A program made the position numbers and the translations under genes. From a virus, in the IMG/VR virus record IMGVR_UViG_3300045988_145033, positions 114,693-178,692 of that record: a stretch of DNA of 64,000 bases. The stretch is one strand, 5' to 3'. Shown here piece after piece: positions 1 through 64,000 of the stretch. Under the pieces are notes generated by a model. It did no database searches and was not told where the DNA came from. It was given only the letters and a program-made list of their open reading frames with translations. How positions within the stretch are numbered: the first letter of the stretch is position 1; the number at the start of each line of letters is the position of its first letter.

Positions 1-106
1 AATACCATATTGCCATATCTTAAATATGTATCTGTCATCATTTGTTCTTTCCATTATATCACTCTCCTTTATATTCTATTTAAAAGTTTTTCAAAAAATA
101 AAATAA

Positions 107-128
107 TATACTCCCCGAAGGGAGTATA
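107..128 (-). terminator. intrinsic terminator TATACTCCCCGAAGGGAGTATA + T-tract
   Basis: Perfect hairpin, U-run on minus strand. Confidence 0.6.
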
Positions 129-134
129 CATTTA

Positions 135-623
135 TTATTTGTCATCCATTGTAGCGTGGTCTGAGTCAATGATAGTTTGTTCAGGTTCTATTCTTTCGTC
201 ATTCATATCACCTAAAGTAACTTCACCGTCAGCTTTATTTTCAGTTTCAGGCATTATATCTGTAGCTCCTACTTTAATAGAGTCTCCATCAATAACAGCA
301 CCTGCTCCTGCTTCTAATTGGTCTATTAATGATTCGTGGAATTTAGTAGCTTTGTCTATTTTACCTAAAGCTTCAGCATATTCAACTTCAACATTAACAC
401 TTTCTACAGTGTCACTTCCCGGTTCAACTGGTATATCTACAGTTATACTTGGAACTTCAGGAGCATCAGCATCTACATTAACTTCAGCCGTGTCACTTGC
501 TTCTATTGAAACAGTTTGAGCATCATCTAAAGTGTCAGCTGGAGCTACTTCAGATTCTCCGTAAATATTTGGTTTATTGAATAAAGAGAAGTCTACTCCG
601 TCTTTACCTATTTTTTGATACAT
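135..623 (-). CDS. hypothetical acidic protein; contains VEYAEAL motif (possible processed virion protein)
   Basis: ORF with AGGAGG RBS before ATG at 623; acidic low-complexity; terminator hairpin 107-128 downstream. Confidence 0.5.
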   Translation of the reverse strand: MYQKIGKDGVDFSLFNKPNIYGESEVAPADTLDDAQTVSIEASDTAEVNVDADAPEVPSITVDIPVEPGSDTVESVNVEVEYAEALGKIDKATKFHESLIDQLEAGAGAVIDGDSIKVGATDIMPETENKADGEVTLGDMNDERIEPEQTIIDSDHATMDDK

Positions 624-678
624 ATTTATACCTCCTAGTTATTTTTAATTTTATTAATTTCTCTATAAAAATGTTAAT

Positions 679-1047
679 TTATTGCTTTCTATCCATTTTA
701 TCTGAGATTTTGTTATACAAAGAATCGAAGGACTTATTAAGTTCAGTTCTATCAGGTATTGCACCTAGTCTATACTTAATCTCATCCATATCTTCTTGTA
801 GCTTTTTAATATTATCTTCATGTGTAGAAAGCCTTACATCAGATGCAACTGAACGGTGTTTAAGTTCTTCCATAGTAACCTGTATATCGTGTATAGACCC
901 GTTTATATGATTTATTTCTATTGCTTGCTGATAAGTTGTAATAGTAAGAGTTACAAGTCCAACTATAGCTCCTCCTATTAAGGTAGTAAGTAAGGTTCCG
1001 GCATTTTCAAGTATTGATGAAAATGGTCCTTTATTGTTATTTGACAT
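679..1047 (-). CDS. hypothetical coiled-coil protein with C-terminal TM helix
   Basis: ORF with AAGGAGG RBS; hydrophobic C-terminus. Confidence 0.5.
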   Translation of the reverse strand: MSNNNKGPFSSILENAGTLLTTLIGGAIVGLVTLTITTYQQAIEINHINGSIHDIQVTMEELKHRSVASDVRLSTHEDNIKKLQEDMDEIKYRLGAIPDRTELNKSFDSLYNKISDKMDRKQ

Positions 1048-1061
1048 AACCTAAAACCTCC

Positions 1062-1505
1062 TTATTCAGATTTAGATTTTTTGTTCTTTTTCCCTTTCTT
1101 TTCTGTAGCTTCTTCAGATTCGACAGTTTCTGATGCTTCTTCTGTAGATTCTCCGGAACCAGTAGTTTCTTCTTCAACTAATCCTTCCTCTTCTTCTACA
1201 AGTTCTTCTTCGGGATACATTGCTTCTTCCATTTCTTGTGCTTCTTTTACGATATCCTCATTTACATAACCTAACTCATACAATTTATTATATAAGCTAT
1301 CATTTAATACAACTGGTGTATCTAAATTATGAATTGTAATTTCAACTTGTCCATTTGCCTTTGCTGCTATTATATCTCCCATTCCAACCCATACTGGATT
1401 TAATATAGGTAGCGGATAAGGAAGTCCGTGTCCGTGAGTTACAGCATCACTATTGTCCTTTAATCTCGCAGTTATCAGTAATTGTCTTTCTTCTATTTTA
1501 GCCAT
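1062..1505 (-). CDS. hypothetical protein with poly-acidic C-terminal tail
   Basis: ORF with GGAGG RBS; E-rich tail. Confidence 0.5.
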   Translation of the reverse strand: MAKIEERQLLITARLKDNSDAVTHGHGLPYPLPILNPVWVGMGDIIAAKANGQVEITIHNLDTPVVLNDSLYNKLYELGYVNEDIVKEAQEMEEAMYPEEELVEEEEGLVEEETTGSGESTEEASETVESEEATEKKGKKNKKSKSE

Positions 1506-1660
1506 TTATAAACCTCCTATATATTTATTACATTTGAAATTCTGCCTCTTTTTGTTGATTAGCTATTATTGCAAGAGTGTCTTTATTATCTTGATATAAT
1601 CCAACGTCAAGGCAGTGCATTATTTCTGGTATCAGTACATAACTTAACATAAAATCCATA

Positions 1661-3016
1661 CTATCTCTTCACCTCCGCTAAATCATCTAATAGGAACTTA
1701 GGGTCTTTTTGAGCTCCATCTATTGTAAGTTTTAGAAGATATAGTATTATAGGAACTATTAAGAAATCCTCTAAAGTATCATCAACTTCCAAATCTACAG
1801 TTTCATCTAAGATACTTGCTGGGTCTTCAGCTATTCTCATAATAGATGATATAATATCACTATCGCTATCCAAAAGCTTTTCTGAACTTTTCTTTAAACT
1901 GTCAAGCTCTACAAGAGTTGGAATCTTTTTAACATTCGAGCTATCCTTTATTAGATACTCAGCTGTCTTATCAGACGGTATTCCTATAGACATTAAAGCT
2001 ACATTTGGAGATGCGAATTGATTTAACTGAGTTAGATATCTTTGCTTAGGAAACCATTTCATAAGCTTTGTATATCTTCCACCTACTTCAAATTCCTTTA
2101 CATCAAATCTTGAAAAATTACCCAAAAAAGAAGATAAGTCATCATAAGTTATATCACCATACATTGATTTTTCAAAATCAAATGGTGTCATATCCTCATG
2201 TGTGAGTATAAGCTCACCTACATACTTTTGTGAAAACTCATACATTATAGGACGCATTCTTCTTTGAAACTCTACAAGCATAGGGGAGTAGTATATCATA
2301 TCTATTGGGTGCTCGGGATTATCTTCACATACATGAGAATATAAAAGTAAATTATATTCTTCATTGTAAAACGTTTCCAAGTATTCATTATTAATTCTTG
2401 CATAAGTTGCAACTAGCTTTCTTATATAAGCTACCGTTCCTATATCTATGATAGTTACTTTATTGTCTCCAACATTACCCATCACAAAATCGTAATTTCC
2501 TACAGTTTGCTTTTCAAGTTGCTTAAACTTATCAGGGTCTTTGTCAGATACAGCATAATAAGTATAAGTTATATGATGATGAGGTTCTTGAAGTATCGTA
2601 TTAGCATCAGCTCTTGTCACACGAAACATAAGTTCCTTTGCTCCCGGTAAGGATATTACAAGCAAATCTCCTACTTGTGGATAAAACCCCGGAAGAATTA
2701 AACTCTCATTATCAAGCTCTATAGTTATACCTTTTATATCCGTCTTTCTAGTTTCCCTATTAAACTCTTTAAAGGCATAAAGCGGAGTATTATTAATTCT
2801 ATTATATCTTACAGGTGAGTCTGGTGATAACCAGTCATATACTTGTCCCATACCTTTAGAACCCGTACTATCAGCATTTGATATATTATAGTATCTACAG
2901 AAGATAGGTTTTGACTCCATTCTTCTTACATTGTATTTATAGTATCTTCTCGCTTGATTTCTGAGCATCTTATTCGTCGTATCAACCGTTTGGTCTTTTA
3001 AATTCAAGGATTTCAC
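1661..3016 (-). CDS. hypothetical protein (451 aa); true start may be TTG at ~3007
   Basis: Long ORF, AGGAGG upstream; no recognisable motif. Confidence 0.5.
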   Translation of the reverse strand: MKSLNLKDQTVDTTNKMLRNQARRYYKYNVRRMESKPIFCRYYNISNADSTGSKGMGQVYDWLSPDSPVRYNRINNTPLYAFKEFNRETRKTDIKGITIELDNESLILPGFYPQVGDLLVISLPGAKELMFRVTRADANTILQEPHHHITYTYYAVSDKDPDKFKQLEKQTVGNYDFVMGNVGDNKVTIIDIGTVAYIRKLVATYARINNEYLETFYNEEYNLLLYSHVCEDNPEHPIDMIYYSPMLVEFQRRMRPIMYEFSQKYVGELILTHEDMTPFDFEKSMYGDITYDDLSSFLGNFSRFDVKEFEVGGRYTKLMKWFPKQRYLTQLNQFASPNVALMSIGIPSDKTAEYLIKDSSNVKKIPTLVELDSLKKSSEKLLDSDSDIISSIMRIAEDPASILDETVDLEVDDTLEDFLIVPIILYLLKLTIDGAQKDPKFLLDDLAEVKR

Positions 3017-3115
3017 CTCCTATTAAAATTGTAAATTTCTCTAAAAAGGTGTTCGATACAGTGAAAAACAGCCCTTTAGTTAAAAATTATAAATAAAATA
3101 GGAGGTTTAAAATAT

Positions 3116-4948
3116 ATGGAAGATATAACTTTATATGGAAATGAAGTTCTACCAGAAGTAAGAGAATATATGTATGCTGAAGCTGAAATGACAGTATCGT
3201 ATAATTTAATACAAGATTATTTCTTCAATCTTATGGATAGCTTTAGAGATGAAACTATATACTATGGTGAAGCTGATGATGATGGTGAAGTTAAAACTGG
3301 ATTTTTTGCGAAGATAGGACAAATGTTTGTAAAGATGTGGAAAGCTATTATAAACTTTATTAAAACTGTATTTAGAAAAACTTGGGAAATACTTTCAAAA
3401 CCATTCAGTTTTAAAATGAATAGAGCTAATAACTCGTCTGGTGGCGGAGGTGGCGGTGGCTCATCAACACCTACTGAAAGAACTGCTGGTGGAGGCGGTG
3501 CTGAAGAAACTGCTAATAGAATAACTACTACAGATTTTAGACAATACCAAGAAATTGCAAACTTAAGAAGAAATCTAGTTTCATATCTTGGAAAAATGTC
3601 TACGGTAGAAAAGGATAAACTTTTAGCTACATTTGCTATAATGAAGGATGATAGTGTAAAAAATATAAGTCTTACTAAGATAGACAATAAAGGTACATAC
3701 GATACACACATAAAAAATATGGAAGCTATAAAGAAGAACTTGCTTGAAAACTTTAAACTTATATACGAATATGATGAGTTAAAGGATACAGATGCTATTA
3801 AAAACGTAGCAGCTACTCCAGCCATGAACCTTGTGTATAAGGAAGTACCAAAGCATTCTTTAATAAATGTAAAATATGAAAAGCCTAAAGAAGATGAAGA
3901 AGTAGTTAAAAAAGGAATAGCATCTCTATTCGGGATACAAATGATAGCTAAAAAGATTATAGAATGTACATCTAAAGTTACAGATACGACACAAACTGTT
4001 CAAAAGAAAAAGTCTGAAGCTAGTATAGCTAAAGATATTAAGAGTTTGATTAATACAATATTAGCGATAAATATGAGTGATACTGGAACTCACACTGGAC
4101 TTATAACGGATAAGGATAATGATATAAAGGTATTTGGAGACTATAATATAGTAGAGCTTTCTAAAGCTGTTAATGTTATATACGTATACTCATTTGGAGA
4201 AGATGCTTTAAAATTACTTAAAAAAGACCCTACAGGTATAATACAAGCTAAATTAAATTCAAATACAGTAATAAAGCCAGAAGCATATGAAACTAATAAA
4301 GGTATATTCTTAAAGAAAATGGTTAATGTCAATATAGCTGACAAGGTGTTAGAAACTGTTCAAATTAAAGCCGATGGAAATCAACCAGAATCTTTAACTT
4401 CTATTCTTAGTAAAGAATTTAAAGCAGCCGAAGGCAAAAAACCAGCAACAACATATGATGCACTAAGAGACCAGCTACTTAATGCTTTAGCGACATTTAA
4501 AGATTTAAGAGAGAATAATGAAAAGAAAGATAACGATGGTAAAACTGAATATGATAAAATAACAGATGAAAATGAAGCAGTTAAAGCGTCTGATATGTGG
4601 AAAGGTATAGTAACTAATGCTGCAAAGATAATTAAGAATGTAGCTAGTAGTGCACCAGAAATGGCAAGAACTATAACTAGAATAGATACAGCCATAGTTA
4701 TACATAAGCACTTATATAATACTATTCTTAGTGTATCGGTTACTGCTAACTTATGGGACGTATATTGTCATATGTATAAGGTAGCTAAAGACAACTTAGA
4801 GAATAATAAAGAGTTGATAAAGGATACAACAGGAAGCGATGACGCTACTAAAGAGCACAAACTAATAAAAGAAAAGTTAGCAGCATTAGATACAGAAGTT
4901 GCAGATTTAAAAGTTCAACTACAAAAAGAACTTAAAGGAAAACAATAA
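3116..4948 (+). CDS. paralog-family protein A: N-terminal MYAEAE/YYGEAD motifs, amphipathic/TM helix, G7 linker; putative virion internal/ejection protein
   Basis: ORF with AGGAGG RBS; shares architecture with 4984-6618, 6631-8073, 8179-9417; terminator 4957-4981. Confidence 0.6.
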   Translation: MEDITLYGNEVLPEVREYMYAEAEMTVSYNLIQDYFFNLMDSFRDETIYYGEADDDGEVKTGFFAKIGQMFVKMWKAIINFIKTVFRKTWEILSKPFSFKMNRANNSSGGGGGGGSSTPTERTAGGGGAEETANRITTTDFRQYQEIANLRRNLVSYLGKMSTVEKDKLLATFAIMKDDSVKNISLTKIDNKGTYDTHIKNMEAIKKNLLENFKLIYEYDELKDTDAIKNVAATPAMNLVYKEVPKHSLINVKYEKPKEDEEVVKKGIASLFGIQMIAKKIIECTSKVTDTTQTVQKKKSEASIAKDIKSLINTILAINMSDTGTHTGLITDKDNDIKVFGDYNIVELSKAVNVIYVYSFGEDALKLLKKDPTGIIQAKLNSNTVIKPEAYETNKGIFLKKMVNVNIADKVLETVQIKADGNQPESLTSILSKEFKAAEGKKPATTYDALRDQLLNALATFKDLRENNEKKDNDGKTEYDKITDENEAVKASDMWKGIVTNAAKIIKNVASSAPEMARTITRIDTAIVIHKHLYNTILSVSVTANLWDVYCHMYKVAKDNLENNKELIKDTTGSDDATKEHKLIKEKLAALDTEVADLKVQLQKELKGKQ

Positions 4949-4956
4949 TAAAATTA

Positions 4957-4981
4957 ATACTCCACCATTACGGTGGAGTAT
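4957..4981. terminator. bidirectional terminator ATACTCCACC-ATTAC-GGTGGAGTAT
   Basis: Between convergent genes. Confidence 0.65.
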
Positions 4982-4983
4982 CT

Positions 4984-6618
4984 TTATTTATCATCGTCAT
5001 CACTTTTTACAGATATATAATATAGTGCTTGTACTACAGTTGATATATCTTCTTGAATCTTTTTATAGAATGGATTATTTACATTTCTTATAAATTTTTG
5101 AGATATATCTACAATCTTTGATACAACCAGTGTTATATTGATACTACGATTTAAAATATTTTCTAATGCTATCTTTGTAGAATACTCATCGAATTGTAAA
5201 GTTTCATCTGATTGAAATTCATTTAGTTTATCTCTTATTTCCTTACCTTTACTATGTAGAGCATTTATAGATTTTGATAAATCGTTTAGTTCTATCGTAT
5301 TATCGTCTATAACCTTCATAAGTTTAGCTGTTATTCTAGTTTCTATATCAGCTAAATCAGAACGAGCTATAGCATAAACAGTTTTCTCATTATCGCTTAA
5401 TTTTCTAAATTCAGAGAAAACTAAAGTATTTTTGATTTCAGCTAAATTAGAATTTCTAACGAACTTCATATCTTGTAGTATACTCGCAAGTGTATTTAAA
5501 GTCTTATCGTCAAGTATAGGTATATTCTGAACCTTACCTTTAGTTTCGTTTATAATTCTACTTTCAAGTTTAGCGACATCTGGACTTCCTTTTAACTTAT
5601 CGTCTATAGACAGTATAAGATTCGTGTATTCTGTTGCTGATTTTTCCGATAATCCCTCAAATACAGTAGAGTACCCTGTATTAATTTCTTTCTGCAACTG
5701 TGTTATTTCAGCGTCTGTAGGCTTTCTATTTGCATTACCGTCCGTATCAATCTTAATTCTTTTTATAGTCATTATAGAATTTGGAGTAGTCTGATAAATC
5801 ATAGCAACCAACATAAGAGAGTCAGCATTTATAAGAGTATCGGTCATGAAATCTGCTATAAAATATTTACCACCTTTAGACAAAGCTTGTATTTTTTCAA
5901 CTTTATCGAAATATGTATCAATATCTTCGAAATCCTCAAAAGGATATTGTCTTAAAATATCGCTATATTTAGTTCCGTCAAATGCTTTATCTTCAGCGAT
6001 ATTTCCACGAACAACATCAAGAACAAGATTTGCTATATCTTTTGATATAACAAATACACCATTTGATGTCTTGTCTATATCAACTCTTATATCCTTTACA
6101 GCTTCCCTACTTATATCATTTATCATCTCGTCAGTTAAAGGTTTACCTTCTTCGTTGCTTATAATATTATCAAGTCTTTTACGTATTCTTAAAGTAGCTT
6201 CTCCGTCTCTTAAACCGCCATATTTACGTATAGCTTCTTTAGCTCTTAATGTCATCATCTTAAGATTAGCCGCTCTTATAATTTCAGGTTGACGTCCGAC
6301 TCTTCCAATATTTACAGAAGAGTAGTCTGAACCTCCACCTCCACCCGAATAAATGTCAACACGGTCTCCTTTTAGTTTATCTTTGACTTTCTTGAATATG
6401 AAGCTAAAGATACCGAATATAACAGTTTTAATTCCCATCAATATTTTAAGCAATAAAGATATAGCCGATTTAGCCATATTTCCTATAGCTTGAAAGATAG
6501 ACTTTACAGATTCATCATAAAGTCTAAGTTTATTTTCTGTCTCTATTCTATCCTTTAAAGCTTGTAGCTGATATGTAGCAGCTACAGCTTCGTAATATTC
6601 TATAGAATAATCTTCCAT
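4984..6618 (-). CDS. paralog-family protein B (EYYEA motif, TM helix, G5 linker)
   Basis: ORF; same architecture as A/C/D. Confidence 0.6.
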   Translation of the reverse strand: MEDYSIEYYEAVAATYQLQALKDRIETENKLRLYDESVKSIFQAIGNMAKSAISLLLKILMGIKTVIFGIFSFIFKKVKDKLKGDRVDIYSGGGGGSDYSSVNIGRVGRQPEIIRAANLKMMTLRAKEAIRKYGGLRDGEATLRIRKRLDNIISNEEGKPLTDEMINDISREAVKDIRVDIDKTSNGVFVISKDIANLVLDVVRGNIAEDKAFDGTKYSDILRQYPFEDFEDIDTYFDKVEKIQALSKGGKYFIADFMTDTLINADSLMLVAMIYQTTPNSIMTIKRIKIDTDGNANRKPTDAEITQLQKEINTGYSTVFEGLSEKSATEYTNLILSIDDKLKGSPDVAKLESRIINETKGKVQNIPILDDKTLNTLASILQDMKFVRNSNLAEIKNTLVFSEFRKLSDNEKTVYAIARSDLADIETRITAKLMKVIDDNTIELNDLSKSINALHSKGKEIRDKLNEFQSDETLQFDEYSTKIALENILNRSINITLVVSKIVDISQKFIRNVNNPFYKKIQEDISTVVQALYYISVKSDDDDK

Positions 6619-6630
6619 TTTATCACTTCC

Positions 6631-8073
6631 TTATTTTAAAAATTCAGCGAAATTAGTTCTAATGAATTCTTCGTTTTCTTTATCGTCTCCAGATACAAGT
6701 TGTAATAGATTTTTCTCTTTACCTTTTATCTTTCCAGTTATGTTATTTAGTATATCTCTTCTCATGTTATGGAATATTTTACTATCTATTACATTTTTAA
6801 CAACTTGTCCAATTTGTACCGAATACATAACTGAAGATGTCATAGCTATCGTAACGGTAATCCATTTATTTATTTCAGATATTATACCTTTATCTTCAAT
6901 AGCATTATTCTCATCTAAGTTATCTACTATAGACTTTATAGAATTTTGATATCCTGATAGTTTTCCAATTTTTTCTTTTATTGTTTTTATTTTACTATCG
7001 TCAATATCTTTACCTTCTGCTAGTTCACTAAATATACTATATATTTTTGATTGATTGCTTATTTTTTCAGCGTTAAATGAGATTTGTAAATTCATTCTTT
7101 CATCATCAGCACTATCATTATCAAATTCCCAAGTAAAATTATAAAATGTGCTCATTAAATTCTTATGACTTTCTGATTTTATTTGTAGAACTTTAGATAT
7201 ATCACCGTAGTTTAAAATGTTCTTTGGAGATGCACTGTCAGTATATAGTTTAGATAAAACTTCGTTCGAATCTTTTTCAAATTTATCCACAGACTCTTTA
7301 TTACTGAAATCAACACTTTGAGTTTTTAATGGAGCTAGTAAAGCTATTAAATCTTCTTGCACATCTTTATATAAAGACTTTGTAGTATTTGCAATATTAG
7401 AACTTACACCTATAGCTGTACCGTCGACTTTCCCGATATATCTATTCACATTTAATTGAGTTGCAGCAGATAGTAGTAATATACCCGGTGCATTTAATAC
7501 CGTTTCTAATATGAATTTAGGAAAAGTATCGTCATTGTCACTAGATACAATCTTTTTAAACTCAGCATTTGATTTATTATAGCTCTCATCATTTAATAAA
7601 ACGACTGGTTCGCTCATATTGCTGTATTTATCTCTTATCGTAGACAATGTCGCTCCTTCGAAAACTTTATTCATAAGTTCAGACCTTATTTTTAATTTAG
7701 GTGTGCTAGAAGATGAGCCTCCACCACCTCCACCACCGAAAGAAATACCATTACCTTTCTTTCTTCTGAAATACATAATAAGTCCTATAATTACTAAAAG
7801 TAGTAGTCCTTTTATTCCTAATACCATTTTAAGTATAATAAGTATAGCTTTCTTTATGAATACTAAAAGTGCCGCAAATATTCCTCCAACGCTTTCAGCA
7901 TACATTATTTCTCTTCTTTGATACATCTCAAGCATTACTCTACCTTCTTCTAAAGCCATATAACTTTCGCAAATAGCAAGCTCATCAACTTCAGGAATTT
8001 CAATATCACGATGTCTGCTACTATTATCAATATCAGCTACAGACTCCATATATAAATTTACTATATTATCCAT
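6631..8073 (-). CDS. paralog-family protein C (MYAES motif, long hydrophobic helix, G7S4 linker)
   Basis: ORF; same architecture. Confidence 0.6.
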   Translation of the reverse strand: MDNIVNLYMESVADIDNSSRHRDIEIPEVDELAICESYMALEEGRVMLEMYQRREIMYAESVGGIFAALLVFIKKAILIILKMVLGIKGLLLLVIIGLIMYFRRKKGNGISFGGGGGGGSSSSTPKLKIRSELMNKVFEGATLSTIRDKYSNMSEPVVLLNDESYNKSNAEFKKIVSSDNDDTFPKFILETVLNAPGILLLSAATQLNVNRYIGKVDGTAIGVSSNIANTTKSLYKDVQEDLIALLAPLKTQSVDFSNKESVDKFEKDSNEVLSKLYTDSASPKNILNYGDISKVLQIKSESHKNLMSTFYNFTWEFDNDSADDERMNLQISFNAEKISNQSKIYSIFSELAEGKDIDDSKIKTIKEKIGKLSGYQNSIKSIVDNLDENNAIEDKGIISEINKWITVTIAMTSSVMYSVQIGQVVKNVIDSKIFHNMRRDILNNITGKIKGKEKNLLQLVSGDDKENEEFIRTNFAEFLK

Positions 8074-8143
8074 ATTAAACCTCCATTTTTTTTTGTTTTT
8101 AATCTAAAACGCTGTTTTAAAGGTATTTATAAGATAAAAAAAA

Positions 8144-8163
8144 ATAATACCCCGAAGGGTATT
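8144..8163 (-). terminator. terminator AATACCC-CGAA-GGGTATT flanked by A/T runs
   Basis: Hairpin + T8 on minus. Confidence 0.6.
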
Positions 8164-8178
8164 ATTTTATCATATAAT

Positions 8179-9417
8179 TTATTCCTTAGCTGTAGAAGTT
8201 TGCACATTTTTCAATTTATCTAAAGATGTACATAAAGGTTTTACATAACCGATAAATCTATCAAGTTGTATTTTACCTGTGTTGAATGCAGTTACAACAG
8301 CTGTAGAAACTCTTGTCATGTATGTAGAGTACACAGTAGATATTCTCATAAGAGCAGACGCGTTATCTTTTACATTTTGATTTTCATTTTCTTTATCAGT
8401 ACGGTCATTATAAATACCTTCGGCTTTATTTTCGATTCTTGCCATTAATTTCTTCAAGTCGTCGATTTTTTCTTTATATTCAGATACACCTTTATCTAAA
8501 GCGTCTTCTATATCATCATATACGATATTTTTAGCCGCACTATTTAATTTAGCTATAGCTTTAGGTATATCTCCTCCTTTCTTAACTGTGTCAGCTTTAG
8601 AATCCCATAATTTTGCAATAGCTTCTGCTGGTTTTTGAGTTGAAGTGTCACCGAATATAGCACCATTTAAGTCAGGGTCAGTAATACCACCATTTTTTAT
8701 AGCACTATCGTATATGTATCTGACTAATGATTCGTCGTCTCTCATATGTCTAGCTTGTTGAACATCTTTAAATAGCCCTTCAACAGTTTTACCAGCACCT
8801 TCACTAGCAGATTTTAAATCTGTAATCTTTTCTAGTTCTTCAGTTAATTTTGAAATCGTTACAGTTTCTCCAGTTTTATCAGTTAAATTAATTTGTAGTA
8901 AAGTTTTAGTTCTTGTTGTAGCACCCTTAGCTAGTTTACTTCCTATAGTACCCATAATTATATTAGATATAGCTTCGTAAGCATAATCTTTAAAACTTAT
9001 TTTATCGTCTTCATTGAAAGTTGTAAGTTTAGAAACTTTGTCTAATACATCTTTAATGTATTGAATATCCATTCTGTAGTTTTTGTTAGCTTTGAATCTT
9101 CCTAATAATTTGATTACAAAGTCTTTTGCTTTTTCATACAATTTAACGATAGCTGCTATAATCTTTTTGAAGAACCCACCTTCAGCTTCTCCATACATAA
9201 TAGCTCCTACTAAAGATAGTCCTTTAGAATCCATTAATTCTTGAGTAGCTTCAGCATATAAAACACCATTTCTTTCCATATTTGCAGACGCTTCAGCATA
9301 AGCCATGAATGATTCCATTAAGTCGGCTTCAGATGCTTCAGGTACTCCACCGTATAATGTTCCATGTTGTGGTAATGTTGCTTCACGATACAATTTCATG
9401 AATGTATTTTCTGACAT
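8179..9417 (-). CDS. paralog-family protein D (three YAEA/YGEA motifs, amphipathic helix, no poly-Gly)
   Basis: ORF with AGGAGG RBS; terminator 8144-8163 downstream. Confidence 0.6.
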   Translation of the reverse strand: MSENTFMKLYREATLPQHGTLYGGVPEASEADLMESFMAYAEASANMERNGVLYAEATQELMDSKGLSLVGAIMYGEAEGGFFKKIIAAIVKLYEKAKDFVIKLLGRFKANKNYRMDIQYIKDVLDKVSKLTTFNEDDKISFKDYAYEAISNIIMGTIGSKLAKGATTRTKTLLQINLTDKTGETVTISKLTEELEKITDLKSASEGAGKTVEGLFKDVQQARHMRDDESLVRYIYDSAIKNGGITDPDLNGAIFGDTSTQKPAEAIAKLWDSKADTVKKGGDIPKAIAKLNSAAKNIVYDDIEDALDKGVSEYKEKIDDLKKLMARIENKAEGIYNDRTDKENENQNVKDNASALMRISTVYSTYMTRVSTAVVTAFNTGKIQLDRFIGYVKPLCTSLDKLKNVQTSTAKE

Positions 9418-9482
9418 ATTTTATACCTCCTAGTTATTTTAAAATTTATTTTGTTTTAATCTACACCTATGTTTATTTTCCT

Positions 9483-9515
9483 TGAAATAGGTATACTTTT
9501 CATATAATTTGTTAG
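9483..9515 (+). promoter_or_regulatory. sigma70-like TTGAAA-15nt-TATAAT upstream of 9579 gene
   Basis: Hexamers read directly; spacer slightly short. Confidence 0.3.
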
Positions 9516-9578
9516 CTTGTACGCAAAAGGGTCAGAAACAAGGAAAATAGTTACATTAATATATAAGGAGGTAGCAAA

Positions 9579-12500
9579 ATGTCTGATATAAAAAGAATAG
9601 CATTTATACCCTATGACAAGAAGCATAGAAACTATACGGAAGCTGATATTGTTGTAGGGGAGCTTATTATAGATAGCGAGACAGGTTATGCGTGGATAAA
9701 AGTTAAATCAGGCGATTTGATTCCACTTCGTGGTGCAGGATATATAGATTTGATAAACTATATCGCTTCCACTATGGCGATAGGAATAGAGCCTAAAGAT
9801 ATACATTCATTCTTACTAGATACAGCAAAAAGAATTCCTAATGAGAATATACCTACAGGTGTTTTAAAAGTAAGAGTACCGAAAGGAACTTCTACAGAAT
9901 TTAAAGAAATAGGAATAGTTACAAATGGAGAAAATTGTATAATATACACAGGAGAAAAAGATAGTGTCACACAAGAACCTATCACAGTTACAGTAAAGGA
10001 CGTTTATTTAGACTATTCTAAATTTAAGAAAGAAACTAAAGAAACTCTTGCAGACCATACTACAAGAATTACATCTTTAGAAACTGAAATAGCTCAAAGA
10101 GCAAAAGATACTAAAACTTTCTATGATAAATTTACAGAAGCTGAATCTGCTGATTTGGTTTATTGTATTCACCCAGATATGACAGCAACTAAACCAACAG
10201 AACCCACAAACTACATATTTGAGACTTCTATGGTTTTACATATGGATAATGGAGAGTCTGTAAATAGACACTCACTTGGATATCATATGGATTACAAAAA
10301 TCACAGAATAGATAAAGATAATGCTTATGTAAAGGACATAGGTAATAAGGTAGATTTATCTGTAAGATTTTATTATAAAAATGAATGTATTTGGGTACAA
10401 CCTACTCAAATAGACGGTGAGTTTATTTTAAGAGATAAATCACCAAACGCTGGCTCATTTGTACCTTATAAAGGACAAGTTACAAAAGAATCATTTGCAG
10501 CATCAGGTTTAACACCGGGAGATTTAATAATTCCTTTAGGTTCTTCTAATAATGAAGAATCTGTATCTTGGACTTATTATCAAGCAAATCATGGTTTTCC
10601 ACCTATGAGTGCTGTATACTTTGATAAAGAAGATAATAAATGGAAACTAGCAACTTTAAAGAATAGAGCTAAAAATATAGCAATTCCTATAGATGAGAAC
10701 TGGCTTACTATATATTCGGCTGGACATATTAAAGTACCAGAAAATGCTAAAGCTAACTTAAGTGATGAAGATTTCGTATCTAATGAAATGTACTACTTAA
10801 GCCAAACTATAAATGGTGGATTTCAAAAAGAATATCCAACTTATATTTATCAGGAACTAGGATACGCTTATATGAAATACGGTTCTATGTGGTTTGCAAT
10901 TCATATAGATACACCAGTTGAACTTGCAGCTTACACTATTAAGAATATGGCAACTAAAGAAGATTTAAAGAATAGACAACTTGTGGTACAAGTAGCAACT
11001 CCGGATATAGCAAAGCTTGATGAACCATTAGGAACTGTAATGACAGTCGCTGATGATAGTGGAGAAGAAACTTGGCATATAAGAAAGGTACAAGAAACTA
11101 GAAAAGATAGTGAAAGTATACAAATAAGAAATGGTTTATGGGCAAATATCATCGAAGTATCTGGTAAGATAAAAGAAGAGGATATGGCTGGTAAACTAGA
11201 TAAAGGTATAAACTTTGCAAAATATAAAGCTGAGTATCCAGATGCTGTTGCTATTATAGAAAAGATAATAAATGGTATAGGGTATAAAACTGGAGATAGA
11301 TTAAAGACTTGGCAAGAGCTTATGGAAGATTTAGAAAAGTATGTAAAGAAAGAGCAAATAACTCAATCTATGACAGAAAATAGTATAGATAAAATACCTT
11401 CTGCTAATATCTTTAATCAACTTCTAAAACTTGTACAAGATATTAAACTCGGACATACTGGAAGTATAGTACCGCAAGAAAATACAGCGGTACATATTCA
11501 ATCTGGTATACTTCAAAGAACTGCTGTGACTATTCAATCGAATGTAGACGTTTTATACAATCCTACATTATTTATAGACGGTCAGCAATACGATAGAGCT
11601 TACTGGTCATTTGATGCAAATACTGGTATCATAACTTTAAAAGAGCCTTATGATATGTATACAGATGCTAGATGGACAATATTTGACGTATTTCCTACAG
11701 ATATTAAATATATATCAAATAGTGTAGGAGCAATTCAAATAGCACCTTATGCTAACTCGCTTAAAGATTATGACGTCATAAAATGTCTTGGAGAAAATTC
11801 AAAATACGACGGTGGTTATCAACTACGTATGGTTGTACCAGAATCTGATATTACAAACTCGTCATCTCAATGGCATTTCTTAGCTAGTCAACCTAGAGTA
11901 AAATTTAAAAATAAATGGCTTGTAGAGCTTCCAAAAACTCACGTAAAAAGAGAACTTGAAAGAAAGTTAGAAAAAGAAATATTTGACGCATATGTTAAAA
12001 AGAATGCAGTATATACTTTAGAAGATGTAGGATACGATAATATCGAAGGTATAGGATACGTGAAGGGTAAATATAAACTTAAATCTGAAAATGAGCTTAC
12101 ATTAAGATTTAATATAAAGGTCACTAAAGACTTACTTGTACAACCGCCACAAGGACAAACAGAAGACCCTTTAAAGAATATGCAAATGGATTATTTAAGA
12201 TTTGTAGCTAATCTTCCAGAAGGTATAGAGAAGAGTGATTTATTATTTGAGTATGCTCAAGTTTCAGTATACGATTATAAAGAAGAGCCAGATTTTATAG
12301 ATGTCGATGAATATAACTTCACTGATAGTTCCAGTCAAACTCATCAAAGAAAGACTAGAATTAAGAAATTTGGTTTTGGAATTATGTATCAGTATACTTC
12401 AGATGTAAGACCGCTTACAAAATACGACGGACTTTCAAGTAGACCTACTCCTAGTGGAAATAAAAATAGAGACGGTTCACTTGAGTATATGGACGATATG

Positions 12501-12725
12501 TCGGTAAACTATGACGTTTATAATGAGCTTAAAACTAGAGATAAGAATAATAATGTTATAGGAGAAGGAAGATTTGGAACTAATCCAATGGAACCGAAGT
12601 TCCCTAATCATAACGCATTTATTCTTTTAATTCAAAGATACTTTGAAGGTTTGGCTGTAGGTTTTAATAAGCACTTATTTGAAGACTACTACTTAAATGT
12701 GACTATTAAAATACCTATGAGATAA
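9579..12725 (+). CDS. large hypothetical protein (1048 aa), possibly structural
   Basis: Long ORF with AAGGAGG RBS; sigma70-like TTGAAA-15-TATAAT upstream at ~9483-9515. Confidence 0.55.
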   Translation: MSDIKRIAFIPYDKKHRNYTEADIVVGELIIDSETGYAWIKVKSGDLIPLRGAGYIDLINYIASTMAIGIEPKDIHSFLLDTAKRIPNENIPTGVLKVRVPKGTSTEFKEIGIVTNGENCIIYTGEKDSVTQEPITVTVKDVYLDYSKFKKETKETLADHTTRITSLETEIAQRAKDTKTFYDKFTEAESADLVYCIHPDMTATKPTEPTNYIFETSMVLHMDNGESVNRHSLGYHMDYKNHRIDKDNAYVKDIGNKVDLSVRFYYKNECIWVQPTQIDGEFILRDKSPNAGSFVPYKGQVTKESFAASGLTPGDLIIPLGSSNNEESVSWTYYQANHGFPPMSAVYFDKEDNKWKLATLKNRAKNIAIPIDENWLTIYSAGHIKVPENAKANLSDEDFVSNEMYYLSQTINGGFQKEYPTYIYQELGYAYMKYGSMWFAIHIDTPVELAAYTIKNMATKEDLKNRQLVVQVATPDIAKLDEPLGTVMTVADDSGEETWHIRKVQETRKDSESIQIRNGLWANIIEVSGKIKEEDMAGKLDKGINFAKYKAEYPDAVAIIEKIINGIGYKTGDRLKTWQELMEDLEKYVKKEQITQSMTENSIDKIPSANIFNQLLKLVQDIKLGHTGSIVPQENTAVHIQSGILQRTAVTIQSNVDVLYNPTLFIDGQQYDRAYWSFDANTGIITLKEPYDMYTDARWTIFDVFPTDIKYISNSVGAIQIAPYANSLKDYDVIKCLGENSKYDGGYQLRMVVPESDITNSSSQWHFLASQPRVKFKNKWLVELPKTHVKRELERKLEKEIFDAYVKKNAVYTLEDVGYDNIEGIGYVKGKYKLKSENELTLRFNIKVTKDLLVQPPQGQTEDPLKNMQMDYLRFVANLPEGIEKSDLLFEYAQVSVYDYKEEPDFIDVDEYNFTDSSSQTHQRKTRIKKFGFGIMYQYTSDVRPLTKYDGLSSRPTPSGNKNRDGSLEYMDDMSVNYDVYNELKTRDKNNNVIGEGRFGTNPMEPKFPNHNAFILLIQRYFEGLAVGFNKHLFEDYYLNVTIKIPMR

Positions 12726-12736
12726 GGAGGACTGAA

Positions 12737-13537
12737 ATGAAACATACACCAAATAAAATACATATATACTCAGCCACAGGAAAGTATATAGCAACGCAAC
12801 CATATACACTAAAAGACTTTCAAGAAGACCCAAAAAGATTTTATGATGCTTGGGATAATTCTATGATAGTTACTGATACTTGGTATGATTTCCCTTGTCT
12901 TGACGGAACAAAACGTGGCATAAGAGAGATGACAGCGGAAGAACGTGTAACTTCAGGAAGTGTCGACTTGCAAGACGGTCAATATCTTGAACTGGCTACA
13001 GGTAAGATAGTATCAACTCCTATTCCTGAATGGCTTTTAAAACCTAGATGGAATAAAGATAAAAAAGAATGGTATGAGGGTGCAACTCCCGATGAGCTTC
13101 ATGATTATATTGTAGATATGAGCTATAAATGGAGAGATGAAAGATTTGAGCTAGGTTTTCAGTGGCTTGATAAAAAAGGTGGTAAACATCATCAAAGAGT
13201 AAGAGAAAACGATAGAAGTCGTTTCTTGGAAGCTAAAGCTGTACTTGAGATTACAAAGGAAATAGACCCTAACCAAACTATAGAATGGCAATTCTCAGAT
13301 ACTGATAGTTTTGATGTAGATTATAACGACATTAAAGCTTTAATGGTTATGGGTGGAATGCTAGTTCAAGTTGGATACAGAGTAAACTCAGCTTGGAGAA
13401 AAGTTCCTAAAGATAAAATAGATTTAAAAACTATGACTAGAGAGAACTTCTTTAAAACTATTGATACTGAGTTTAAAAAGGTTATGGTTAAATATGCACC
13501 AGCACCTACTCCTCTTACACCAGCTCAAGAAGATTAA
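12737..13537 (+). CDS. hypothetical protein
   Basis: ORF with AGGAGG RBS 8 nt after previous stop; terminator 13547-13570. Confidence 0.55.
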   Translation: MKHTPNKIHIYSATGKYIATQPYTLKDFQEDPKRFYDAWDNSMIVTDTWYDFPCLDGTKRGIREMTAEERVTSGSVDLQDGQYLELATGKIVSTPIPEWLLKPRWNKDKKEWYEGATPDELHDYIVDMSYKWRDERFELGFQWLDKKGGKHHQRVRENDRSRFLEAKAVLEITKEIDPNQTIEWQFSDTDSFDVDYNDIKALMVMGGMLVQVGYRVNSAWRKVPKDKIDLKTMTRENFFKTIDTEFKKVMVKYAPAPTPLTPAQED

Positions 13538-13546
13538 AAAAAAATA

Positions 13547-13570
13547 AATGGTGGCGTGATGCCACCATTA
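13547..13570. terminator. bidirectional terminator AATGGTGGC-GTGA-TGCCACCATT
   Basis: Convergent genes, A8 upstream / T-rich downstream. Confidence 0.65.
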
Positions 13571-14557
13571 TATTTCATATTTATAAATATCCATAGGTTT
13601 TGTCATATCTCCCACATCTTTATATGCTTTATTTCTCACAACGTAGATATCCTTTACTCTATATCTTATATCCTTAAAGAAGGATTTAATAAGTCTGTCA
13701 TCTACATCACTATCAGCAATGTAAACTATGTGTCTATAAGGATTGTACTTAGTTATAGCTTTTATAAAGCCTTTTTGATTTGTAACCGTTCCTGAAACCC
13801 ATATACCCTTATTCTCAGGCATTATATACTCCATGGTATTTATAAGGTCAAATGGACCTTCACAAATAGTAATATAAGAATTATCATCTAAATAATTATT
13901 AGCTCTTTCTATAGTATATGGTTTATGAGTTATAAATCTTGACATATTAGAATTATCAAGAAGTGAGAACTTCATAAATCTTTTAGTATCATCTACACTA
14001 CGAAGAAGTATATTAGTTCCAGTGGGATTTAGAAAACCTATAGATTTTACATTGTAATCTAAAAGTTTATCTTTAACTAAATCTGGTAATATATCTTTAT
14101 TTATTTCTACAAAGGAACGTAGATTTTCAACTATTCTGTATTTATTCTTTGTATTCATATTAAGTTCTAATTTCGTTCTATTGTAGAAATACTTTTGAAC
14201 ATCGCTATCTTCTTTAGTTTCTATATTGTATTTAATCTCTGTAGTAAGTTCTTGTGATATAAGCTCATGTGTTATACTTCTATTGCTTTCCACAAACTCC
14301 GTAATATCGCTATCTAGTATTCCCATTCTTAGAAGATGAGATTTATTCATAATACCGGACGCTGTACACTTAAGTTGAAAGCAATGAACTATTAAAGCAT
14401 CATCACTTTGTGATACTCTTATATTGCAATGCCTAGTATGTGGGTTTGGACTATCTCCACAAAAAGGACAAGAAATGGTGTACCATACACCATTTGATTG
14501 TCTTCTTGCATTAAATTTATTCATAAGAATAGATACCAGTTTTTCTTTAGGTTTCAT
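13568..14557 (-). CDS. DNA primase, Zn-ribbon + TOPRIM (DnaG/T4 gp61-like)
   Basis: CPFCGD...HTRHC...HCFQLKC zinc ribbon at N-terminus; ICEGPFD (TOPRIM Glu) and YIADSDVDD (TOPRIM DxD) motifs. Confidence 0.6.
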   Translation of the reverse strand: MKPKEKLVSILMNKFNARRQSNGVWYTISCPFCGDSPNPHTRHCNIRVSQSDDALIVHCFQLKCTASGIMNKSHLLRMGILDSDITEFVESNRSITHELISQELTTEIKYNIETKEDSDVQKYFYNRTKLELNMNTKNKYRIVENLRSFVEINKDILPDLVKDKLLDYNVKSIGFLNPTGTNILLRSVDDTKRFMKFSLLDNSNMSRFITHKPYTIERANNYLDDNSYITICEGPFDLINTMEYIMPENKGIWVSGTVTNQKGFIKAITKYNPYRHIVYIADSDVDDRLIKSFFKDIRYRVKDIYVVRNKAYKDVGDMTKPMDIYKYEI

Positions 14558-14568
14558 AGTATCTCCTT

Positions 14569-14775
14569 TTAAATAAGCTCAACTAAATACTTAATAATTG
14601 TATATATCATAAAGTACCACATACAAGTAAGTATAAAGAATTCTAAATTTACCGAAAATACAGTCTTTTCCTTTTTAGAATTAAGATGCACCATAAAGTA
14701 ATCTATCATCATAACTAATGCGAATACGATACCTATAATAAGAGCAATGTAGTGAAGTATTTTAAATAATAGCAT
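14569..14775 (-). CDS. small two-TM membrane protein (holin-like size)
   Basis: 68 aa, two hydrophobic helices, start overlaps upstream stop. Confidence 0.45.
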   Translation of the reverse strand: MLLFKILHYIALIIGIVFALVMMIDYFMVHLNSKKEKTVFSVNLEFFILTCMWYFMIYTIIKYLVELI

Positions 14776-15926
14776 TAGAATACACCAACCTTTCTCATAT
14801 CAAATATAGATTTAATAAGTTCTATATCGGAACCTAGTCTTCTTTTCTCATCTTCAGTCACTATCTTATAGACGTCTTCTATATCATTTGAATTTACAGA
14901 TAGATTACCTTCATAAGCAAAACACATATCATTAAAGTTAGTTTTACCTTTATCTGGAGTATCACGTCTTATATCTGTACTACCTTTTCTTAGCTTATCT
15001 TGATATTTCCAAGCAATATCTGCAAAGTCTATAAATATACCATCCATACATTCAAATTTCAAAAAGTATTCAAAGAACTCTAAACTGTATCTTTTTACTA
15101 TATCATTTATTTCTGGATTCTTCTCAGCTATTTCTTTATTCTTTCTATCTATACCCATAGCAAGAGATGAGTTGTGAACACCGTCATTTGTTATAGATAC
15201 TGTAACATAGTAGTCTCTATACTTTTCAGATAAAAGCTCTTCTTTCTTTGCAGTTGCAGCTTCTACCCATTCATCTAAAGGTACAGTAAATATATCAAAG
15301 ACATAAGAGTATTTATTTCTCTTGTCTCTTAAATCCACAAGCTTTGCAAATATATCTCTCATAGTTTTAGAAGATAAATCTTTTTCCATACGAATAGCTA
15401 CATCTCTTTCTATATTATACCTTTTTACGAAATCAGAATAAGTGTATAAATCCTTCATTTCAGTACCTTCAAGTAAGTCTTTTATACAAGCATAAAAGAA
15501 CGAGCCTAATACATATTTGTATTGGTCGTCGCTACTTTCAGGATTTATAGTATGTCTCCATTTATCATATCCTTTCATATCTATAATTTCTCCGAAGTCT
15601 CTTATTTCTATGATATGGTAAAGTCCTTCATCGTCTTTTATAAGTTCTCCATTTTTGTCAAGATAGCTTATAGCATAAAAATTGCTAGTTGCTAAAGTTT
15701 TATCTTCTTTATTAAGTTCAAGATATGATACAGCAAGAATTACCATATCGTTATCTATGTTTGCGTCGTAGAACGCTTTACTTCCTGTAGAATATATCTT
15801 TCTTTGATACTCTACCTCTCTTTTATAAGCGGTTTTAAGCTTTTCCTCATACTTATCATTTTTCAAAAACTCTCTTAACTTTTCACTTACATTTGCTAAA
15901 ATTAGTGTATTAACTACTATTTCCAT
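14775..15926 (-). CDS. hypothetical protein
   Basis: ORF with AGGAGG RBS. Confidence 0.5.
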   Translation of the reverse strand: MEIVVNTLILANVSEKLREFLKNDKYEEKLKTAYKREVEYQRKIYSTGSKAFYDANIDNDMVILAVSYLELNKEDKTLATSNFYAISYLDKNGELIKDDEGLYHIIEIRDFGEIIDMKGYDKWRHTINPESSDDQYKYVLGSFFYACIKDLLEGTEMKDLYTYSDFVKRYNIERDVAIRMEKDLSSKTMRDIFAKLVDLRDKRNKYSYVFDIFTVPLDEWVEAATAKKEELLSEKYRDYYVTVSITNDGVHNSSLAMGIDRKNKEIAEKNPEINDIVKRYSLEFFEYFLKFECMDGIFIDFADIAWKYQDKLRKGSTDIRRDTPDKGKTNFNDMCFAYEGNLSVNSNDIEDVYKIVTEDEKRRLGSDIELIKSIFDMRKVGVF

Positions 15927-15948
15927 AACATTTCCTCCTTAAAATTTA

Positions 15949-16920
15949 TTAATTAAATATTTGGTTACTATCTATTAAATTTCTCATATAAACTTCAGTG
16001 TCTTCTATATTCTTTAGAATCCTTTTCTTAATATCATCAGTTATTGCTTTACTCTCAAGTAAAGATGATACATAAACACCTTTAGCTAAATCTCCTTCTA
16101 TATTAAGTTTATCCTTTATAGGATATATCTCTTCTCTTACTATACGAATAAGTCTCAGCCAAGCATCACATTCGTGCATATATCTTGGAATACTAAACTT
16201 ATCTAAAACTGGATTTACTTTAGTATTTACATACTCAAGTGCTGTGTCATAGTAAGCGTCCGTAATTGATAAACCTCTTGAAGTTACAGAAGTTTCACCA
16301 TCTGTACAAGTTCTAAAGTTTAGGAACATACAGTTTTTATCTGTAGCTCCAATATCTTTCATTATATCGACTCCTACAAGTTTTGATATATCATCAGCCG
16401 TATACTCTAGCATTATAACGTCAAGAAGATTAGGATTGTCAAACATATCATTCACAAGGGAAGAGCTACAGCATTCCTTAATCTCTTCCCATATAAGTGC
16501 ATCTGTGCAATCATCTTTTATTTTATATATTTTCTTTGTCCATTCTTTCATACTATACTTTTTAGGATTTCTCATATAATCATAGTATACAGGCATAAGT
16601 ATATTATCTACCGCATAGCATTTAGATAAATCTAGTTTATCCTTAGACTGTATATATGAGCCTTTATATGTAAGAGTGGTATCTTTATCTTTAAGTCCTG
16701 TAAACACGTAGTCTTTAGTATGATGAACTTCATTATTTTCATCAGTATATACCTTTCTTATAACACGAATATCTACTTCTTTACTATCATATGTCTCCAA
16801 TATAGCTTTGACTATATCCTTTCCAAATATAGACGTGTACATACTTTTAAAGAACTCGGTATCATTTTTGTGTGCTACTGCTGTATATATTTCAAATTTA
16901 TGTACTTTATATTTTCTCAT
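15949..16920 (-). CDS. hypothetical protein
   Basis: ORF in operon. Confidence 0.5.
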   Translation of the reverse strand: MRKYKVHKFEIYTAVAHKNDTEFFKSMYTSIFGKDIVKAILETYDSKEVDIRVIRKVYTDENNEVHHTKDYVFTGLKDKDTTLTYKGSYIQSKDKLDLSKCYAVDNILMPVYYDYMRNPKKYSMKEWTKKIYKIKDDCTDALIWEEIKECCSSSLVNDMFDNPNLLDVIMLEYTADDISKLVGVDIMKDIGATDKNCMFLNFRTCTDGETSVTSRGLSITDAYYDTALEYVNTKVNPVLDKFSIPRYMHECDAWLRLIRIVREEIYPIKDKLNIEGDLAKGVYVSSLLESKAITDDIKKRILKNIEDTEVYMRNLIDSNQIFN

Positions 16921-16934
16921 ATTATTATATCCTT

Positions 16935-18674
16935 TTAAAAATATTTATTTATATCAAATGAAGACCAATCTTCATCATAATTTACATTACTAAAATCTAA
17001 GTCTTCTGATATCGTAGGTTTTTGCTTAAAATATTTGTGAGCATTACTTAAGAAATCTATAAACTCATCTCTTATCTCAACAGGCTTAGATTTATTTTGC
17101 ATGGTATTTCCTACCTTCACTTTAAGCTCATATAAATACTTCTTCTCAACTATATGAGTTATAGAAGATAGACAACCGTCTACATTCGCTGCTATAAATG
17201 TAGGTATAGTTCCTCCGAAATCAGCAAGTGTAACTTGAGCGTTATTTACAGATGAGTAAACCTTACCAAATAAAGCAAGAGCTAGGTTTTCATAGTCTTT
17301 ATGTATTAAATCAAATATGTGTATAACCATAGCTTTATAATCACTCATAGTCATAATATTAACAGGCTCTGATATAGAGTATCTCATATTAAGATATAGC
17401 GATATTAAAAACTTGCCTAAGTTGTGCTTTTGAATATGAAAGTTACGACTCATAGCTATAGTTCCATTATCAGTAAGAGATACGGCTTCTTTTACAGCTT
17501 CATCTCTTATACTTATCATATACTCGTAGTTCTCTTTATTCTCATTTATACGAGCATCAAATACATCTTTTTCTGCATTCAAATCAGCTCCTTCTACTCT
17601 CATAGAATAACTAGGTTTGAAGTTAGTTAAAGTATTTTGCAAAATTTGATTTAGAGTCGCTGATAAGTATTTTGCTATCTTCATAAAATAGAACTTTCTT
17701 TCAGCTGGGTCCATATCAGAATTCACATCAAAATCATCTCTTTCATCATTTTTATCTTCATCATCTTTTCTTGCAAGACGTGAAGCTTTCTGTGCTTCTA
17801 TTGAAAGAGACGGCACAATTCTGTGTATTCCATTAAACATTTCATAGATTACTTTTTGATATAGATATGGCATATTAACTCCAACTATACCAAATTTATC
17901 TATGATAGTTTTGTCTGATAGTTTCTTAGAATCTATATAAGGCGATAAGTAGTCAAATGCCACTTTATCAAAGAAGTTCTTTCTTATAGCTCCTATAGAT
18001 TCTGGGTAATACTTCATTATTGTATTTCTAAGTATTATATCAGAAAGTCCATTTGGGAATTCTTCCATTCCTTGAGATGTATCAAATATAACATCTGAAA
18101 TCATAGACACGTAGTCCCCTGCATCCATTACTGTAAGATAAGATATATAAAATATCCTAGAGAAAGTGAATAGCATAGAGAATGTATATATGTCATAACT
18201 TGCAAGTCTTGCTTCTTCTTGGTCTCCACCTTGAATATTATCTACAGCTACAGCATGCGTGTATCTGTCTATAATATCTATTATTCTTTCATCTTTAGCG
18301 AATCTATTTAAAACATTCGTAAAGTATTTCTTTTTAACAGCATGTGCTGACAGTTTCTCTCCGTATAACTCCTTTGAGTTTTCAAGCATATAAGAACATC
18401 TTTTCTGAATTGTATCAGTCTGTAAAGACTTTGCTAGTTCAAACAAGTGTCCTATTATGTATCTGTAGTCTGTGTCAGTTTCAGACTCATACGGTGCTCT
18501 ATTTTGCTTAACCCACGTAAGCATCCTATTTAGAGCATTAACAACAGATACCGCAGTGGGAGATGTCATTCCCCCATTGCTTCTTGCTCTTTTGAAACGA
18601 AGAGGTGTATTACCTATGTGAAATATAATATCCTTTCCATTTTCCAAAAATTTAGCATAAACATTATTACTCAT
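16935..18674 (-). CDS. hypothetical protein (579 aa)
   Basis: ORF with AGGAGG RBS; no nuclease/polymerase motifs seen. Confidence 0.5.
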   Translation of the reverse strand: MSNNVYAKFLENGKDIIFHIGNTPLRFKRARSNGGMTSPTAVSVVNALNRMLTWVKQNRAPYESETDTDYRYIIGHLFELAKSLQTDTIQKRCSYMLENSKELYGEKLSAHAVKKKYFTNVLNRFAKDERIIDIIDRYTHAVAVDNIQGGDQEEARLASYDIYTFSMLFTFSRIFYISYLTVMDAGDYVSMISDVIFDTSQGMEEFPNGLSDIILRNTIMKYYPESIGAIRKNFFDKVAFDYLSPYIDSKKLSDKTIIDKFGIVGVNMPYLYQKVIYEMFNGIHRIVPSLSIEAQKASRLARKDDEDKNDERDDFDVNSDMDPAERKFYFMKIAKYLSATLNQILQNTLTNFKPSYSMRVEGADLNAEKDVFDARINENKENYEYMISIRDEAVKEAVSLTDNGTIAMSRNFHIQKHNLGKFLISLYLNMRYSISEPVNIMTMSDYKAMVIHIFDLIHKDYENLALALFGKVYSSVNNAQVTLADFGGTIPTFIAANVDGCLSSITHIVEKKYLYELKVKVGNTMQNKSKPVEIRDEFIDFLSNAHKYFKQKPTISEDLDFSNVNYDEDWSSFDINKYF

Positions 18675-18717
18675 AATATCCTCCTTTTAAATTTAGACTA
18701 TATTGTCCTTACATATA

Positions 18718-21198
18718 TTATATATAACTTAAATACGGTATAACTTTCAAGTCCCCCACAGAAGTCATTTCTATAACCCCTATGCTGTCAGCCTCTGTTG
18801 CAGAATAGTATTCGTTATGTGATATAGCAAATACTTGTAAGTCTTTAACTGATGCAAAATTAACTATTATATCTAAGAACTTTCTTTTATTTTCTTTAGA
18901 CAGAGTTGCGTCCATTTCATCAAGTATAAAGACATTATAATTTGGTATCATGACGCTATTTAAAGCAAGAGTTGTAGCAAGAGCCATAATAGCCTTCTCA
19001 CCATCACTCATCTTAGATATATCGTCTGATACAAACTCATCTTTTTGAACCTTTATTATAAAATCTTTTTCAGTTATTGTAAAATCGTGAACTCTATAAG
19101 GAATGTCTGTAAGCTCTAAGAAGTTATTAGTAATTTCCTTTAGGTTTAGAACTATTCTTCTCATAACTTTAACTGGTAAATGTTTAGTTAAAGTCTCTCT
19201 TATTTTTTCACTATCCTTTTCATCTATTGTGGCTTTTTTGAGTTCATCTTCTACATATTCCCTTAAAGATATATTAAAATCTATTTTCTTTAAACTTTCT
19301 TCAAGTTCTTTTATATTTTCTTCAACTCTTTTAAGTTTCTCTTGAGTCTCAGCTTGCTCTATTCTTTTTGCTTTATCTTTAGCTATGATATTTCTTATGG
19401 ATACACTATCTTCTATTATAGAGAGTTGTATCTCTTGCATATCATTTAAAGACATATTAAAATATTCAGAAGTTTCTATATCTTGTGATACTCTTGGCAT
19501 CTTCTCATTTACCTTTTCTATCTTAGCTAGAGTTTCCTTATATTCTACGTTCCAAGTATCAAGGTTTGTCTTAATTACAACTATATCTCTATTGATAGCT
19601 TTATCGTACTCTTGTTTCTTTTCAAAATAAGATATAGCAACTCTTGATACATATATTATATCTTCAACAATACCGTCAAAAGAAAAAGCATTGCCATTAA
19701 GCAAGTATCTTCTGAAGTTATCTTTTGATTTTAGAAAATCTCCGAGTATAGATAAAGTATCATTATTCTCTATAATAGAATATACAAGTTTTATATTATA
19801 TAGTGCATTTACTTGAGTATCATACTTGTCAAGCTTTAACTTAACTTCTGATAATCTTTCTTTACTATCTTGTATATCCTTTACTATAGCTTCATATTCT
19901 TCAAGTCTTGCCCTCATATTTATAAACTCTTTTCTAAGTAAGCAAGTCTCATCTTTGCAAGACTCGGGTGGAGAAACTAGATTATCAGCTACGTATTTCT
20001 CTTCTCTTAATCTTTCTAGTCTTTCTATCTTATTTTCTAATTCACTATATAAAGCTTTAATAGGTGCTACACTTGTGTGTACTTCATTGTATACATCTTT
20101 CATATCTACAAAATTAGAAATGTCTTCTATATTACTTAGAAACTCTTTAATCTGATTATAACCTAATATAAAAGAAGATAGCTTATCGTTTGTAGTAAAA
20201 TGTCTTTTATTATTAATAGATAAATATTCGTGATTATTAAGTTCTTTCTTTATTACATCTACGTCTATTTCAGATGCTATCTGACTTTCTGCAAGTCTTA
20301 AGTTAGCATCTACTATATTTTTAGATAGAAGCTCTAATGCTCCTTGAAGTTTTGACTTTTCATTTCTTCTAGCGGACATATAATCTCCTAGAGTTGTAAG
20401 TATCTTATACTCATCTATTATATCTCTTATCTTAGTTATTATATCGGAATCTCTATCAAGTTCTTCTACTTGCATTTTAAGCTTTAATACTTCTTCATCA
20501 GACATACAGACATTCTCGTCTTTTACTTTATTTTCTAAATTCTTAAGTTGAGCTATCTCAGCCATAGTATTTGATTTATCCATGAGTAAACTCTCAGAAC
20601 TTGGAAGATTTGATAGTTCTTTTTCTTTTGCTTCTCTTGTCTTTTTAGAATGAATGTATTTTTCAGATATAACTTTCACAAGTTCTTTTGTATCTCCTAT
20701 CGGTGATATAGATTGCATGAAATCTCTTCTTGCTCCAGATTTCATATTTACTATACCTCTGTCTTCAGAATTAAGATACGCAAGTTTCATAAGTTTTGTA
20801 TCAAGTCCTATCATCTGCTTAATACGAGCTTTAACTTCATTAACTGATGAACTTTCAACTATCTGAACTTGCTTCCCGTTTTCTATCTTAGCAAGGTCAG
20901 CAATACAAGAATGTGACTCTCCATTAGGTTTATATATATAATGAACTTTATAATCTTCGCTATTATATGTAAAATACACAATCTTCTCACCAGTTTCGTA
21001 AGGTACAATATCGTATCCGTCGGAAATCGACGGAAGCAAGTTAAGTTCAGATGCGAGTGTTGATTTCCCAGTTCCATTATCTCCTACTATCATAATAGTG
21101 TGATAATCTTGTGGAAATTCTATATCTATTTTAGTTCTTTTTGTTCCTTTTACAAAACGATTAAAATTAACAAGTATTATTCTTTTAAGTTTAACCAT
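18718..21198 (-). CDS. Rad50/SbcC-like SMC-family ATPase (T4 gp46-like recombination/repair ATPase)
   Basis: N-terminal Walker A GDNGTGKST, long coiled-coil middle, C-terminal signature-like SDGEK and Walker B VFILDEMDATL. Confidence 0.65.
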   Translation of the reverse strand: MVKLKRIILVNFNRFVKGTKRTKIDIEFPQDYHTIMIVGDNGTGKSTLASELNLLPSISDGYDIVPYETGEKIVYFTYNSEDYKVHYIYKPNGESHSCIADLAKIENGKQVQIVESSSVNEVKARIKQMIGLDTKLMKLAYLNSEDRGIVNMKSGARRDFMQSISPIGDTKELVKVISEKYIHSKKTREAKEKELSNLPSSESLLMDKSNTMAEIAQLKNLENKVKDENVCMSDEEVLKLKMQVEELDRDSDIITKIRDIIDEYKILTTLGDYMSARRNEKSKLQGALELLSKNIVDANLRLAESQIASEIDVDVIKKELNNHEYLSINNKRHFTTNDKLSSFILGYNQIKEFLSNIEDISNFVDMKDVYNEVHTSVAPIKALYSELENKIERLERLREEKYVADNLVSPPESCKDETCLLRKEFINMRARLEEYEAIVKDIQDSKERLSEVKLKLDKYDTQVNALYNIKLVYSIIENNDTLSILGDFLKSKDNFRRYLLNGNAFSFDGIVEDIIYVSRVAISYFEKKQEYDKAINRDIVVIKTNLDTWNVEYKETLAKIEKVNEKMPRVSQDIETSEYFNMSLNDMQEIQLSIIEDSVSIRNIIAKDKAKRIEQAETQEKLKRVEENIKELEESLKKIDFNISLREYVEDELKKATIDEKDSEKIRETLTKHLPVKVMRRIVLNLKEITNNFLELTDIPYRVHDFTITEKDFIIKVQKDEFVSDDISKMSDGEKAIMALATTLALNSVMIPNYNVFILDEMDATLSKENKRKFLDIIVNFASVKDLQVFAISHNEYYSATEADSIGVIEMTSVGDLKVIPYLSYI

Positions 21199-21262
21199 AA
21201 TATGTTCTCCTTTATACTTTTATTCTCTAGTGGGGTGTTTGTGAAAAATTACAAAAAAAAAG

Positions 21263-21286
21263 AATATGGGGATTTCTCCCCATATT
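21263..21286 (-). terminator. terminator AATATGGGGA-TTTCT-CCCCATATT (family with 32443 and 58368)
   Basis: Hairpin + A9 on plus = T9 on minus. Confidence 0.6.
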
Positions 21287-21289
21287 AAT

Positions 21290-21862
21290 TTATACATAAT
21301 ATATTGACATATTTCTTAGCTTATCTATCTTGTCTTCTAATTTTCCTATAAGAGCTACTTTCTTTGCTTCAGGAATATCATCGCAAGTTTTAAGCCAAAT
21401 CATATATTTATCTAAAGACTTAATAGCAAACTTCTTTTCATAATCATCATAGATAAGCTTAGTAGATAGATTCTCTAAATATCTATCTATATCATCAAGG
21501 ACTGTAAGAGTTAAGTCTTTATCATTAGCTTTAGAGTAATTAGATAGTATGAAGAATTTTAAAGTAATTAGTTCATCCATATCACCGTACTTCATAGAAC
21601 GTTCACTTTCTATCCAATCTTTTTGAGTTTTCATATAAGACCTATACTCAGCTTTCTCATCGTGACTCAATTTATCATAATCTACAGACGATAGGGTCTT
21701 GTAAATATCAGACGTTCTATCAAGAATGTATTTTGCTTTATTCTTAGCTTCCATTATATTTTTATATCTCGCTTTTATAAGAGATATAAGCATAAGAGAT
21801 ACCATCACCACAAGTGTAAAAACAGCTCCAAGATACACTATCATATCAGTTTTTGTTACCAT
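21290..21862 (-). CDS. single-pass membrane protein, paralog P1 (shares WIESE...MKYGD and WLK motifs with 23388-23951)
   Basis: N-terminal TM helix; paralogy by eye. Confidence 0.5.
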   Translation of the reverse strand: MVTKTDMIVYLGAVFTLVVMVSLMLISLIKARYKNIMEAKNKAKYILDRTSDIYKTLSSVDYDKLSHDEKAEYRSYMKTQKDWIESERSMKYGDMDELITLKFFILSNYSKANDKDLTLTVLDDIDRYLENLSTKLIYDDYEKKFAIKSLDKYMIWLKTCDDIPEAKKVALIGKLEDKIDKLRNMSIYYV

Positions 21863-21872
21863 ATTTTCCTCC

Positions 21873-22214
21873 TTATTCTCCTAATACAAATCTAATATCT
21901 TTTATCCATTTAACTCTTTCTTTCTTAACTAGAAAGAAAGCTTCTGGTGATTTAAGCCAATTCTCATAGAACTTAAGTTTATTCTTAATTCCTACTCTTT
22001 CCTCTTTAGTAGCCCTATCTATTTTAATATTAGAGAATAACTCTCTCATTTCATCATAGATAGCATAGGCTTTAAATCTTTCCTCTTTTTTCTTTTCCTT
22101 AGCTTCTACATTTTTAGCAAATCCGTCAGCAAATGGTTTTATTACTAAAAACCACAAAATTGCAAGTCCGCCTAAACTCATAAGTCCTTTAATCAATCCT
22201 TCTCCGTATGTCAT
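21873..22214 (-). CDS. small membrane protein P2 (ENWLKS motif)
   Basis: N-terminal TM helix. Confidence 0.45.
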   Translation of the reverse strand: MTYGEGLIKGLMSLGGLAILWFLVIKPFADGFAKNVEAKEKKKEERFKAYAIYDEMRELFSNIKIDRATKEERVGIKNKLKFYENWLKSPEAFFLVKKERVKWIKDIRFVLGE

Positions 22215-22756
22215 TTTTCTTCCTCCTTATTACCATGCGTATAATAGAAAACTATAGCATCTAATAATTCCTTTTCATCTTTATAATATTCTAAAGGTTT
22301 TTCATTGAGATAATTCTTCATATCTATATTAAGTTTTACCCATACTGGTTGTATATCAGTTTCTTCATATAGCTTTATTTCCTTAGCATATTTATCGAGT
22401 CTACTATCATCTTTTATCTCAGTAAAGCAATAATCTATGACAGCATCTAAAAGCTCATCATTACTTTTATGAAACTTTAAAGGCTTCTTACTTTTGAAGT
22501 TCTCTATATCTTCTAATACACAAGGGTTTATATCTTCTACACTTGCAAGTTCGTCCATAAGTTTTTCGAGTTCTAAATGAGCTTTATGTAAATCTACCAT
22601 TTTAGTTTTGTCTTCTTCAATTTCAGCAATTATCTTATCCATATTATCTACAGCATTTTGTGTACGCTTTCTCTGAATGTATACACGTATAAGAGTATAG
22701 ATACTCATAGCTATAGATATAATTCCTATCGTCGATGATATAATTCTTAGAAGCAT
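22211..22756 (-). CDS. single-pass membrane protein P3 with internal ~60-aa duplication (KPLKFHKSNDELLDAVIDY / KPLEYYKDEKELLDAIVFY)
   Basis: N-terminal TM; internal repeat seen in translation. Confidence 0.5.
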   Translation of the reverse strand: MLLRIISSTIGIISIAMSIYTLIRVYIQRKRTQNAVDNMDKIIAEIEEDKTKMVDLHKAHLELEKLMDELASVEDINPCVLEDIENFKSKKPLKFHKSNDELLDAVIDYCFTEIKDDSRLDKYAKEIKLYEETDIQPVWVKLNIDMKNYLNEKPLEYYKDEKELLDAIVFYYTHGNKEEEK

Positions 22757-22968
22757 TAGTATTCACTTCCTTTACCATACTTATAATCCATAAGTATTGA
22801 GTTATATTCATCTATAGATACTGTAAATTCGGTTTCTCCAGTTTCTTGCTTTTCAAGATAAGGTATTATAACTTCATTTGTATCTTGTGTTAGTTTAACC
22901 GTATTCATTCTCATAGCTTCTATAATAGCCTCTCTTTTTTCTTTAGTCATTTTCTTATCCCCTTCCAT
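22756..22968 (-). CDS. small hypothetical protein
   Basis: 70-aa ORF, overlapping start/stop with neighbours. Confidence 0.4.
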   Translation of the reverse strand: MEGDKKMTKEKREAIIEAMRMNTVKLTQDTNEVIIPYLEKQETGETEFTVSIDEYNSILMDYKYGKGSEY

Positions 22969-23246
22969 TCTTTAAAGTTATAGTTTAAGATTTCTCCACT
23001 CAAATGATTTAACTCATTTCTAGTATCGTTATCATCAGTTTGTATAGATAACGCTGACATCAATGAAGAATATCTGCCTATATGCTTTTCTAAATTATCT
23101 TTAATATTCTCTATGATATTATCTCTATTTATTACAGCTGAAATTAAAGCTTCTTTAGAAAGTGTATTTAAAAACTCTTTATCGGATTCTTGAAACTTAT
23201 ACCCTTCTACATCTCCTACCTTGTCAAGAATGGCAGTTTCCTGCAC
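22947..23246 (-). CDS. small hypothetical protein
   Basis: 99-aa ORF. Confidence 0.4.
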   Translation of the reverse strand: MQETAILDKVGDVEGYKFQESDKEFLNTLSKEALISAVINRDNIIENIKDNLEKHIGRYSSLMSALSIQTDDNDTRNELNHLSGEILNYNFKEWKGIRK

Positions 23247-23387
23247 ATTCCTAACGGATTCTGACTTAGTTTGCTCGGAACTTAATTCTTTCTTTTTATT
23301 ATCCCCAAATAAGAACCTTACAGTCCCGTCAGCTTCTATTATTATCTCACTAGATTCTCCTACAAGTTTATCAAGTATTTCATCCTA

Positions 23388-23951
23388 TTATCTTATACTT
23401 TGTAAATGTAAAATAGCTTTCTCTAATTTAGCTTTATATAATTCTCTTTCGCTATTACTTTCACACAAAAGGTCATTACTATTAAGCCACGATATATACA
23501 TTCTATAAGCTTTTGTGTAGAACTTTATCTTATAATCATATGTAGAAGATAGTCTATTCGTTTCCCACGTAATATCATCTATATCTTCTAAAACTACACT
23601 TCTTAATGAACGATTCATACTATTAGAAAATAAGTCAAGACATTCACGTCTTAATCTCATTACATCTTCTACATTTCCGTGACGCATAACATCTTCGGAT
23701 TTTAACCATTCGAGTTGTAATCCCGCATACTCACGGTAGTTGTCTATAATAGAATAGTGTCCTGTATATATTACCTCTGAAGATGCTATCTTTAAAGCGT
23801 CACAAACATCTTTCATTCTGTCCTCTATATATTTTCTCTTTTCTTTATTACTAGGTGTATTACCATATCTATCATTAATTTCATTAAATATGATAATTAG
23901 CATGAATGAGGTAAGTACACCAAGCATAAATATTATAAAATCTCTATACAT
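23388..23951 (-). CDS. single-pass membrane protein, paralog P4 of 21290-21862
   Basis: N-terminal TM; EWLKSEDVMRHGNVED vs DWIESERSMKYGDMDE. Confidence 0.5.
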   Translation of the reverse strand: MYRDFIIFMLGVLTSFMLIIIFNEINDRYGNTPSNKEKRKYIEDRMKDVCDALKIASSEVIYTGHYSIIDNYREYAGLQLEWLKSEDVMRHGNVEDVMRLRRECLDLFSNSMNRSLRSVVLEDIDDITWETNRLSSTYDYKIKFYTKAYRMYISWLNSNDLLCESNSERELYKAKLEKAILHLQSIR

Positions 23952-23953
23952 AG

Positions 23954-25258
23954 TTACTTACCTTCCTTATGTGATAAATGTACATCTGGTATAGAAAACG
24001 CAAGAAGTCCAGCAAGTCCTACGTTATCTGAAGTTGAAGTTCCTATTGGGTCTATTATACCTAGCTGGTCCATTCTAAAACTTCTATCACGAGTTATCTC
24101 AGCGTCATCTTCTATATTTGAGATATAACCAAAGAAGTTGTATACATCAACTTCATTCGCAGACTTTGTGATAGCGTACTGATTATTATTCTTAATAATA
24201 GTACACACGGTTCTTGGGTCTACATTTATCTTAGATTTATATGTATTCAAGTTTTGCTTTTTCGCTTTCTTACCAGCTATTTTGAGTCCCTTTTTAATCT
24301 CCATTCTAAGTTTACCTCTTAGAGATGTATGAAGTGATATTACTTCTTCAGTACCACCATAAGTTGTAGCTATTATGTATCTATACAAACTATCAACAAC
24401 GTCAGTTGGTGGAATACTATCTCTTACATTTTCAACATCCATATCTTCTAAATCCCAGTGGTCTAAATCTTCTATGGTATTTTCTAAGATTTGAGCAAAC
24501 TCAGCCTTTCTATCTTCATCTTCTATATCTAGTATCTTCTCTACATCCTTTTTGGTAAGCTCTGGATTTCTTCCTAAGAATAGCAAAGGATTATAGTTAC
24601 TTGAGAATATATTAGTTATAAATATAGGCTCTCCAGTATTTGGAGATTTATCTACAGATAAGTAACTCACATAGCTTGGATGTTGACATTTAAGCTTTCC
24701 TTCTTTTGTAAGAGATATACTATCTTGTATATGAAACTTATTGAAATAATGATTTCCATTAAGTCTTATTACATTATTTATAAGTCTCGGAATGTACAAA
24801 TTCACTCTTATGAAAAGAGATTGTGGTTCTTCTTCAGTACTCATCATATTTAAATCATATGTAAGTATTTCTTGCTTTAAGTGCTCATCATACCATTCAA
24901 GTTTAGGCAAACTTAAAAGTTCTCTTCTTGTATTTGCTTTACCCGGTCCTATGGTGTTATCCGAAACCTTATCTTCGGATAGTAAAAACCAACATTCCAT
25001 ACAAGATATAACATCATCTGACATATCTATATATATGTCTTCCTTTGTCTTTGTCTTGTGCATATAATCCACATTTGTCATTCTGAAATCTTCCTCTAAA
25101 TTAACAGGAAGCATTCTGTAACCATAAAGTCTTACTCCAGTTACAGTCTTTAATATATCAACTACTATAGTTTTAAGTTCTCTTCTTTCTTTATCTACAA
25201 CCATAGGGTTAATAGAATTTATCGAAAGTTTCTCTCTTATTCTATTATTAAACTTCAT
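23954..25258 (-). CDS. hypothetical protein (434 aa)
   Basis: ORF; terminator 25283-25299 upstream region. Confidence 0.5.
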   Translation of the reverse strand: MKFNNRIREKLSINSINPMVVDKERRELKTIVVDILKTVTGVRLYGYRMLPVNLEEDFRMTNVDYMHKTKTKEDIYIDMSDDVISCMECWFLLSEDKVSDNTIGPGKANTRRELLSLPKLEWYDEHLKQEILTYDLNMMSTEEEPQSLFIRVNLYIPRLINNVIRLNGNHYFNKFHIQDSISLTKEGKLKCQHPSYVSYLSVDKSPNTGEPIFITNIFSSNYNPLLFLGRNPELTKKDVEKILDIEDEDRKAEFAQILENTIEDLDHWDLEDMDVENVRDSIPPTDVVDSLYRYIIATTYGGTEEVISLHTSLRGKLRMEIKKGLKIAGKKAKKQNLNTYKSKINVDPRTVCTIIKNNNQYAITKSANEVDVYNFFGYISNIEDDAEITRDRSFRMDQLGIIDPIGTSTSDNVGLAGLLAFSIPDVHLSHKEGK

Positions 25259-25306
25259 TATAGCTCCTTTCTAAAAAAGAAAGGCGAGCTTAACTCGCCA
25301 ATCTTA

Positions 25307-25885
25307 TTATAAAACTGATGTATGTTCAACGTCAGATTTGAACGCCATATTAACTGAGTTATCGGTTGAATATTTGTAAACTACAGTTGGCTCTCCGTGT
25401 TCATCAGTTACAACAAATGCTGCAATTCTTAATGGACCTATTGCAGCCTCTTGTTTAGCAAGGTCTGTATACAATCTGTAAGTTAATCCTTCAGATTGTA
25501 AGAAATCTACATTTTCTCCAGATTCTATACAAATTCCTATTGCTTCCATTAGCTTATTTTCAATAAGCATTAAGTCATACAGAAGACTATCAATATAATC
25601 TTTTGAAGTAGCTCCTTTGAACTGAGCTATAATTAATTTAATATTTTCTGGTATTCTCATTTCATCTTGAACGCTGTATCTTTTGATACTTGGAATACCA
25701 TTCACGTTTTTGAATTGTAATGATATAGTCGAATCTATATCTTTTGCTTCAGCATGCAATACAGCTCCACCTTGAATTAAACCAGTTATAAGATAACTTA
25801 ATTGGTTATTATCTGTCCAAGTTAAACCACCTTCAAGTTGTTCTGCTACCCATTGTTCCGCTTCTTTCTTTAAATTTCTTGCCAT
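25307..25885 (-). CDS. hypothetical protein
   Basis: ORF with GGAGG RBS. Confidence 0.5.
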   Translation of the reverse strand: MARNLKKEAEQWVAEQLEGGLTWTDNNQLSYLITGLIQGGAVLHAEAKDIDSTISLQFKNVNGIPSIKRYSVQDEMRIPENIKLIIAQFKGATSKDYIDSLLYDLMLIENKLMEAIGICIESGENVDFLQSEGLTYRLYTDLAKQEAAIGPLRIAAFVVTDEHGEPTVVYKYSTDNSVNMAFKSDVEHTSVL

Positions 25886-25912
25886 TTTTATTCCTCCTTA
25901 AAATTTGTGTAA

Positions 25913-27178
25913 TTATTTATTATTATTTTCGTCTAAAGCTGTATATCTTCTTAATAAATCTACTAAGTATTGTACATCTTTAGATTCATAGTTACCAGAC
26001 TCAAATGCCGCATAAAGTTCAGCAAAACCATACGCACCTATAGGTACTTCCATTCCACCTTCAGATAGAAGCTTGTATTCATTTTGTGTCATATCTGTAG
26101 CTTCATATCTTTCTTTATTACCGTCATTTACTTTAGGTAATTTAATAAGAGCTGTTCCTGATACATATTCTTCAGGAACTACTGTAAATTTAACCTTTAG
26201 AATATGAGATAATTTCTTAAGTTGAGAAAGTGTTACACTATCACTTTCTATAGCATTACATATTGCTTTTGCTTGAGAAACCATTTCTCTTGGAACATAG
26301 AAAGTTTGTCCACTTATAGCTTCTTTTATGTAGTTGAAGTTCATAGGGTCTATATCACCTTCTGTGAATACATAGTTAAATTCTATATACTCATCAATAT
26401 CACCACCAAATATGTCAGAAACTCCCATAAGCTCAGACAGTCTGTATTCTGATATATCATTACCAGAAGCAATATTATATATAACATACGATGCTATCTT
26501 ATTACTACTTGTGTAATCTCTTGATAGTTTTAGATTAGCTAAATCTACTACATTATGGTGTATTAAATCTGATACAAACTTCAAGCCATTTCCCGGAACT
26601 ATATTTATACCATTCCAAGAAAGTGTATTAGATATATCAAATTCATCAGGATATGTTATTCCCATCTTACTTGAATGTATTTGAACTGAGCTAAGTTCTT
26701 CTATTGGAATAGCGATACCTTCTTCTGTATTAGATTTAACATAATGCTTACCGTCTTTACTGTAAACTGATAAATCATAACTTGGATATAGAGCGTCTTT
26801 ATGAGCTACCCACCCAAAGCATACCTTTCTTACATCAAAATCTTTATATTTACTTTCTAATACGAGATGAGATGAATTGTTCCATACAATATCTTTCAAG
26901 TCCTTTTCTGGAATAAGATGAACAGCTTTACCGCTATCAACACTCGGTACTACAACTAAAGAAGTTAGCTCACCAAAATTATCCTTTTGCTTTCTAAGTA
27001 TTCTTTCAGCATCACTATTTTTTGGTTTTTTGTTTTCAAAAAGTATTGCGTTTTCTCTCTCTTGTAGTTCCTTTTGTTTCTTTTCTTCTAATGCTTTTGC
27101 ATCTTTAACAGCTTCACGAGCAGCTGTTCCAGCTCCTTTTGCAATTTCTGCATTTTTCTTTGTCATTCTAATTGTCAT
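25913..27178 (-). CDS. hypothetical, probably highly expressed protein (start MTIRMTKK; ORF-track start 27259 likely too long)
   Basis: AAGGAGGAATTAAAAATG leader identical to that of 35425-36258; promoter-like motif at 27217-27236. Confidence 0.55.
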   Translation of the reverse strand: MTIRMTKKNAEIAKGAGTAAREAVKDAKALEEKKQKELQERENAILFENKKPKNSDAERILRKQKDNFGELTSLVVVPSVDSGKAVHLIPEKDLKDIVWNNSSHLVLESKYKDFDVRKVCFGWVAHKDALYPSYDLSVYSKDGKHYVKSNTEEGIAIPIEELSSVQIHSSKMGITYPDEFDISNTLSWNGINIVPGNGLKFVSDLIHHNVVDLANLKLSRDYTSSNKIASYVIYNIASGNDISEYRLSELMGVSDIFGGDIDEYIEFNYVFTEGDIDPMNFNYIKEAISGQTFYVPREMVSQAKAICNAIESDSVTLSQLKKLSHILKVKFTVVPEEYVSGTALIKLPKVNDGNKERYEATDMTQNEYKLLSEGGMEVPIGAYGFAELYAAFESGNYESKDVQYLVDLLRRYTALDENNNK

Positions 27179-27216
27179 TTTTAATTCCTCCTTAAAATTT
27201 TTATTATGACTTTCGC

Positions 27217-27236
27217 CTACATATATAATATATAGG
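27217..27236 (-). promoter_or_regulatory. promoter-like motif TATATATTATATATGTAGGCG ~50 nt upstream of 25913-27178
   Basis: Shared motif (see findings). Confidence 0.4.
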
Positions 27237-27245
27237 CGAAATATC

Positions 27246-29132
27246 TTATTCTTCATCATTGAAATTAGGATTGTTTAATTTAACACCCATAGCCATAAAT
27301 AGAGCATTTACATTTTGTATACTTTCTTGCTCTGTCATAGAATTTATGTATTTCAAATCATCAGGGTGAAGTGAGTTCACTTGAACGTCAGCAACAAGCG
27401 ATGATTTTCTAACTGGTGTATTTCTTATTCTACTTTCACCTGTTCTTAATATAATACCACGAGAGTCAAAGCTACCCTTTGCTCTTAGAGACAACTGAGT
27501 TTCAGCAACTTGCTTCAAAGGTGTTACAAAAAGTTTAGATACAAATGCTTCTCCTAAACACATTTCTCCATGTTCTGTATTCATATAAACTTTAGTTCTT
27601 TTTACGTTAAGTCCTACAGAGTTCATATAGTTACGAGCTTCATAGCAAGTACCAATAGTAGTTCCACTATGATAAGTAGATTGATACCAACGAATTTGTG
27701 GGTCTTTTATAAAATCTTCAAATCCGCCATTTTCAAATTCATACTTATAAGCTTCATACATCTTCTTATCCATAATAGATAATATCTTTAAGATATGAGT
27801 TTTCATTTCATCTAGTGGCTTTAGCTTCTCTCTTATAAATCTTTCTATTACCATTGTGATATAAGTTTGAAACATTTCCATCGGAACTTCCATAATAGCA
27901 CGATTAAATAGTGCTAGACAGTTTCCAAGATATTCAAGGTTTCCATATTCTTTTGTGTAATATTTACCACTATTAAATACACTAGAAACTGTGAACTTAT
28001 TTCCACATCTACCTGTAATCTTTTGTCCATTTATAGGAACTTCTCTATCGACAGTTGTAATCTTTAAAACTATTGCTTTCTTTGAAAGTATTTTCTTATA
28101 TTTAAAACCGCCTTCTTTATCATAGATAGTTCTTAAGAAGTTATACTTATCTATAAAATCATATGAGAATTTAGATTCAGAATACTCATCATTTTCATAG
28201 AATTCTTTTAAGGAATCGAGTACCTCTCTTTCATACTTTCTAGTAGCTTCTATAAGTCCCGCAAGATATGTATTTTGACATTGTTCTCCAAGTTTTTGTC
28301 TACAAGTTATATCAACTACTTTTCCTCTTGCATATACTCTTTTGTCATTCTTATTAACTGAATCCATTCCACTTGCGAGTTTCACTCTTTGATACTCTCC
28401 CTTTTGCTTTGCTATTGCTAAAAGTAAATCATTTTGTATATCTTCTCCTACAAGTGGGAAAGGTCTATAAGTATCATCAGTTCCATATAGATTCTTTAGT
28501 ATATCATTATCGACATCTATTATCTCCTCCGTAACTTGATACTTCCAACCAGCAAATCTTTCAGCTAGGCTCGTAGAAATCAGTCCTGCATCTTCGATAG
28601 ATTTGACATCAATAGATAATACAGATAAAGCATTTACTCCCCATTTATACTCCATATCCTCTCCATATGAATTAGTACGTATGATAGATTCGTCTTTTGG
28701 TATTTCATCTCCTTCTTTATACGAAGATAAGTCATCTATCATTTTAACTCCATAGCCAGCTCCAGTTTCTTCATATCCGTGGAACTCTATATAGTTAAAT
28801 TCATCGTTTTCTTTATCATATAGAATATACGAAGTCACACCACAATATTCTCCATTTATATACTTCGGAATAGCTTTACAAAGTGTATAGTTATTCTCGG
28901 CAAATATATTTTTAGTAGATTTAAGAATATCATACGAGTATGCTGTATCTACTATTGGAACTTCACCGTTCTCTATTGGACGATACTGGTTCGAGGCATT
29001 CGAGAACATATTACCTCTATTTTTGGAAACCATACCCTCGTGTGGTATTATGTTACCTTTACCATTGAACCTATCGAGCATTTCATTCCATTCAGGAATT
29101 TCCTTGTATAGAGTTGTCTTTAATTCTTTCAT
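27246..29132 (-). CDS. RNA polymerase beta subunit, C-terminal piece (split msRNAP)
   Basis: GRCGNKF (cf. GRHGNKG), HGEMCLGEAF (cf. GEMEVWALEAY), C-terminal QESIQNVNALFMAMGVKLN (cf. ESFNVLLKEIRSLGINIE). Confidence 0.65.
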   Translation of the reverse strand: MKELKTTLYKEIPEWNEMLDRFNGKGNIIPHEGMVSKNRGNMFSNASNQYRPIENGEVPIVDTAYSYDILKSTKNIFAENNYTLCKAIPKYINGEYCGVTSYILYDKENDEFNYIEFHGYEETGAGYGVKMIDDLSSYKEGDEIPKDESIIRTNSYGEDMEYKWGVNALSVLSIDVKSIEDAGLISTSLAERFAGWKYQVTEEIIDVDNDILKNLYGTDDTYRPFPLVGEDIQNDLLLAIAKQKGEYQRVKLASGMDSVNKNDKRVYARGKVVDITCRQKLGEQCQNTYLAGLIEATRKYEREVLDSLKEFYENDEYSESKFSYDFIDKYNFLRTIYDKEGGFKYKKILSKKAIVLKITTVDREVPINGQKITGRCGNKFTVSSVFNSGKYYTKEYGNLEYLGNCLALFNRAIMEVPMEMFQTYITMVIERFIREKLKPLDEMKTHILKILSIMDKKMYEAYKYEFENGGFEDFIKDPQIRWYQSTYHSGTTIGTCYEARNYMNSVGLNVKRTKVYMNTEHGEMCLGEAFVSKLFVTPLKQVAETQLSLRAKGSFDSRGIILRTGESRIRNTPVRKSSLVADVQVNSLHPDDLKYINSMTEQESIQNVNALFMAMGVKLNNPNFNDEE

Positions 29133-29171
29133 TTACTTTTCCTCCTTTAAACTTAAATTAACACATCTTGT

Positions 29172-29192
29172 GTCTACATATATAATATATAG
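29172..29192 (-). promoter_or_regulatory. promoter-like motif TATATATTATATATGTAGAC upstream of beta C-piece gene
   Basis: Shared motif. Confidence 0.4.
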
Positions 29193-29230
29193 ATAAAAAA
29201 TAAAGGGTGGGTTTAACCACCCCAGTATTT

Positions 29231-29935
29231 TTAATTTCCAGTTAATTCTCTAGCTCTTTTTGCAAAGTCTGTAAAATTTTGACTTTGATATTGAACTGAA
29301 GTTACAACGTGGTCCACTCTTTTGATTTGGTTGTTATACCATTGAATAGCTTCTTGCGGACCATATGTTCTTTCTATTCCGTTTTTGATAGATGCGATAT
29401 GTTGTAAGAAATCTTTAGATTGTCCTAATATTAATATCTTATCATCACCTTGAATAGTGAATGGAATAAATATAGCCATTCTATCCCAAGTAATCATTAC
29501 TTGTCCGGAATAGTCATTGAAGTATATCATATAAACATAGTGTCTTCTAACTCCAATACTATCAGCATACTTATCTACTCTAGCTACAGTATCTCCAATA
29601 CTGTATCCTTTATAAGTAGATTGTAATACCTTATTAGTTATAGATAAATCAAATTCATTGAAATCTCTAACATCCCACGCTTCAGTATCATTTATATAAT
29701 ACTTAACGTAATTAAGATATTCAGATGAAGATAAATAACTGTAGTCTACATTACTCGCGTATCCCACATCTTGATTCTTTCTACCAGCACAATAAGCATC
29801 ACAACTTACAAACATTAAACTCATTACCATAACCATTAAAACCTTTACTAATTTTTTCATAATAAATACCTCCATAAATTTTTTATTTTGCTTTCGGATA
29901 TTTCCGTCGCTTACGTTTATTATATATGTATACAA
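29231..29935 (-). CDS. secreted/lipoprotein (signal peptide with LMFVSC lipobox-like site)
   Basis: N-terminal K-rich/hydrophobic signal then Cys. Confidence 0.5.
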   Translation of the reverse strand: MYTYIINVSDGNIRKQNKKFMEVFIMKKLVKVLMVMVMSLMFVSCDAYCAGRKNQDVGYASNVDYSYLSSSEYLNYVKYYINDTEAWDVRDFNEFDLSITNKVLQSTYKGYSIGDTVARVDKYADSIGVRRHYVYMIYFNDYSGQVMITWDRMAIFIPFTIQGDDKILILGQSKDFLQHIASIKNGIERTYGPQEAIQWYNNQIKRVDHVVTSVQYQSQNFTDFAKRARELTGN

Positions 29936-29955
29936 AAAAGAAAGGTGTAAGTAAA

Positions 29956-30297
29956 TTACACCAATCCTTTTAGTGATTTGAATTTTTTAATTAGGTTATA
30001 GACCTTAACCAAATCGCTTTGAGATAGACTAACTATCTCACTATTTATTTCAGAAATGTAATCTACCAAATCCTCACATAAAAGGTAACGGATATCTACC
30101 TTCAATGCTCTTGACAAGTTAGATAAAGATGAGACCTTAATTTTCTTAAACACACAAGTCTCGTACTTGTGAACTTGCATATATGTCTCTCCAATTAAGT
30201 CACCAAGTTCACTTTGAGAAAGCCCTAATCTAGTTCTTTCTCTGAAAATCCTTCTTGCCATTTCTCTAGTCAATTCCACTCTTAGTATTGCTGTCAT
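29956..30297 (-). CDS. XRE-family helix-turn-helix transcriptional regulator
   Basis: RLGLSQSELGDLIGETYMQVHKYE HTH; promoter-like motif 30368-30390. Confidence 0.6.
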   Translation of the reverse strand: MTAILRVELTREMARRIFRERTRLGLSQSELGDLIGETYMQVHKYETCVFKKIKVSSLSNLSRALKVDIRYLLCEDLVDYISEINSEIVSLSQSDLVKVYNLIKKFKSLKGLV

Positions 30298-30367
30298 ATC
30301 TAGTACCTCCTTAAGGGTATTAAATTATCCCGATGAGTTCTTAAGCCTTCTTAAGTTTACTCTTGGG

Positions 30368-30390
30368 TCTACATTTATTATATATAATTG
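30368..30390 (-). promoter_or_regulatory. promoter-like motif TATATATAATAAATGTAGAC upstream of HTH gene
   Basis: Shared motif. Confidence 0.35.
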
Positions 30391-30402
30391 AAAAAAAAAC
30401 GT

Positions 30403-30783
30403 CTATTTTCGTATTTCTATAAATCTATCTCCTTTATATACTATGACTTCTATAAGAGATTTATATTCATCTTGTATTTCAAATAGTATAGTAAATCTAG
30501 GTTCATTTTCGGTATATACACCTTTTGCTTTAGTTTCTTTATATAGACGTATATTAGATATATCTCTCATAGATACTTCTAATACCTTTACATCTTTATG
30601 ATATTTATTAATATAATAAACTGTAAGCTCATTCACGTACTCATCTACGGTTTTAACAACTGGTGGCTTAGGTCTCATAATAGACATATTAATATTTAAA
30701 ATTGTTATACCTATTGATGCGAATATTCCTAGTACAAGAAAAAGGGACACAATATCCCTTTTAGTAATTTTTTGTAAATTCAT
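30403..30783 (-). CDS. membrane protein (N-terminal TM)
   Basis: ORF with AGGAGG RBS; hydrophobic N-term. Confidence 0.5.
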   Translation of the reverse strand: MNLQKITKRDIVSLFLVLGIFASIGITILNINMSIMRPKPPVVKTVDEYVNELTVYYINKYHKDVKVLEVSMRDISNIRLYKETKAKGVYTENEPRFTILFEIQDEYKSLIEVIVYKGDRFIEIRK

Positions 30784-30795
30784 TATATAACCTCC

Positions 30796-32115
30796 TTAAA
30801 ATATCTCATCTAACATATTTCTCATTTTAGTGACTTCAGCAAGGTTATCTACGTGTCTTGTATACTTTTCAAAGTTCTTAGCGTATACTTCAAATACTTT
30901 TCTTCTAAAAGCTTCGTCTTCCATAAACTTAGGGAAGAAGTCTTTTCTATAAAATTTATTTTCTTTGTCTCCTTTTAAATACTTATAAGAACCAGCGTCT
31001 TCTAAAACTGTATGAGTTGACATCATATCAACTATAGTTGACATAAGTGGATTAAATCCATAAAGTGGGTCAGCTACTATACAGAATTTAGTTGTAGCAT
31101 CGTGCATAGCAAATCTTGATTTATACACATTACATTCAACTGTCTTTGAGTCAGGAACTTTAAGTCCTAAATCTTCTTCAAGTTTTGCTGCACTATCATA
31201 TTTATACTTATTAAGTATTACACCAAACTCAGTTTCGAACTCAAGTTGTTTTCCACCAGAGATATTAACTTTCTTATCAAGTACAGCATAAGACTTTTGA
31301 GAATAAGTTACGTCCATTCCAATCTTTTCACCGACGTGTACTATCGCAAATAGCATAATATTAGCTTCTAGCATAAATGGTCTCATTTGTTCTAAATACA
31401 TTCCATTGAAGTTATTTCTTCTTGCGTGGAAAGTGTTAGAAGCTTCGTCTGTTATATCAAGTTGTGTACTTCTAAGCTGTGTCCACGAATCGACCACAAG
31501 AACTGTAGGAACGTACTTCTTTGTAGGTTCGCCGTCCATATTTATAGTATCATACATAAATTTATCAGGAGCTTCAGTCTTTAATTTATATAAATCCATA
31601 ACTAACTTAAATAAGCCTTCGATAGATGTGTGCTTTTTATGTCTGTGAGTTATTCTTATAAGATTATTACGAATAGCATCGTTTCCTAACCCACAACACA
31701 CTTGCATCCAGTCAGCTTCTAAACCTTCTTCGGGAGTAAAGTATTCTATCCAAGATGGCATACCTTTTTGTATGAATGGTCTCACAATATTACCCGCTAT
31801 ATTCATTGCAAATACCGATTTACCTTTATGTGTAGTTCCACCTATAGTAAATAGAACCCCATCTCTTAATCCTCTATTTTTAATAATCTTATCTTTGTCT
31901 ACTCTACTTGGATTATTTCTACCTAAAAAGAAATCAATAGTCATAAATCCTGTAGGATAGCAAACTCTATTTAAGTTATACTCTGCTCTTTTATCTCTTA
32001 CTTTTTGATATTTCTTAAGCTCCTCATCAAGTTGATTTGAAATCTTCATCTCGATTTCTTCCATTTGTTTTATTTCTTCTTCTGTCATATCTTGAAAGTC
32101 TTCTTTGATAGCCAT
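30796..32115 (-). CDS. RecA/UvsX-family recombinase
   Basis: PTGFMTIDFFLG...GVLFTIGGTTHKGKS (RecA TGSLSLDIALG...GPESSGKTT pattern), Walker B VLVVDSWTQL, LFAIVHV. Confidence 0.6.
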   Translation of the reverse strand: MAIKEDFQDMTEEEIKQMEEIEMKISNQLDEELKKYQKVRDKRAEYNLNRVCYPTGFMTIDFFLGRNNPSRVDKDKIIKNRGLRDGVLFTIGGTTHKGKSVFAMNIAGNIVRPFIQKGMPSWIEYFTPEEGLEADWMQVCCGLGNDAIRNNLIRITHRHKKHTSIEGLFKLVMDLYKLKTEAPDKFMYDTINMDGEPTKKYVPTVLVVDSWTQLRSTQLDITDEASNTFHARRNNFNGMYLEQMRPFMLEANIMLFAIVHVGEKIGMDVTYSQKSYAVLDKKVNISGGKQLEFETEFGVILNKYKYDSAAKLEEDLGLKVPDSKTVECNVYKSRFAMHDATTKFCIVADPLYGFNPLMSTIVDMMSTHTVLEDAGSYKYLKGDKENKFYRKDFFPKFMEDEAFRRKVFEVYAKNFEKYTRHVDNLAEVTKMRNMLDEIF

Positions 32116-32388
32116 TTATTCATCTTCTCCTTCTTCTCCGTCTTTTATTACATTGTCAATCCTGTCTTTGATATCGTAAGTAAAACTCATATTTCTTGAA
32201 TTTAATGTAACTATACTTCCAGCATTTACTAAGATATCTGTGAGCACATCTGTACTATCTTCAGTCATATTTCGAGTACACACATTTATAATTCTTTCGA
32301 TAAACTTTAATATCTCTGTATTATTCTTGGAGATATTATCAGCATTTACTCGTATTAAATCATACTCCCCTTTTAAATATAAACCCAT
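32116..32388 (-). CDS. small hypothetical protein
   Basis: 90-aa ORF, GGAGG RBS. Confidence 0.45.
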   Translation of the reverse strand: MGLYLKGEYDLIRVNADNISKNNTEILKFIERIINVCTRNMTEDSTDVLTDILVNAGSIVTLNSRNMSFTYDIKDRIDNVIKDGEEGEDE

Positions 32389-32442
32389 TTGTTGCCTCCT
32401 TTTTAAATTAATCTAAAATCGTGTTCCTTGCAAAAGACAAAA

Positions 32443-32466
32443 AATATGGGGTTTTCACCCCATATT
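32443..32466 (-). terminator. terminator AATATGGGG-TTTTCA-CCCCATATT
   Basis: Hairpin + T-tract. Confidence 0.6.
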
Positions 32467-33486
32467 ATAAACTATTTTTCCTTTTAATATATTATTTGCT
32501 TCTTTCCTTGAAAGTCCTAAAGCTACCATATTATTTACAAGTTTAGTTCTATAACTATTTGCATAATATTTAGGAGAACCACAATACTCTCCCATAGCTC
32601 TATCGTAGCTTCCGTGCTTTTTAAGATACTTAAAATATCCTAGCATATACTCTATACTAACCATAGGGTCTTTTAATCTTTCGTGGTTATACGGAGTATT
32701 GTAACCAAGTACATTACTATGTATATACTCTCCTGTACCTCTTACTATTTGTCCTAAGCCTGTTGCTGATGATTTCTTATTTTTAGCACTAGCATAGAAG
32801 TTTGATTCTCCCGCAACTATTCCTAAAACTACATAAGGATTTACATTATATTCTCTTGCCTTATCAAATACATCATCTAAGAAGTCATAAGTCATATAAG
32901 ATACATCTCTTCCATATGATTTAGCTTTAGCTATTATTATATCATATTTTGCATATTTATTCAGAAGTCTAGCTTCATTCTTTTCAACTTCTTTTTCTAT
33001 CTCTTCTTTATACTCTGATTTAGTTTCAGGTATCTTAAGTTTCCCATTTATTATATCAATTTCTACATCTCTATAATACATAGTAGGAAAGCTTATATGG
33101 TATACACTACCAAGTGGAGTTAGATTAAATACCTTTTTAACTGAAGCATCTTTTCCTTTTGGTTTATATACTTGCTTCGCTTCTTTATGCTCTCCTATAG
33201 TCTTTATTTCTTTTTCTTCTATTTCTTTACCACTTTTAACTATAACCGCATCTTTTTTAGATTCTAAATCTGCTATTTTCTTTTTAAGTTCAATATTTTC
33301 TTTTGTAGCAACGTCAAGCTCATACTTTGCATTTTCTAAATCCATTTTAATTCTATTAGCTTCTTTCTTTCCAGCATGAGAAGCTATCATATAAGTCATT
33401 GCAAAGTTCATTATAAATATTATACCCGTAAATAGTATAAACATTTTGAACGCCCGTTTATTTAATTTTCCTTTATTATCTACCAT
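32455..33486 (-). CDS. membrane-anchored lytic transglycosylase (SLT domain) with coiled-coil spacer
   Basis: N-terminal TM, coiled coil, C-terminal AGESNF...ATGLGQI SLT motifs. Confidence 0.6.
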   Translation of the reverse strand: MVDNKGKLNKRAFKMFILFTGIIFIMNFAMTYMIASHAGKKEANRIKMDLENAKYELDVATKENIELKKKIADLESKKDAVIVKSGKEIEEKEIKTIGEHKEAKQVYKPKGKDASVKKVFNLTPLGSVYHISFPTMYYRDVEIDIINGKLKIPETKSEYKEEIEKEVEKNEARLLNKYAKYDIIIAKAKSYGRDVSYMTYDFLDDVFDKAREYNVNPYVVLGIVAGESNFYASAKNKKSSATGLGQIVRGTGEYIHSNVLGYNTPYNHERLKDPMVSIEYMLGYFKYLKKHGSYDRAMGEYCGSPKYYANSYRTKLVNNMVALGLSRKEANNILKGKIVYNMG

Positions 33487-33497
33487 TATTATACCTC

Positions 33498-34181
33498 CTA
33501 GTAATCTTTATCTAAAAATCCCGGCTCTATACCCATACCGTAGTAACAAGCCGTAATGTATTTAAGTGCTACTTTGCCATCTTCAGGTGCTTCAGGAATA
33601 TTAGTTCTTCCTGTATTTCTTATATTAGTATATGCTTCCTTTTTAGCTATATCATTATCTGCTCTAAAAGTAAACATTTCTTCTATAACTTTTTCATATC
33701 CTCCAGATAGAAGTTGAGCAACTTCGTTATCTGAAATACCTGCACCTTTTGAACCGTTTACAACTTGGTTAGTCTTATCTCTCATTACTATATCTTCAGA
33801 GTGACGGTTTTCCCCTTGAGCCGTTTGCATAAGCTTTATAACAGGAACACGAAGTATTATCTGTTTCTTGTCTGATATGGGTGCTCCTATTTCTGGGTCA
33901 TTCATCATAAAAGGCATAGTAACTCTTTCCTCTAAATTACGTCCAAGCACTTCTTTATAAGACTTTGCAATATTTGCTAAAGTAAAAGTCTTTTCAAGTG
34001 GAAGCTCTTTTACTCTCATAACTCCCTCTTTTAGAAACGCTTTAAACTCATTATCGTCCATAGCTCCAAATAATACTTTATAATGATTATAATTTGCAGC
34101 CTTTTTTGTATCTCCACCTTCAGCTATAAGTAACATATCTAAAAGTCTTTTCTTACATTTTTCTATTTTAGCATCAGCCAT
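33498..34181 (-). CDS. hypothetical protein
   Basis: ORF. Confidence 0.5.
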   Translation of the reverse strand: MADAKIEKCKKRLLDMLLIAEGGDTKKAANYNHYKVLFGAMDDNEFKAFLKEGVMRVKELPLEKTFTLANIAKSYKEVLGRNLEERVTMPFMMNDPEIGAPISDKKQIILRVPVIKLMQTAQGENRHSEDIVMRDKTNQVVNGSKGAGISDNEVAQLLSGGYEKVIEEMFTFRADNDIAKKEAYTNIRNTGRTNIPEAPEDGKVALKYITACYYGMGIEPGFLDKDY

Positions 34182-34190
34182 TTAAACCTC

Positions 34191-35339
34191 CTAACTCATC
34201 TTAACGATGATATCATATATTAAAACTATGTGTAGCTTTAAAAAGCTTCTTGGGAACTCTCTTCCTCTTATTTGATATTTAGCTTTCATTGCTTCAGGAA
34301 ACGTCATATCAATATGCTTTGCTTTTGCTACTATTCCTACGAAGTTACGCTTCATCGCTTCAAATGAAAATGATGGAGCTTTTTCTCCATAGAAATCAAC
34401 TAGATACTCACAGTAAGTAATTACATCTTTTAAATGTTCTTCATATATCTTTTTAAATTCTTCATAATACATAGTATTATTTGTACGACGAACGAGTGAT
34501 GCGTCAAGTCCTAATGATAACTTTTCAGCAATTTGTGCTTTAAGCGAAGCAAGTTTTATAGTTTCGTTTTCTACAGTTATATTAGTTTCTTCATCATATA
34601 CGTCCTTTTGGTCATATAATCTTTCGTTCTTGTATTGGTCATATAAATCTCTTACACCTCTCATATTATGATTTACACGAGTTCTTATACTCATCAAGAT
34701 ATATACAACAACATCATCTATTAAAAGCTCATCTTTTTTAAATTTATTTTTAATAAACTCATCTGTTACAGTTTTCATTATAGCCTTAACCATACCTAAA
34801 GATGAACCTTCAGATTTTAAAAGATACTTTTGTGACATTACTGGTTTATTATCTTTCATTCCATATACTATAAATCTCATTATCCCCGGATTTAAACTAC
34901 CATTTTTAGTATAGTATTTATACATAAGTCCAGTTAAGAATTTAATACCTAGAAATTCTATAAACTCTCTTTTTCCAGTTTCTAAATAAGATATAAGTAA
35001 GGCTAAAGATAATGGGTCATTAGGAGTATCCCAGCCAAGTTTTAATATTCTATGTGTATGAGCAAATGCTCTAAACTCACCCTCATCAATTCCATAAGCC
35101 TGCATGAATTTTCTTCTTTCTCCATTTCCAAATACAACAAGTTCAAGAAGTGGAGTAGCAAGAGCATCAGCATTTCTTGTCATATAATCAGCTATCAGTC
35201 TTAGAACTTGTGGGTGCTTCTTAGTTATGTCTTTACCGCCGAAAAACTCATATATTTCTCTTGTAGCTTCTTTTGGGTCATAGACTTTCAGATTAATATC
35301 TGAACTTTTCTTTTCTATGTCCTTATCGTTAAACTTCAT
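34191..35339 (-). CDS. hypothetical protein
   Basis: ORF. Confidence 0.5.
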   Translation of the reverse strand: MKFNDKDIEKKSSDINLKVYDPKEATREIYEFFGGKDITKKHPQVLRLIADYMTRNADALATPLLELVVFGNGERRKFMQAYGIDEGEFRAFAHTHRILKLGWDTPNDPLSLALLISYLETGKREFIEFLGIKFLTGLMYKYYTKNGSLNPGIMRFIVYGMKDNKPVMSQKYLLKSEGSSLGMVKAIMKTVTDEFIKNKFKKDELLIDDVVVYILMSIRTRVNHNMRGVRDLYDQYKNERLYDQKDVYDEETNITVENETIKLASLKAQIAEKLSLGLDASLVRRTNNTMYYEEFKKIYEEHLKDVITYCEYLVDFYGEKAPSFSFEAMKRNFVGIVAKAKHIDMTFPEAMKAKYQIRGREFPRSFLKLHIVLIYDIIVKMS

Positions 35340-35424
35340 AAATTATCACCTCTTTCTCAAAAAAATGTTAGTGACAGATATGAAAACCAAAAATAAAGGG
35401 TGAGGATAAACCCCACCCAATATT

Positions 35425-36258
35425 TTATCTTTTCTTTAAGCTACCTTTGAAACTTGGTTTTTCAACCGAACCTTCACCAGCTTTATTTATAGCGTTACCT
35501 GTTCCAAAAGGAGATTTGAATTCCTCTCTTCTTATTGGACCATGTGCTGTAAGTCTTGGACCGAAACTTTCACGTTTGTTAATTTCTGTAAAAGTTTCAA
35601 CTATTTCACTACCTTCAACGAAAGCATCAGCCGCAGTTGTTGCAGGTACGACACTAGCTTGACTTGCTATCTTACCATTAGTAAGATTAATTAAGTCTTG
35701 GAATATACCGATTTCCCCGTCGATATATTGTAAGAAGTTCGCTCTTGTATATTTCATAGCGTCTTCTGTTAAAAGTCTTAGTGCATAGTTTTGTCCTACG
35801 AATCCCTTGTATGCTGGGTTTTCCATACCAGAGTTCGCAACGTCAGTTAAAGTTCTTGCAGGTATTGACCAATATTGCATATCTTTAACCATTTTTAATA
35901 AGTCTCTCGCAGTTTCAAATAAGTTCAAAAGACTTCTTTGTTCTTCTCCAACCTTTACCATATTTGGTTGGAAAAATGTATAGGCATATTTACCAGTAGC
36001 TTCATTTTTAGCTACTCCATAAACAGTGCCTTTTAAAGTTAAAGTATCTTCACCAATTCTGTAAGTACGAGTTTCCTCTTTAATCTTTTGTAAAGATACC
36101 TCGAAACCTGATACGTTTCCTGTCGTATCGATTTTTGGAACAACCCCTATATCTAGTTGTCCCGGATTGATGTGTTCTATGATATCGTTTACTGATTCAC
36201 TGAACACTCCTTGCACATTTCTTGTTGATGGTTTGACATTCTTAAAGTTTACTGTCAT
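35425..36258 (-). CDS. hypothetical, probably abundant structural protein
   Basis: Promoter-like motif 36298-36321 and leader AAGGAGGAATTAAAAATGACA shared with 25913-27178. Confidence 0.55.
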   Translation of the reverse strand: MTVNFKNVKPSTRNVQGVFSESVNDIIEHINPGQLDIGVVPKIDTTGNVSGFEVSLQKIKEETRTYRIGEDTLTLKGTVYGVAKNEATGKYAYTFFQPNMVKVGEEQRSLLNLFETARDLLKMVKDMQYWSIPARTLTDVANSGMENPAYKGFVGQNYALRLLTEDAMKYTRANFLQYIDGEIGIFQDLINLTNGKIASQASVVPATTAADAFVEGSEIVETFTEINKRESFGPRLTAHGPIRREEFKSPFGTGNAINKAGEGSVEKPSFKGSLKKR

Positions 36259-36297
36259 TTTTAATTCCTCCTTAAAATTTTTTATTTAACCTCTCGG

Positions 36298-36321
36298 TCT
36301 ACGTATATAATATATATTAAA
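36298..36321 (-). promoter_or_regulatory. promoter-like motif TATATATTATATACGTAGAC upstream of 35425-36258
   Basis: Shared motif. Confidence 0.4.
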
Positions 36322-37189
36322 AATCTGGAATGTTGATGAAGTCATTTAAGACTTCTCTCTCGAAGTCTTTTGTACATTTCAACTTTACAGACATTATTGT
36401 TGAAGGGATATTCCATACAGACGGAATATACGATTCAGTATATTGTTTGTGATTTTCTTCTTTTCTATTTTCCTTTAATTTTTCAAGAACTTTTTGTAAT
36501 ATATTTTTCTTAACTTTAATATACTTCTCATCAGCTTTATAAAGTAAATCCATAGGCATACTAAATACAGGACCTTCGTACACAGTTTCAAAAGTAGACA
36601 TAATTCTTTCTCCTACTTCTTTTGGAGAAAGCATATATCTTGTACCTCTACCTATATTAGTTCTAAGTCTATTATTAAAGTCAGTTATATTAGAAAGTAT
36701 TAAAGCTACGAACTCAGAGCATATAAAAGAAGTTTCATTTGCATATTTAGTTATTCTTTTCTTAGGTATCCAAGGAGCAAATCTTGCAAGTTTTCCAAAT
36801 GAATAAGATACCTTTTTATAGTTTTGCTTGAATTGCTCAATATTGTAAACCATCTTCTCATAGGTATCTATTGGAATAAATCTACGAGTTATCTTCATAT
36901 CTTGGTCTCTTGCGTGTTCAGGAAACTCAAATATACTCTCAACAGCAACACCATTATTTTTAGCTGTATTTCCTACAGATACAGTTTCATAATAATTCAT
37001 AGCAACTATAGCGTGAGAGTATTTAGAACGAGTAAAGGTTTTGATAACTTTAGATATCCAAGAAGAACCTGATGTAAGAATTACATATATCGGAACCATT
37101 CCATTATTAGTTGCAGCTTCTGAATATAATGTAGACGTTCTTAAAGGATTAAAGATTTCACTTTCAGCTATCTCTTTTAATATACTCAT
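36317..37189 (-). CDS. circularly permuted NlpC/P60-superfamily (LRAT/YaeF-like) hydrolase
   Basis: His-first YSHAIVAM then Cys ICSEFV (cf. NCEHFV); N-terminal LYSEAAT motif. Confidence 0.4.
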   Translation of the reverse strand: MSILKEIAESEIFNPLRTSTLYSEAATNNGMVPIYVILTSGSSWISKVIKTFTRSKYSHAIVAMNYYETVSVGNTAKNNGVAVESIFEFPEHARDQDMKITRRFIPIDTYEKMVYNIEQFKQNYKKVSYSFGKLARFAPWIPKKRITKYANETSFICSEFVALILSNITDFNNRLRTNIGRGTRYMLSPKEVGERIMSTFETVYEGPVFSMPMDLLYKADEKYIKVKKNILQKVLEKLKENRKEENHKQYTESYIPSVWNIPSTIMSVKLKCTKDFEREVLNDFINIPDF

Positions 37190-38376
37190 TTCTTATCACC
37201 ATCTTTCTTAGCATCTTTTTCTATTATCTTATCAAGCTCATCTTCAGCTTCTTGTGATTTCTTATATGCCTTTTTGTAATCTTCGTGAATACACTTTCTT
37301 TTAAGAGCTTTAATCCATTCTTCTATAGAGTGCTCTTCTACAAACTTCTCACCTAAGATAATCTTTGATATTATATAAAGATTAGATTCTTTCTCGGTTC
37401 TATCCTTAAAAGTATCGTATGTCATCTTAGCACCTTTACAATAGAATACTTCTATATTTTCCTGAACCTTATCGCTTTCTATATATCTCATAAGATTAAC
37501 TGTAACCATATATCCCTTTGGTGGAAATATAAAGAAAGCAAATCCATCTTCTACATTTCTTATAGGTAGAGCAAAGTATTTATCCTTTTCTCCAGAACCT
37601 AATATAAATGCTGGAAATTCAACTCCTTCAAATTCTTTTGCGTATTTAGGTGGAGTAAACCAACCTTCACTATATAGTAAAGCGAAGTCTATTCTTGGTG
37701 GTATTACAACTCTTCCTTTCTTTATGAGTTTCTCTATGGTGATAAAAGTGGAATCGAGTGCTTTTACTTCTTTTTCTCCTTCTACTTGAACGTAGTTAAA
37801 ATTCCAGTTATCAAGTATCTCTTTAAAGATAGCGATATTCTTCTTTCTATCCTTTATAAAGTGTGGAGACATATTAGGATTATCAAGTCCGTCTTTTCCA
37901 GATATTATAAGATTTAAAGGTTTTACAAATATATCAGGAATATGATTTAAGTTCTTACCTTCAAACTTATAAGGAATAACAACAGAAGCTGGTGCTTCTA
38001 CTTCTTCTGAAGTATATCCTTTATTATCTAAGTATTCGAGTATTCCGTATTCAATATTTGATAATACTATCTTTTGTCCACCATCTTTAAACGTATAAGT
38101 TTTAGCTATACTTCTATTAGCCATAAGTTTATCCTTTTGAAATTCAGGAATACTAGCAAGATTGGTAGTTCCATATTTATCAAGCATTCTTTTATTTCTT
38201 ATCTCTACATACTTCTTGACACAATCATCTGAGCAAAATCTATTGTATCTTCCTTTCTCTTCATTCCAAGAAGTAGGCTTTTTACAGATGACGCATTTAC
38301 CTATATTTTTTCTATATTTATTACGCTCTAAAAACGCTTTTTGTTTCTCAGTCATATATAACTCCTTTCGGGACAA
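37186..38376 (-). CDS. hypothetical protein with N-terminal zinc ribbon (CVICKK...CSDDC)
   Basis: ORF, ATGA overlap with downstream gene. Confidence 0.5.
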   Translation of the reverse strand: MSRKELYMTEKQKAFLERNKYRKNIGKCVICKKPTSWNEEKGRYNRFCSDDCVKKYVEIRNKRMLDKYGTTNLASIPEFQKDKLMANRSIAKTYTFKDGGQKIVLSNIEYGILEYLDNKGYTSEEVEAPASVVIPYKFEGKNLNHIPDIFVKPLNLIISGKDGLDNPNMSPHFIKDRKKNIAIFKEILDNWNFNYVQVEGEKEVKALDSTFITIEKLIKKGRVVIPPRIDFALLYSEGWFTPPKYAKEFEGVEFPAFILGSGEKDKYFALPIRNVEDGFAFFIFPPKGYMVTVNLMRYIESDKVQENIEVFYCKGAKMTYDTFKDRTEKESNLYIISKIILGEKFVEEHSIEEWIKALKRKCIHEDYKKAYKKSQEAEDELDKIIEKDAKKDGDKK

Positions 38377-38446
38377 AACCCCTATTTCTCAACGAAATGT
38401 TTTAAAACAGCTGGGTAAATGGTATTTTTAAAGGAGGTGCATTGAA

Positions 38447-38893
38447 ATGAAAGCTGTTCCAATACCACAGAAAGATTTGATTAAATATATAGAAACTCCT
38501 ATGAGTTTATCTGAATTTAATAAAAATGAACGCTACGAGGATATTCGTGGCATTATAAATTTTCTTTTAAATTTAATAGTAATGGTGCCGGGAACTATAC
38601 CCGAGATGCCAGAAATGGGTTACGATTTGCATGGAAGAAGACACTTTATAATGAATGGAAAGTCTCTTATGAAGCAAACTGATGACCTTAAAAAACAAAT
38701 AGCACTATATTGCAATCATAATGCAATAACAGCAACTACTGTGTATCCTACAACTGACCATATAACAGGAGAGCAATCCGTTACAGTTATAGAAATAATG
38801 CTAGCAACTGGAGAGGTTGTAAAACTGTATGATGACGGTTATGATACAAAGATAGGCGTTAATATAATAGATGGAAAAGATTTTAGTAAATAA
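38447..38893 (+). CDS. gp25-like baseplate wedge protein (GPW/gp25 family)
   Basis: IRGIINFLLNLIVMVPGTIPEMPEMGYDLHGRRHF fits gp25 I..I..LL.T..GE.P..P.FG pattern; size 148 aa. Confidence 0.45.
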   Translation: MKAVPIPQKDLIKYIETPMSLSEFNKNERYEDIRGIINFLLNLIVMVPGTIPEMPEMGYDLHGRRHFIMNGKSLMKQTDDLKKQIALYCNHNAITATTVYPTTDHITGEQSVTVIEIMLATGEVVKLYDDGYDTKIGVNIIDGKDFSK

Positions 38894-38906
38894 GGAGGAA
38901 TAATTA

Positions 38907-40691
38907 ATGGAAGAAAAAATGACACTTGCCGAATATGGTAAGAAGTTACAAGAGGGAGAAGGTATAACTCCTATTAAAGAAGAAAGCGAAGTATTTGGTG
39001 AAGAAACTAAAAGTGAGAATACTGTAAGCGTTAATACTCCAGCAAGTGAGAGCTTAGATGATGTAGAAGTATTTGACCCAAAAGATGCTTCTAAATTTAT
39101 ACCTAGTATGCAAAGAGTAGCAAACTTATCAGAACGTGGTGGAATAATTCCTGCTATGAATGAAGAAGAAATAGCAGATATGAATAAGAAACTTGAAGGT
39201 GCTGAAAATCTATACATGAAGTATACAGAAAAGGACGCTATTGCATCTATAGAAGCTTTAAGAAGACACGGATATACAGATGCTGAAATAGATGAACTTC
39301 CATATCTTAAACTTCTATCTATAGGTAAAGCTATAATAGAAGACGAGAAAGCTGGAACTGTAGGAGATATGAAAGATAAAGTAGATGAAAATGGAAATAT
39401 AGATATGTCTCATATGAATGAAGAAGTTACAAATAGTGGACTTAAAAAGGTAGATGAAACTGTAAGAGTCGACTCAGCTGTTTCTGGTGTTCAATCTAAT
39501 AATCCTAACCCTACAGTAATAGATAAAGACGGTAAAGACTTAACTAAAGAGGAAGAAGATGAATTAGTAGAAAAATCTCTAAATGATATGCTAGATGCTA
39601 ATAAAAAGGTGTATATTAAATATGCTGATAAACCTTTAAACTCTTATAGAAGAGCAAAGGAATCAAAAGCTAAGAAGCTACTTTCAAGACAAAAAAGAGG
39701 AAATAAGGTAGAAGTATTCCTACCTAACTCAAATCTTATGCTTGAAGTATTTGAAATTCATCAACCTATGATAATAAATGAAGTTATGACTTTAACTCAA
39801 ATGAGCCAAGATATAATGGCTAAGAAAAGAGTAGTGGAAGCTATACTTGAAAGGTCAAATCCTATGTGCTCAGACGGTGATGAGATAACTGTAGACGGTA
39901 TGATGAACTATATATCTTATGACGATTTAGGATACATTTATTTAGCAGCGGCTTATGCAAATACTATAGGAGAAGTTCCTTATGGTGTAAGATGTGAAAA
40001 ATGTGGAACACAAGGAACTATAAAGCTTGATATACCTAAACTATTCACAAAGGCTATACAAGATATACCTGATGATGTAAAAGCTCAATATAACCCTTCT
40101 GATAGCTTTGGTAAGTGTATAGAAAAATCGCTAGCTAATAAGATAGTAGAAGTAAAAGATAAAGATGCAAGAGTTGTAGTAACTCTATCTAATCCGTCTT
40201 TACTTGCTAACTGTACACTAGGACAAGCTATAAAGACATATATTTGCGAATCATTTGCATCTATGATACCTGAACAATTCAAGTTCCAATCTATAGATAC
40301 TAAGTTTGATTTCTTAGCAAATCTTGAATCTAATGAGATTATGAAAACTGTATCAGCTTGTGTAATCTTGTCTTATATAGAAAAGGTAGATATATTCACA
40401 TTTGAAGGCGGAGAAGATAATTGGGATAATCCTGAATTCTTAGATGCTTCTTATGATAGTGATGAAGACGGAGTGGACTTAATGATAGAAACTATGCTAT
40501 CTTTAGAAAAGTCTACTATGGATATAATAGAAAAGACTATAGAAAAGGAATATATAAGAAAGAGAATAGAGCTTGATACTGGAGCTTGGTCTTGTCCTAA
40601 TGAAAAGTGTAAAGCTATTAACTCTTCGAGGGTTGAGGGTTTAGAGCTATTGATTCTTTCTTTGTCTCACAAGATGGAAGAAAGCAAATAG
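38907..40691 (+). CDS. hypothetical protein with two Cys-x2-Cys pairs; possibly baseplate component
   Basis: AGGAGG RBS 9 nt after gp25-like stop. Confidence 0.5.
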   Translation: MEEKMTLAEYGKKLQEGEGITPIKEESEVFGEETKSENTVSVNTPASESLDDVEVFDPKDASKFIPSMQRVANLSERGGIIPAMNEEEIADMNKKLEGAENLYMKYTEKDAIASIEALRRHGYTDAEIDELPYLKLLSIGKAIIEDEKAGTVGDMKDKVDENGNIDMSHMNEEVTNSGLKKVDETVRVDSAVSGVQSNNPNPTVIDKDGKDLTKEEEDELVEKSLNDMLDANKKVYIKYADKPLNSYRRAKESKAKKLLSRQKRGNKVEVFLPNSNLMLEVFEIHQPMIINEVMTLTQMSQDIMAKKRVVEAILERSNPMCSDGDEITVDGMMNYISYDDLGYIYLAAAYANTIGEVPYGVRCEKCGTQGTIKLDIPKLFTKAIQDIPDDVKAQYNPSDSFGKCIEKSLANKIVEVKDKDARVVVTLSNPSLLANCTLGQAIKTYICESFASMIPEQFKFQSIDTKFDFLANLESNEIMKTVSACVILSYIEKVDIFTFEGGEDNWDNPEFLDASYDSDEDGVDLMIETMLSLEKSTMDIIEKTIEKEYIRKRIELDTGAWSCPNEKCKAINSSRVEGLELLILSLSHKMEESK

Positions 40692-41713
40692 GTTTTTTAC
40701 ATAATGTCGTTATCATCTTAGAAGGTAAGTATTCATATGAAACTCTAGCAGAAATGCCTATGAGTGAAATAGAAGCTCTACTTCAACATAATCAAGAATT
40801 TATAAGGATTAGAGATGAGATGATGGAGAAACAAAGACAGAAAGCAGAGCAAGAATCAAGAAACGGAAATAAAAAAGGTAGAACTACTAAAGAACCAATA
40901 TATTATTAAAATAAAAATATATGTGTGGGATATCCCACACATATATTTAGAAATACAAAATATTTCGGAGATAACTTTTATGAGAAGACAATATAAAGAA
41001 TATTATCGACTTACAAAAAGTTATTTAAGAAGATGTGGGACACCCAATGAATATTGATATTGACATTTCAACTCAAAGAAGTGTTCCTAATATTGTAATA
41101 AAAGATTTAGGTAGGCTTTCGCCTACCAATGTCATACATTATTAAATAACTTGTATAAAAGGACACCTAAATAATCTACATAAATTTAAGTACGAGTGAT
41201 ATAATATTCAAACCGAAAAGGATGAAATTATTTCAAATACGTGTTGTGCATATTTTAAGGTGGGCATATGCCCACCCGAGATGTGTCTTGTTAGTTGAAT
41301 TTGAACCAAATAGTTCAAGCTCTCTTCACAAGTGGTAGAATAGGACACCTAAGAGAACCTTGATAAAATCATTATCATGGCTATTAATAGCCATATAAAT
41401 GTTAAATTGAGGGGTGGAGCTCAAAGCTCCACACAATAGGACACCTAAGTCATTAATTAAATTTTATTAAGTTTTCTTCATGGGGTATCATACTTTGATA
41501 TCCAAAAAAGTAATTAAGAATCTTCTCACTTAAAGAGGATTCTGATTCTTAGAAGAGAAAGTAAAGAGAACTACCTCTATCGTAATTCTCTTTCCTTGTC
41601 TAAATGAATAAAGTGGGACACCCAAGGTATTATATGATTTCTACATGAGTAATAAGATAACAATTTTTCCAAATGTTTATGCTATCATTTATCTTGTTAG
41701 TCAATTTTAAAAA
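40692..41713. repeat. gene-free region with 5 direct copies of GGACACCYAA (41046, 41161, 41342, 41439, 41616) interleaved with perfect hairpins (40921-40942, 41110-41127, 41259-41276, 41412-41431)
   Basis: Direct reading; no ORF >60 aa. Confidence 0.7.
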
Positions 41714-42412
41714 TTACATAGTAACCATACATAGTCCATCTGAGCTATCAAGAGATACAATCTTACCGAATATCTCTTTTATCTCTTTATCATAATCTTC
41801 TACAGATTTATGCTTTTCGTATGTATTTATTATATTATCTAAATAATGAACTATTTGAGCTATTCTTTTAACCCAAGTTTCATCTTTAGCACTTTCTATG
41901 TGATGGTCAGGTTTACCGTCTTTCATTACTATCTTATATATAAGCTCATCAAATACAAAAGTATATACTTTAGCATTATTACCTTCAGGGTGTATAGATA
42001 AGCTATCAAGAACCATAACACTATCAGTTATTGCTTGTTCATTCTCTCTTTTACTCATATCAGTAATAAGTACATTCACATCAAATAACTCATATCCATT
42101 ATTTCTCAAATCATTATGAGCTTTATATCTTTCAAGTATAGTCTTATTAGCATCCCAAGTAATATCAGCTTTTTCTATATTATGATTACCTATTACTATT
42201 ATCTCATTCTCAGTTCTTATTCTAATAGTAATATCATTATTAAAAGGATGTCCGTTATATATCCCTATTTCAGTTTCTACACTCTTACCTTGCTTTCTAT
42301 AATGTGATGATACACCTTCTACTATATTTGATATAAATATACCTTTATCCTCTTTACTTAAATACTTAGTAGTACCTATTATATCAATATTTAAAACTAC
42401 CTTACATTTCAT
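41714..42412 (-). CDS. hypothetical protein (232 aa) downstream of GC-rich ncRNA candidate
   Basis: ORF with GGAGG RBS. Confidence 0.5.
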   Translation of the reverse strand: MKCKVVLNIDIIGTTKYLSKEDKGIFISNIVEGVSSHYRKQGKSVETEIGIYNGHPFNNDITIRIRTENEIIVIGNHNIEKADITWDANKTILERYKAHNDLRNNGYELFDVNVLITDMSKRENEQAITDSVMVLDSLSIHPEGNNAKVYTFVFDELIYKIVMKDGKPDHHIESAKDETWVKRIAQIVHYLDNIINTYEKHKSVEDYDKEIKEIFGKIVSLDSSDGLCMVTM

Positions 42413-42527
42413 ATTAATTATCCTCCTTTAAACTTAATTATACGAAAATGTTCATAAACTCTCAAGTTACAATACTTTTTATTTTTATTAAAAAACTTTT
42501 TTCAAAAAAGTGGAAACACTGTTGTGT

Positions 42528-42870
42528 AAAAAACAACCTTGACGTTGGTTGTTGTCCGAGCAGAGCGAGGAGCTGAAGCGTGAGCGGAACCCCAAACCAT
42601 CCCGACCGGTGCCCCTAAGGCAAGGAGTGGAGGGTGGTTAGGGGTTGCCGAGGAACGAGCAAGAACTAATGGCAACGGTGGGAATATCGACCAAGGCAAA
42701 AGAATAAATAAAAATATAATATAAATGTTACTAAATATACAGAAATAGTAATCCTAAATGGATTATTAATTAATATAAAAAATTATAAACAACATATTGC
42801 AGTAGCAAAAAAGAAACGGCTTCGCCTACTCCGCCTGCGGCGAGCCATACGATACTGGTTACAGTAGTAG
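42528..42870 (-). ncRNA. candidate structured non-coding RNA / cis-regulatory leader (GC-rich island) ending in intrinsic terminator
   Basis: GC-rich patches 42541-42700 and 42811-42860 with multiple complementary segments; on minus strand hairpin CAACC-AACGTCAA-GGTTG + TTTTTT at 42528-42551. Confidence 0.4.
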
Positions 42871-42994
42871 TAATACTATATGTAAATACTTATATAAACA
42901 AAATAAATGATATTATTTGAGATAAGTATGTCAAAAATGTAATAGTAATATTTCGTTTTTAATTCAGCCTTATTTAGAATTTTTCTTCTAAAAA

Positions 42995-43020
42995 TATATA
43001 CTCCCGATATGGGAGTATAT
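42995..43020 (-). terminator. terminator ATATACTCCC-GATAT-GGGAGTATAT
   Basis: Follows 43023-43547 stop. Confidence 0.55.
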
Positions 43021-43022
43021 AT

Positions 43023-43547
43023 TTACTTTTTATTATCATAAATTGTAGTAGTAGATAAAAGGTATCTTACTTTCTTTTCTACATAGGTTTCTAAATTCAT
43101 TCCTAAAGCATCTAATATATTAGATACAATAGTATGATACTTATCTGGTAGTATGTAATCAGCTTTAGTAAGTTTATAGTTATCTTGTCTTTTAAACTTA
43201 TAGTAAAACTTATATATTCTTGCAAATAAAGTATTATTAACTGAGTGCATTATATACCAAGTAATAATAGTAGTTACAAGTTCATATTGTGATATATAGA
43301 AATGGTCATCTTTCACTTCTCCATTTATTTGTATCCAATTATCCCTATAATTATTAATATCTTCTAAAGGATATTTATAATCGGAATTATCTTTATCATG
43401 TACTATTCTTATATCCAGTTTATTCCATAATGTAAAGTAATCATCAAAATGAATACTTCTTAAATAGTAAGCTATTCTATTAAACATAAATTCATTTTCA
43501 AATAATTGTGGATACATAAATGTGGGTACTTTATAACCTTCTTGCAT
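43023..43547 (-). CDS. hypothetical protein
   Basis: ORF with AGGAGG RBS; terminator 42995-43020 overlaps stop. Confidence 0.5.
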   Translation of the reverse strand: MQEGYKVPTFMYPQLFENEFMFNRIAYYLRSIHFDDYFTLWNKLDIRIVHDKDNSDYKYPLEDINNYRDNWIQINGEVKDDHFYISQYELVTTIITWYIMHSVNNTLFARIYKFYYKFKRQDNYKLTKADYILPDKYHTIVSNILDALGMNLETYVEKKVRYLLSTTTIYDNKK

Positions 43548-43654
43548 ATTAAAACCTCCTATAAATTATAATTCTATAAATAAGTTTTTAAAATCGTATG
43601 GAACACGAATATGACGATTATATCACTTTAAATAATGTAAAAGGAGGTAGGAAT

Positions 43655-43894
43655 ATGGATTTAAAGAATACTAATAATACAATATCATCTAAAATATATA
43701 ATATTCCTAAAGTAGTATTTAAAGAAGGAAGTTTAAAAATAACAGCAGGAGCTATGAGGGAAATAGTTGATATGTTATGTATAAAAGATGTAGATAATGT
43801 ATTAGAAGAATTAGGAAAGATAATTCCTGTTAGTGAATCTCTTAAAAGTGATATAAAGATTAGAAATGGATTGCTTACAAACTGTAAAGTGTAA
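43655..43894 (+). CDS. small hypothetical protein (start MDLKNT after AAGGAGG; ORF-track start 43598 likely too long)
   Basis: Internal ATG with strong RBS. Confidence 0.45.
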   Translation: MDLKNTNNTISSKIYNIPKVVFKEGSLKITAGAMREIVDMLCIKDVDNVLEELGKIIPVSESLKSDIKIRNGLLTNCKV

Positions 43895-43909
43895 AGGAGG
43901 ATTGGGAAT

Positions 43910-44128
43910 ATGTTTGAGAATTTGGCTCCGGTTACCCCCCTTGAAATTACGGTAATGAACTCAATAAAAATATCATTTTATTTCTATGCTGGAGTAGTAT
44001 GTGCATATCTTTTGACAAGACTTGAAGGAGATATGGAATCGCCATATATAGATAATGCGATAAAAGTTTTAGATATATGGTTTTTTACTTCAATTACAAT
44101 GTATATACTTCTAAAGATAGCGGGGTGA
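43910..44128 (+). CDS. small two-TM membrane protein
   Basis: 72 aa, AAGGAGG RBS, two hydrophobic segments. Confidence 0.45.
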   Translation: MFENLAPVTPLEITVMNSIKISFYFYAGVVCAYLLTRLEGDMESPYIDNAIKVLDIWFFTSITMYILLKIAG

Positions 44129-44134
44129 TATTAA

Positions 44135-45457
44135 ATGCCACAAAAAATGAATTTTTTAACAGCTACAAATCTTGTAGGAGATAAAACTAAAATGGACTTC
44201 TCGTATAAGTTTACAGTATCAATACTTGATAAGAAAATACCTGATGCTTTTGTGCTGTCTTATTTTTATGATAGAGATTTCTTAAATTATATGTATCCGA
44301 AAAGGATACTTAAAGTTTTACTTCTTCCACAAGACTATTATGATATAGTATCAAAACTTGCACCTGATAAACCTTTCGTTCCTGTTACGATTACAATAGA
44401 TATAACTGCAAGACAAAGTGAGATTAATATGACACCCGTACACGTTACAGCGTCTTATTTACAAGGAGAGTTTACAGGTATAGTAGATAAGACTAAGGTT
44501 GACTCAACTGTCCTTAAAACGGCTCAGCAAGCTTCTCAGGCAACAGGAGACAAGCAAGCTATAGGAGTTGAAAATGTATATGAACTTAATATAGCTTTAT
44601 TTGATTTTGATGATTTAAACTTTACAAAAGAAGGAGTAGTATCTGGAAATATTGGAAGTGGTAAGAAAGTAGAAGATATAATAAAACACGCATTCGACGT
44701 ATGTAAAGGAAAGAATAAGTGTAAACTTGCAATGGCACCGCCTGATAATAAAACTCCTGTAAAAAATTGTATCATATCAGCACAAGGATTTTTAGACTTC
44801 TTAAAATTTATAGATAGAGAATACGGGGTTTATAAATCTAAATACAATGTCTATGTAGAAGACGGAACTTGCTATATACTAAATACCGAAAAGAACGATA
44901 CAGGTATGAATAAGGTTATGCAAGGAACGAAAGACGATAAGATAGATATAAATGTATATGAAGCTAAAAATAAACCTTTACAATTATACGGTATATCTTT
45001 AAACGAAGACCACTTTAGATATAATGTATTTAAAAATAGTATGATACAAGATGAGATAACACTCGATGCTATAATGCGTCCAGTTGAATATACTATTAAC
45101 TCATCAGGACAAAAGTCTAAATCTCAAGAATCTCAAAATAAAAAGGAAACTATATCACCTACAGTTAAGGTAAATGCTGGAAGAACTAGAAGTATCACAA
45201 AGGATAATAAAAATCCGTCTTTTAAAGGTGTAGTAATACTCGATGATGTTCCAGTCCACGTTATGCCTTATACGATTGTGAATTATGTAGCTGATAATAG
45301 AAAGGGTACTTGTATGATAGAAAGAGTTACAAATATGTGGGCAAAAGGAAGATGTGTAACTGAACTACATATAAAATCATACGATAAGTTCTTACCATAT
45401 AATGTACCTGAATCACAAAAGGGTAAAAACCCTGATAAAACTTCAAATCAAAAATAA
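44135..45457 (+). CDS. hypothetical protein
   Basis: ORF. Confidence 0.5.
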   Translation: MPQKMNFLTATNLVGDKTKMDFSYKFTVSILDKKIPDAFVLSYFYDRDFLNYMYPKRILKVLLLPQDYYDIVSKLAPDKPFVPVTITIDITARQSEINMTPVHVTASYLQGEFTGIVDKTKVDSTVLKTAQQASQATGDKQAIGVENVYELNIALFDFDDLNFTKEGVVSGNIGSGKKVEDIIKHAFDVCKGKNKCKLAMAPPDNKTPVKNCIISAQGFLDFLKFIDREYGVYKSKYNVYVEDGTCYILNTEKNDTGMNKVMQGTKDDKIDINVYEAKNKPLQLYGISLNEDHFRYNVFKNSMIQDEITLDAIMRPVEYTINSSGQKSKSQESQNKKETISPTVKVNAGRTRSITKDNKNPSFKGVVILDDVPVHVMPYTIVNYVADNRKGTCMIERVTNMWAKGRCVTELHIKSYDKFLPYNVPESQKGKNPDKTSNQK

Positions 45458-45478
45458 TAAAATAGGAGATGATTTATA

Positions 45479-46042
45479 ATGCTTAAAAATGACAGATTTA
45501 CTTTGCTTATTGGAACAAGACCTAGTAAGGATTCTAATGCTTATTCGTTTTCAAATATATACGCATTAGACGGTAGTGTTCCACAACCTCTATATGAAAC
45601 ATTAGAACAAAACGTTTTGAAGAGAAATGAGGACTTACCTCAAAGAGCCGAAGAACTTATAAGAAAGACTATTGCTATGTCTTTAAAGGGTACAGGAGAA
45701 GCTATAGTGTATATAACAGATTTAGCTTACTCATCTGAGATAACGATATCTCGTAGCAATCCTTTTATCTTTGATAAAATAAAAGGAATAGACATAAACT
45801 CAGAAGAAGTAATATCTCAAAAGAAATATAAAGATATACTTGCAGAGCATCATTTAAAATCTGTGTATGCTGTTGAGAATATGCAAATTATGATACATGG
45901 AGAAAGAAATGCTATAAGGCTTGAATATGACCCAAGTGTTAAGAATTTAGAGGACTTGAACGAAAATGTTCCGTCTTCACTTACATTCTTAGATGACCTT
46001 TCTAAGTTCTTAGCAATTATAAAGAACGGTGTCTTTAGATAA
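45479..46042 (+). CDS. hypothetical protein
   Basis: ORF with AGGAG RBS. Confidence 0.5.
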   Translation: MLKNDRFTLLIGTRPSKDSNAYSFSNIYALDGSVPQPLYETLEQNVLKRNEDLPQRAEELIRKTIAMSLKGTGEAIVYITDLAYSSEITISRSNPFIFDKIKGIDINSEEVISQKKYKDILAEHHLKSVYAVENMQIMIHGERNAIRLEYDPSVKNLEDLNENVPSSLTFLDDLSKFLAIIKNGVFR

Positions 46043-46130
46043 CAAAAGTAATAGGAACTTTTAAAACCCAACTTACCGTTTTACAGTTCCTCCTTTAAAT
46101 TTTTTATATGATAGATGCTTACGGGGATAG

Positions 46131-46156
46131 TATTATGTGGGGTAACTCCCACATAA
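46131..46156 (+). terminator. terminator ATTATGTGGG-GTAACT-CCCACATAAT + TTTTTC
   Basis: Downstream of 45479-46042. Confidence 0.6.
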
Positions 46157-46337
46157 TATTTTTCTTGTATTTTAGGAACACCTTTTTGAATTATAGCACT
46201 TAAGATTCTATACCTTATCTGTCTTCTGTTGCTATCTGTTATTCCTTAAAATTTTAAGTTAATCGCTATAAGGTATAGAAAAACTCTTTTGAATTTAGAT
46301 TAAATATATAATACTCCCGTTGTGGGAGTATTATATA

Positions 46338-47681
46338 TTATCCGTTTATTTTTGCGAGAAGTTCGTCTGATAACTTAACTTCTCCTCTATCTGCTGTATC
46401 TATGATAGATTCGTAATCGGTAAATATAAACTGCTCTTTATATTCGCTGAATTTTTCAAATAGCATCAAGTTTATATATATCTTTACGTCAAATGATTTA
46501 TTAACCATATTCTTATCCAAAAGCTTTATTAAAAGTTCTTCTTTATAAGATATAGCTATTTTATCAGTTGATACATAAGATGAAGATTGCTCTACTTTAT
46601 TATTTTCTCTTATAAGAATATAGATAGCGTCTGAATACGGTATCTTTTGCTTAAAGCACCATTCTAAGAAAGGAAACCAATCGTCCATAAATGGAAGTAG
46701 AGTATATACAAATACATCTTTTTCAAAGAATACAGTTTTGTGTACTCTTGCAGTAAATACAACACCGTTTTTTGTATAAGTATCATTTACTCTATCTACT
46801 TCTATTTCTCCGGGTTTATCTATCATCTTAGGAGTATCAATATGAAGCCAAGGATATCTCTCTTTTGGATTTATCCAGTACATACGTGGAGAGTTGTATC
46901 TTAGATTTAAAGTCCTATGAACTATATAAGCTCCTGCTGTATAGTCCTGCTCATTGTCAGTTCTTATATCAGAAGGACCAAATGCAAACAATATTTCCAT
47001 AGGAATTCTTATATGTATTTGCTCTCTTTGTCTTAGATGATTTACTTCTCTTGTAAGTTTAGTATCTGACCTTTCTTGCATATGTTTTAAAACTGCATCT
47101 AAATCATTCTTGTCTAAACTAAAGGTATCACACCAAAAGTTAAATACTTCGTCTGATATAGGAAACTTAATCTCAGCAAACATTGAGTATTCCTTATCCT
47201 TTTCAAATAGTGTATCCCAAGCTCTACGAGAATTAGTTTGAAGTGCATAAGTTTCTTCTACAACAGCTACATCGCAATTAAGCTCAGTATCTGACCACTG
47301 TAGTATCACTTCTATATTTTTAGATAAGTCAGTCTTATCACTATTTTCTAAAAGCTTATCTCCAGTTATAGTAGGTGGTAAGTACCTTATAGGAGTTGTA
47401 AGCTGAGAAGTAGACAGTGCTCTTTCGGTAGGGTCATCATCTGGCATATAAGATAAAGATAGTGTAGGGTGAGTTTTCTCTAAAATAGAACGTGGGTGCT
47501 TACCTCTTTTCTTATTTTGCATAAATGGTTCTATATTTGTAACTACCTTATCATTTATAGCTCTACCTGTCATCTTCTCTATATAGTAAGCAATATATGA
47601 GTTTGCTATATAAGCGACAGAATCATTAACTTCCATAGTTTCATTAAATATTAAGTAATTTATCTTAATAGGTTCTGACAT
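46338..47681 (-). CDS. hypothetical protein (start MSEPIKIN after AAGGAGG; ORF-track start 47747 likely too long)
   Basis: ORF, internal start with strong RBS. Confidence 0.5.
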   Translation of the reverse strand: MSEPIKINYLIFNETMEVNDSVAYIANSYIAYYIEKMTGRAINDKVVTNIEPFMQNKKRGKHPRSILEKTHPTLSLSYMPDDDPTERALSTSQLTTPIRYLPPTITGDKLLENSDKTDLSKNIEVILQWSDTELNCDVAVVEETYALQTNSRRAWDTLFEKDKEYSMFAEIKFPISDEVFNFWCDTFSLDKNDLDAVLKHMQERSDTKLTREVNHLRQREQIHIRIPMEILFAFGPSDIRTDNEQDYTAGAYIVHRTLNLRYNSPRMYWINPKERYPWLHIDTPKMIDKPGEIEVDRVNDTYTKNGVVFTARVHKTVFFEKDVFVYTLLPFMDDWFPFLEWCFKQKIPYSDAIYILIRENNKVEQSSSYVSTDKIAISYKEELLIKLLDKNMVNKSFDVKIYINLMLFEKFSEYKEQFIFTDYESIIDTADRGEVKLSDELLAKING

Positions 47682-47776
47682 TTTAAAACCTCCTTTTAAT
47701 ATATAAAATATCACAAAAATGTTCCTAAACACCCAGTTTTGAAACATTTTTAATAAGTGGGCGAAAGGAGTTTATT

Positions 47777-48085
47777 ATGTTCAATTTCTTTGGAAGTATA
47801 ATAAATAAAGTTCTAGGATTATTTGGAAAGAAGATGGATAATGATAAAGCCAAGAATGATAATCAGACAGATATAAAGAAAACTGAGATACAATCAGAAG
47901 ACCATGTTGTAAGAAGATATAAGTATTATATCATTATGATATGTGTAGGACTTATAGTGTCTGAAGCGTTTGGAGTTAGACTTGCCATACTTCGTTATTT
48001 CAATGTAGACTCAAGCCTTATAAACTTTGAAAAGATATTAAATATTGCTATAGAATTATTATCATCTGAATTTACAGGAAACTGA
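47777..48085 (+). CDS. small protein with central TM segment
   Basis: AAGGAG RBS. Confidence 0.45.
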   Translation: MFNFFGSIINKVLGLFGKKMDNDKAKNDNQTDIKKTEIQSEDHVVRRYKYYIIMICVGLIVSEAFGVRLAILRYFNVDSSLINFEKILNIAIELLSSEFTGN

Positions 48086-48128
48086 TGAGTTCAGATGATG
48101 CCCACTCATATATTAAAAGGAGGAACGT

Positions 48129-51100
48129 ATGAATACCTTAAAGAATTTAAAACCTTGGCACATGGGTCGTCAACAATATAGACTTAATGTAAAGCCATAC
48201 AATATGTATAATATGGTGTACCCTTTAGTAGATAAACCTTATCAGTTTGATGCTGTTTTAGAAGATGCTTTAGTAAACTTCAATAAAATAGCTATGGAGC
48301 AAACTTATTGCTTCTATCAACCTAAGATGCTTTATACTAAAGTAGGTACATTTACTATAAGAGAAAAATATAAATACAACTCTATTAAAAATAGAATAAT
48401 GAGTAAGTTTAAGTTTTTAAAGAACTTTAAATTCGATTGGAGACTTTTTAGAAACTATAACTTTATATCAAACTCAGAAGCTAGAATGACAATAATAAGA
48501 GATAAGATACCTCTAAAGACAGAAGAGAGATTCTTAGCTTACATGGATTCGATGTTTGAAGAACTTAAATCATTTGATACTTATAATCAAAAGTATGTAC
48601 TTATACCTCTTGATTATGTAAAGATTCCTATGATGAAAGGTAAATATACACAGTTTTTATATAAAGATAGAAATGCTTCAAATGCTGCACTTTTACTTTG
48701 TTATTTAAAACTATATCCAGATAAGTTTATAGAATCTATGAAATCATCTAAAGTAAATCTAATCTTCTATACAAGGCAAGGAATATTCAGAATGTCTACA
48801 CTAGACGTTGAAGAAACTGTAATAGTTGGATATGCTGAAGGATTTAAAATAGAAGAAAGAGAGAAAGGAAAACTTTATGGAGAATGTCAAAATCCATTAG
48901 TTTCTGATATATTTAATACTTTATATTCAGAAGCTTATACTGTAAAGGAAGATAAGCTAATAGACGCTACCCTTGTTGCACTTCGTAAGTTAAGAGGAGA
49001 AGGTTTCCTTGCTGAAGATATGCTTGAAGACGATGAGCGTAATTATGATGACAATATGCAAGATTTACATGGACTTGACAGAGACGAAGACTTAGGAATA
49101 AAAGAGAAGAAAAACCTAAGAGATGAAGATTTAGCAAATGCTATAGGGGACGCTATAAAAGAAGATGAAATAGACCAAGCAGAAACTGAGCAGATACTTC
49201 GTATTATATCTCCTTCTTTTAATACTAAGAAAGATAAGGTAGTTGTAGGTAAAACTGAAGATGGACAGCTTGATAATATAAGAGTTCGTGAAGTTAAAAC
49301 CACAAAACAAGAAGCACAAAATATACAAGATAAAGTAGCTTCTAAGACTATAGCAAAGCTTACTGATGAGAAATCAACTGATGAAGAAATAGAACTTGCT
49401 GAATCTATAGGACGTTCTATTGTAGGTTCTAAAGTAAATGCTGAGGATATAGTAAACCACGTTAAAAGAATGAAAGATATAAGACTTGCTAAAACTAAAG
49501 TCTATAATGCTAAAGAAAAGAAATACTTACAAAAAATAAAAGAAAGTGAAACTGTAGAAGATGAGCTTGAATCTGTAGAAGGTTTAAAACTTGATGAGAC
49601 TTCTTATAATGAAGTAGAAGCTTTAGATGACATAGGAACTAACTCATTTATGAACTTTAATAAAACTTATGAAAATAAAGTAAGAAATAAAGATATTAAA
49701 TCGGTTGCTAATCATTTCTCTAAAGTAAATGAATTTCCTATGTACTCACAAGGTATAAAGGAAGAAGATGCTTCTAATAAATTCAATGCAAGAACTTTAG
49801 TTAGAATGCCATTTAAAGACCCAGAAGGTAAGCAACATAATATATCACTTCACTTACCTAAAATAGTAAATGGTAATAAGATGCTTATAAATGGTACTTG
49901 GGTTGAACTTCAATCTCAAAGAATAGTAAAACCTATAGTGAAATTTGGAGACTCTGTAATGATGAGCTTTAACTATAATAAAGCCTTTATGGAACTATCA
50001 GGAAAATATATAACAAGATATGAGTCTTTATTCGGAAGATGGTATTCAAAACTTGAAAAAGAAGATTTAACTTCTAAGGTTAAGTACACTAAGTTTGGAA
50101 GAATTGAAGAAAAGACAGATATACAAAAGACTATAGAATTTGATAGAATATCTAAGATAATCACAAAGATATATAAAGATGATAAGAACTTTATATACTT
50201 TGACTCAAATGATATGAAGGCTGAGTTTGGCGATACATTTGATAGTAAAGATGCTTTATTTATAGGTAAGCTAGATGGCGAACCTATAATACTACAAAAA
50301 GCTCTTGATACTATTAAATCACCGAAAGAAGATATTATAGCTACGTCTATTGTAGGAGAGTTTATAAGAAACTTCTTAGATTATATAAAAGAAGAACAAC
50401 TTGACATTTTAAATGGAATAAATAAAGATAGTACAGTTGCTTATTCTATTATGAAGATAATGTCAAGAAAGATACCCACAATACTTATTCTTTGCTATAC
50501 AAATGGACTCGATGAAGTTTTGGAAAGAACTGGTGTAGACCACGAGATAATATTTGATAAGAAACCTAGAATAGATGTACTACATGAAGATTTGATAGAG
50601 TTTAAAGATTGCTGGGTTAAATACTCTACTAATAATATAGAGCATATGACGCTTCTTTCTGGACTTAATAGCTTTGACTTATCTCCATATAAATTTGCTG
50701 ATTTCTGTGACCCGCAAAAAGGAATAACAGCTGAGCTTATAGCGTCTATTGGAAATGGTAACTTACCACTATATGTGACTTCATTTGAAATGCTTTTCGT
50801 TGACCCTATAAATACAGACGTTCTAAAGCATTATAATCTCCCCACTACATTTATAGACGTTCTTCTGTATGCTAATATGCTTCTTGCTACAGATATAAAG
50901 CAAAGAGATAGTGATATGAGACTTTATAGAATAAGAAGTGAGGAGATAATACCGGCTGTAATGTATAAGGTTCTGGCTGACGCTTATGCTGATTATCATA
51001 TAGCAAAGAAAAGAGGTTCTACAGTTGCAAGATTTGAAGTTCAAAGAGATGCTGTAATGAAAGCTATATTTGAACAAGCAAACGTTCAAACTTATTCGGT

Positions 51101-52583
51101 TGTGAATCCTATGGTATCAGCTGACAGTCAAACTAAAGTTACTACAAAAGGTTTATCAGGACTTAACCTAGATAGAGGATATACACTTGAAAAACGTATT
51201 ATAGACCCGTCATCGGCAGGAACGAGAGCTATGCCGTCAGTTTATTCAGGTGGAATAGGAATAGTTCAGAGAACGCCTATAGACCCTAATATAATATCTC
51301 CTCGTGGTTATCTTGTTGCTCCAGAAAGTGATGAAGATGTAGATAAGCTATCAGCAAAGCAAATGTTATCTCCAACTGAGCTTATGACTCCCGGGACTAC
51401 AAATAAAGACGATGCTCAACGGGTTTATATGAATATGCAACAAAAAGGACATATGCAAGGAATACTTCACCCTACTATAAATAATGTCTCAAATGGATAT
51501 GATGAGATGATAGGACACGCTGCTCCTGAGTTTTGTCATTATATGGAAAAAGACGGAGTTGTAACTGATGTAAATGAAGACTTCGTATTCGTAAAATATG
51601 ATGACGGTACAGATGATGCTTTCAGACTTACTAATACTGAAAGACATAGTGCTAAAGCTAAATATATAGCAAACGATATGACACTTATGAAGAATATAAG
51701 AAAAGGTGTAAAACTAAAAGCAAATGACCCAATAGCATACAATTCATTCATGTTTAAAGAATTTGACGGAAAACCTATATGCTGTACAGGAACACACATG
51801 AATGTCGTATTTATGGCTATGCCTGAAGACTATGAAGATGCTACAGTTCTATCAGAATCAGCTACAGAAAAACTTGCATCTTATGTATCTAAATCAAAGA
51901 CTATAGTTTTAGATAAAGGTACTATCGTAAAGCACGCTGAAACTAATTTAAGAGGAGAAGTAGCGGCAAACGACATATTATTCTCATATGTAATGATGAG
52001 TGGAGATGAAGCTCTAAATGAGCTTTTAGGTAATAATACAGAAGCTATAGACAAGTCTTTACTTAAAGAAAAGAAAGCAGGTGTATCAGGTACTATACAA
52101 GAAATAAATGTATATTATGCTTGTGATAAGTCTACTATGAGTAAGTCCCTTCGTAAGTTTGTTGATACTGTAGAGGAAATCTATAAAGCAAGAGGTGAAG
52201 CGAAACTTGTAGAACTTAATATGGACAATTTTAAAAAGCAACTATTAAACAGAGAACCTACAAAGACAGAAGATGGGGTTAAAGTTGCTAATAGAAAAAT
52301 AAATAGAGATGACGTAGTAATAGAATATATTATACGTGCTTACTCTAAAGTATCTCACTCAGATAAGGTTACATACTTTAATGCCTTAAAAGGAGAAACT
52401 TCTAAGATACTTCCAGATGAACTTATGCCAGTAGGTATAGAAACAGGAGTAAGAGCAGAAGCTTGCATGTCTCCTACATCTATTATAAAAAGAAAGGTAT
52501 CATCTGTAATAGAAGCAGGAGCTTTAGAAAGACTTATATATGAAACTTTAGAGGAGTGCAAAAAAGACTTAGGAATTAAGTAA
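48129..52583 (+). CDS. RNA polymerase beta-like subunit, N-terminal/main piece (1484 aa)
   Basis: GLSGLNLDRGYTLEKRIIDPS (cf. [20 protein letters not shown]) and VVFMAMPEDYEDATVLSES (cf. VAFMPWNGYNFEDSILVSE); lacks GRHGNKG/GEMEVWAL which are in 27246-29132. Confidence 0.6.
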   Translation: MNTLKNLKPWHMGRQQYRLNVKPYNMYNMVYPLVDKPYQFDAVLEDALVNFNKIAMEQTYCFYQPKMLYTKVGTFTIREKYKYNSIKNRIMSKFKFLKNFKFDWRLFRNYNFISNSEARMTIIRDKIPLKTEERFLAYMDSMFEELKSFDTYNQKYVLIPLDYVKIPMMKGKYTQFLYKDRNASNAALLLCYLKLYPDKFIESMKSSKVNLIFYTRQGIFRMSTLDVEETVIVGYAEGFKIEEREKGKLYGECQNPLVSDIFNTLYSEAYTVKEDKLIDATLVALRKLRGEGFLAEDMLEDDERNYDDNMQDLHGLDRDEDLGIKEKKNLRDEDLANAIGDAIKEDEIDQAETEQILRIISPSFNTKKDKVVVGKTEDGQLDNIRVREVKTTKQEAQNIQDKVASKTIAKLTDEKSTDEEIELAESIGRSIVGSKVNAEDIVNHVKRMKDIRLAKTKVYNAKEKKYLQKIKESETVEDELESVEGLKLDETSYNEVEALDDIGTNSFMNFNKTYENKVRNKDIKSVANHFSKVNEFPMYSQGIKEEDASNKFNARTLVRMPFKDPEGKQHNISLHLPKIVNGNKMLINGTWVELQSQRIVKPIVKFGDSVMMSFNYNKAFMELSGKYITRYESLFGRWYSKLEKEDLTSKVKYTKFGRIEEKTDIQKTIEFDRISKIITKIYKDDKNFIYFDSNDMKAEFGDTFDSKDALFIGKLDGEPIILQKALDTIKSPKEDIIATSIVGEFIRNFLDYIKEEQLDILNGINKDSTVAYSIMKIMSRKIPTILILCYTNGLDEVLERTGVDHEIIFDKKPRIDVLHEDLIEFKDCWVKYSTNNIEHMTLLSGLNSFDLSPYKFADFCDPQKGITAELIASIGNGNLPLYVTSFEMLFVDPINTDVLKHYNLPTTFIDVLLYANMLLATDIKQRDSDMRLYRIRSEEIIPAVMYKVLADAYADYHIAKKRGSTVARFEVQRDAVMKAIFEQANVQTYSVVNPMVSADSQTKVTTKGLSGLNLDRGYTLEKRIIDPSSAGTRAMPSVYSGGIGIVQRTPIDPNIISPRGYLVAPESDEDVDKLSAKQMLSPTELMTPGTTNKDDAQRVYMNMQQKGHMQGILHPTINNVSNGYDEMIGHAAPEFCHYMEKDGVVTDVNEDFVFVKYDDGTDDAFRLTNTERHSAKAKYIANDMTLMKNIRKGVKLKANDPIAYNSFMFKEFDGKPICCTGTHMNVVFMAMPEDYEDATVLSESATEKLASYVSKSKTIVLDKGTIVKHAETNLRGEVAANDILFSYVMMSGDEALNELLGNNTEAIDKSLLKEKKAGVSGTIQEINVYYACDKSTMSKSLRKFVDTVEEIYKARGEAKLVELNMDNFKKQLLNREPTKTEDGVKVANRKINRDDVVIEYIIRAYSKVSHSDKVTYFNALKGETSKILPDELMPVGIETGVRAEACMSPTSIIKRKVSSVIEAGALERLIYETLEECKKDLGIK

Positions 52584-52658
52584 CATTAAGATGTGACTAT
52601 TGGTTTCACATTTTGCACGTCACTCATTAAATTGATATTAAATTTAATTGATTGATTT

Positions 52659-52668
52659 TTAGGTGTCC
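52659..52668 (-). repeat. inverted copy of GGACACCTAA motif in convergent intergenic region
   Basis: TTAGGTGTCC on plus strand. Confidence 0.6.
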
Positions 52669-52756
52669 TAATCTAAGTTCGATAGGAAAAGTCTAATTAC
52701 ATCTGACTAAGATTTGTGATTAATTTTTTCATAGAAACTCCGTAGAAAATAAAAAA

Positions 52757-52785
52757 GAATAACCTCTCCCTAGTGGAGAGGTTAT
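52757..52785. terminator. bidirectional terminator AATAACCTCTCC-CTAGT-GGAGAGGTTATT
   Basis: Between convergent beta gene and 52786 gene. Confidence 0.65.
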
Positions 52786-53406
52786 TTACTTTATTAAATC
52801 TCTTATAAGATGCTCTATAAAATCCTTATTAGCTTTATTGGCTATAAGTGGTTTATAAAACTCTTTATCTAGTTTATTTTCTAAATAATCTTTCTTGAAT
52901 TTATGAAGTACAGTATATAGTCTTTTCTGTTCATCATTTTCAGCATACATCATAAACTCTTTAATCTTAGAAAACCATATACTCTCTCCAGTTATCCCTC
53001 TTACAAAGAAAGTACCCATAATACTATCAATATAGAATACTACTTTACCATAAGAGAAATTAGAAGTAGATGCACGTTTACATACAAATCTAATATTATC
53101 ATCTATATTAAGATTTAAGACCTTGTGAGTAACCCATACGGCGTCGTGTGCTACCTCTATGATATTTTTATTGCTTAACTTATTATTCTTCTTAAATAGC
53201 TCTACAGCCTCTTTAACCTTATTCTGATAAAGTTCTGTATAACCTTCGTTTGCTCCTCTTAACTTTCCTATATAGATTTGTCTCTCAAGTCTATCGGCTT
53301 TATATAGCTTATCATATAAAGCCTTATCTATAAGTCCTAATGATAAGAATACCGATATATTACATTTATGTATATCATATTCATAAGCTTCTTGCTTTCT
53401 ATACAT
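52786..53406 (-). CDS. hypothetical protein (start MYRKQEAY after GAAAGGGGATATT)
   Basis: ORF; leader near-identical to that of 62778-63206. Confidence 0.5.
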   Translation of the reverse strand: MYRKQEAYEYDIHKCNISVFLSLGLIDKALYDKLYKADRLERQIYIGKLRGANEGYTELYQNKVKEAVELFKKNNKLSNKNIIEVAHDAVWVTHKVLNLNIDDNIRFVCKRASTSNFSYGKVVFYIDSIMGTFFVRGITGESIWFSKIKEFMMYAENDEQKRLYTVLHKFKKDYLENKLDKEFYKPLIANKANKDFIEHLIRDLIK

Positions 53407-53447
53407 AATATCCCCTTTCAAAAAAGATAAGGTGGGGATAAACCCCA

Positions 53448-54059
53448 CTATTTCTTACCTTTAATAGTTTTCATCACCATATCTATTTCATCTTCATTAC
53501 AATCAAGTTCTTTTTCTAACTCTTCGTCTGACATATAAAGAACTCTTTCTGCTTCCTCATCAGTAAGATGTAATACATTTTTAAGTGCATCTTTAGCTTC
53601 CTTATTTTGCTTATCTATTTCTTTGAGTACAGGCTCTATTATATTTTGAGGAATTAAATCCTTTAAAGTTCTTTTAATATCATTTGCAAGTCCTTGTGAT
53701 ACTGTTGTGAAGCAATTTCTTAAAACCCAAGCAGTTTCTTCAAGCTCAGCTTCACAAGCAGATGATATATTTTGAAGTAGTGTGAAGTTTACTTCTTCTG
53801 TAGTTAGAACCTTTAGGAACTCATAAATTCTTTCTTCATAAGAATCAGTATCCTCTTCTTCTCTTATAACAAGACAGGCTTCTAAAAGTGCAACTCCTCT
53901 TGTCTTTTCGTCATAGCAAGCAAGATACACTAAAGGCTTATGTATCAAAAGGGAGAGCATAGATATCTTATCCAGCTTATCCTTTGGGTCTAGGGATTTA
54001 ATATGCTCTATAAGCTCTACATTTGACTTATACGTCAGTCTATCAATTCTTCTTATCAT
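53448..54059 (-). CDS. hypothetical protein
   Basis: ORF. Confidence 0.5.
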   Translation of the reverse strand: MIRRIDRLTYKSNVELIEHIKSLDPKDKLDKISMLSLLIHKPLVYLACYDEKTRGVALLEACLVIREEEDTDSYEERIYEFLKVLTTEEVNFTLLQNISSACEAELEETAWVLRNCFTTVSQGLANDIKRTLKDLIPQNIIEPVLKEIDKQNKEAKDALKNVLHLTDEEAERVLYMSDEELEKELDCNEDEIDMVMKTIKGKK

Positions 54060-54605
54060 TTATATTCCTTCCTTTCTATAAATTTTATATTTATTATCTA
54101 AAGCTTCGTTTCTATTCTCGTAGAATAGATAATCACTCATATTACCACGATACTTATTAAACCAAGCTTTTATCTCAAGGTATTCTAAAACCGTTTCCAT
54201 TTCTTGTTCAAAATAGTATCTCATCTCAGATTGTATACCCCAGTTTTTAATACCCATACTATACTTAGCCTTTAGCAGTGTGCACATTTCCTCAAATACA
54301 GCAGTAATTGATTTACCAGTGTGCATAGCGTGCATTTGTATAGCATAGGCTACAAGTGATGAAAGTGGTGAATCTGAATCACATATATAAGAAACTAATG
54401 TATCTGGGTGTATATGTGCTACAACTTTATATAAATCGAGATTATTTTCATTCCTTACAAAAGATGCCCAAAATATTTCATAATGGGCATCTGCTGTTAA
54501 AGGATAAGAGATAACCCTATAAGGGTCTAGGATTATCTCTCTTGCAAGATAAGAGGACATGCGAATAAGTCCTTCTACCTTTGTTGGTCTTGACTCAATT
54601 CTCAT
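54060..54605 (-). CDS. hypothetical protein
   Basis: ORF, abuts beta-prime piece. Confidence 0.5.
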   Translation of the reverse strand: MRIESRPTKVEGLIRMSSYLAREIILDPYRVISYPLTADAHYEIFWASFVRNENNLDLYKVVAHIHPDTLVSYICDSDSPLSSLVAYAIQMHAMHTGKSITAVFEEMCTLLKAKYSMGIKNWGIQSEMRYYFEQEMETVLEYLEIKAWFNKYRGNMSDYLFYENRNEALDNKYKIYRKEGI

Positions 54606-56062
54606 TATCTTTCCACCTTCTTCTTAATCTTTCTTAGAAATTCTACATCTTTTGGATTACCTTTATCATCTAGGAACATACAAGCTGTAACGACTTGGTC
54701 ATTAACTCCACCATAAGCTCCATTTATACTTCTGTCCCACCAAAGTGTATATCTCTTAGGATTACATACCATAGAAATTCTCCATCTTAATGCTGGTGGT
54801 AATACATAGTTAGAAGTTGTGTCTCCGTCAAAGTCTCCTCTTATAAGTCCTAATATAATAGGATTTACATATATTATAGGCTCATCACATATATCATAAA
54901 TTTCAAGTGCTATAATACCTGAGAAGTCTATTGTAGGTGGACGGTTAAAGAATATCCATAATCTTTCCGTCTTTACAATATATCTTATAAGTTCTTTCTG
55001 CTTCTTAGTTATAAAGTAGTCTGGATTAGTTATTCTATCAGCTTCCGCAACGCTCATACCTAACTTGTCCATACAATATTTCATAATAAATTCTTTATGT
55101 GTTGTACGGACAATATCTACACCTACTCTACAATATTGCCCAGCTCCTAGCTTAATACTTGCGTCTGGTTCTATAAGAGTTCTTGATGAAAATGTATTCT
55201 TAGTTGAATATATCTCACCCTTTATAGTTTTCTCTTTATCATCTGAAAGCTCGTATGCTAGTTTTTCATACAAAGCTTCCGCATTTTCATAATAGTGCTT
55301 TGCAACGAATTGCATTGATTTTTCAGTTACAGGAAGCGTTCTAAATAGCTTCGCAACTGATATTATATTTGTGTATCTTATAGATAGTTCATCTGCTTGT
55401 ATAACAGGAACGTCCCCATTTTTAGTTATCATAAATCTTCTAAATCTTCTTGAGATAACTGGAAGACAATCTATAAAATACATTTCTTTATTCTTTAAAA
55501 GCCATTCTCTATAAGCTGGCTTTTTAACGTGTTCGTTTACTATATCTTCAAATCTATCATACAGATAAAAAGCATCTGTTTTACTAAAAGGCTTCTTACC
55601 TTGTATTAATTTGTCAAATTTGTTACCTTCCCTTTTAGCATTACCAGACATAAACCGCCTTAATGTCTGAACCCCTAGAGGAGTTAATGCTCTCATAGGA
55701 AGTCTTATCCAACCCATAGTATCCATTGGAAAGTCTTTCTTCTTAACTGTAGTTCCGCATTCTACACAATACTCTCCAATATTATCTGCTCCTATCTTTG
55801 CTCCGCATTTGCATTGATAACGATAAGCTTGAACTATAGGTGGTTCATGCTTTTGTGGACCGAATCTTTTAGCTGAATATATTGTATCCTCAGTTATAAG
55901 AGCGGTGTTATTGTCTTCATCGATAGAGATTTTAAGAAAATCAAAATCTAAATCTATCATGAAGTCTTTTCCTTCTGCTACTCTTTGCTCTCTATATTTG
56001 TCCATATCAAAAAGCTTAAAGTAAATTCCTTCTTTCTTCTCTTCTAATAACAATTTTATCAA
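54605..56062 (-). CDS. RNA polymerase beta-prime subunit, N-terminal piece (regions A-D); TTG start
   Basis: Zinc ribbon QCKCGAK...YCVECGTTV...TMGWIRL (cf. CHCGKYK...ICEKCGVEV...RMGHIEL); FFNRPPTIDFSGIIALE; catalytic GDFDGD. Confidence 0.85.
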   Translation of the reverse strand: MIKLLLEEKKEGIYFKLFDMDKYREQRVAEGKDFMIDLDFDFLKISIDEDNNTALITEDTIYSAKRFGPQKHEPPIVQAYRYQCKCGAKIGADNIGEYCVECGTTVKKKDFPMDTMGWIRLPMRALTPLGVQTLRRFMSGNAKREGNKFDKLIQGKKPFSKTDAFYLYDRFEDIVNEHVKKPAYREWLLKNKEMYFIDCLPVISRRFRRFMITKNGDVPVIQADELSIRYTNIISVAKLFRTLPVTEKSMQFVAKHYYENAEALYEKLAYELSDDKEKTIKGEIYSTKNTFSSRTLIEPDASIKLGAGQYCRVGVDIVRTTHKEFIMKYCMDKLGMSVAEADRITNPDYFITKKQKELIRYIVKTERLWIFFNRPPTIDFSGIIALEIYDICDEPIIYVNPIILGLIRGDFDGDTTSNYVLPPALRWRISMVCNPKRYTLWWDRSINGAYGGVNDQVVTACMFLDDKGNPKDVEFLRKIKKKVER

Positions 56063-56106
56063 CTCCTTTGAATACTCTTAGATTACTAATAGTTAGTTAG
56101 TGAATA

Positions 56107-56131
56107 TTCACATTTAATAATATATAAATAA
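56107..56131 (-). promoter_or_regulatory. promoter-like motif variant TATATATTATTAAATGTGAAT upstream of beta-prime N-piece gene
   Basis: Shared motif, preceded by 12-bp-stem terminator 56132-56159. Confidence 0.35.
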
Positions 56132-56206
56132 ATATCGTATCGGTTTCCCGATACGATATGAATTAAAGGAAATGATTTCAATGTCTAACTCTAAGCTACG
56201 CATATG

Positions 56207-57217
56207 TTATAAAGAGAATTTACCTTCTTCAACTTCTTTTATCTTTAAAGAAGATACATCTTTTTCAGCATCTCCACCAGTTTTGATATCATCAACTCTC
56301 ATATCAACAAGAGTATTCATAAACTTCTCATCATCATCATCTTTCATCTTAGCTGATAAGTCTTTTTGTGAATAAGCCATTACATTTTTCATTTCAGCAA
56401 GTCTTGCTTCTAATGTGTATTTTCCTACAAGTACCATATAGATTAAGAATCTAAATAGTCCACATATTTTATATGCAAGTTTCGCAACTCCTAACTTAAA
56501 TAAGAAAGCTACGTCTTGTAAAGATACTTCAGAATATAAAGTCGCATTATTAGCGATAGACTTAGCATAGTAATCTACAGCTTCCGCCTTAAGTTCAACT
56601 CCAGCACCAGCTATTAACTTCTTCATATCTTTATCATTTATAACATCTGCTGTTCTTCTGAATAAATCTTTCCAGCCAGCAGTCTTATCTATATATGTAT
56701 CCATATCTACTTTAGCATCAGCTTGAACTGCTACGAATGTAATAGATAGAGCTGAACATTCGACAACTAAAGACATTACAAGTCCTCTATAAACGGTTTT
56801 AGCAAACATTGAATATTGTTTCTTGTAAGCTTTTTGGAAGTGAGGTGCATTTTCTTCTAAAAGCTCCATTAAATTCATAGTTTCTTCTAAATACTTAGAT
56901 TTCTTGACAGCTTCTGTATATAGTTTACAACCGTTTAGAATAGCTTTCATATCCTCATAGTTCTTCATAGCTTTAATATTACCAGCAGAAGCATCTATAG
57001 CTTTTATAGCTTCGTTATACTGAGTAATAGACGAACCCATCTTTCTTATTGCATTAGGGTCTATACCTTCTCCTACCATAAATGCAAGATGTCCTATTTG
57101 AAAGTCTTTAAGTTGAGGGTCGTCAGCTTCTGTATATAATCTAAATATCTTATCTCTTAGTGAATTATCTGAATATATATCCATTTCACCTTTTAAATCT
57201 ATATCTATCATACCCAT
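56207..57217 (-). CDS. hypothetical protein
   Basis: ORF. Confidence 0.5.
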   Translation of the reverse strand: MGMIDIDLKGEMDIYSDNSLRDKIFRLYTEADDPQLKDFQIGHLAFMVGEGIDPNAIRKMGSSITQYNEAIKAIDASAGNIKAMKNYEDMKAILNGCKLYTEAVKKSKYLEETMNLMELLEENAPHFQKAYKKQYSMFAKTVYRGLVMSLVVECSALSITFVAVQADAKVDMDTYIDKTAGWKDLFRRTADVINDKDMKKLIAGAGVELKAEAVDYYAKSIANNATLYSEVSLQDVAFLFKLGVAKLAYKICGLFRFLIYMVLVGKYTLEARLAEMKNVMAYSQKDLSAKMKDDDDEKFMNTLVDMRVDDIKTGGDAEKDVSSLKIKEVEEGKFSL

Positions 57218-58311
57218 TATCTTCCACCTCCAGCTTTAATAACTTCTTTTATTTGTCTATCAAGTTTAGTATTAGTTCTTACTATATCATCGATAGTACA
57301 AGTTTTAAATATAGCATCTCCGTCTTTCATAACTCTTATAACTCCAGTTCCTGTATTTACTTCATAGAAAGCAAATGCAAAGAAACTATCCATAAGAGCT
57401 TTTACTTGTCTTTCATTACTTGTATCTATTGTGTATCTTTCTTTGATTCTATCAGCCGCTTCATCTGAGATTACAAAAGTAGTAAAAGGATATGATTTTA
57501 CAAATATATCTCTTTTTCTATTGTAAAGCTCTAAAGTCTTCCAAAGCTTATTAGCTGTAGCTTGTGATTTAGCTTCAAGTTTTAATCTATCCATTTCAAA
57601 TAGGAAATCTCCCATAAATGAAATTTCACCTTTTGATAGTTTTATAAAGTTTTTGAAGAATCTATTACTATCAAAGTTTCCTACTCTTGTTACAAGCTCA
57701 TCTACATCAACCTTTCTTACAACACCTTCAAATCCAAGTTGAACTACAACGTCTTTTATTTCATTTTTGTCTCCACCCGTAATATAAGGTATCTTTACTG
57801 ATAGTATAGTAGGAGTTGTACCACCATCTCTTACAAACTGAATATCATTGTTTGCTTCGGCATACAGATTTCTTGCTTTTAATTTATCTCCAGCTCTTCT
57901 TACAGCTTCGGCGTAAGGAGAACCAGTTGATACTGCTCCCATAGTTGCTCCTAGAACTAAACCTTGTGATACAGGGTCTCTTGCATCAAACGTACCAGCA
58001 TTCAATCTATTAAAAGGTAGAGAACTCATAATAGCTGTAATAGATACGTCAAATGCTCCACGAGATATATCACCTTCTATAAAGTTTTTAGTCGCAAATG
58101 CTAAATTTGTTTCTATATCTTTTGCAATATCAAGTGCTGTATCATCTGGAATATCAGAAGACACTATAACTGGGAACGTAATAATATTATTATTTCCAGC
58201 GTTAATAAGTGAAGTTTTTCCAGTAGCAAGAGTTCTTGCAACTTGTCTGAATCTTCCTTGTACGACAGTTGTAAGTACGTTTGCACCATATTCGCTTAAT
58301 CTTTCTATCAT
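57217..58311 (-). CDS. hypothetical protein with two YAEA motifs (PYAEAV, LYAEAN); possible virion protein
   Basis: ORF with AAGGAGG RBS. Confidence 0.5.
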   Translation of the reverse strand: MIERLSEYGANVLTTVVQGRFRQVARTLATGKTSLINAGNNNIITFPVIVSSDIPDDTALDIAKDIETNLAFATKNFIEGDISRGAFDVSITAIMSSLPFNRLNAGTFDARDPVSQGLVLGATMGAVSTGSPYAEAVRRAGDKLKARNLYAEANNDIQFVRDGGTTPTILSVKIPYITGGDKNEIKDVVVQLGFEGVVRKVDVDELVTRVGNFDSNRFFKNFIKLSKGEISFMGDFLFEMDRLKLEAKSQATANKLWKTLELYNRKRDIFVKSYPFTTFVISDEAADRIKERYTIDTSNERQVKALMDSFFAFAFYEVNTGTGVIRVMKDGDAIFKTCTIDDIVRTNTKLDRQIKEVIKAGGGR

Positions 58312-58367
58312 TTATAAACCTCCTTGTTTTATTAAATTTAACTACTTAAAATGTTTCTGACCATAAA

Positions 58368-58390
58368 AAATATGGGTTTTGACCCATATT
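58368..58390 (-). terminator. terminator AATATGGGT-TTTGA-CCCATATT
   Basis: Hairpin + T-tract on minus. Confidence 0.55.
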
Positions 58391-59272
58391 TTAAGTAAAT
58401 AATTTAGCTCTTAGCTCTACAAGACCCATTCTTATATCTTCATCTTTTCCTGATACTTTTATCAAAAACTCAGATGGTGATATATACTTAAACGTCTCGT
58501 AGTCAAACTCTTCATCAGTTCCAGCTACTATATCTTGAAGATGATTTTCAAGATAAGTTTTTGATTTAACTGAACCATATCCGGCTTTTCCTTTAAATCC
58601 GTGGTCTGGTATTCCATACATACAGATATAATATGGATATAGTGAATAGGGAAGTCCTGTAGGAAATGGATACTTAGCATTAGTTCTTTTAACTGATGCG
58701 TTATCTATTGGGTCTATACCTTCTCTATATAGAAAAGTACCGTCCCAGAATGTTCCACCACTTCCTATAAGTCCTAGCATTATCTTAGAACGAGAATAAA
58801 CTATTGCGTGTTTATTTAAGGATAATATAAGATATGCTGCAATAGACGGTTCGAATTTTCCACAGTCTATTACCTTTATATTAGAAACTTTCCCCATTTC
58901 TTCAAGCTTTTCTATATACATATTAATTATTGTGTCTGATATTTCAGGACGCTTATCGTAGAAGAAGTCGAGATACTTAGCTCCTAACTTCTCCTTAAGA
59001 TAAGTCTTATTTTCTTTCCTTGTATATAATACATAGATTTTCTTATCGAGATTTCCTGATATGAAATCTCTTATCATATTTGTGACTTCTGATAGGAACT
59101 TAGCAAGACCATACTCTTGTAGTCCTTCCATTCTGCATATCGTATTTAGAGCTGAATTGAAATCTAGTATTATAGAAGTTACAGTACCGGGTTTGTGTAT
59201 ACCCCAGTTAAGATTCAGTAAATCAGATATTCTTTTAAGACATATACCTACAGGTATTTTATGGTCTGCCAT
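58391..59272 (-). CDS. hypothetical protein
   Basis: ORF. Confidence 0.5.
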   Translation of the reverse strand: MADHKIPVGICLKRISDLLNLNWGIHKPGTVTSIILDFNSALNTICRMEGLQEYGLAKFLSEVTNMIRDFISGNLDKKIYVLYTRKENKTYLKEKLGAKYLDFFYDKRPEISDTIINMYIEKLEEMGKVSNIKVIDCGKFEPSIAAYLILSLNKHAIVYSRSKIMLGLIGSGGTFWDGTFLYREGIDPIDNASVKRTNAKYPFPTGLPYSLYPYYICMYGIPDHGFKGKAGYGSVKSKTYLENHLQDIVAGTDEEFDYETFKYISPSEFLIKVSGKDEDIRMGLVELRAKLFT

Positions 59273-59282
59273 TTCACACCTC

Positions 59283-60254
59283 CTATACCGAATCTTTCTT
59301 TACTATATCAAAGTATTTCTTTATAAGACTTTTATTATATGGTCCGTCAACTTTCTCATCTATGAACTTTATAAATGCTTTGCTGTCTTGAGCGAATATA
59401 AATAAAGCATTAGTTATCCAAGATATATTATGAACTATAAAATCCATAATATGAGCGACCGCTGTTGTTACACAATATCTATACAGAATTGAAGGTATCA
59501 TATCTGAATCCATACAAGCAGTTATCCATTCATCTAATCCTATATAGTCATCTTCTAAATCAAAATTTTTATACAGTATATTGAATGCGACAGATAGACT
59601 CATAGTTAGAAGAATAAGTGTTGTATTTGCTTTCTTTTCATCTTGTATATCTACATTTATATACTCATCATTTCCATATATCTTTTCAAGAAGTTTAGAC
59701 GGCAAGTCTTCTTCAAACCCTGTCATATAATCTTCTCTCCATTGTCTTATAGTCTTTTTAACTGTAAATGGATAATAAGCATTACCGAAACTTTCATCTA
59801 TTACAAAGTCATCTTCTACAGCTTTCTCAAGTGCTAAATCGCCATTTAATATCATAGACTCTATACTCATAGCATCATCTGAACGCATAAAATCTATAAG
59901 ACTTTCTACCATAGTTACATCAGCTATACAAGTAAGAAGCATATCACAAAGTCTTGCATATTTAAGTCTATCATATCTGTGTATTTGTACATCTTCATCT
60001 ATTTTAAATTTTGCTGCAACTCTCATATCTCTTAACTTTTCTACAGTTAAGATATTGTCTGTATCTTCGCTACATATATGATACATTTTCATATTGTAGT
60101 TATAAACGTCGATGAGTTTTTCAAGCATTTTTGTATCGTTTTCAAAGAAATACTCTAAAGCGTCATCTACAGTCATTCTTCCTCTTATTGTATTTCTCAT
60201 TGTGGCGGTTCTTTCAATGTTATAAATTCTACTATTTAACTTCACCTTTATCAA
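59283..60254 (-). CDS. hypothetical protein
   Basis: ORF. Confidence 0.5.
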   Translation of the reverse strand: MIKVKLNSRIYNIERTATMRNTIRGRMTVDDALEYFFENDTKMLEKLIDVYNYNMKMYHICSEDTDNILTVEKLRDMRVAAKFKIDEDVQIHRYDRLKYARLCDMLLTCIADVTMVESLIDFMRSDDAMSIESMILNGDLALEKAVEDDFVIDESFGNAYYPFTVKKTIRQWREDYMTGFEEDLPSKLLEKIYGNDEYINVDIQDEKKANTTLILLTMSLSVAFNILYKNFDLEDDYIGLDEWITACMDSDMIPSILYRYCVTTAVAHIMDFIVHNISWITNALFIFAQDSKAFIKFIDEKVDGPYNKSLIKKYFDIVKKDSV

Positions 60255-60690
60255 TCCCCTTTATCATAAATGAAATGAGTAAAACTGATACTTCCTCATT
60301 ATAAGGAAGTAATCCTACTCTATCTATTAGATAATATATACTTCTAGCTTTTATCTCTATAAGTTCCTTTGACTCATTTCTATATAATAGTTTCTCGCTA
60401 TTAAGATATGAGATGAGCTCGACTAAGAGCTCATCAGTTACCATAAACATCTTCTGACATTCAAAGCAATCCATATCAGAAACGTCTACATCAGTTATAA
60501 GTCTTTTGGTATCATCTATATAGACATTAACTATTTCTGCATTATGTTCGTGTAAGAATATTCCTATCTTTGTATCTACTTCACGTTTTTCTAGTCTTTC
60601 GATTTCGTAGTTTATTGTATCTTCATACCAGTCAGGACTATCCATTGTGCGAATATAACGAGTTCCTACACCTTTTCTAGTTAGTTTCAT
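60232..60690 (-). CDS. hypothetical protein
   Basis: ORF overlapping neighbours. Confidence 0.45.
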   Translation of the reverse strand: MKLTRKGVGTRYIRTMDSPDWYEDTINYEIERLEKREVDTKIGIFLHEHNAEIVNVYIDDTKRLITDVDVSDMDCFECQKMFMVTDELLVELISYLNSEKLLYRNESKELIEIKARSIYYLIDRVGLLPYNEEVSVLLISFMIKGIDKGEVK

Positions 60691-61453
60691 TTCGGATTCC
60701 TTTCACAAATTCGTGAGATGCCTTTAGGATATAATTAAGAAGATAAATATAAGTATCAGACATATCATATGACCTATCGTTATACGCAAGCATATCTATC
60801 TCATAGGGATATTCTCTTTTAACTTCGGATATATCAAAGTCTATAAGAACTATATCCTCTATGAGATTATTCTCATTTAGAAGTCCAGCCGCATTCATTC
60901 CAAGCCAAGTAGATAGTCTTCCGTCATCTTTTGTATTTTTTATCATATCAATTTGGTTTTTGTATAAAGACGACACATATCTATAAGCGAAGTCGTATAT
61001 ATTATCTGGAGACTCTATTCTAACTCCGTGTCCTATATTCACTGCATATTCTTCTATATACATATCAAACCCGAAGTCTTCACGTAGGATAGTATATAAA
61101 TTAGCTATTAAATCGTCTTTTGTATATCCTTCCGCATCTCCTATTATATCATCTTCTTTTATGATACCTTCCCATTTTGCATATAAATCATTTACTGAAT
61201 CTTCTGTGTAATCTATCCATTCAGTAAACCCGTTCTCATCTAATATAATGATATGGTAAACTCCTTCAGTATTGTCAGCGGCTTCTATAAGAGCTGATTT
61301 CATTTCATAAAAGTCGAAGATACTAAATATCTTATAAAGATTATATCTTTTAAGATTATCTTCTATGATATTTGTAAGTCCGTCCATACCATTATTGTCT
61401 TTCATTACTTCTTTTACCTTTGATGTATTTACAAGTGGTAAGTTTATTTTCAT
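60677..61453 (-). CDS. hypothetical protein
   Basis: ATGA overlap with 61450-62334. Confidence 0.5.
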   Translation of the reverse strand: MKINLPLVNTSKVKEVMKDNNGMDGLTNIIEDNLKRYNLYKIFSIFDFYEMKSALIEAADNTEGVYHIIILDENGFTEWIDYTEDSVNDLYAKWEGIIKEDDIIGDAEGYTKDDLIANLYTILREDFGFDMYIEEYAVNIGHGVRIESPDNIYDFAYRYVSSLYKNQIDMIKNTKDDGRLSTWLGMNAAGLLNENNLIEDIVLIDFDISEVKREYPYEIDMLAYNDRSYDMSDTYIYLLNYILKASHEFVKGIRNETN

Positions 61454-62334
61454 ACAAACCTCTCTTTCAAATAGTTCTTAAATAGTATTGCTATACATAC
61501 ATTACATATATTCTCTGGTGCTTCTTCTCCGTTTATATATGAACGCAAAAGAGTTTCAGATACCATATCGAGTTTAGTGTATTTTGTAAATGTTTCATAT
61601 AAACTAGCATTTCTATATGCTTTTGGTATTTCTACTTCCTTTTCTATACCAAATACACTATATAGATAAGATATCATAATTCCTGATACTGAAAACATAG
61701 GTTCAAAGAAGAACTCAGATACGAGTGTAAATGGTAAGTATTTCGCTGCTTCGTGTCTGTACTTATCAGATTTCGCAAGAACTGCATCCAAAAACTCGTC
61801 ATATAATACGTCTAAGAAGTTCATAAGAGTTTGAGGTTCATCTATATAAACTGTAAGTCCTGTCCATATATTAAAACCGTCATCGCTTGCTTGACATAAA
61901 TCATCTATAATTACATATTCAGAATCAGTATATTCATCAAACACCTTTTGTCCTGATACTAAACCGTGTGGTATATCATCTTGATTTATACCAACATAAA
62001 CCATATCAGCGGTATCTGGAATATAATATCCGCTCGATTTAAGAGCATCTTTTAAAGTTTCTTTATATCCACCTACTTCATCTCTTGACCAGAAATCAGT
62101 TTCGTTAAACTCAGGGTCGTACATAGCAAATGCTGCAATTCCCCTTTCAAGTAAAGGGTTGTAGTATGGGTCATCATCTTTCTTGACAACATAGTTAAGC
62201 TTTTCTACAATGCTATCAGCTAAATCCCCATACTCACTACATAACTCTGATATCTTTGAGATTATATCATTTTCATACACACTATATATCATTTCTTTTT
62301 CTTTTAACGATACAATTTTCCCTGTTAAGTTCAT
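61450..62334 (-). CDS. hypothetical protein
   Basis: GGAGGTGATAGGAG RBS. Confidence 0.5.
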   Translation of the reverse strand: MNLTGKIVSLKEKEMIYSVYENDIISKISELCSEYGDLADSIVEKLNYVVKKDDDPYYNPLLERGIAAFAMYDPEFNETDFWSRDEVGGYKETLKDALKSSGYYIPDTADMVYVGINQDDIPHGLVSGQKVFDEYTDSEYVIIDDLCQASDDGFNIWTGLTVYIDEPQTLMNFLDVLYDEFLDAVLAKSDKYRHEAAKYLPFTLVSEFFFEPMFSVSGIMISYLYSVFGIEKEVEIPKAYRNASLYETFTKYTKLDMVSETLLRSYINGEEAPENICNVCIAILFKNYLKERFV

Positions 62335-62863
62335 CTCCTATCACCTCCATTTTATTCCTTATAACTCCATCTAAAATACACATAATTACATTTCTTATCT
62401 TGTCACCATCACTTTTAGGATTTCTAATATCTTCCTTATATGGTGGATAAATTGCATATCTTGAAAAGTATATAAACTCATATAGTGCTTTCCACAAAAT
62501 AAGCTGTACTATATCGGGAAAGCATACAAGATAGAAACTCCAAACGTGAGTTCCTTCGTGTTTATACATAAGTGACAGCATAGCTGTAATTCCAGATATA
62601 CACATATCTATAAACTTCATAGTATCATCTATAATAAAGATACGCTTATCGTAAAGTGATATATCTCTTATACCTACTATAGCTTGATTTGTTTCATTTA
62701 TACACATAGACCATATTGCACCTATTATAGCCCCATAAAATGGCTTAGTGCTATAGACCTCATTTGCATATTCAAATTCATATTTCGTATCCATTGTAGA
62801 TAATATATTTTGAACCTTTATCTTCTGTATCTTCTCTTTCGGATTCACTTTCAATAATAACAT
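62282..62863 (-). CDS. hypothetical protein, start uncertain (possibly MDTKYEF at ~62794)
   Basis: ORF overlapping upstream gene. Confidence 0.4.
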   Translation of the reverse strand: MLLLKVNPKEKIQKIKVQNILSTMDTKYEFEYANEVYSTKPFYGAIIGAIWSMCINETNQAIVGIRDISLYDKRIFIIDDTMKFIDMCISGITAMLSLMYKHEGTHVWSFYLVCFPDIVQLILWKALYEFIYFSRYAIYPPYKEDIRNPKSDGDKIRNVIMCILDGVIRNKMEVIGDELNRENCIVKRKRNDI

Positions 62864-63206
62864 TCACATTTCCTCCTATCTTTATTGGTGATATAGTTAG
62901 TAACTTTCTCACAATTTTAGAAAGAGACACTACAACTAAAGAGTACACTTCTTCTAAAGATAAGCTCATAAACAGCTCCTCTTTTACTTTCGCAAGACAT
63001 TCACTTACTATCTCATCTTTTGAGTACATTTTAAATGTAGTATCATACTGTATCTTTTCCTGAGAAGACATATGATTTATAAGTCTTTCAGGAGATACTT
63101 CTTCTTTCTTACCAAATAGAAGTTCCTTTCCTTTCGTAATTATTTTCTCACCTGTTTCATATAAACTTCCTATCACACTTAAAAGTGCTGATATTTTTGT
63201 AAGCAT
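62778..63206 (-). CDS. hypothetical protein (start MLTKISALL after GAAAGGAGATATAAT)
   Basis: ORF; conserved leader cassette. Confidence 0.5.
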   Translation of the reverse strand: MLTKISALLSVIGSLYETGEKIITKGKELLFGKKEEVSPERLINHMSSQEKIQYDTTFKMYSKDEIVSECLAKVKEELFMSLSLEEVYSLVVVSLSKIVRKLLTISPIKIGGNVNVIIESESEREDTEDKGSKYIIYNGYEI

Positions 63207-63262
63207 TATTATATCTCCTTTCGCAAAAAAGAAATGTGTGGGAAACCCCACACATAACTTTA

Positions 63263-64000
63263 TTATCTTACTCTTCTGTAGTTTTTGTTTGTGAATGTTA
63301 CTGTATAACCATCTCTATCGTTGTAAGTAATACCTACAGCGAATTTAGAATTTCTAGTAACAATGTCTTCTTTTCTCAAGACATTTTCTCCTAGAAGTCC
63401 TATTGCAGTTAATGATACTACAGTTGCAGTATCTAAGAACACGTCTGATTCCCCACCAGTTCTATCAACTACATGAGGAACACAGTATTTTGAATGGAAT
63501 CTAGCAAGAGATGGTTTTTCTTGATTAATTCCAATTCCTACTAAGTTTACATCATCTATTTGAGATTTAAGTAAAGATGATGATACTGTAATTGCTGGAA
63601 CTGTAGTTAAATAAGTTCCGTCTTCACCAAATGCCACGATTCTTTGGATTATTTCATCCATAGCTTCTCTTTCGTTATCTGACACTTGGTCCATAACTCT
63701 TCCGGGCTCGAAGCTCTTAAGAGTTGTATTAAATTCTATATCTAGTTCTCTATGTAAGAACTCAGATATATCTGCTAGTTTTACGTTTAAAACTAGATTT
63801 ACTATGTCGGCTTGTTTCGCCATTTTTCTTCCTCCTTTAAAATTAGTATTTGCTTCTGCTGAAGCTAATTCAGCATTATTGTTGTTACCGTTGTTTCCAT
63901 TTCCGCTTCCACCTGCTGACACTTTAGGAGCACTCCAAGGTGTCTTAGTTTTTACATTAGTTTCAACTCTAGGTTCAACTCTAGGTTCAACTCTAGGTTC
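63263..64000 (-). CDS. partial CDS running off window; N-terminal (EPRV)n repeat and GNGNNGNNNN low-complexity
   Basis: Reading frame open upstream of GTG at 63922 through 64000; 12-nt tandem repeat encodes EPRV. Confidence 0.45.
   Translation of the reverse strand, partial: EPRVEPRVEPRVETNVKTKTPWSAPKVSAGGSGNGNNGNNNNAELASAEANTNFKGGRKMAKQADIVNLVLNVKLADISEFLHRELDIEFNTTLKSFEPGRVMDQVSDNEREAMDEIIQRIVAFGEDGTYLTTVPAITVSSSLLKSQIDDVNLVGIGINQEKPSLARFHSKYCVPHVVDRTGGESDVFLDTATVVSLTAIGLLGENVLRKEDIVTRNSKFAVGITYNDRDGYTVTFTNKNYRRVR
63958..64000. repeat. 12-bp tandem repeat gttcaactctag x3.5
   Basis: Direct reading at window end. Confidence 0.85.

What the first reader, a model, noticed from the sequence alone, without database searches (positions are those of the whole stretch)
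40692..41713. 1-kb gene-free region with five direct copies of a near-palindromic GGACACCYAA motif interleaved with perfect hairpins, plus a sixth inverted copy at 52659
Between convergent genes (38907-40691 on plus, 41714-42412 on minus) there is about 1 kb with no ORF over 60 aa. It contains GTGGGACACCCAA (41043-41055 and 41613-41625), AAAGGACACCTAA (41161), ATAGGACACCTAAG (41342) and ATAGGACACCTAAG (41439), all in the same orientation. The motif is an interrupted palindrome (TAGG-ACA-CCTA). The two GTGGG copies keep the symmetry by a compensatory change (TGGG-ACA-CCCA), which argues for selection on pairing or dyad symmetry rather than chance. Perfect hairpins sit between copies: ATGTGTGGGAT|ATCCCACACAT at 40921, GGTAGGC-TTTC-GCCTACC at 41110, GGTGGGCAT|ATGCCCACC at 41259, and GTGGAGCT-CAA-AGCTCCAC at 41412 directly abutting a motif copy. 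A single inverted copy (TTAGGTGTCCTAA) lies in the other large convergent intergenic gap at 52659-52668, and a degenerate TTAGGAACACC at 46172. Candidate roles are a replication origin or iteron cluster, a binding array for a phage dimeric DNA-binding protein, or RNA-processing/termination signals.
Basis: seen in the sequence. Interest (0 to 1): 0.7.

Follow-up and report, generated by a model that had tools for sequence, protein, structure and literature searches.

The report
Cluster of phage small-RNA genes
The "gene-free" kilobase of this Fusobacterium phage is most likely a row of small non-coding RNA genes on the opposite strand, each with a phage promoter, one copy of a conserved 11-nt stem-loop and a terminator hairpin; what the shared stem-loop does is unknown.

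Summary
GGACACCYAA occurs five times on the + strand in 41038-41625 and once inverted at 52659 (0.11 expected by chance).

The motif is not a double-stranded iteron. Across relatives and a second phage group only T-N-N-G-ACA-C-N'-N'-A is kept. Eight different stem pairs occur, all Watson-Crick, so it is a hairpin in single-stranded nucleic acid.

Read on the opposite strand, the region resolves into gene-like units. Those hairpins carry GNRA or UUCG loops and T-rich tails on that strand, so they are terminators.
- Three units on the minus strand have promoters at 41085, 41245 and 41403.
- One unit on the plus strand has its promoter at 52582.
- Two copies have no strict promoter: one lies in the trailer of gene 41714-42412 (a 7-nt-spacer variant is possible), the other has none found.

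The window encodes homologues of AR9 non-virion RNA polymerase subunits.

The same element recurs in the other long non-coding gaps of the related JD-Fnp4 genome. There is no Rfam or tRNA match.

The anatomy is shown from sequence only; no transcripts were seen. I infer the hairpin is a shared protein-recognition module, but its role is unknown.

The parts
41074..41085 (-). Promoter of unit RNA-A: AACACTTCTTTG (AR9-type AACA-N6-TG); predicted start at 41074
   Evidence: In alignment A3 the letters AACAC and TTG are invariant in 9 genomes while the 6-nt spacer varies.
41036..41046 (-). On the - strand RNA it reads UGGG-UGU-CCCA
   Evidence: It lies 31 nt after the predicted start of RNA-A.
40915..40948 (-). 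Hairpin H1, terminator of RNA-A (15-pair stem, tail TTATTTTAAT on the - strand). It probably also ends the + operon 38447-40909
   Evidence: terminator scan, - strand. Compensatory double changes in relatives.
41234..41245 (-). Promoter of unit RNA-B: AACACGTATTTG; predicted start at 41234
   Evidence: CAA...GTGTT is invariant in A3 while the spacer varies.
41159..41169 (-).
41110..41127 (-). Hairpin H2, terminator of RNA-B: GGUAGGC-GAAA-GCCUACC followed by UAAAUCUUUU
   Evidence: The loop on the - strand is GNRA (GAAA, GAGA or GGAA) in 6 of 9 relatives, and two stem pairs show compensatory changes.
41392..41403 (-). Promoter of unit RNA-C: AACATTTATATG; predicted start at 41392
   Evidence: It lies in the almost invariant block 41343-41450.
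41341..41351 (-).
41259..41276 (-). Hairpin H3, probable weak terminator of RNA-C (tail UUAAAAUAU)
   Evidence: It did not pass the terminator scan. The loop is GAAA on the - strand in JD-Fnp1 and L016.
41437..41447 (-). No promoter was found for this unit
41412..41430 (-). Hairpin H4, 6 nt after copy 4 on the - strand
   Evidence: In 7 of 9 relatives the - strand loop is C(UUCG)G, a classic stable RNA tetraloop.
41614..41624 (-). It lies between the stop codon of gene 41714-42412 and that gene's terminator
   Evidence: (pair probability about 0.7).
41563..41593 (-). Hairpin H5, terminator of the - strand gene 41714-42412 and of the unit carrying copy 5
   Evidence: Variants in relatives are A.C on the + strand, which is G.U on the - strand. 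Alignment folding energy favours the - strand by about 8 kcal/mol.
41686..41698 (-). Possible variant promoter AACAAGATAAATG (7-nt spacer) for the unit carrying copy 5; speculative
   Evidence: It lies in an invariant block of A3. The spacing differs from the consensus.
52582..52593 (+). Promoter of unit RNA-D: AACATTAAGATG, at the stop codon of the RNA polymerase gene 48129-52583; predicted start at 52593
   Evidence: Conserved as AACACTAAGATG in JD-Fnp4.
52660..52670 (+).
52757..52787 (.). Two-way terminator hairpin ending RNA-D (+) and gene 52786-53448 (-)
40754..40909 (+).

Best explanation
What it is. The region 40910-41713 is a tandem cluster of small non-coding RNA genes read on the minus strand. 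A matching solitary unit lies on the plus strand at 52582-52787.

Unit layout. Each full unit (RNA-A, -B, -C, about 140-170 nt; RNA-D, about 195 nt) has three parts:
(1) a late-type promoter of the phage's own AR9-like non-virion RNA polymerase (AACA, six bases, then TG);
(2) 31-70 nt further on, one copy of a small stem-loop, 5'-U-N-N-G-[UGU]-C-N'-N'-A-3';
(3) 6-87 nt further on, a GC-rich terminator hairpin.

Copies without a strict promoter.
- Copy 5 sits between the stop codon and terminator of gene 41714-42412. A variant promoter with a 7-nt spacer at 41698-41686 is possible.
- Copy 4 plus H4 has no detected promoter.

The 'motif interleaved with perfect hairpins' is simply promoter-stem-loop-terminator repeated.

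Shown from sequence: the copies, the base-pair covariation, the promoters and their conservation, the terminator features, and the polymerase homologues.

Inferred: that these RNAs are made, and that the stem-loop is a recognition module for a protein (phage or host). The stem-loop is too weak to matter on its own (0 to -5 kcal/mol), and its loop, closing G-C pair and flanking A are invariant.

Suggested role. Sequence outside the promoter, stem-loop and terminator drifts at about the synonymous rate and cannot be aligned between phage groups. The RNAs therefore probably act mainly as abundant carriers of the stem-loop (decoy, sponge or RNP tag) rather than as base-pairing regulators.
For: Phage type.
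- The window is a Fusobacterium nucleatum phage of about 180 kb.
- It encodes homologues of AR9 non-virion RNA polymerase subunits: ORF 27246-29132 versus 7S00_C (E 8e-27), and ORF 54605-56062 versus 7S00_d (E 1e-5).

Promoter signal.
- AR9 late promoters are AACA-N6-TA/G, read on the template strand (PMC5312081; PMC9209446).
- In the related JD-Fnp4 genome this pattern occurs 70 times against about 395 expected from base composition.
- 32 of the 44 intergenic copies lie within 120 nt upstream of a gene start, in the sense orientation.
- The window has 23 copies, most of them 30-60 nt before a ribosome-binding site and ATG.

Link between promoter and stem-loop.
- Four of the six stem-loops have such a promoter 42-81 nt upstream on the RNA strand. 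The binomial P for at least 4 of 6 within 100 nt is 1.5e-6.
- In JD-Fnp4, 7 of 13 copies have one. In the distant group, 8 of 23 have one, against about 0.03 expected per site.
- The promoter letters are invariant in 9 relatives while the spacer varies.

Terminators and strand.
- H1, H2 and H5 pass the terminator scan on the minus strand; no hairpin inside the gap passes on the plus strand.
- Loops read on the minus strand are GNRA (H2) and UUCG (H4).
- G.U-compatible variants fall on the minus strand for H5 and H3, and for 3 of 4 imperfect stem-loop copies.

Hairpin covariation: 36 of 39 pentamers are in hairpin context, and the score is 0.53 against 0.17 for shuffles (0 of 500).

Conservation of position.
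- The terminase-downstream island has three copies at about +400, +490 and +610 nt in both phage groups, with different stems at the corresponding positions.
- Island identity is 76-85%, close to third-codon-position identity of 78-86%.

Islands flanked by same-direction genes.
- The stem-loop RNA strand is antisense to the neighbouring genes.
- In JD-Fnp4 each of the four copies has its own promoter; so do both copies in each of L194 and L199.

Other promoter-driven non-coding units lacking the stem-loop exist at 42515, 42788 and 46177. The phage therefore does place RNA genes in such gaps.
Against: - No transcript data: starts, ends and the very existence of these RNAs are predictions.
- Copy 4 has no promoter. 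Copy 5 needs a 7-nt-spacer variant or read-through.
- The three copies downstream of the terminase gene, and 15 of 23 copies in the distant group, have no strict-consensus promoter within 160 nt. They would have to lie in long 3' trailers.
- H3 and H4 lack good U-tails.
- Alignment folding energy prefers the + strand by 2-5 kcal/mol over 41188-41358 and by about 5 kcal/mol over 41434-41560. The hairpin near 41476-41497 uses G.U pairs on the + strand.
- The stem-loop is only marginally stable, and its predicted pair probability inside the RNAs is 0.06-0.7.
- No binding protein is identified; the neighbouring proteins have no recognisable family.
Confidence: 0.6

Rival explanations
1. Same anatomy, different role. 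The stem-loop is an accessory part of a composite 3'-end or termination signal. For example, it could be the landing site of a termination, pausing or RNA-stability factor that works with the terminator hairpin that follows. The short promoter-driven units would then be insulators between converging operons rather than RNAs with a job of their own.
For: - On the RNA strand every copy in the window is followed within 6-87 nt by a GC-rich hairpin.
- Copy 5 lies between a stop codon and the gene's terminator.
- The three terminase-island copies lie in what would be the long 3' trailer of the converging gene, without promoters of their own.
- Most islands lie between converging genes.
Against: - The distance to the terminator is not fixed (6-87 nt).
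- Most ordinary terminators of the phage (GC hairpin plus T9-T13) have no such stem-loop.
- Dedicated, conserved promoters in front of 4 of the 6 copies are hard to explain if only termination matters.
Confidence: 0.15
2. A DNA-level element. The hairpin would form in single-stranded DNA and mark replication origins, priming sites or strand-specific nick sites.
For: - Covariation shows pairing but cannot by itself tell RNA from single-stranded DNA.
- No G.U-type pairs occur among 72 inner pairs of the 36 clean copies.
- The islands are slightly more AT-rich than the genome and contain very AT-rich stretches.
- The core GTGTC equals one of the phage T7 primase recognition sites (from my own knowledge, not tested here).
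Against: - A 4-bp stem cannot extrude from duplex DNA.
- GC skew only tracks gene orientation.
- Spacing is irregular.
- The tight association with promoters upstream and terminators downstream on one strand (P 1.5e-6) has no explanation in this model.
Confidence: 0.08
3. The element works on the strand the first reader used (loop ACA). It would be either a stem-loop in plus-strand RNA, or a hairpin-type promoter or decoy for the polymerase's sigma-like subunit, which in AR9 reads 3'-UUGU-5' on the single-stranded template.
For: - The motif shares ACA(C)C with the late promoter AAACA[CG]C.
- On the template strand the loop would expose TGT.
- Parts of the gap fold better on the + strand.
- In gaps flanked by same-direction genes the ACA form is sense to the neighbours.
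Against: - The copies score -16 to -0.4 on a promoter matrix on which real promoters score +14 to +30.
- There is no conserved start-site dinucleotide or any other fixed-distance signal within 45 nt on either side in 36 copies.
- No promoter of either phage class lies on the + strand inside the gap.
- Tetraloops and U-tails point to the minus strand.
Confidence: 0.07
4. A double-stranded iteron or operator array bound by a dimeric DNA-binding protein.
For: The copies are partly palindromic and clustered.
Against: - The two arms always change together: eight arm types, all complementary. A dimer that tolerates several half-sites would not require this.
- The element is asymmetric outside the stem (A at +7, A/C at +8, A at -5).
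- All copies in an island have one orientation.
Confidence: 0.02

Closest known systems
Late (non-virion RNA polymerase) promoters of Bacillus phage AR9: AACA-N6-TA/G (PMC5312081, PMC9209446)
   Same: - The same consensus and spacing are found in front of many genes of this phage and in front of four of the six stem-loop units.
- Polymerase subunit homologues are encoded in the window.
- The pattern is strongly avoided elsewhere in the genome.
   Different: - The host is Fusobacterium.
- The polymerase proteins are only distantly related (26-29% identity to Staphylococcus phage SA1, PBS1 and AR9 for the vRNAP beta-like ORF).
- Whether the DNA contains uracil is unknown.
- Here the promoters drive non-coding units.
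Small RNAs of giant phages found by transcript mapping, e.g. 11 sRNAs in Pseudomonas phage 201phi2-1, three of them intergenic (PMC11512511)
   Same: - Short promoter-to-terminator units in phages that have their own multisubunit polymerases.
- Function unknown.
   Different: - Those are single RNAs detected by experiment.
- Here I predict a multi-copy family (about 13 copies per genome) that shares one 11-15 nt stem-loop. The stem-loop also occurs in 3' trailers of mRNAs.
Short protein-binding RNA hairpins with a fixed loop and free stems: boxB of lambdoid phages (P22 boxB loop GACAA), the MS2 operator, iron-responsive elements (five in one 3' UTR)
   Same: - The loop and closing pair are conserved while stem letters covary.
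- The hairpin is too weak to act without a partner.
- Several copies serve one partner.
- (These comparisons are from my own knowledge.)
   Different: - The loop is a 3-nt UGU closed by G-C and the stem is only 4-5 bp.
- There is one copy per small RNA.
- No partner is known, and there is no boxA-like companion.
- It is not placed just downstream of operon promoters.
Decoy or sponge RNAs such as CsrB/RsmZ
   Same: - Function would reside in repeated short hairpins, with the remaining sequence free to drift.
- High copy number raises the dose.
   Different: - CsrB carries many GGA hairpins on one RNA; here each RNA carries one hairpin and the gene is repeated.
- No CsrA-type motif is present.
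Hairpin promoters of phage N4 virion RNA polymerase
   Same: Small stem with a 3-nt loop in single-stranded nucleic acid; strand-specific (from my own knowledge).
   Different: - The N4 hairpins sit upstream of early genes and need an N4-type single-subunit polymerase.
- Here there is no fixed start-site signal, and the element lies downstream of a different, recognisable promoter.

Membership tests
AR9-type late promoter | AACA at -11 to -8, six free bases, then T and A/G with the purine as start site | tested here: met
   AACACTTCTTTG (41085-41074), AACACGTATTTG (41245-41234) and AACATTTATATG (41403-41392) on the - strand, and AACATTAAGATG (52582-52593) on the + strand.
AR9-type late promoter | The pattern marks real promoters in this genome: it sits upstream of genes and is avoided elsewhere | tested here: met
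   - 70 copies against about 395 expected in JD-Fnp4.
- 32 of the 44 intergenic copies are within 120 nt upstream of a gene in the sense orientation.
- The same picture holds in the window.
AR9-type late promoter | A cognate multisubunit non-virion polymerase is encoded | tested here: met
   ORFs 27246-29132 and 54605-56062 have the AR9 nvRNAP structures 7S00, 7S01, 7UM0 and 7UM1 as their best solved relatives; for the first ORF they are the only hits. The sigma-like subunit (gp226 homologue) was not looked for.
AR9-type late promoter | Mapped transcription start at the predicted base | not testable with these tools
   No RNA data are available.
Intrinsic (factor-independent) terminator | GC-rich stem-loop followed by a U-rich tail on the transcribed strand | tested here: inconclusive
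   H1, H2 and H5 pass on the - strand. H3 and H4 have stable stems with GNRA/UUCG loops but poor tails.
Iteron-type replication origin | Direct repeats of a double-stranded binding site at regular, helix-phased spacing | tested here: not met
   Spacing is 123, 182, 96 and 177 nt. Arm covariation shows a folded single strand.
Iteron-type replication origin | Strand-composition switch at the site | tested here: not met
   Cumulative GC skew follows gene orientation only.
Operator array for a dimeric DNA-binding protein | Symmetric half-sites recognised by base sequence | tested here: not met
   Eight different arm pairs occur, always complementary. Flanks are asymmetric.
Known RNA families (Rfam 15) including tRNA, tmRNA, ROOL, GOLLD and ribozymes | Covariance-model match at the family's gathering score | tested here: not met
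   - No match in the window or in 150 kb of JD-Fnp4.
- Only chance-level matches in the region at E up to 10.
- ARAGORN finds no tRNA.
Protein-coding small ORFs | Reading frame kept among relatives | tested here: not met
   1-2 nt insertions or deletions and premature stops occur in the candidate ORFs at 40980 and 41222 among close relatives.
N4-type hairpin promoter | Hairpin with a 3-nt loop at a fixed distance upstream of a start site, in front of early genes | tested here: not met
   No position within 45 nt on either side carries a signal in 36 copies. No genes lie downstream.
CRISPR array or solitary repeat unit | Repeats of 24-40 nt with unique spacers of similar length | tested here: not met
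   The shared element is only 11-15 nt, the spacings are 77-193 nt, and there is no longer similarity between units.

The most novel reading that the evidence does not exclude
The phage makes about a dozen near-identical 'carrier' RNAs late in infection whose only selected feature is the exposed G-UGU-C loop. Together they would act as a decoy or sponge for a host RNA-binding factor.

One candidate is a tRNA-directed defence nuclease or modification enzyme that reads U33-G34-U35 of GUN-anticodon tRNAs; UGUC matches the tRNA-Asp anticodon loop.

Alternatively, they could be the RNA subunits or address tags of a new phage ribonucleoprotein.

The tRNA-like genes that sit beside these units in the second phage group, and the acceptor/T-arm minihelix in JD-Fnp4, would fit a tRNA-centred conflict.
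Probability: 0.12. Interest if true: 0.85.

Novelty: new variant of a known kind. Interest (0 to 1): 0.55.

Why it matters
Small RNAs of giant phages with their own RNA polymerases are only starting to be catalogued, and none has a known function.

Here sequence alone gives a testable map:
- exact predicted starts and ends for at least four RNAs in this window;
- about thirteen stem-loop copies in the related JD-Fnp4 genome;
- one shared 11-15 nt module whose pairing is proven by covariation.

That module is a ready-made bait for finding its protein partner.

The analysis also provides the first promoter map for this group of Fusobacterium nucleatum phages, which are being considered for therapy. 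It shows that they use AR9-like early and late promoter signals.

Tried and rejected
- tRNA and Rfam searches: ARAGORN, Rfam at gathering score and Rfam at E up to 10 found nothing.
- Small ORFs with GGAG plus ATG: frames are not conserved.
- Motif as the -35 box of a host-type promoter: this fits only 2-3 of 13 copies (my reading).
- Motif as a variant late promoter on the + strand: matrix scores are far below those of real promoters, and there is no start-site signal.
- Longer similarity between inter-motif segments: none apart from a recurrent ATGGTAGGC...GCCTACCAT hairpin.
- Origin by GC skew: no signal.
- AT-rich unwinding region: islands are only 1-5% more AT-rich than the genome.
- Strand assignment by folding energy alone: a mosaic, not decisive.
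- Strand assignment by wobble tally: 3 to 1 for the minus strand, too few cases.
- Antisense targets of the four RNAs inside the window: nothing above shuffled controls. The host genome could not be searched.
- Scan of bacterial genomes for ATAGGACACCTAAG: only single chance matches in unrelated genomes.
- Neighbouring proteins (148, 594, 232 and 174 aa): no family and no solved relative.
- JD-Fnp4 'Cas system-associated protein': it is an SF2 helicase, not an RNA-processing enzyme.
- AR9 genome: only the first 50 kb was fetched. It is densely coding and was not pursued.
- More distant terminase relatives: none found beyond the two phage groups.
- The JD-Fnp paper: it says nothing about promoters, RNAs or repeats.
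Full report
**What is there**

The window belongs to a Fusobacterium nucleatum phage of about 180 kb. It is 80-87% identical in this region to JD-Fnp4, JD-Fnp6, JD-Fnp7 and JD-Fnp1.

GGACACCYAA occurs at 41038, 41161, 41343, 41439 and 41616 on the + strand and at 52659-52668 on the - strand. That is six matches where 0.11 are expected.

Three details need correcting:
- Copy 1 is at 41035-41047.
- The interval includes a genuine small gene, 40748/40754-40909. It is annotated in relatives and kept as an ORF in a second phage group.
- The 'degenerate copy' at 46172 is a promoter, not a copy.

There is no tRNA and no Rfam family. Candidate small ORFs lose their frame among close relatives.

**The motif is a hairpin, not an iteron**

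In the complete JD-Fnp4 genome GGAC[AG]CC occurs 15 times. Thirteen of these lie in five non-coding gaps, always in one orientation per gap:
- a single copy at 3.4 kb (equivalent to window 52659);
- the 14 kb island (equivalent to this region);
- three copies after the terminase gene;
- four copies at 127 kb;
- one copy at 168 kb.

A second phage group, whose flanking proteins are 55-70% identical, has no GGACACC at all. At the corresponding places it carries T-N-N-G-ACA-C-N'-N'-A with other stems: GC/GC, AC/GT, AA/TT, GA/TC and CC/GG. CG/CG appears in a further island.

After the terminase gene there are three copies at about +400, +490 and +610 nt in both groups. They have different stems, while the sequence between them cannot be aligned.

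In an unbiased census of the islands, 36 of 39 GAC[AG]C pentamers have both inner pairs Watson-Crick. On 38 distinct sequences the covariation score is 0.53 against 0.17 for shuffles, and 0 of 500 shuffles reach it.

The full consensus is about 15 nt: A-r-T-R-N-GACAC-N'-Y-A-M-A. Nothing else is conserved within 45 nt on either side.

The stem is worth only 0 to -5 kcal/mol as RNA or DNA. It cannot extrude from duplex DNA and needs a partner. These results rule out a double-stranded iteron or a dimer operator.

**The phage's own promoter signals**

Upstream regions of JD-Fnp4 genes show two classes:
- about twenty copies of TATATA(A/T)TATA...GTAG placed after T-rich terminators;
- about twenty copies of AAAAACA[CG]C...TTTAG, 38-58 nt before the start codon.

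They match the early (AAATATATATTAT-N6-G) and late (AACA-N6-TA/G) promoters of Bacillus phage AR9 (PMC5312081). The late class is read by the non-virion polymerase on the template strand (PMC9209446).

The window encodes homologues of that polymerase.

AACA-N6-T[AG] is strongly avoided in the genome: 70 copies where about 395 are expected. Of the 44 intergenic copies, 32 lie within 120 nt upstream of a gene in the sense orientation.

**The turn: read the region on the other strand**

In the window the pattern occurs 23 times. The copies not followed by a gene include:
- 41085-41074, 41245-41234 and 41403-41392, all on the minus strand;
- 52582-52593 on the plus strand.

Each points at one copy of the element 42-81 nt downstream, and then at one of the 'perfect hairpins'. 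The chance of at least four of six elements having such a promoter within 100 nt is 1.5e-6.

In nine relatives the promoter letters (AACAC ... TTG) are invariant while the six spacer bases vary.

The hairpins look like terminators on that strand:
- H1, H2 and H5 pass the scan on the minus strand, and no hairpin in the gap passes on the plus strand.
- The H2 loop is GNRA in six of nine genomes.
- The H4 loop is C(UUCG)G in seven of nine.
- Imperfect variants of H5 and H3 are G.U-compatible on the minus strand.
- The same holds for three of four imperfect copies of the small stem-loop.

The alternation 'motif - hairpin - motif - hairpin' is therefore promoter - UGU stem-loop - terminator, repeated. 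The units are:

| Unit | Extent | Strand | Note |
|---|---|---|---|
| RNA-A | 41074 to about 40905 | - | full unit |
| RNA-B | 41234 to about 41098 | - | full unit |
| RNA-C | 41392 to about 41250 | - | full unit |
| RNA-D | 52593 to about 52790 | + | full unit |
| Copy 5 | 41624-41614 | - | between the stop codon of gene 41714-42412 and its terminator H5; a 7-nt-spacer promoter variant at 41698-41686 in an invariant block is possible |
| Copy 4 + H4 | 41447-41412 | - | no promoter found |

**Support from other islands**

- In the JD-Fnp4 127 kb gap, flanked by genes of one direction, all four copies have their own late promoter on the antisense strand. One is followed after 26 nt by a GAAA-loop terminator.
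- In the second phage group the same gap keeps two such units. It also holds tRNA-like genes on the same antisense strand. From my reading of the sequence, one of these has a late promoter.
- The window has further promoter-driven non-coding units without the stem-loop. One, at 42515, drives a GC-rich rod that folds with z = -4.6 on the + strand. Others are at 42788 and 46177.
- Giant phages are known to encode small RNAs of unknown function (PMC11512511).

**What the stem-loop does (inference)**

Outside the promoter, stem-loop and terminator stems, the island diverges at the rate of third codon positions: 76-85% identity against 78-86%. Between phage groups it cannot be aligned. I found no antisense target in the window above shuffled controls.

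The invariant loop, closing pair and 3' A, together with free, covarying stems, are the signature of a hairpin read by a protein. I therefore favour RNAs that act as carriers of this module (decoy, sponge or RNP tag).

The main alternative with the same anatomy is an accessory 3'-end or termination signal. On the RNA strand the stem-loop always precedes a terminator hairpin, and it also occurs in mRNA trailers.

**Weak points**

- There are no RNA data.
- Copy 4, the terminase-island copies and 15 of 23 copies in the second group lack a strict promoter.
- H3 and H4 have poor U-tails.
- Two stretches (41188-41358 and 41434-41560) fold somewhat better on the + strand.
- No partner protein is known, and the neighbouring proteins are unannotatable.

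**Verdict**

The origin and DNA-operator readings are rejected. The RNA-signal reading is right in spirit, but the element is on the other strand and belongs to a row of small RNA genes.

This is a new RNA motif and gene family inside a known kind (phage small RNAs driven by AR9-type promoters). It is interesting mainly because it is immediately testable.

Noticed in passing
window 42511-42700 (+), in the gap 42412-43023: A GC-rich segment of about 160 nt (roughly 58% GC in a 31% GC genome) folds into a long rod on the + strand (-71.5 kcal/mol, z -4.6; - strand z -1.4). It sits directly behind a late promoter, AACACTGTTGTG (42515-42526), and is antisense to both neighbouring genes. There is no Rfam match. 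A second promoter at 42788 precedes another GC-rich patch at 42815-42870.
   Followed up: partly
window 46177-46335 (+): An orphan late promoter, AACACCTTTTTG, is followed about 120 nt later by a terminator hairpin (ATAATACTCCCGTTGTGGGAGTATTAT). This looks like another small RNA unit without the UGU stem-loop.
   Followed up: partly
whole window and JD-Fnp4 (L005-L008): The phage has AR9-like early promoters (TATATA[AT]TATA...GTAG, with a conserved leader AAGAGTAAACTTAAGAAGGCTTAAGAGCTC) and late promoters (AACA-N6-T[AG]). The late pattern is about 5.6-fold depleted genome-wide. Neither class is mentioned in the paper that describes these phages.
   Followed up: partly
JD-Fnp4 genome (L005-L008); window 8086, 8136, 13536, 21253, 30391: Runs of 8 or more A or T occur only outside ORFs. 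They are mostly T9-T13 terminator tails. My rough gene map found none in about 165 kb of coding sequence despite 69% A+T.
   Followed up: no
L194 1500-2050 and L199 1700-2060 (second phage group, gap upstream of the HD-hydrolase gene): Several tRNA-like elements lie on the strand antisense to the flanking genes.
- ARAGORN calls a 93-nt 'tRNA-???' with a 4-nt anticodon.
- There are sub-threshold Rfam matches to tRNA, mascRNA and the tmRNA 3' end.
- One of them appears to have its own late promoter (my reading of the sequence).
   Followed up: partly
JD-Fnp4 about 127600-127630, - strand (L007): An acceptor/T-arm-like minihelix, ATTATGGTTGGG-TTCAATC-CCCAACCATAAT, sits inside the 127 kb island. 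No tRNA is called anywhere in that genome.
   Followed up: no
window 41108-41129; JD-Fnp4 127448-127469 and 127757-127782: The same terminator hairpin, ATGGTAGGC-NNNN-GCCTACCAT, recurs in different islands and in both orientations.
   Followed up: no
window 40960-40985 (RNA-A), 52715-52740 (RNA-D); JD-Fnp4 about 167860-167880: A second short similarity is shared by three of the predicted RNAs, between the UGU stem-loop and the terminator: CAUA...(A/U)CUCCG(A/U), which resembles an anti-Shine-Dalgarno sequence. On the other strand it reads as GGAG plus ATG and mimics tiny ORFs.
   Followed up: no

Follow-up and report, generated by a model that had tools for sequence, protein, structure and literature searches.

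A GC-rich intergenic island of large Fusobacterium phages is a candidate structured non-coding RNA gene

The DNA analysed here, referred to as the window, is a 64-kb stretch of the genome of a phage of Fusobacterium nucleatum that belongs to the JD-Fnp1/4/6/7 group. Phages of this group have genomes of about 180 kb, and are 94–97% identical to the window over the locus described below. The segment 42514–42685, approximately 170 nt long, is the top GC outlier of the window, with a GC content of 0.65 versus 0.31. In a 100-nt scan of the 64 kb, the best value is 0.65, the window mean is 0.311 with a standard deviation of 0.047, and the runner-up peak reaches 0.52. This second peak, at 3392–3551, is located within a 610-aa open reading frame (ORF; 3116–4948) and is presumably coding. 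The GC content of positions 42500–42699 is 0.525, and that of their surroundings is about 0.27. The sequence features from which the initial annotation had described a GC-rich island in an AT-rich genome are all present where it placed them. The island lies within a 610-nt gap devoid of ORFs, which is bordered by two genes on the minus strand, encoding proteins of 232 aa and 174 aa (43023–43547). The two largest ORF-free stretches of the window flank the 232-aa gene, and the island lies in one of them, at the end adjoining that gene. The principal elements of the locus are the following:

41714–42412, minus strand: 232-aa gene, adjoining the island and divergent from the RNA if the latter is read from the plus strand
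42426–42422, minus strand: strong ribosome-binding site GGAGG of the 232-aa gene, downstream of the island
42437–42465, minus strand: promoter-like site TTGAGA-17-TATAAT of the 232-aa gene, 11/12 matches, downstream of the island on the gene strand
42514–42685, plus strand (provisional, moderately favoured): core of the candidate structured non-coding RNA (ncRNA) in its type A form, delimited by P1, the closing helix, and distinguished by GC content, low variation and fold z-score
42686–42716, plus strand: A-rich tail 3' of the island, GCAAAAGAAUAAAUAAAAA; all types have a tail of this kind
42818–42846, minus strand: second GC patch, predicted intrinsic terminator stem GGCUCGCC...GGCGAAGCC, then GUUUCUUUUUU (42817–42805), −14.9 kcal/mol

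Homologues of the 232-aa protein are few. They form one clade with 87–97% identity and a second clade, which is encoded by contigs of 174–178 kb; the 232/234-aa proteins of the two clades are about 50% identical. An exhaustive HMM search confirms that the family is tiny, with three clusters at E ≤ 1e-10. A GC-rich island is present at the same syntenic spot in every locus with enough upstream DNA, in both clades. The islands belong to six sequence types:

Type A: the window, Fnp1/4/6/7, L027, L040 and L052
Type B: L026, L035–L039, L049 and L051
Types C1–C4: the second phage clade

Types A and B are carried by phages with 232-aa proteins 96–97% identical to that of the window. The first 34 nt of the two types are common (AAACACTGTTGTGTAAAAAACAACCTTGACGTTG), and their interiors are unalignable. 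Type B has about 240 additional AT-rich nucleotides after the island. This insert (L035 ~100–560, L026 ~3480–3730) contains more conserved hairpins, for example CCTATTAGA...TCTAATAGG, and the tip of the hairpin AGTAAT..TCCC-TAT-GGGA..ATTACT differs between contigs. Types C1–C4 have a 5' half of about 95 nt in common, and differ in a domain of about 50 nt preceding a conserved 3' end. The loci show cassette-like exchange of the island between phages that are otherwise near-identical. Conservation within a lineage is tight, and sister lineages carry very different versions in its place. In locus L065, a gene distantly related to the 232-aa gene (250 aa, E = 1e-22) abuts its upstream gene, and neither a spacer nor a GC-rich island is present. 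The 100-nt GC content of this 3.9-kb contig (Logan SRR28381475) peaks at 0.40, and beyond the gene it has small Cys-rich ORFs in place of the array of motifs and hairpins that is described at the end of this text.

The initial annotation had treated 42528–42870 as a single element. However, the second GC patch is, as judged from its predicted stem and U-tract, a minus-strand intrinsic terminator separate from the island RNA, and the single element has to be divided. The pairing noted previously for this patch is confirmed, and on the plus strand it joins GGCTTCGCC (42818–42826) with GGCGAGCC (42839–42846). Clade 1 retains the patch, with indels that affect its loop or a bulge, and the clade-2 locus L030 lacks it. 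The U-tract was read straight from the sequence, and a simple scanner missed the terminator because of its 12-nt loop. The minus-strand transcripts that it would end come either out of the 174-aa gene or off a promoter-like site, TTGACA-16-TATCAT (42934→42907, minus strand), which has 11/12 matches and is conserved in clade 1. This site and the terminator (42846→42805) could mark the ends of another minus-strand RNA, about 95 nt long and located downstream of the 174-aa gene. A 14-bp hairpin at 42992–43024 (−18.6 kcal/mol, z = −6.3) coincides exactly with the stop codon of the 174-aa gene. It is flanked by A/T tracts and has the look of a bidirectional terminator; relatives retain the stem and vary in the loop. 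The AT-rich hairpin AGTAATCC-TAAAT-GGATTATT at 42747–42767 is conserved in types A and B, with a loop of opposite orientation in some relatives (CCTAAATGG, as against CCATTTAGG in L026 and L035). Between the island and the 232-aa gene is the A/T-tract block AAAAAACTTTTTTCAAAAAA (42484–42509), which has counterparts in all clade-2 types, for example AAAAAAATTTTTTAAAAA. The block may be a UP element or bent DNA common to divergent promoters.

The island is about six-fold less variable than its flanks among close relatives. In an alignment of five type-A phages, 5 of its 173 columns are variable (2.9%), compared with 12–22% in the adjoining AT-rich spacers. Two of the differences between relatives are 1-nt indels. 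As stated in the initial annotation, the sole ORF across the island is a 65-aa frame on the minus strand (42502–42699), which is disrupted in relatives by 1-nt indels. The island is rich in purines and poor in stop codons, and its open frames are not retained across variants or types, which rules out that it encodes a small peptide. The indels, the lack of conserved frames and the low variation together indicate that the island is non-coding and under purifying selection. In combination with its structure, these properties make it a good candidate for an ncRNA gene and support the earlier proposal. As far as the alignments indicate, the island has the generic properties of a structured ncRNA: it is non-coding, under purifying selection, and has compensatory substitutions in its helices.

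The island does not belong to a known RNA family. The covariance search against Rfam 15 that had been suggested previously gave no hit above the gathering threshold in the whole window, none for the island at E ≤ 10, and none for the islands of types B and C at E ≤ 5. The island thus matches none of the 4227 Rfam 15 families, including pRNA, 6S, tmRNA, RNase P, group I/II introns, ribozymes, and GOLLD/ROOL/HEARO. ARAGORN identified no tRNA or tmRNA genes in the window. At E ≤ 10, blastn of the island against 50,697 phage records retrieved the four JD-Fnp phages alone, plus chance 30-mers, and against 72,556 plasmid records nothing real. A scan of IMG/VR with a 17-mer yielded 21 hits, one of which is a true homologue. 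The invariant 21-mer of clade 2 is absent from 185,579 bacterial species genomes, save for one chance hit in an Acidobacteriaceae MAG. Capture of a host RNA fragment is therefore not supported. These genomes were also scanned for the neighbouring gene, anchored on its protein, and yielded no match. The island is single-copy, and a covariance model of the clade-2 5' half found no extra copies. A miniature transposable element (MITE) with P1 as its terminal inverted repeats was rejected, as the island is single-copy and the P1 arms differ by transitions that preserve G-U pairing. A retron ncRNA (msr-msd) was also considered, and there is no reverse transcriptase family in Pfam among five neighbouring proteins.

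The 232-aa protein has a generic α/β fold and does not resemble ToxN/AbiQ/CptN-type endoribonucleases in sequence or fold. Scans of the neighbouring proteins with Pfam, PHROG and PADLOC yielded nothing usable, a PDB sequence search was empty, and the AF2 model of the 174-aa protein (pLDDT 49) is too poor for use. Tandem Repeats Finder detected just two AT-rich micro-arrays, both outside the island; there are no direct-repeat families in 42500–42720, and no iterons or direct repeats inside the island. Type III antitoxin RNAs are composed of tandem direct repeats of about 34–36 nt upstream of the toxin gene. The locus resembles the type III systems ToxI, CptI and TenpI in that a phage non-coding RNA locus adjoins a gene, with a weak hairpin and a T-run between them on the gene strand. 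It differs from them in the lack of tandem repeats, in a protein unlike ToxN/AbiQ, in the probable transcription of the RNA from the opposite strand, and in the presence of the gene without the RNA in L065. The ToxIN-like layout considered in the initial annotation is therefore not upheld. The interpretation of the island as a leader, attenuator or riboswitch of the 232-aa gene fails as well. The island shares with riboswitch leaders a structured GC-rich element upstream of a gene. However, its sequence is not conserved, as the island type changes while the downstream protein remains 96–97% identical, and the RNA is probably encoded on the opposite strand. A promoter-like site of the gene, the −35 hexamer of which is not conserved in relatives, separates the two, the L065 gene is island-free, and there is no Rfam match. 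A riboswitch or cis-regulatory leader would be expected to keep one ligand- or factor-binding fold in the 5' UTR of its gene in all relatives, which is not the case here.

Within its closing helix, the island folds with a z-score of −4.6 on the plus strand and −2.7 on the minus strand; the clade-2 types have weak z-scores of −0.9 to −1.9. The predicted helices of the type A RNA are:

42517–42525, plus strand: P1 5' strand, CACUGUUGU, for which GCAACGGUG gives the best duplex in the 195 nt that follow; 1 of 500 shuffles as good
42521–42537, plus strand: H1, alternative 5' hairpin GUUGU-GUAAAAA-ACAAC, overlapping Pa
42532–42553, plus strand: hairpin Pa, AACAACC-UUGACGUU-GGUUGUU, −7.7 kcal/mol, nested in P1; corresponds to the minus-strand 'terminator' of the initial annotation
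42555–42571, plus strand: hairpin Pb, UCC-[GA]-GC-AGA-GC-[GA]-GGA, a stem with a tandem G-A interruption
42572–42660, plus strand: long hairpin Pc, 89 nt, −40.7 kcal/mol, z = −3.6, 0 of 200 shuffles as good
42672–42680, plus strand: P1 3' strand, GCAACGGUG, at the 3' edge of the island; 9 bp including two U-G pairs

In all types, the conserved 5' AAACACU pairs with the 3' edge of the GC-rich block to form P1, with differences in sequence and register. The pairings are CACUGUUGU/GCAACGGUG in type A, AAAACACUG/CAGUGUUUU in type B, and AAACACUUCG/CGAAGUG(C)UUU in type C. When the 5' 12-mer is compared with the following 195 nt, its best duplex falls at the 3' edge of the island in each type, a result equalled by 1–13 of 500 dinucleotide shuffles. 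In folds of the isolated island, four of five types, type A among them, have P1 in the minimum free energy structure. Pa is conserved in types A and B and is absent from clade 2. The 5' hairpin is formed by GUUGU/ACAAC in types A and B, UCGUG/CACGA in C1, C3 and C4, and UCGUU/AACGA in C2. The H1 of clade 2 covaries between UCGUG-UAA-CACGA and UCGUU-UAAC-AACGA, in which G-C alternates with U-A. The Pb module recurs as P2 of clade 2, three pairs of which have compensatory double changes. The tandem G-A hairpin has the sequence GUUCG-GA-GUUC-GAA-GAAC-GA-CGAA(A)C in C1 and GCUUC-GA-GUUC-GUGA-GAAC-GA-GAAG(A)C in C2, and clade 2 contains a second G-A hairpin with a GGAA loop. P4 of clade 2 is GCAC-AGUG-GUGC, GCAC-CUA-GUGC or GCC-GAAA-GGC, and U-G alternates with C-G. 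The variable stem P5 of clade 2 is formed by CGGAUUU/AAAUCCG in C2, and by CCGAAAUU/AAUUUCGG with the cap GCC-GAAA-GGC in C4. The complementary segments of the island pointed out in the initial annotation, CCCCAAACCATCCC (42590–42603) and GGGTGGTTAGGGG (42632–42644), pair inside Pc, the tip of which is the hairpin UGCC-CCUAA-GGCA (42610–42622). In Fnp6, an A-to-U change converts an A-A mismatch of Pc to a U-A pair, and the changes in Fnp4 are in loops. Besides P1, Pa, Pb and Pc, type A contains an 11-nt joiner.

The helices were compared in a hand-aligned table, in which several are seen to be maintained by what appear to be compensatory changes. In the clade-2 alignment, 99.3% of the cells are paired, compared with 23–52% when the partners are slid. 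There are only six truly distinct sequences, and the covariation consequently derives from few events. The types have a predicted layout in common, in which the closing helix and the 5' hairpin are accompanied by hairpins that contain tandem G-A pairs and GNRA loops. The covariance model of the clade-2 5' half neither recognises nor aligns types A or B; the likeness between the clades is therefore supported for the architecture, and not for homology of the interiors.

We propose that 42514–42685 encodes a small, stably folded ncRNA of an undescribed family, most likely on the plus strand and divergent from the 232-aa gene, and consider the chance that this is correct to be about even. The RNA would form a multi-helix junction shut by the terminal helix P1. 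This helix would enclose the 5' hairpin, a long variable hairpin, and one or two short ones that are interrupted by tandem G-A pairs. GNRA loops, G-A motifs and high GC content are typical of shape-forming or protein-binding RNAs, and not of base-pairing sRNAs. The presence of these features in an AT-rich phage genome suggests a folded RNA that acts in trans, as does the lack of a cis target downstream on the plus strand. We speculate that the RNA binds protein, serving as a scaffold or decoy, and is neither a cis leader nor an antisense RNA that acts by base pairing. The combination of a conserved scaffold with a hypervariable stem suggests a diversifying partner, and the variable domain may have diversified through phage–host or phage–phage conflict.

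Transcription of the island from the plus strand, opposite to the flanking genes, is moderately favoured by the comparative evidence. Four G-U pairs of the comparative helices on the plus strand become A-C mismatches on the minus strand, and the hand-aligned table contains no reverse case. The two U-G pairs of P1 in type A would likewise be A-C mismatches. GNRA tetraloops (GUGA, GGAA, GAAA twice, and GAGA), which cap several independent hairpins, occur on the plus strand only and would be UCAC, UUCC or UUUC on the minus strand. The tandem G-A internal loops conserved in P2, P3 and Pb would become tandem U-C. The plus strand is 57–66% purine, with unpaired regions rich in A and G, whereas a minus-strand RNA would be 57–66% pyrimidine. 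The RNAalifold consensus has an energy of −34.2 kcal/mol on the plus strand versus −29.5 kcal/mol on the minus strand, and the fold z-score of type A is likewise better on the plus strand. The alternative, which we find possible but doubtful, is that the RNA is transcribed from the minus strand as a C/U-rich sRNA or a long structured leader, with its end at a weak intrinsic terminator situated some 115 nt ahead of the 232-aa gene. In both clades, a small hairpin followed by a U-rich tract is indeed present on the minus strand at the gene-proximal end of the island. It is AACAACC-AACGUCAA-GGUUGUU (−7.7 kcal/mol) followed by U6 in the window, and TCGTG-TTA-CACGA followed by AGTGTTTTGT in clade 2. 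The P1 of clade 2 has 11 continuous pairs including G-U on the minus strand, and an A-C mismatch or bulge at that place on the plus strand. The type-B variant L049/L051 contains a U-to-C change that breaks a predicted plus-strand pair and corresponds to a G-U pair on the minus strand. Hairpins at 41110–41434 have GAAA/UUCG loops on the minus strand, hence minus-strand transcription of the neighbourhood is probable. However, the strong minus-strand terminator at 42846–42805 lies upstream, with no clear promoter between it and the island, and the hairpin at 42532–42553 is not conserved in clade 2. A minus-strand leader would also have to be reconciled with the promoter-like site of the 232-aa gene itself and with the L065 gene that has no island, and a riboswitch with an aptamer-like part that is not conserved. 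The initial annotation had read the island from the minus strand and placed a terminator at 42528–42551. The hairpin AACAACC-TTGACGTT-GGTTGTT (42532–42553) next to T6 does exist, but when the RNA is read from the plus strand, the T6 is an A6 preceding the hairpin, and the hairpin is the internal Pa inside P1. Scans for promoters and terminators favour neither strand clearly. On the plus strand, they found no convincing sigma-70 promoter upstream of the island in types A and B, and no intrinsic terminator after it. Polymorphisms within the types are too few to decide the strand.

It is improbable that the island functions as DNA, either as a replication origin using an R-loop of a G-rich transcript or as protein-binding inverted repeats, and that the RNA fold is incidental. 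Such a function would agree with the location in one of the two largest ORF-free stretches, the very AT-rich flanks with A/T tracts, the positive GC skew over the island, and the repeats of GGACACCYAA in the neighbouring gap. However, the helices tolerate G-U pairs and bulges, contain conserved tandem G-A mismatches, carry GNRA loops, and include one that joins sites 150 nt apart, which points to constraints at the RNA level. Furthermore, the island contains no iterons or direct repeats, and the cumulative GC skew has no origin-like turning point beyond the effect of gene orientation. We regard as highly improbable that the island is a non-functional remnant, such as a decayed gene, the scar of a mobile element, or foreign GC-rich DNA that the phage captured. 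Its composition is foreign to the phage, it is present in some relatives and absent from others, and types A and B replace each other in the manner of cassettes, as might be expected of a remnant. Nevertheless, it varies six-fold less than its flanks, retains its layout with compensatory changes across six types, resembles no other DNA in phages, plasmids or bacterial genomes, and is single-copy with no conserved reading frame.

To our knowledge, very few functional structured RNAs from phages have been described, and none from phages of F. nucleatum. The phi29-type pRNA is a phage RNA of 120–174 nt, the 5' and 3' ends of which pair as a closing helix, and its sequence diverges fast while its structure is kept. 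The likeness of the island to pRNA is an analogy of evolutionary pattern only: there is no Rfam pRNA hit, the host genome is that of a 180-kb phage and not of a 20-kb phi29-like podovirus, and nothing ties the island to packaging. AT-rich genomes of bacteria and phages have yielded orphan structured ncRNA motifs in the form of GC-rich islands between genes, for example the candidates in Weinberg et al. 2017 (PMC5737381). The island is similar to these motifs in being GC-rich, intergenic, conserved and non-coding on an AT-rich background, with covarying helices. It differs from them in its occurrence at one syntenic locus in two clades of 175–180 kb Fusobacterium phages, and in its strongly divergent replacements between close relatives. 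Based on the sequence comparisons, it is a credible structured-RNA candidate restricted to these two clades.

We tentatively suggest, as a proposal more likely to be wrong than right, that the island represents a new class of phage RNAs. These would be composed of a conserved 5' scaffold, formed by P1, the 5' hairpin and the tandem-G-A hairpins, and an exchangeable hypervariable 3' stem that serves as a lineage-specific determinant. The cassettes would recombine among co-circulating oral Fusobacterium phages. An RNA of this kind might be the partner or decoy of a conflict protein, or the specificity element of a phage ribonucleoprotein. A folded RNA that is conserved and yet swapped as a cassette marks a locus under unusual selection. 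If the variable domain is a specificity determinant, the RNA would add an RNA-based layer to phage–host or phage–phage conflict. About 148 of the 178 genes in the 180-kb phages of this group have no known function. F. nucleatum, an oral bacterium associated with tumours, is being explored as a target of phage therapy (PMC9670143).

On the far side of the 232-aa gene, a 1-kb ORF-poor gap (40900–41700) contains five exact plus-strand copies of the motif GGACACCYAA, at 41038, 41161, 41343, 41439 and 41616. A sixth copy is located at 52659–52668 on the minus strand. With up to one mismatch allowed, there are 8 hits compared with 3.0 ± 1.7 expected. The copies are interleaved with GC-rich hairpins, the stems of which covary in relatives (GGTAGGC/GCCTACC versus GGCAGGG/CCCCTGC) and the loops of which are GAAA or UUCG on the minus strand. 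The 5' sequence AAAGTGGAAACAC of the island resembles AAAGTGGGACACCCAA, and a clade-2 phage has motifs analogous to GGACACCYAA, GACACnCACAtAA. The repeats could be promoters, processing sites or protein-binding repeats.
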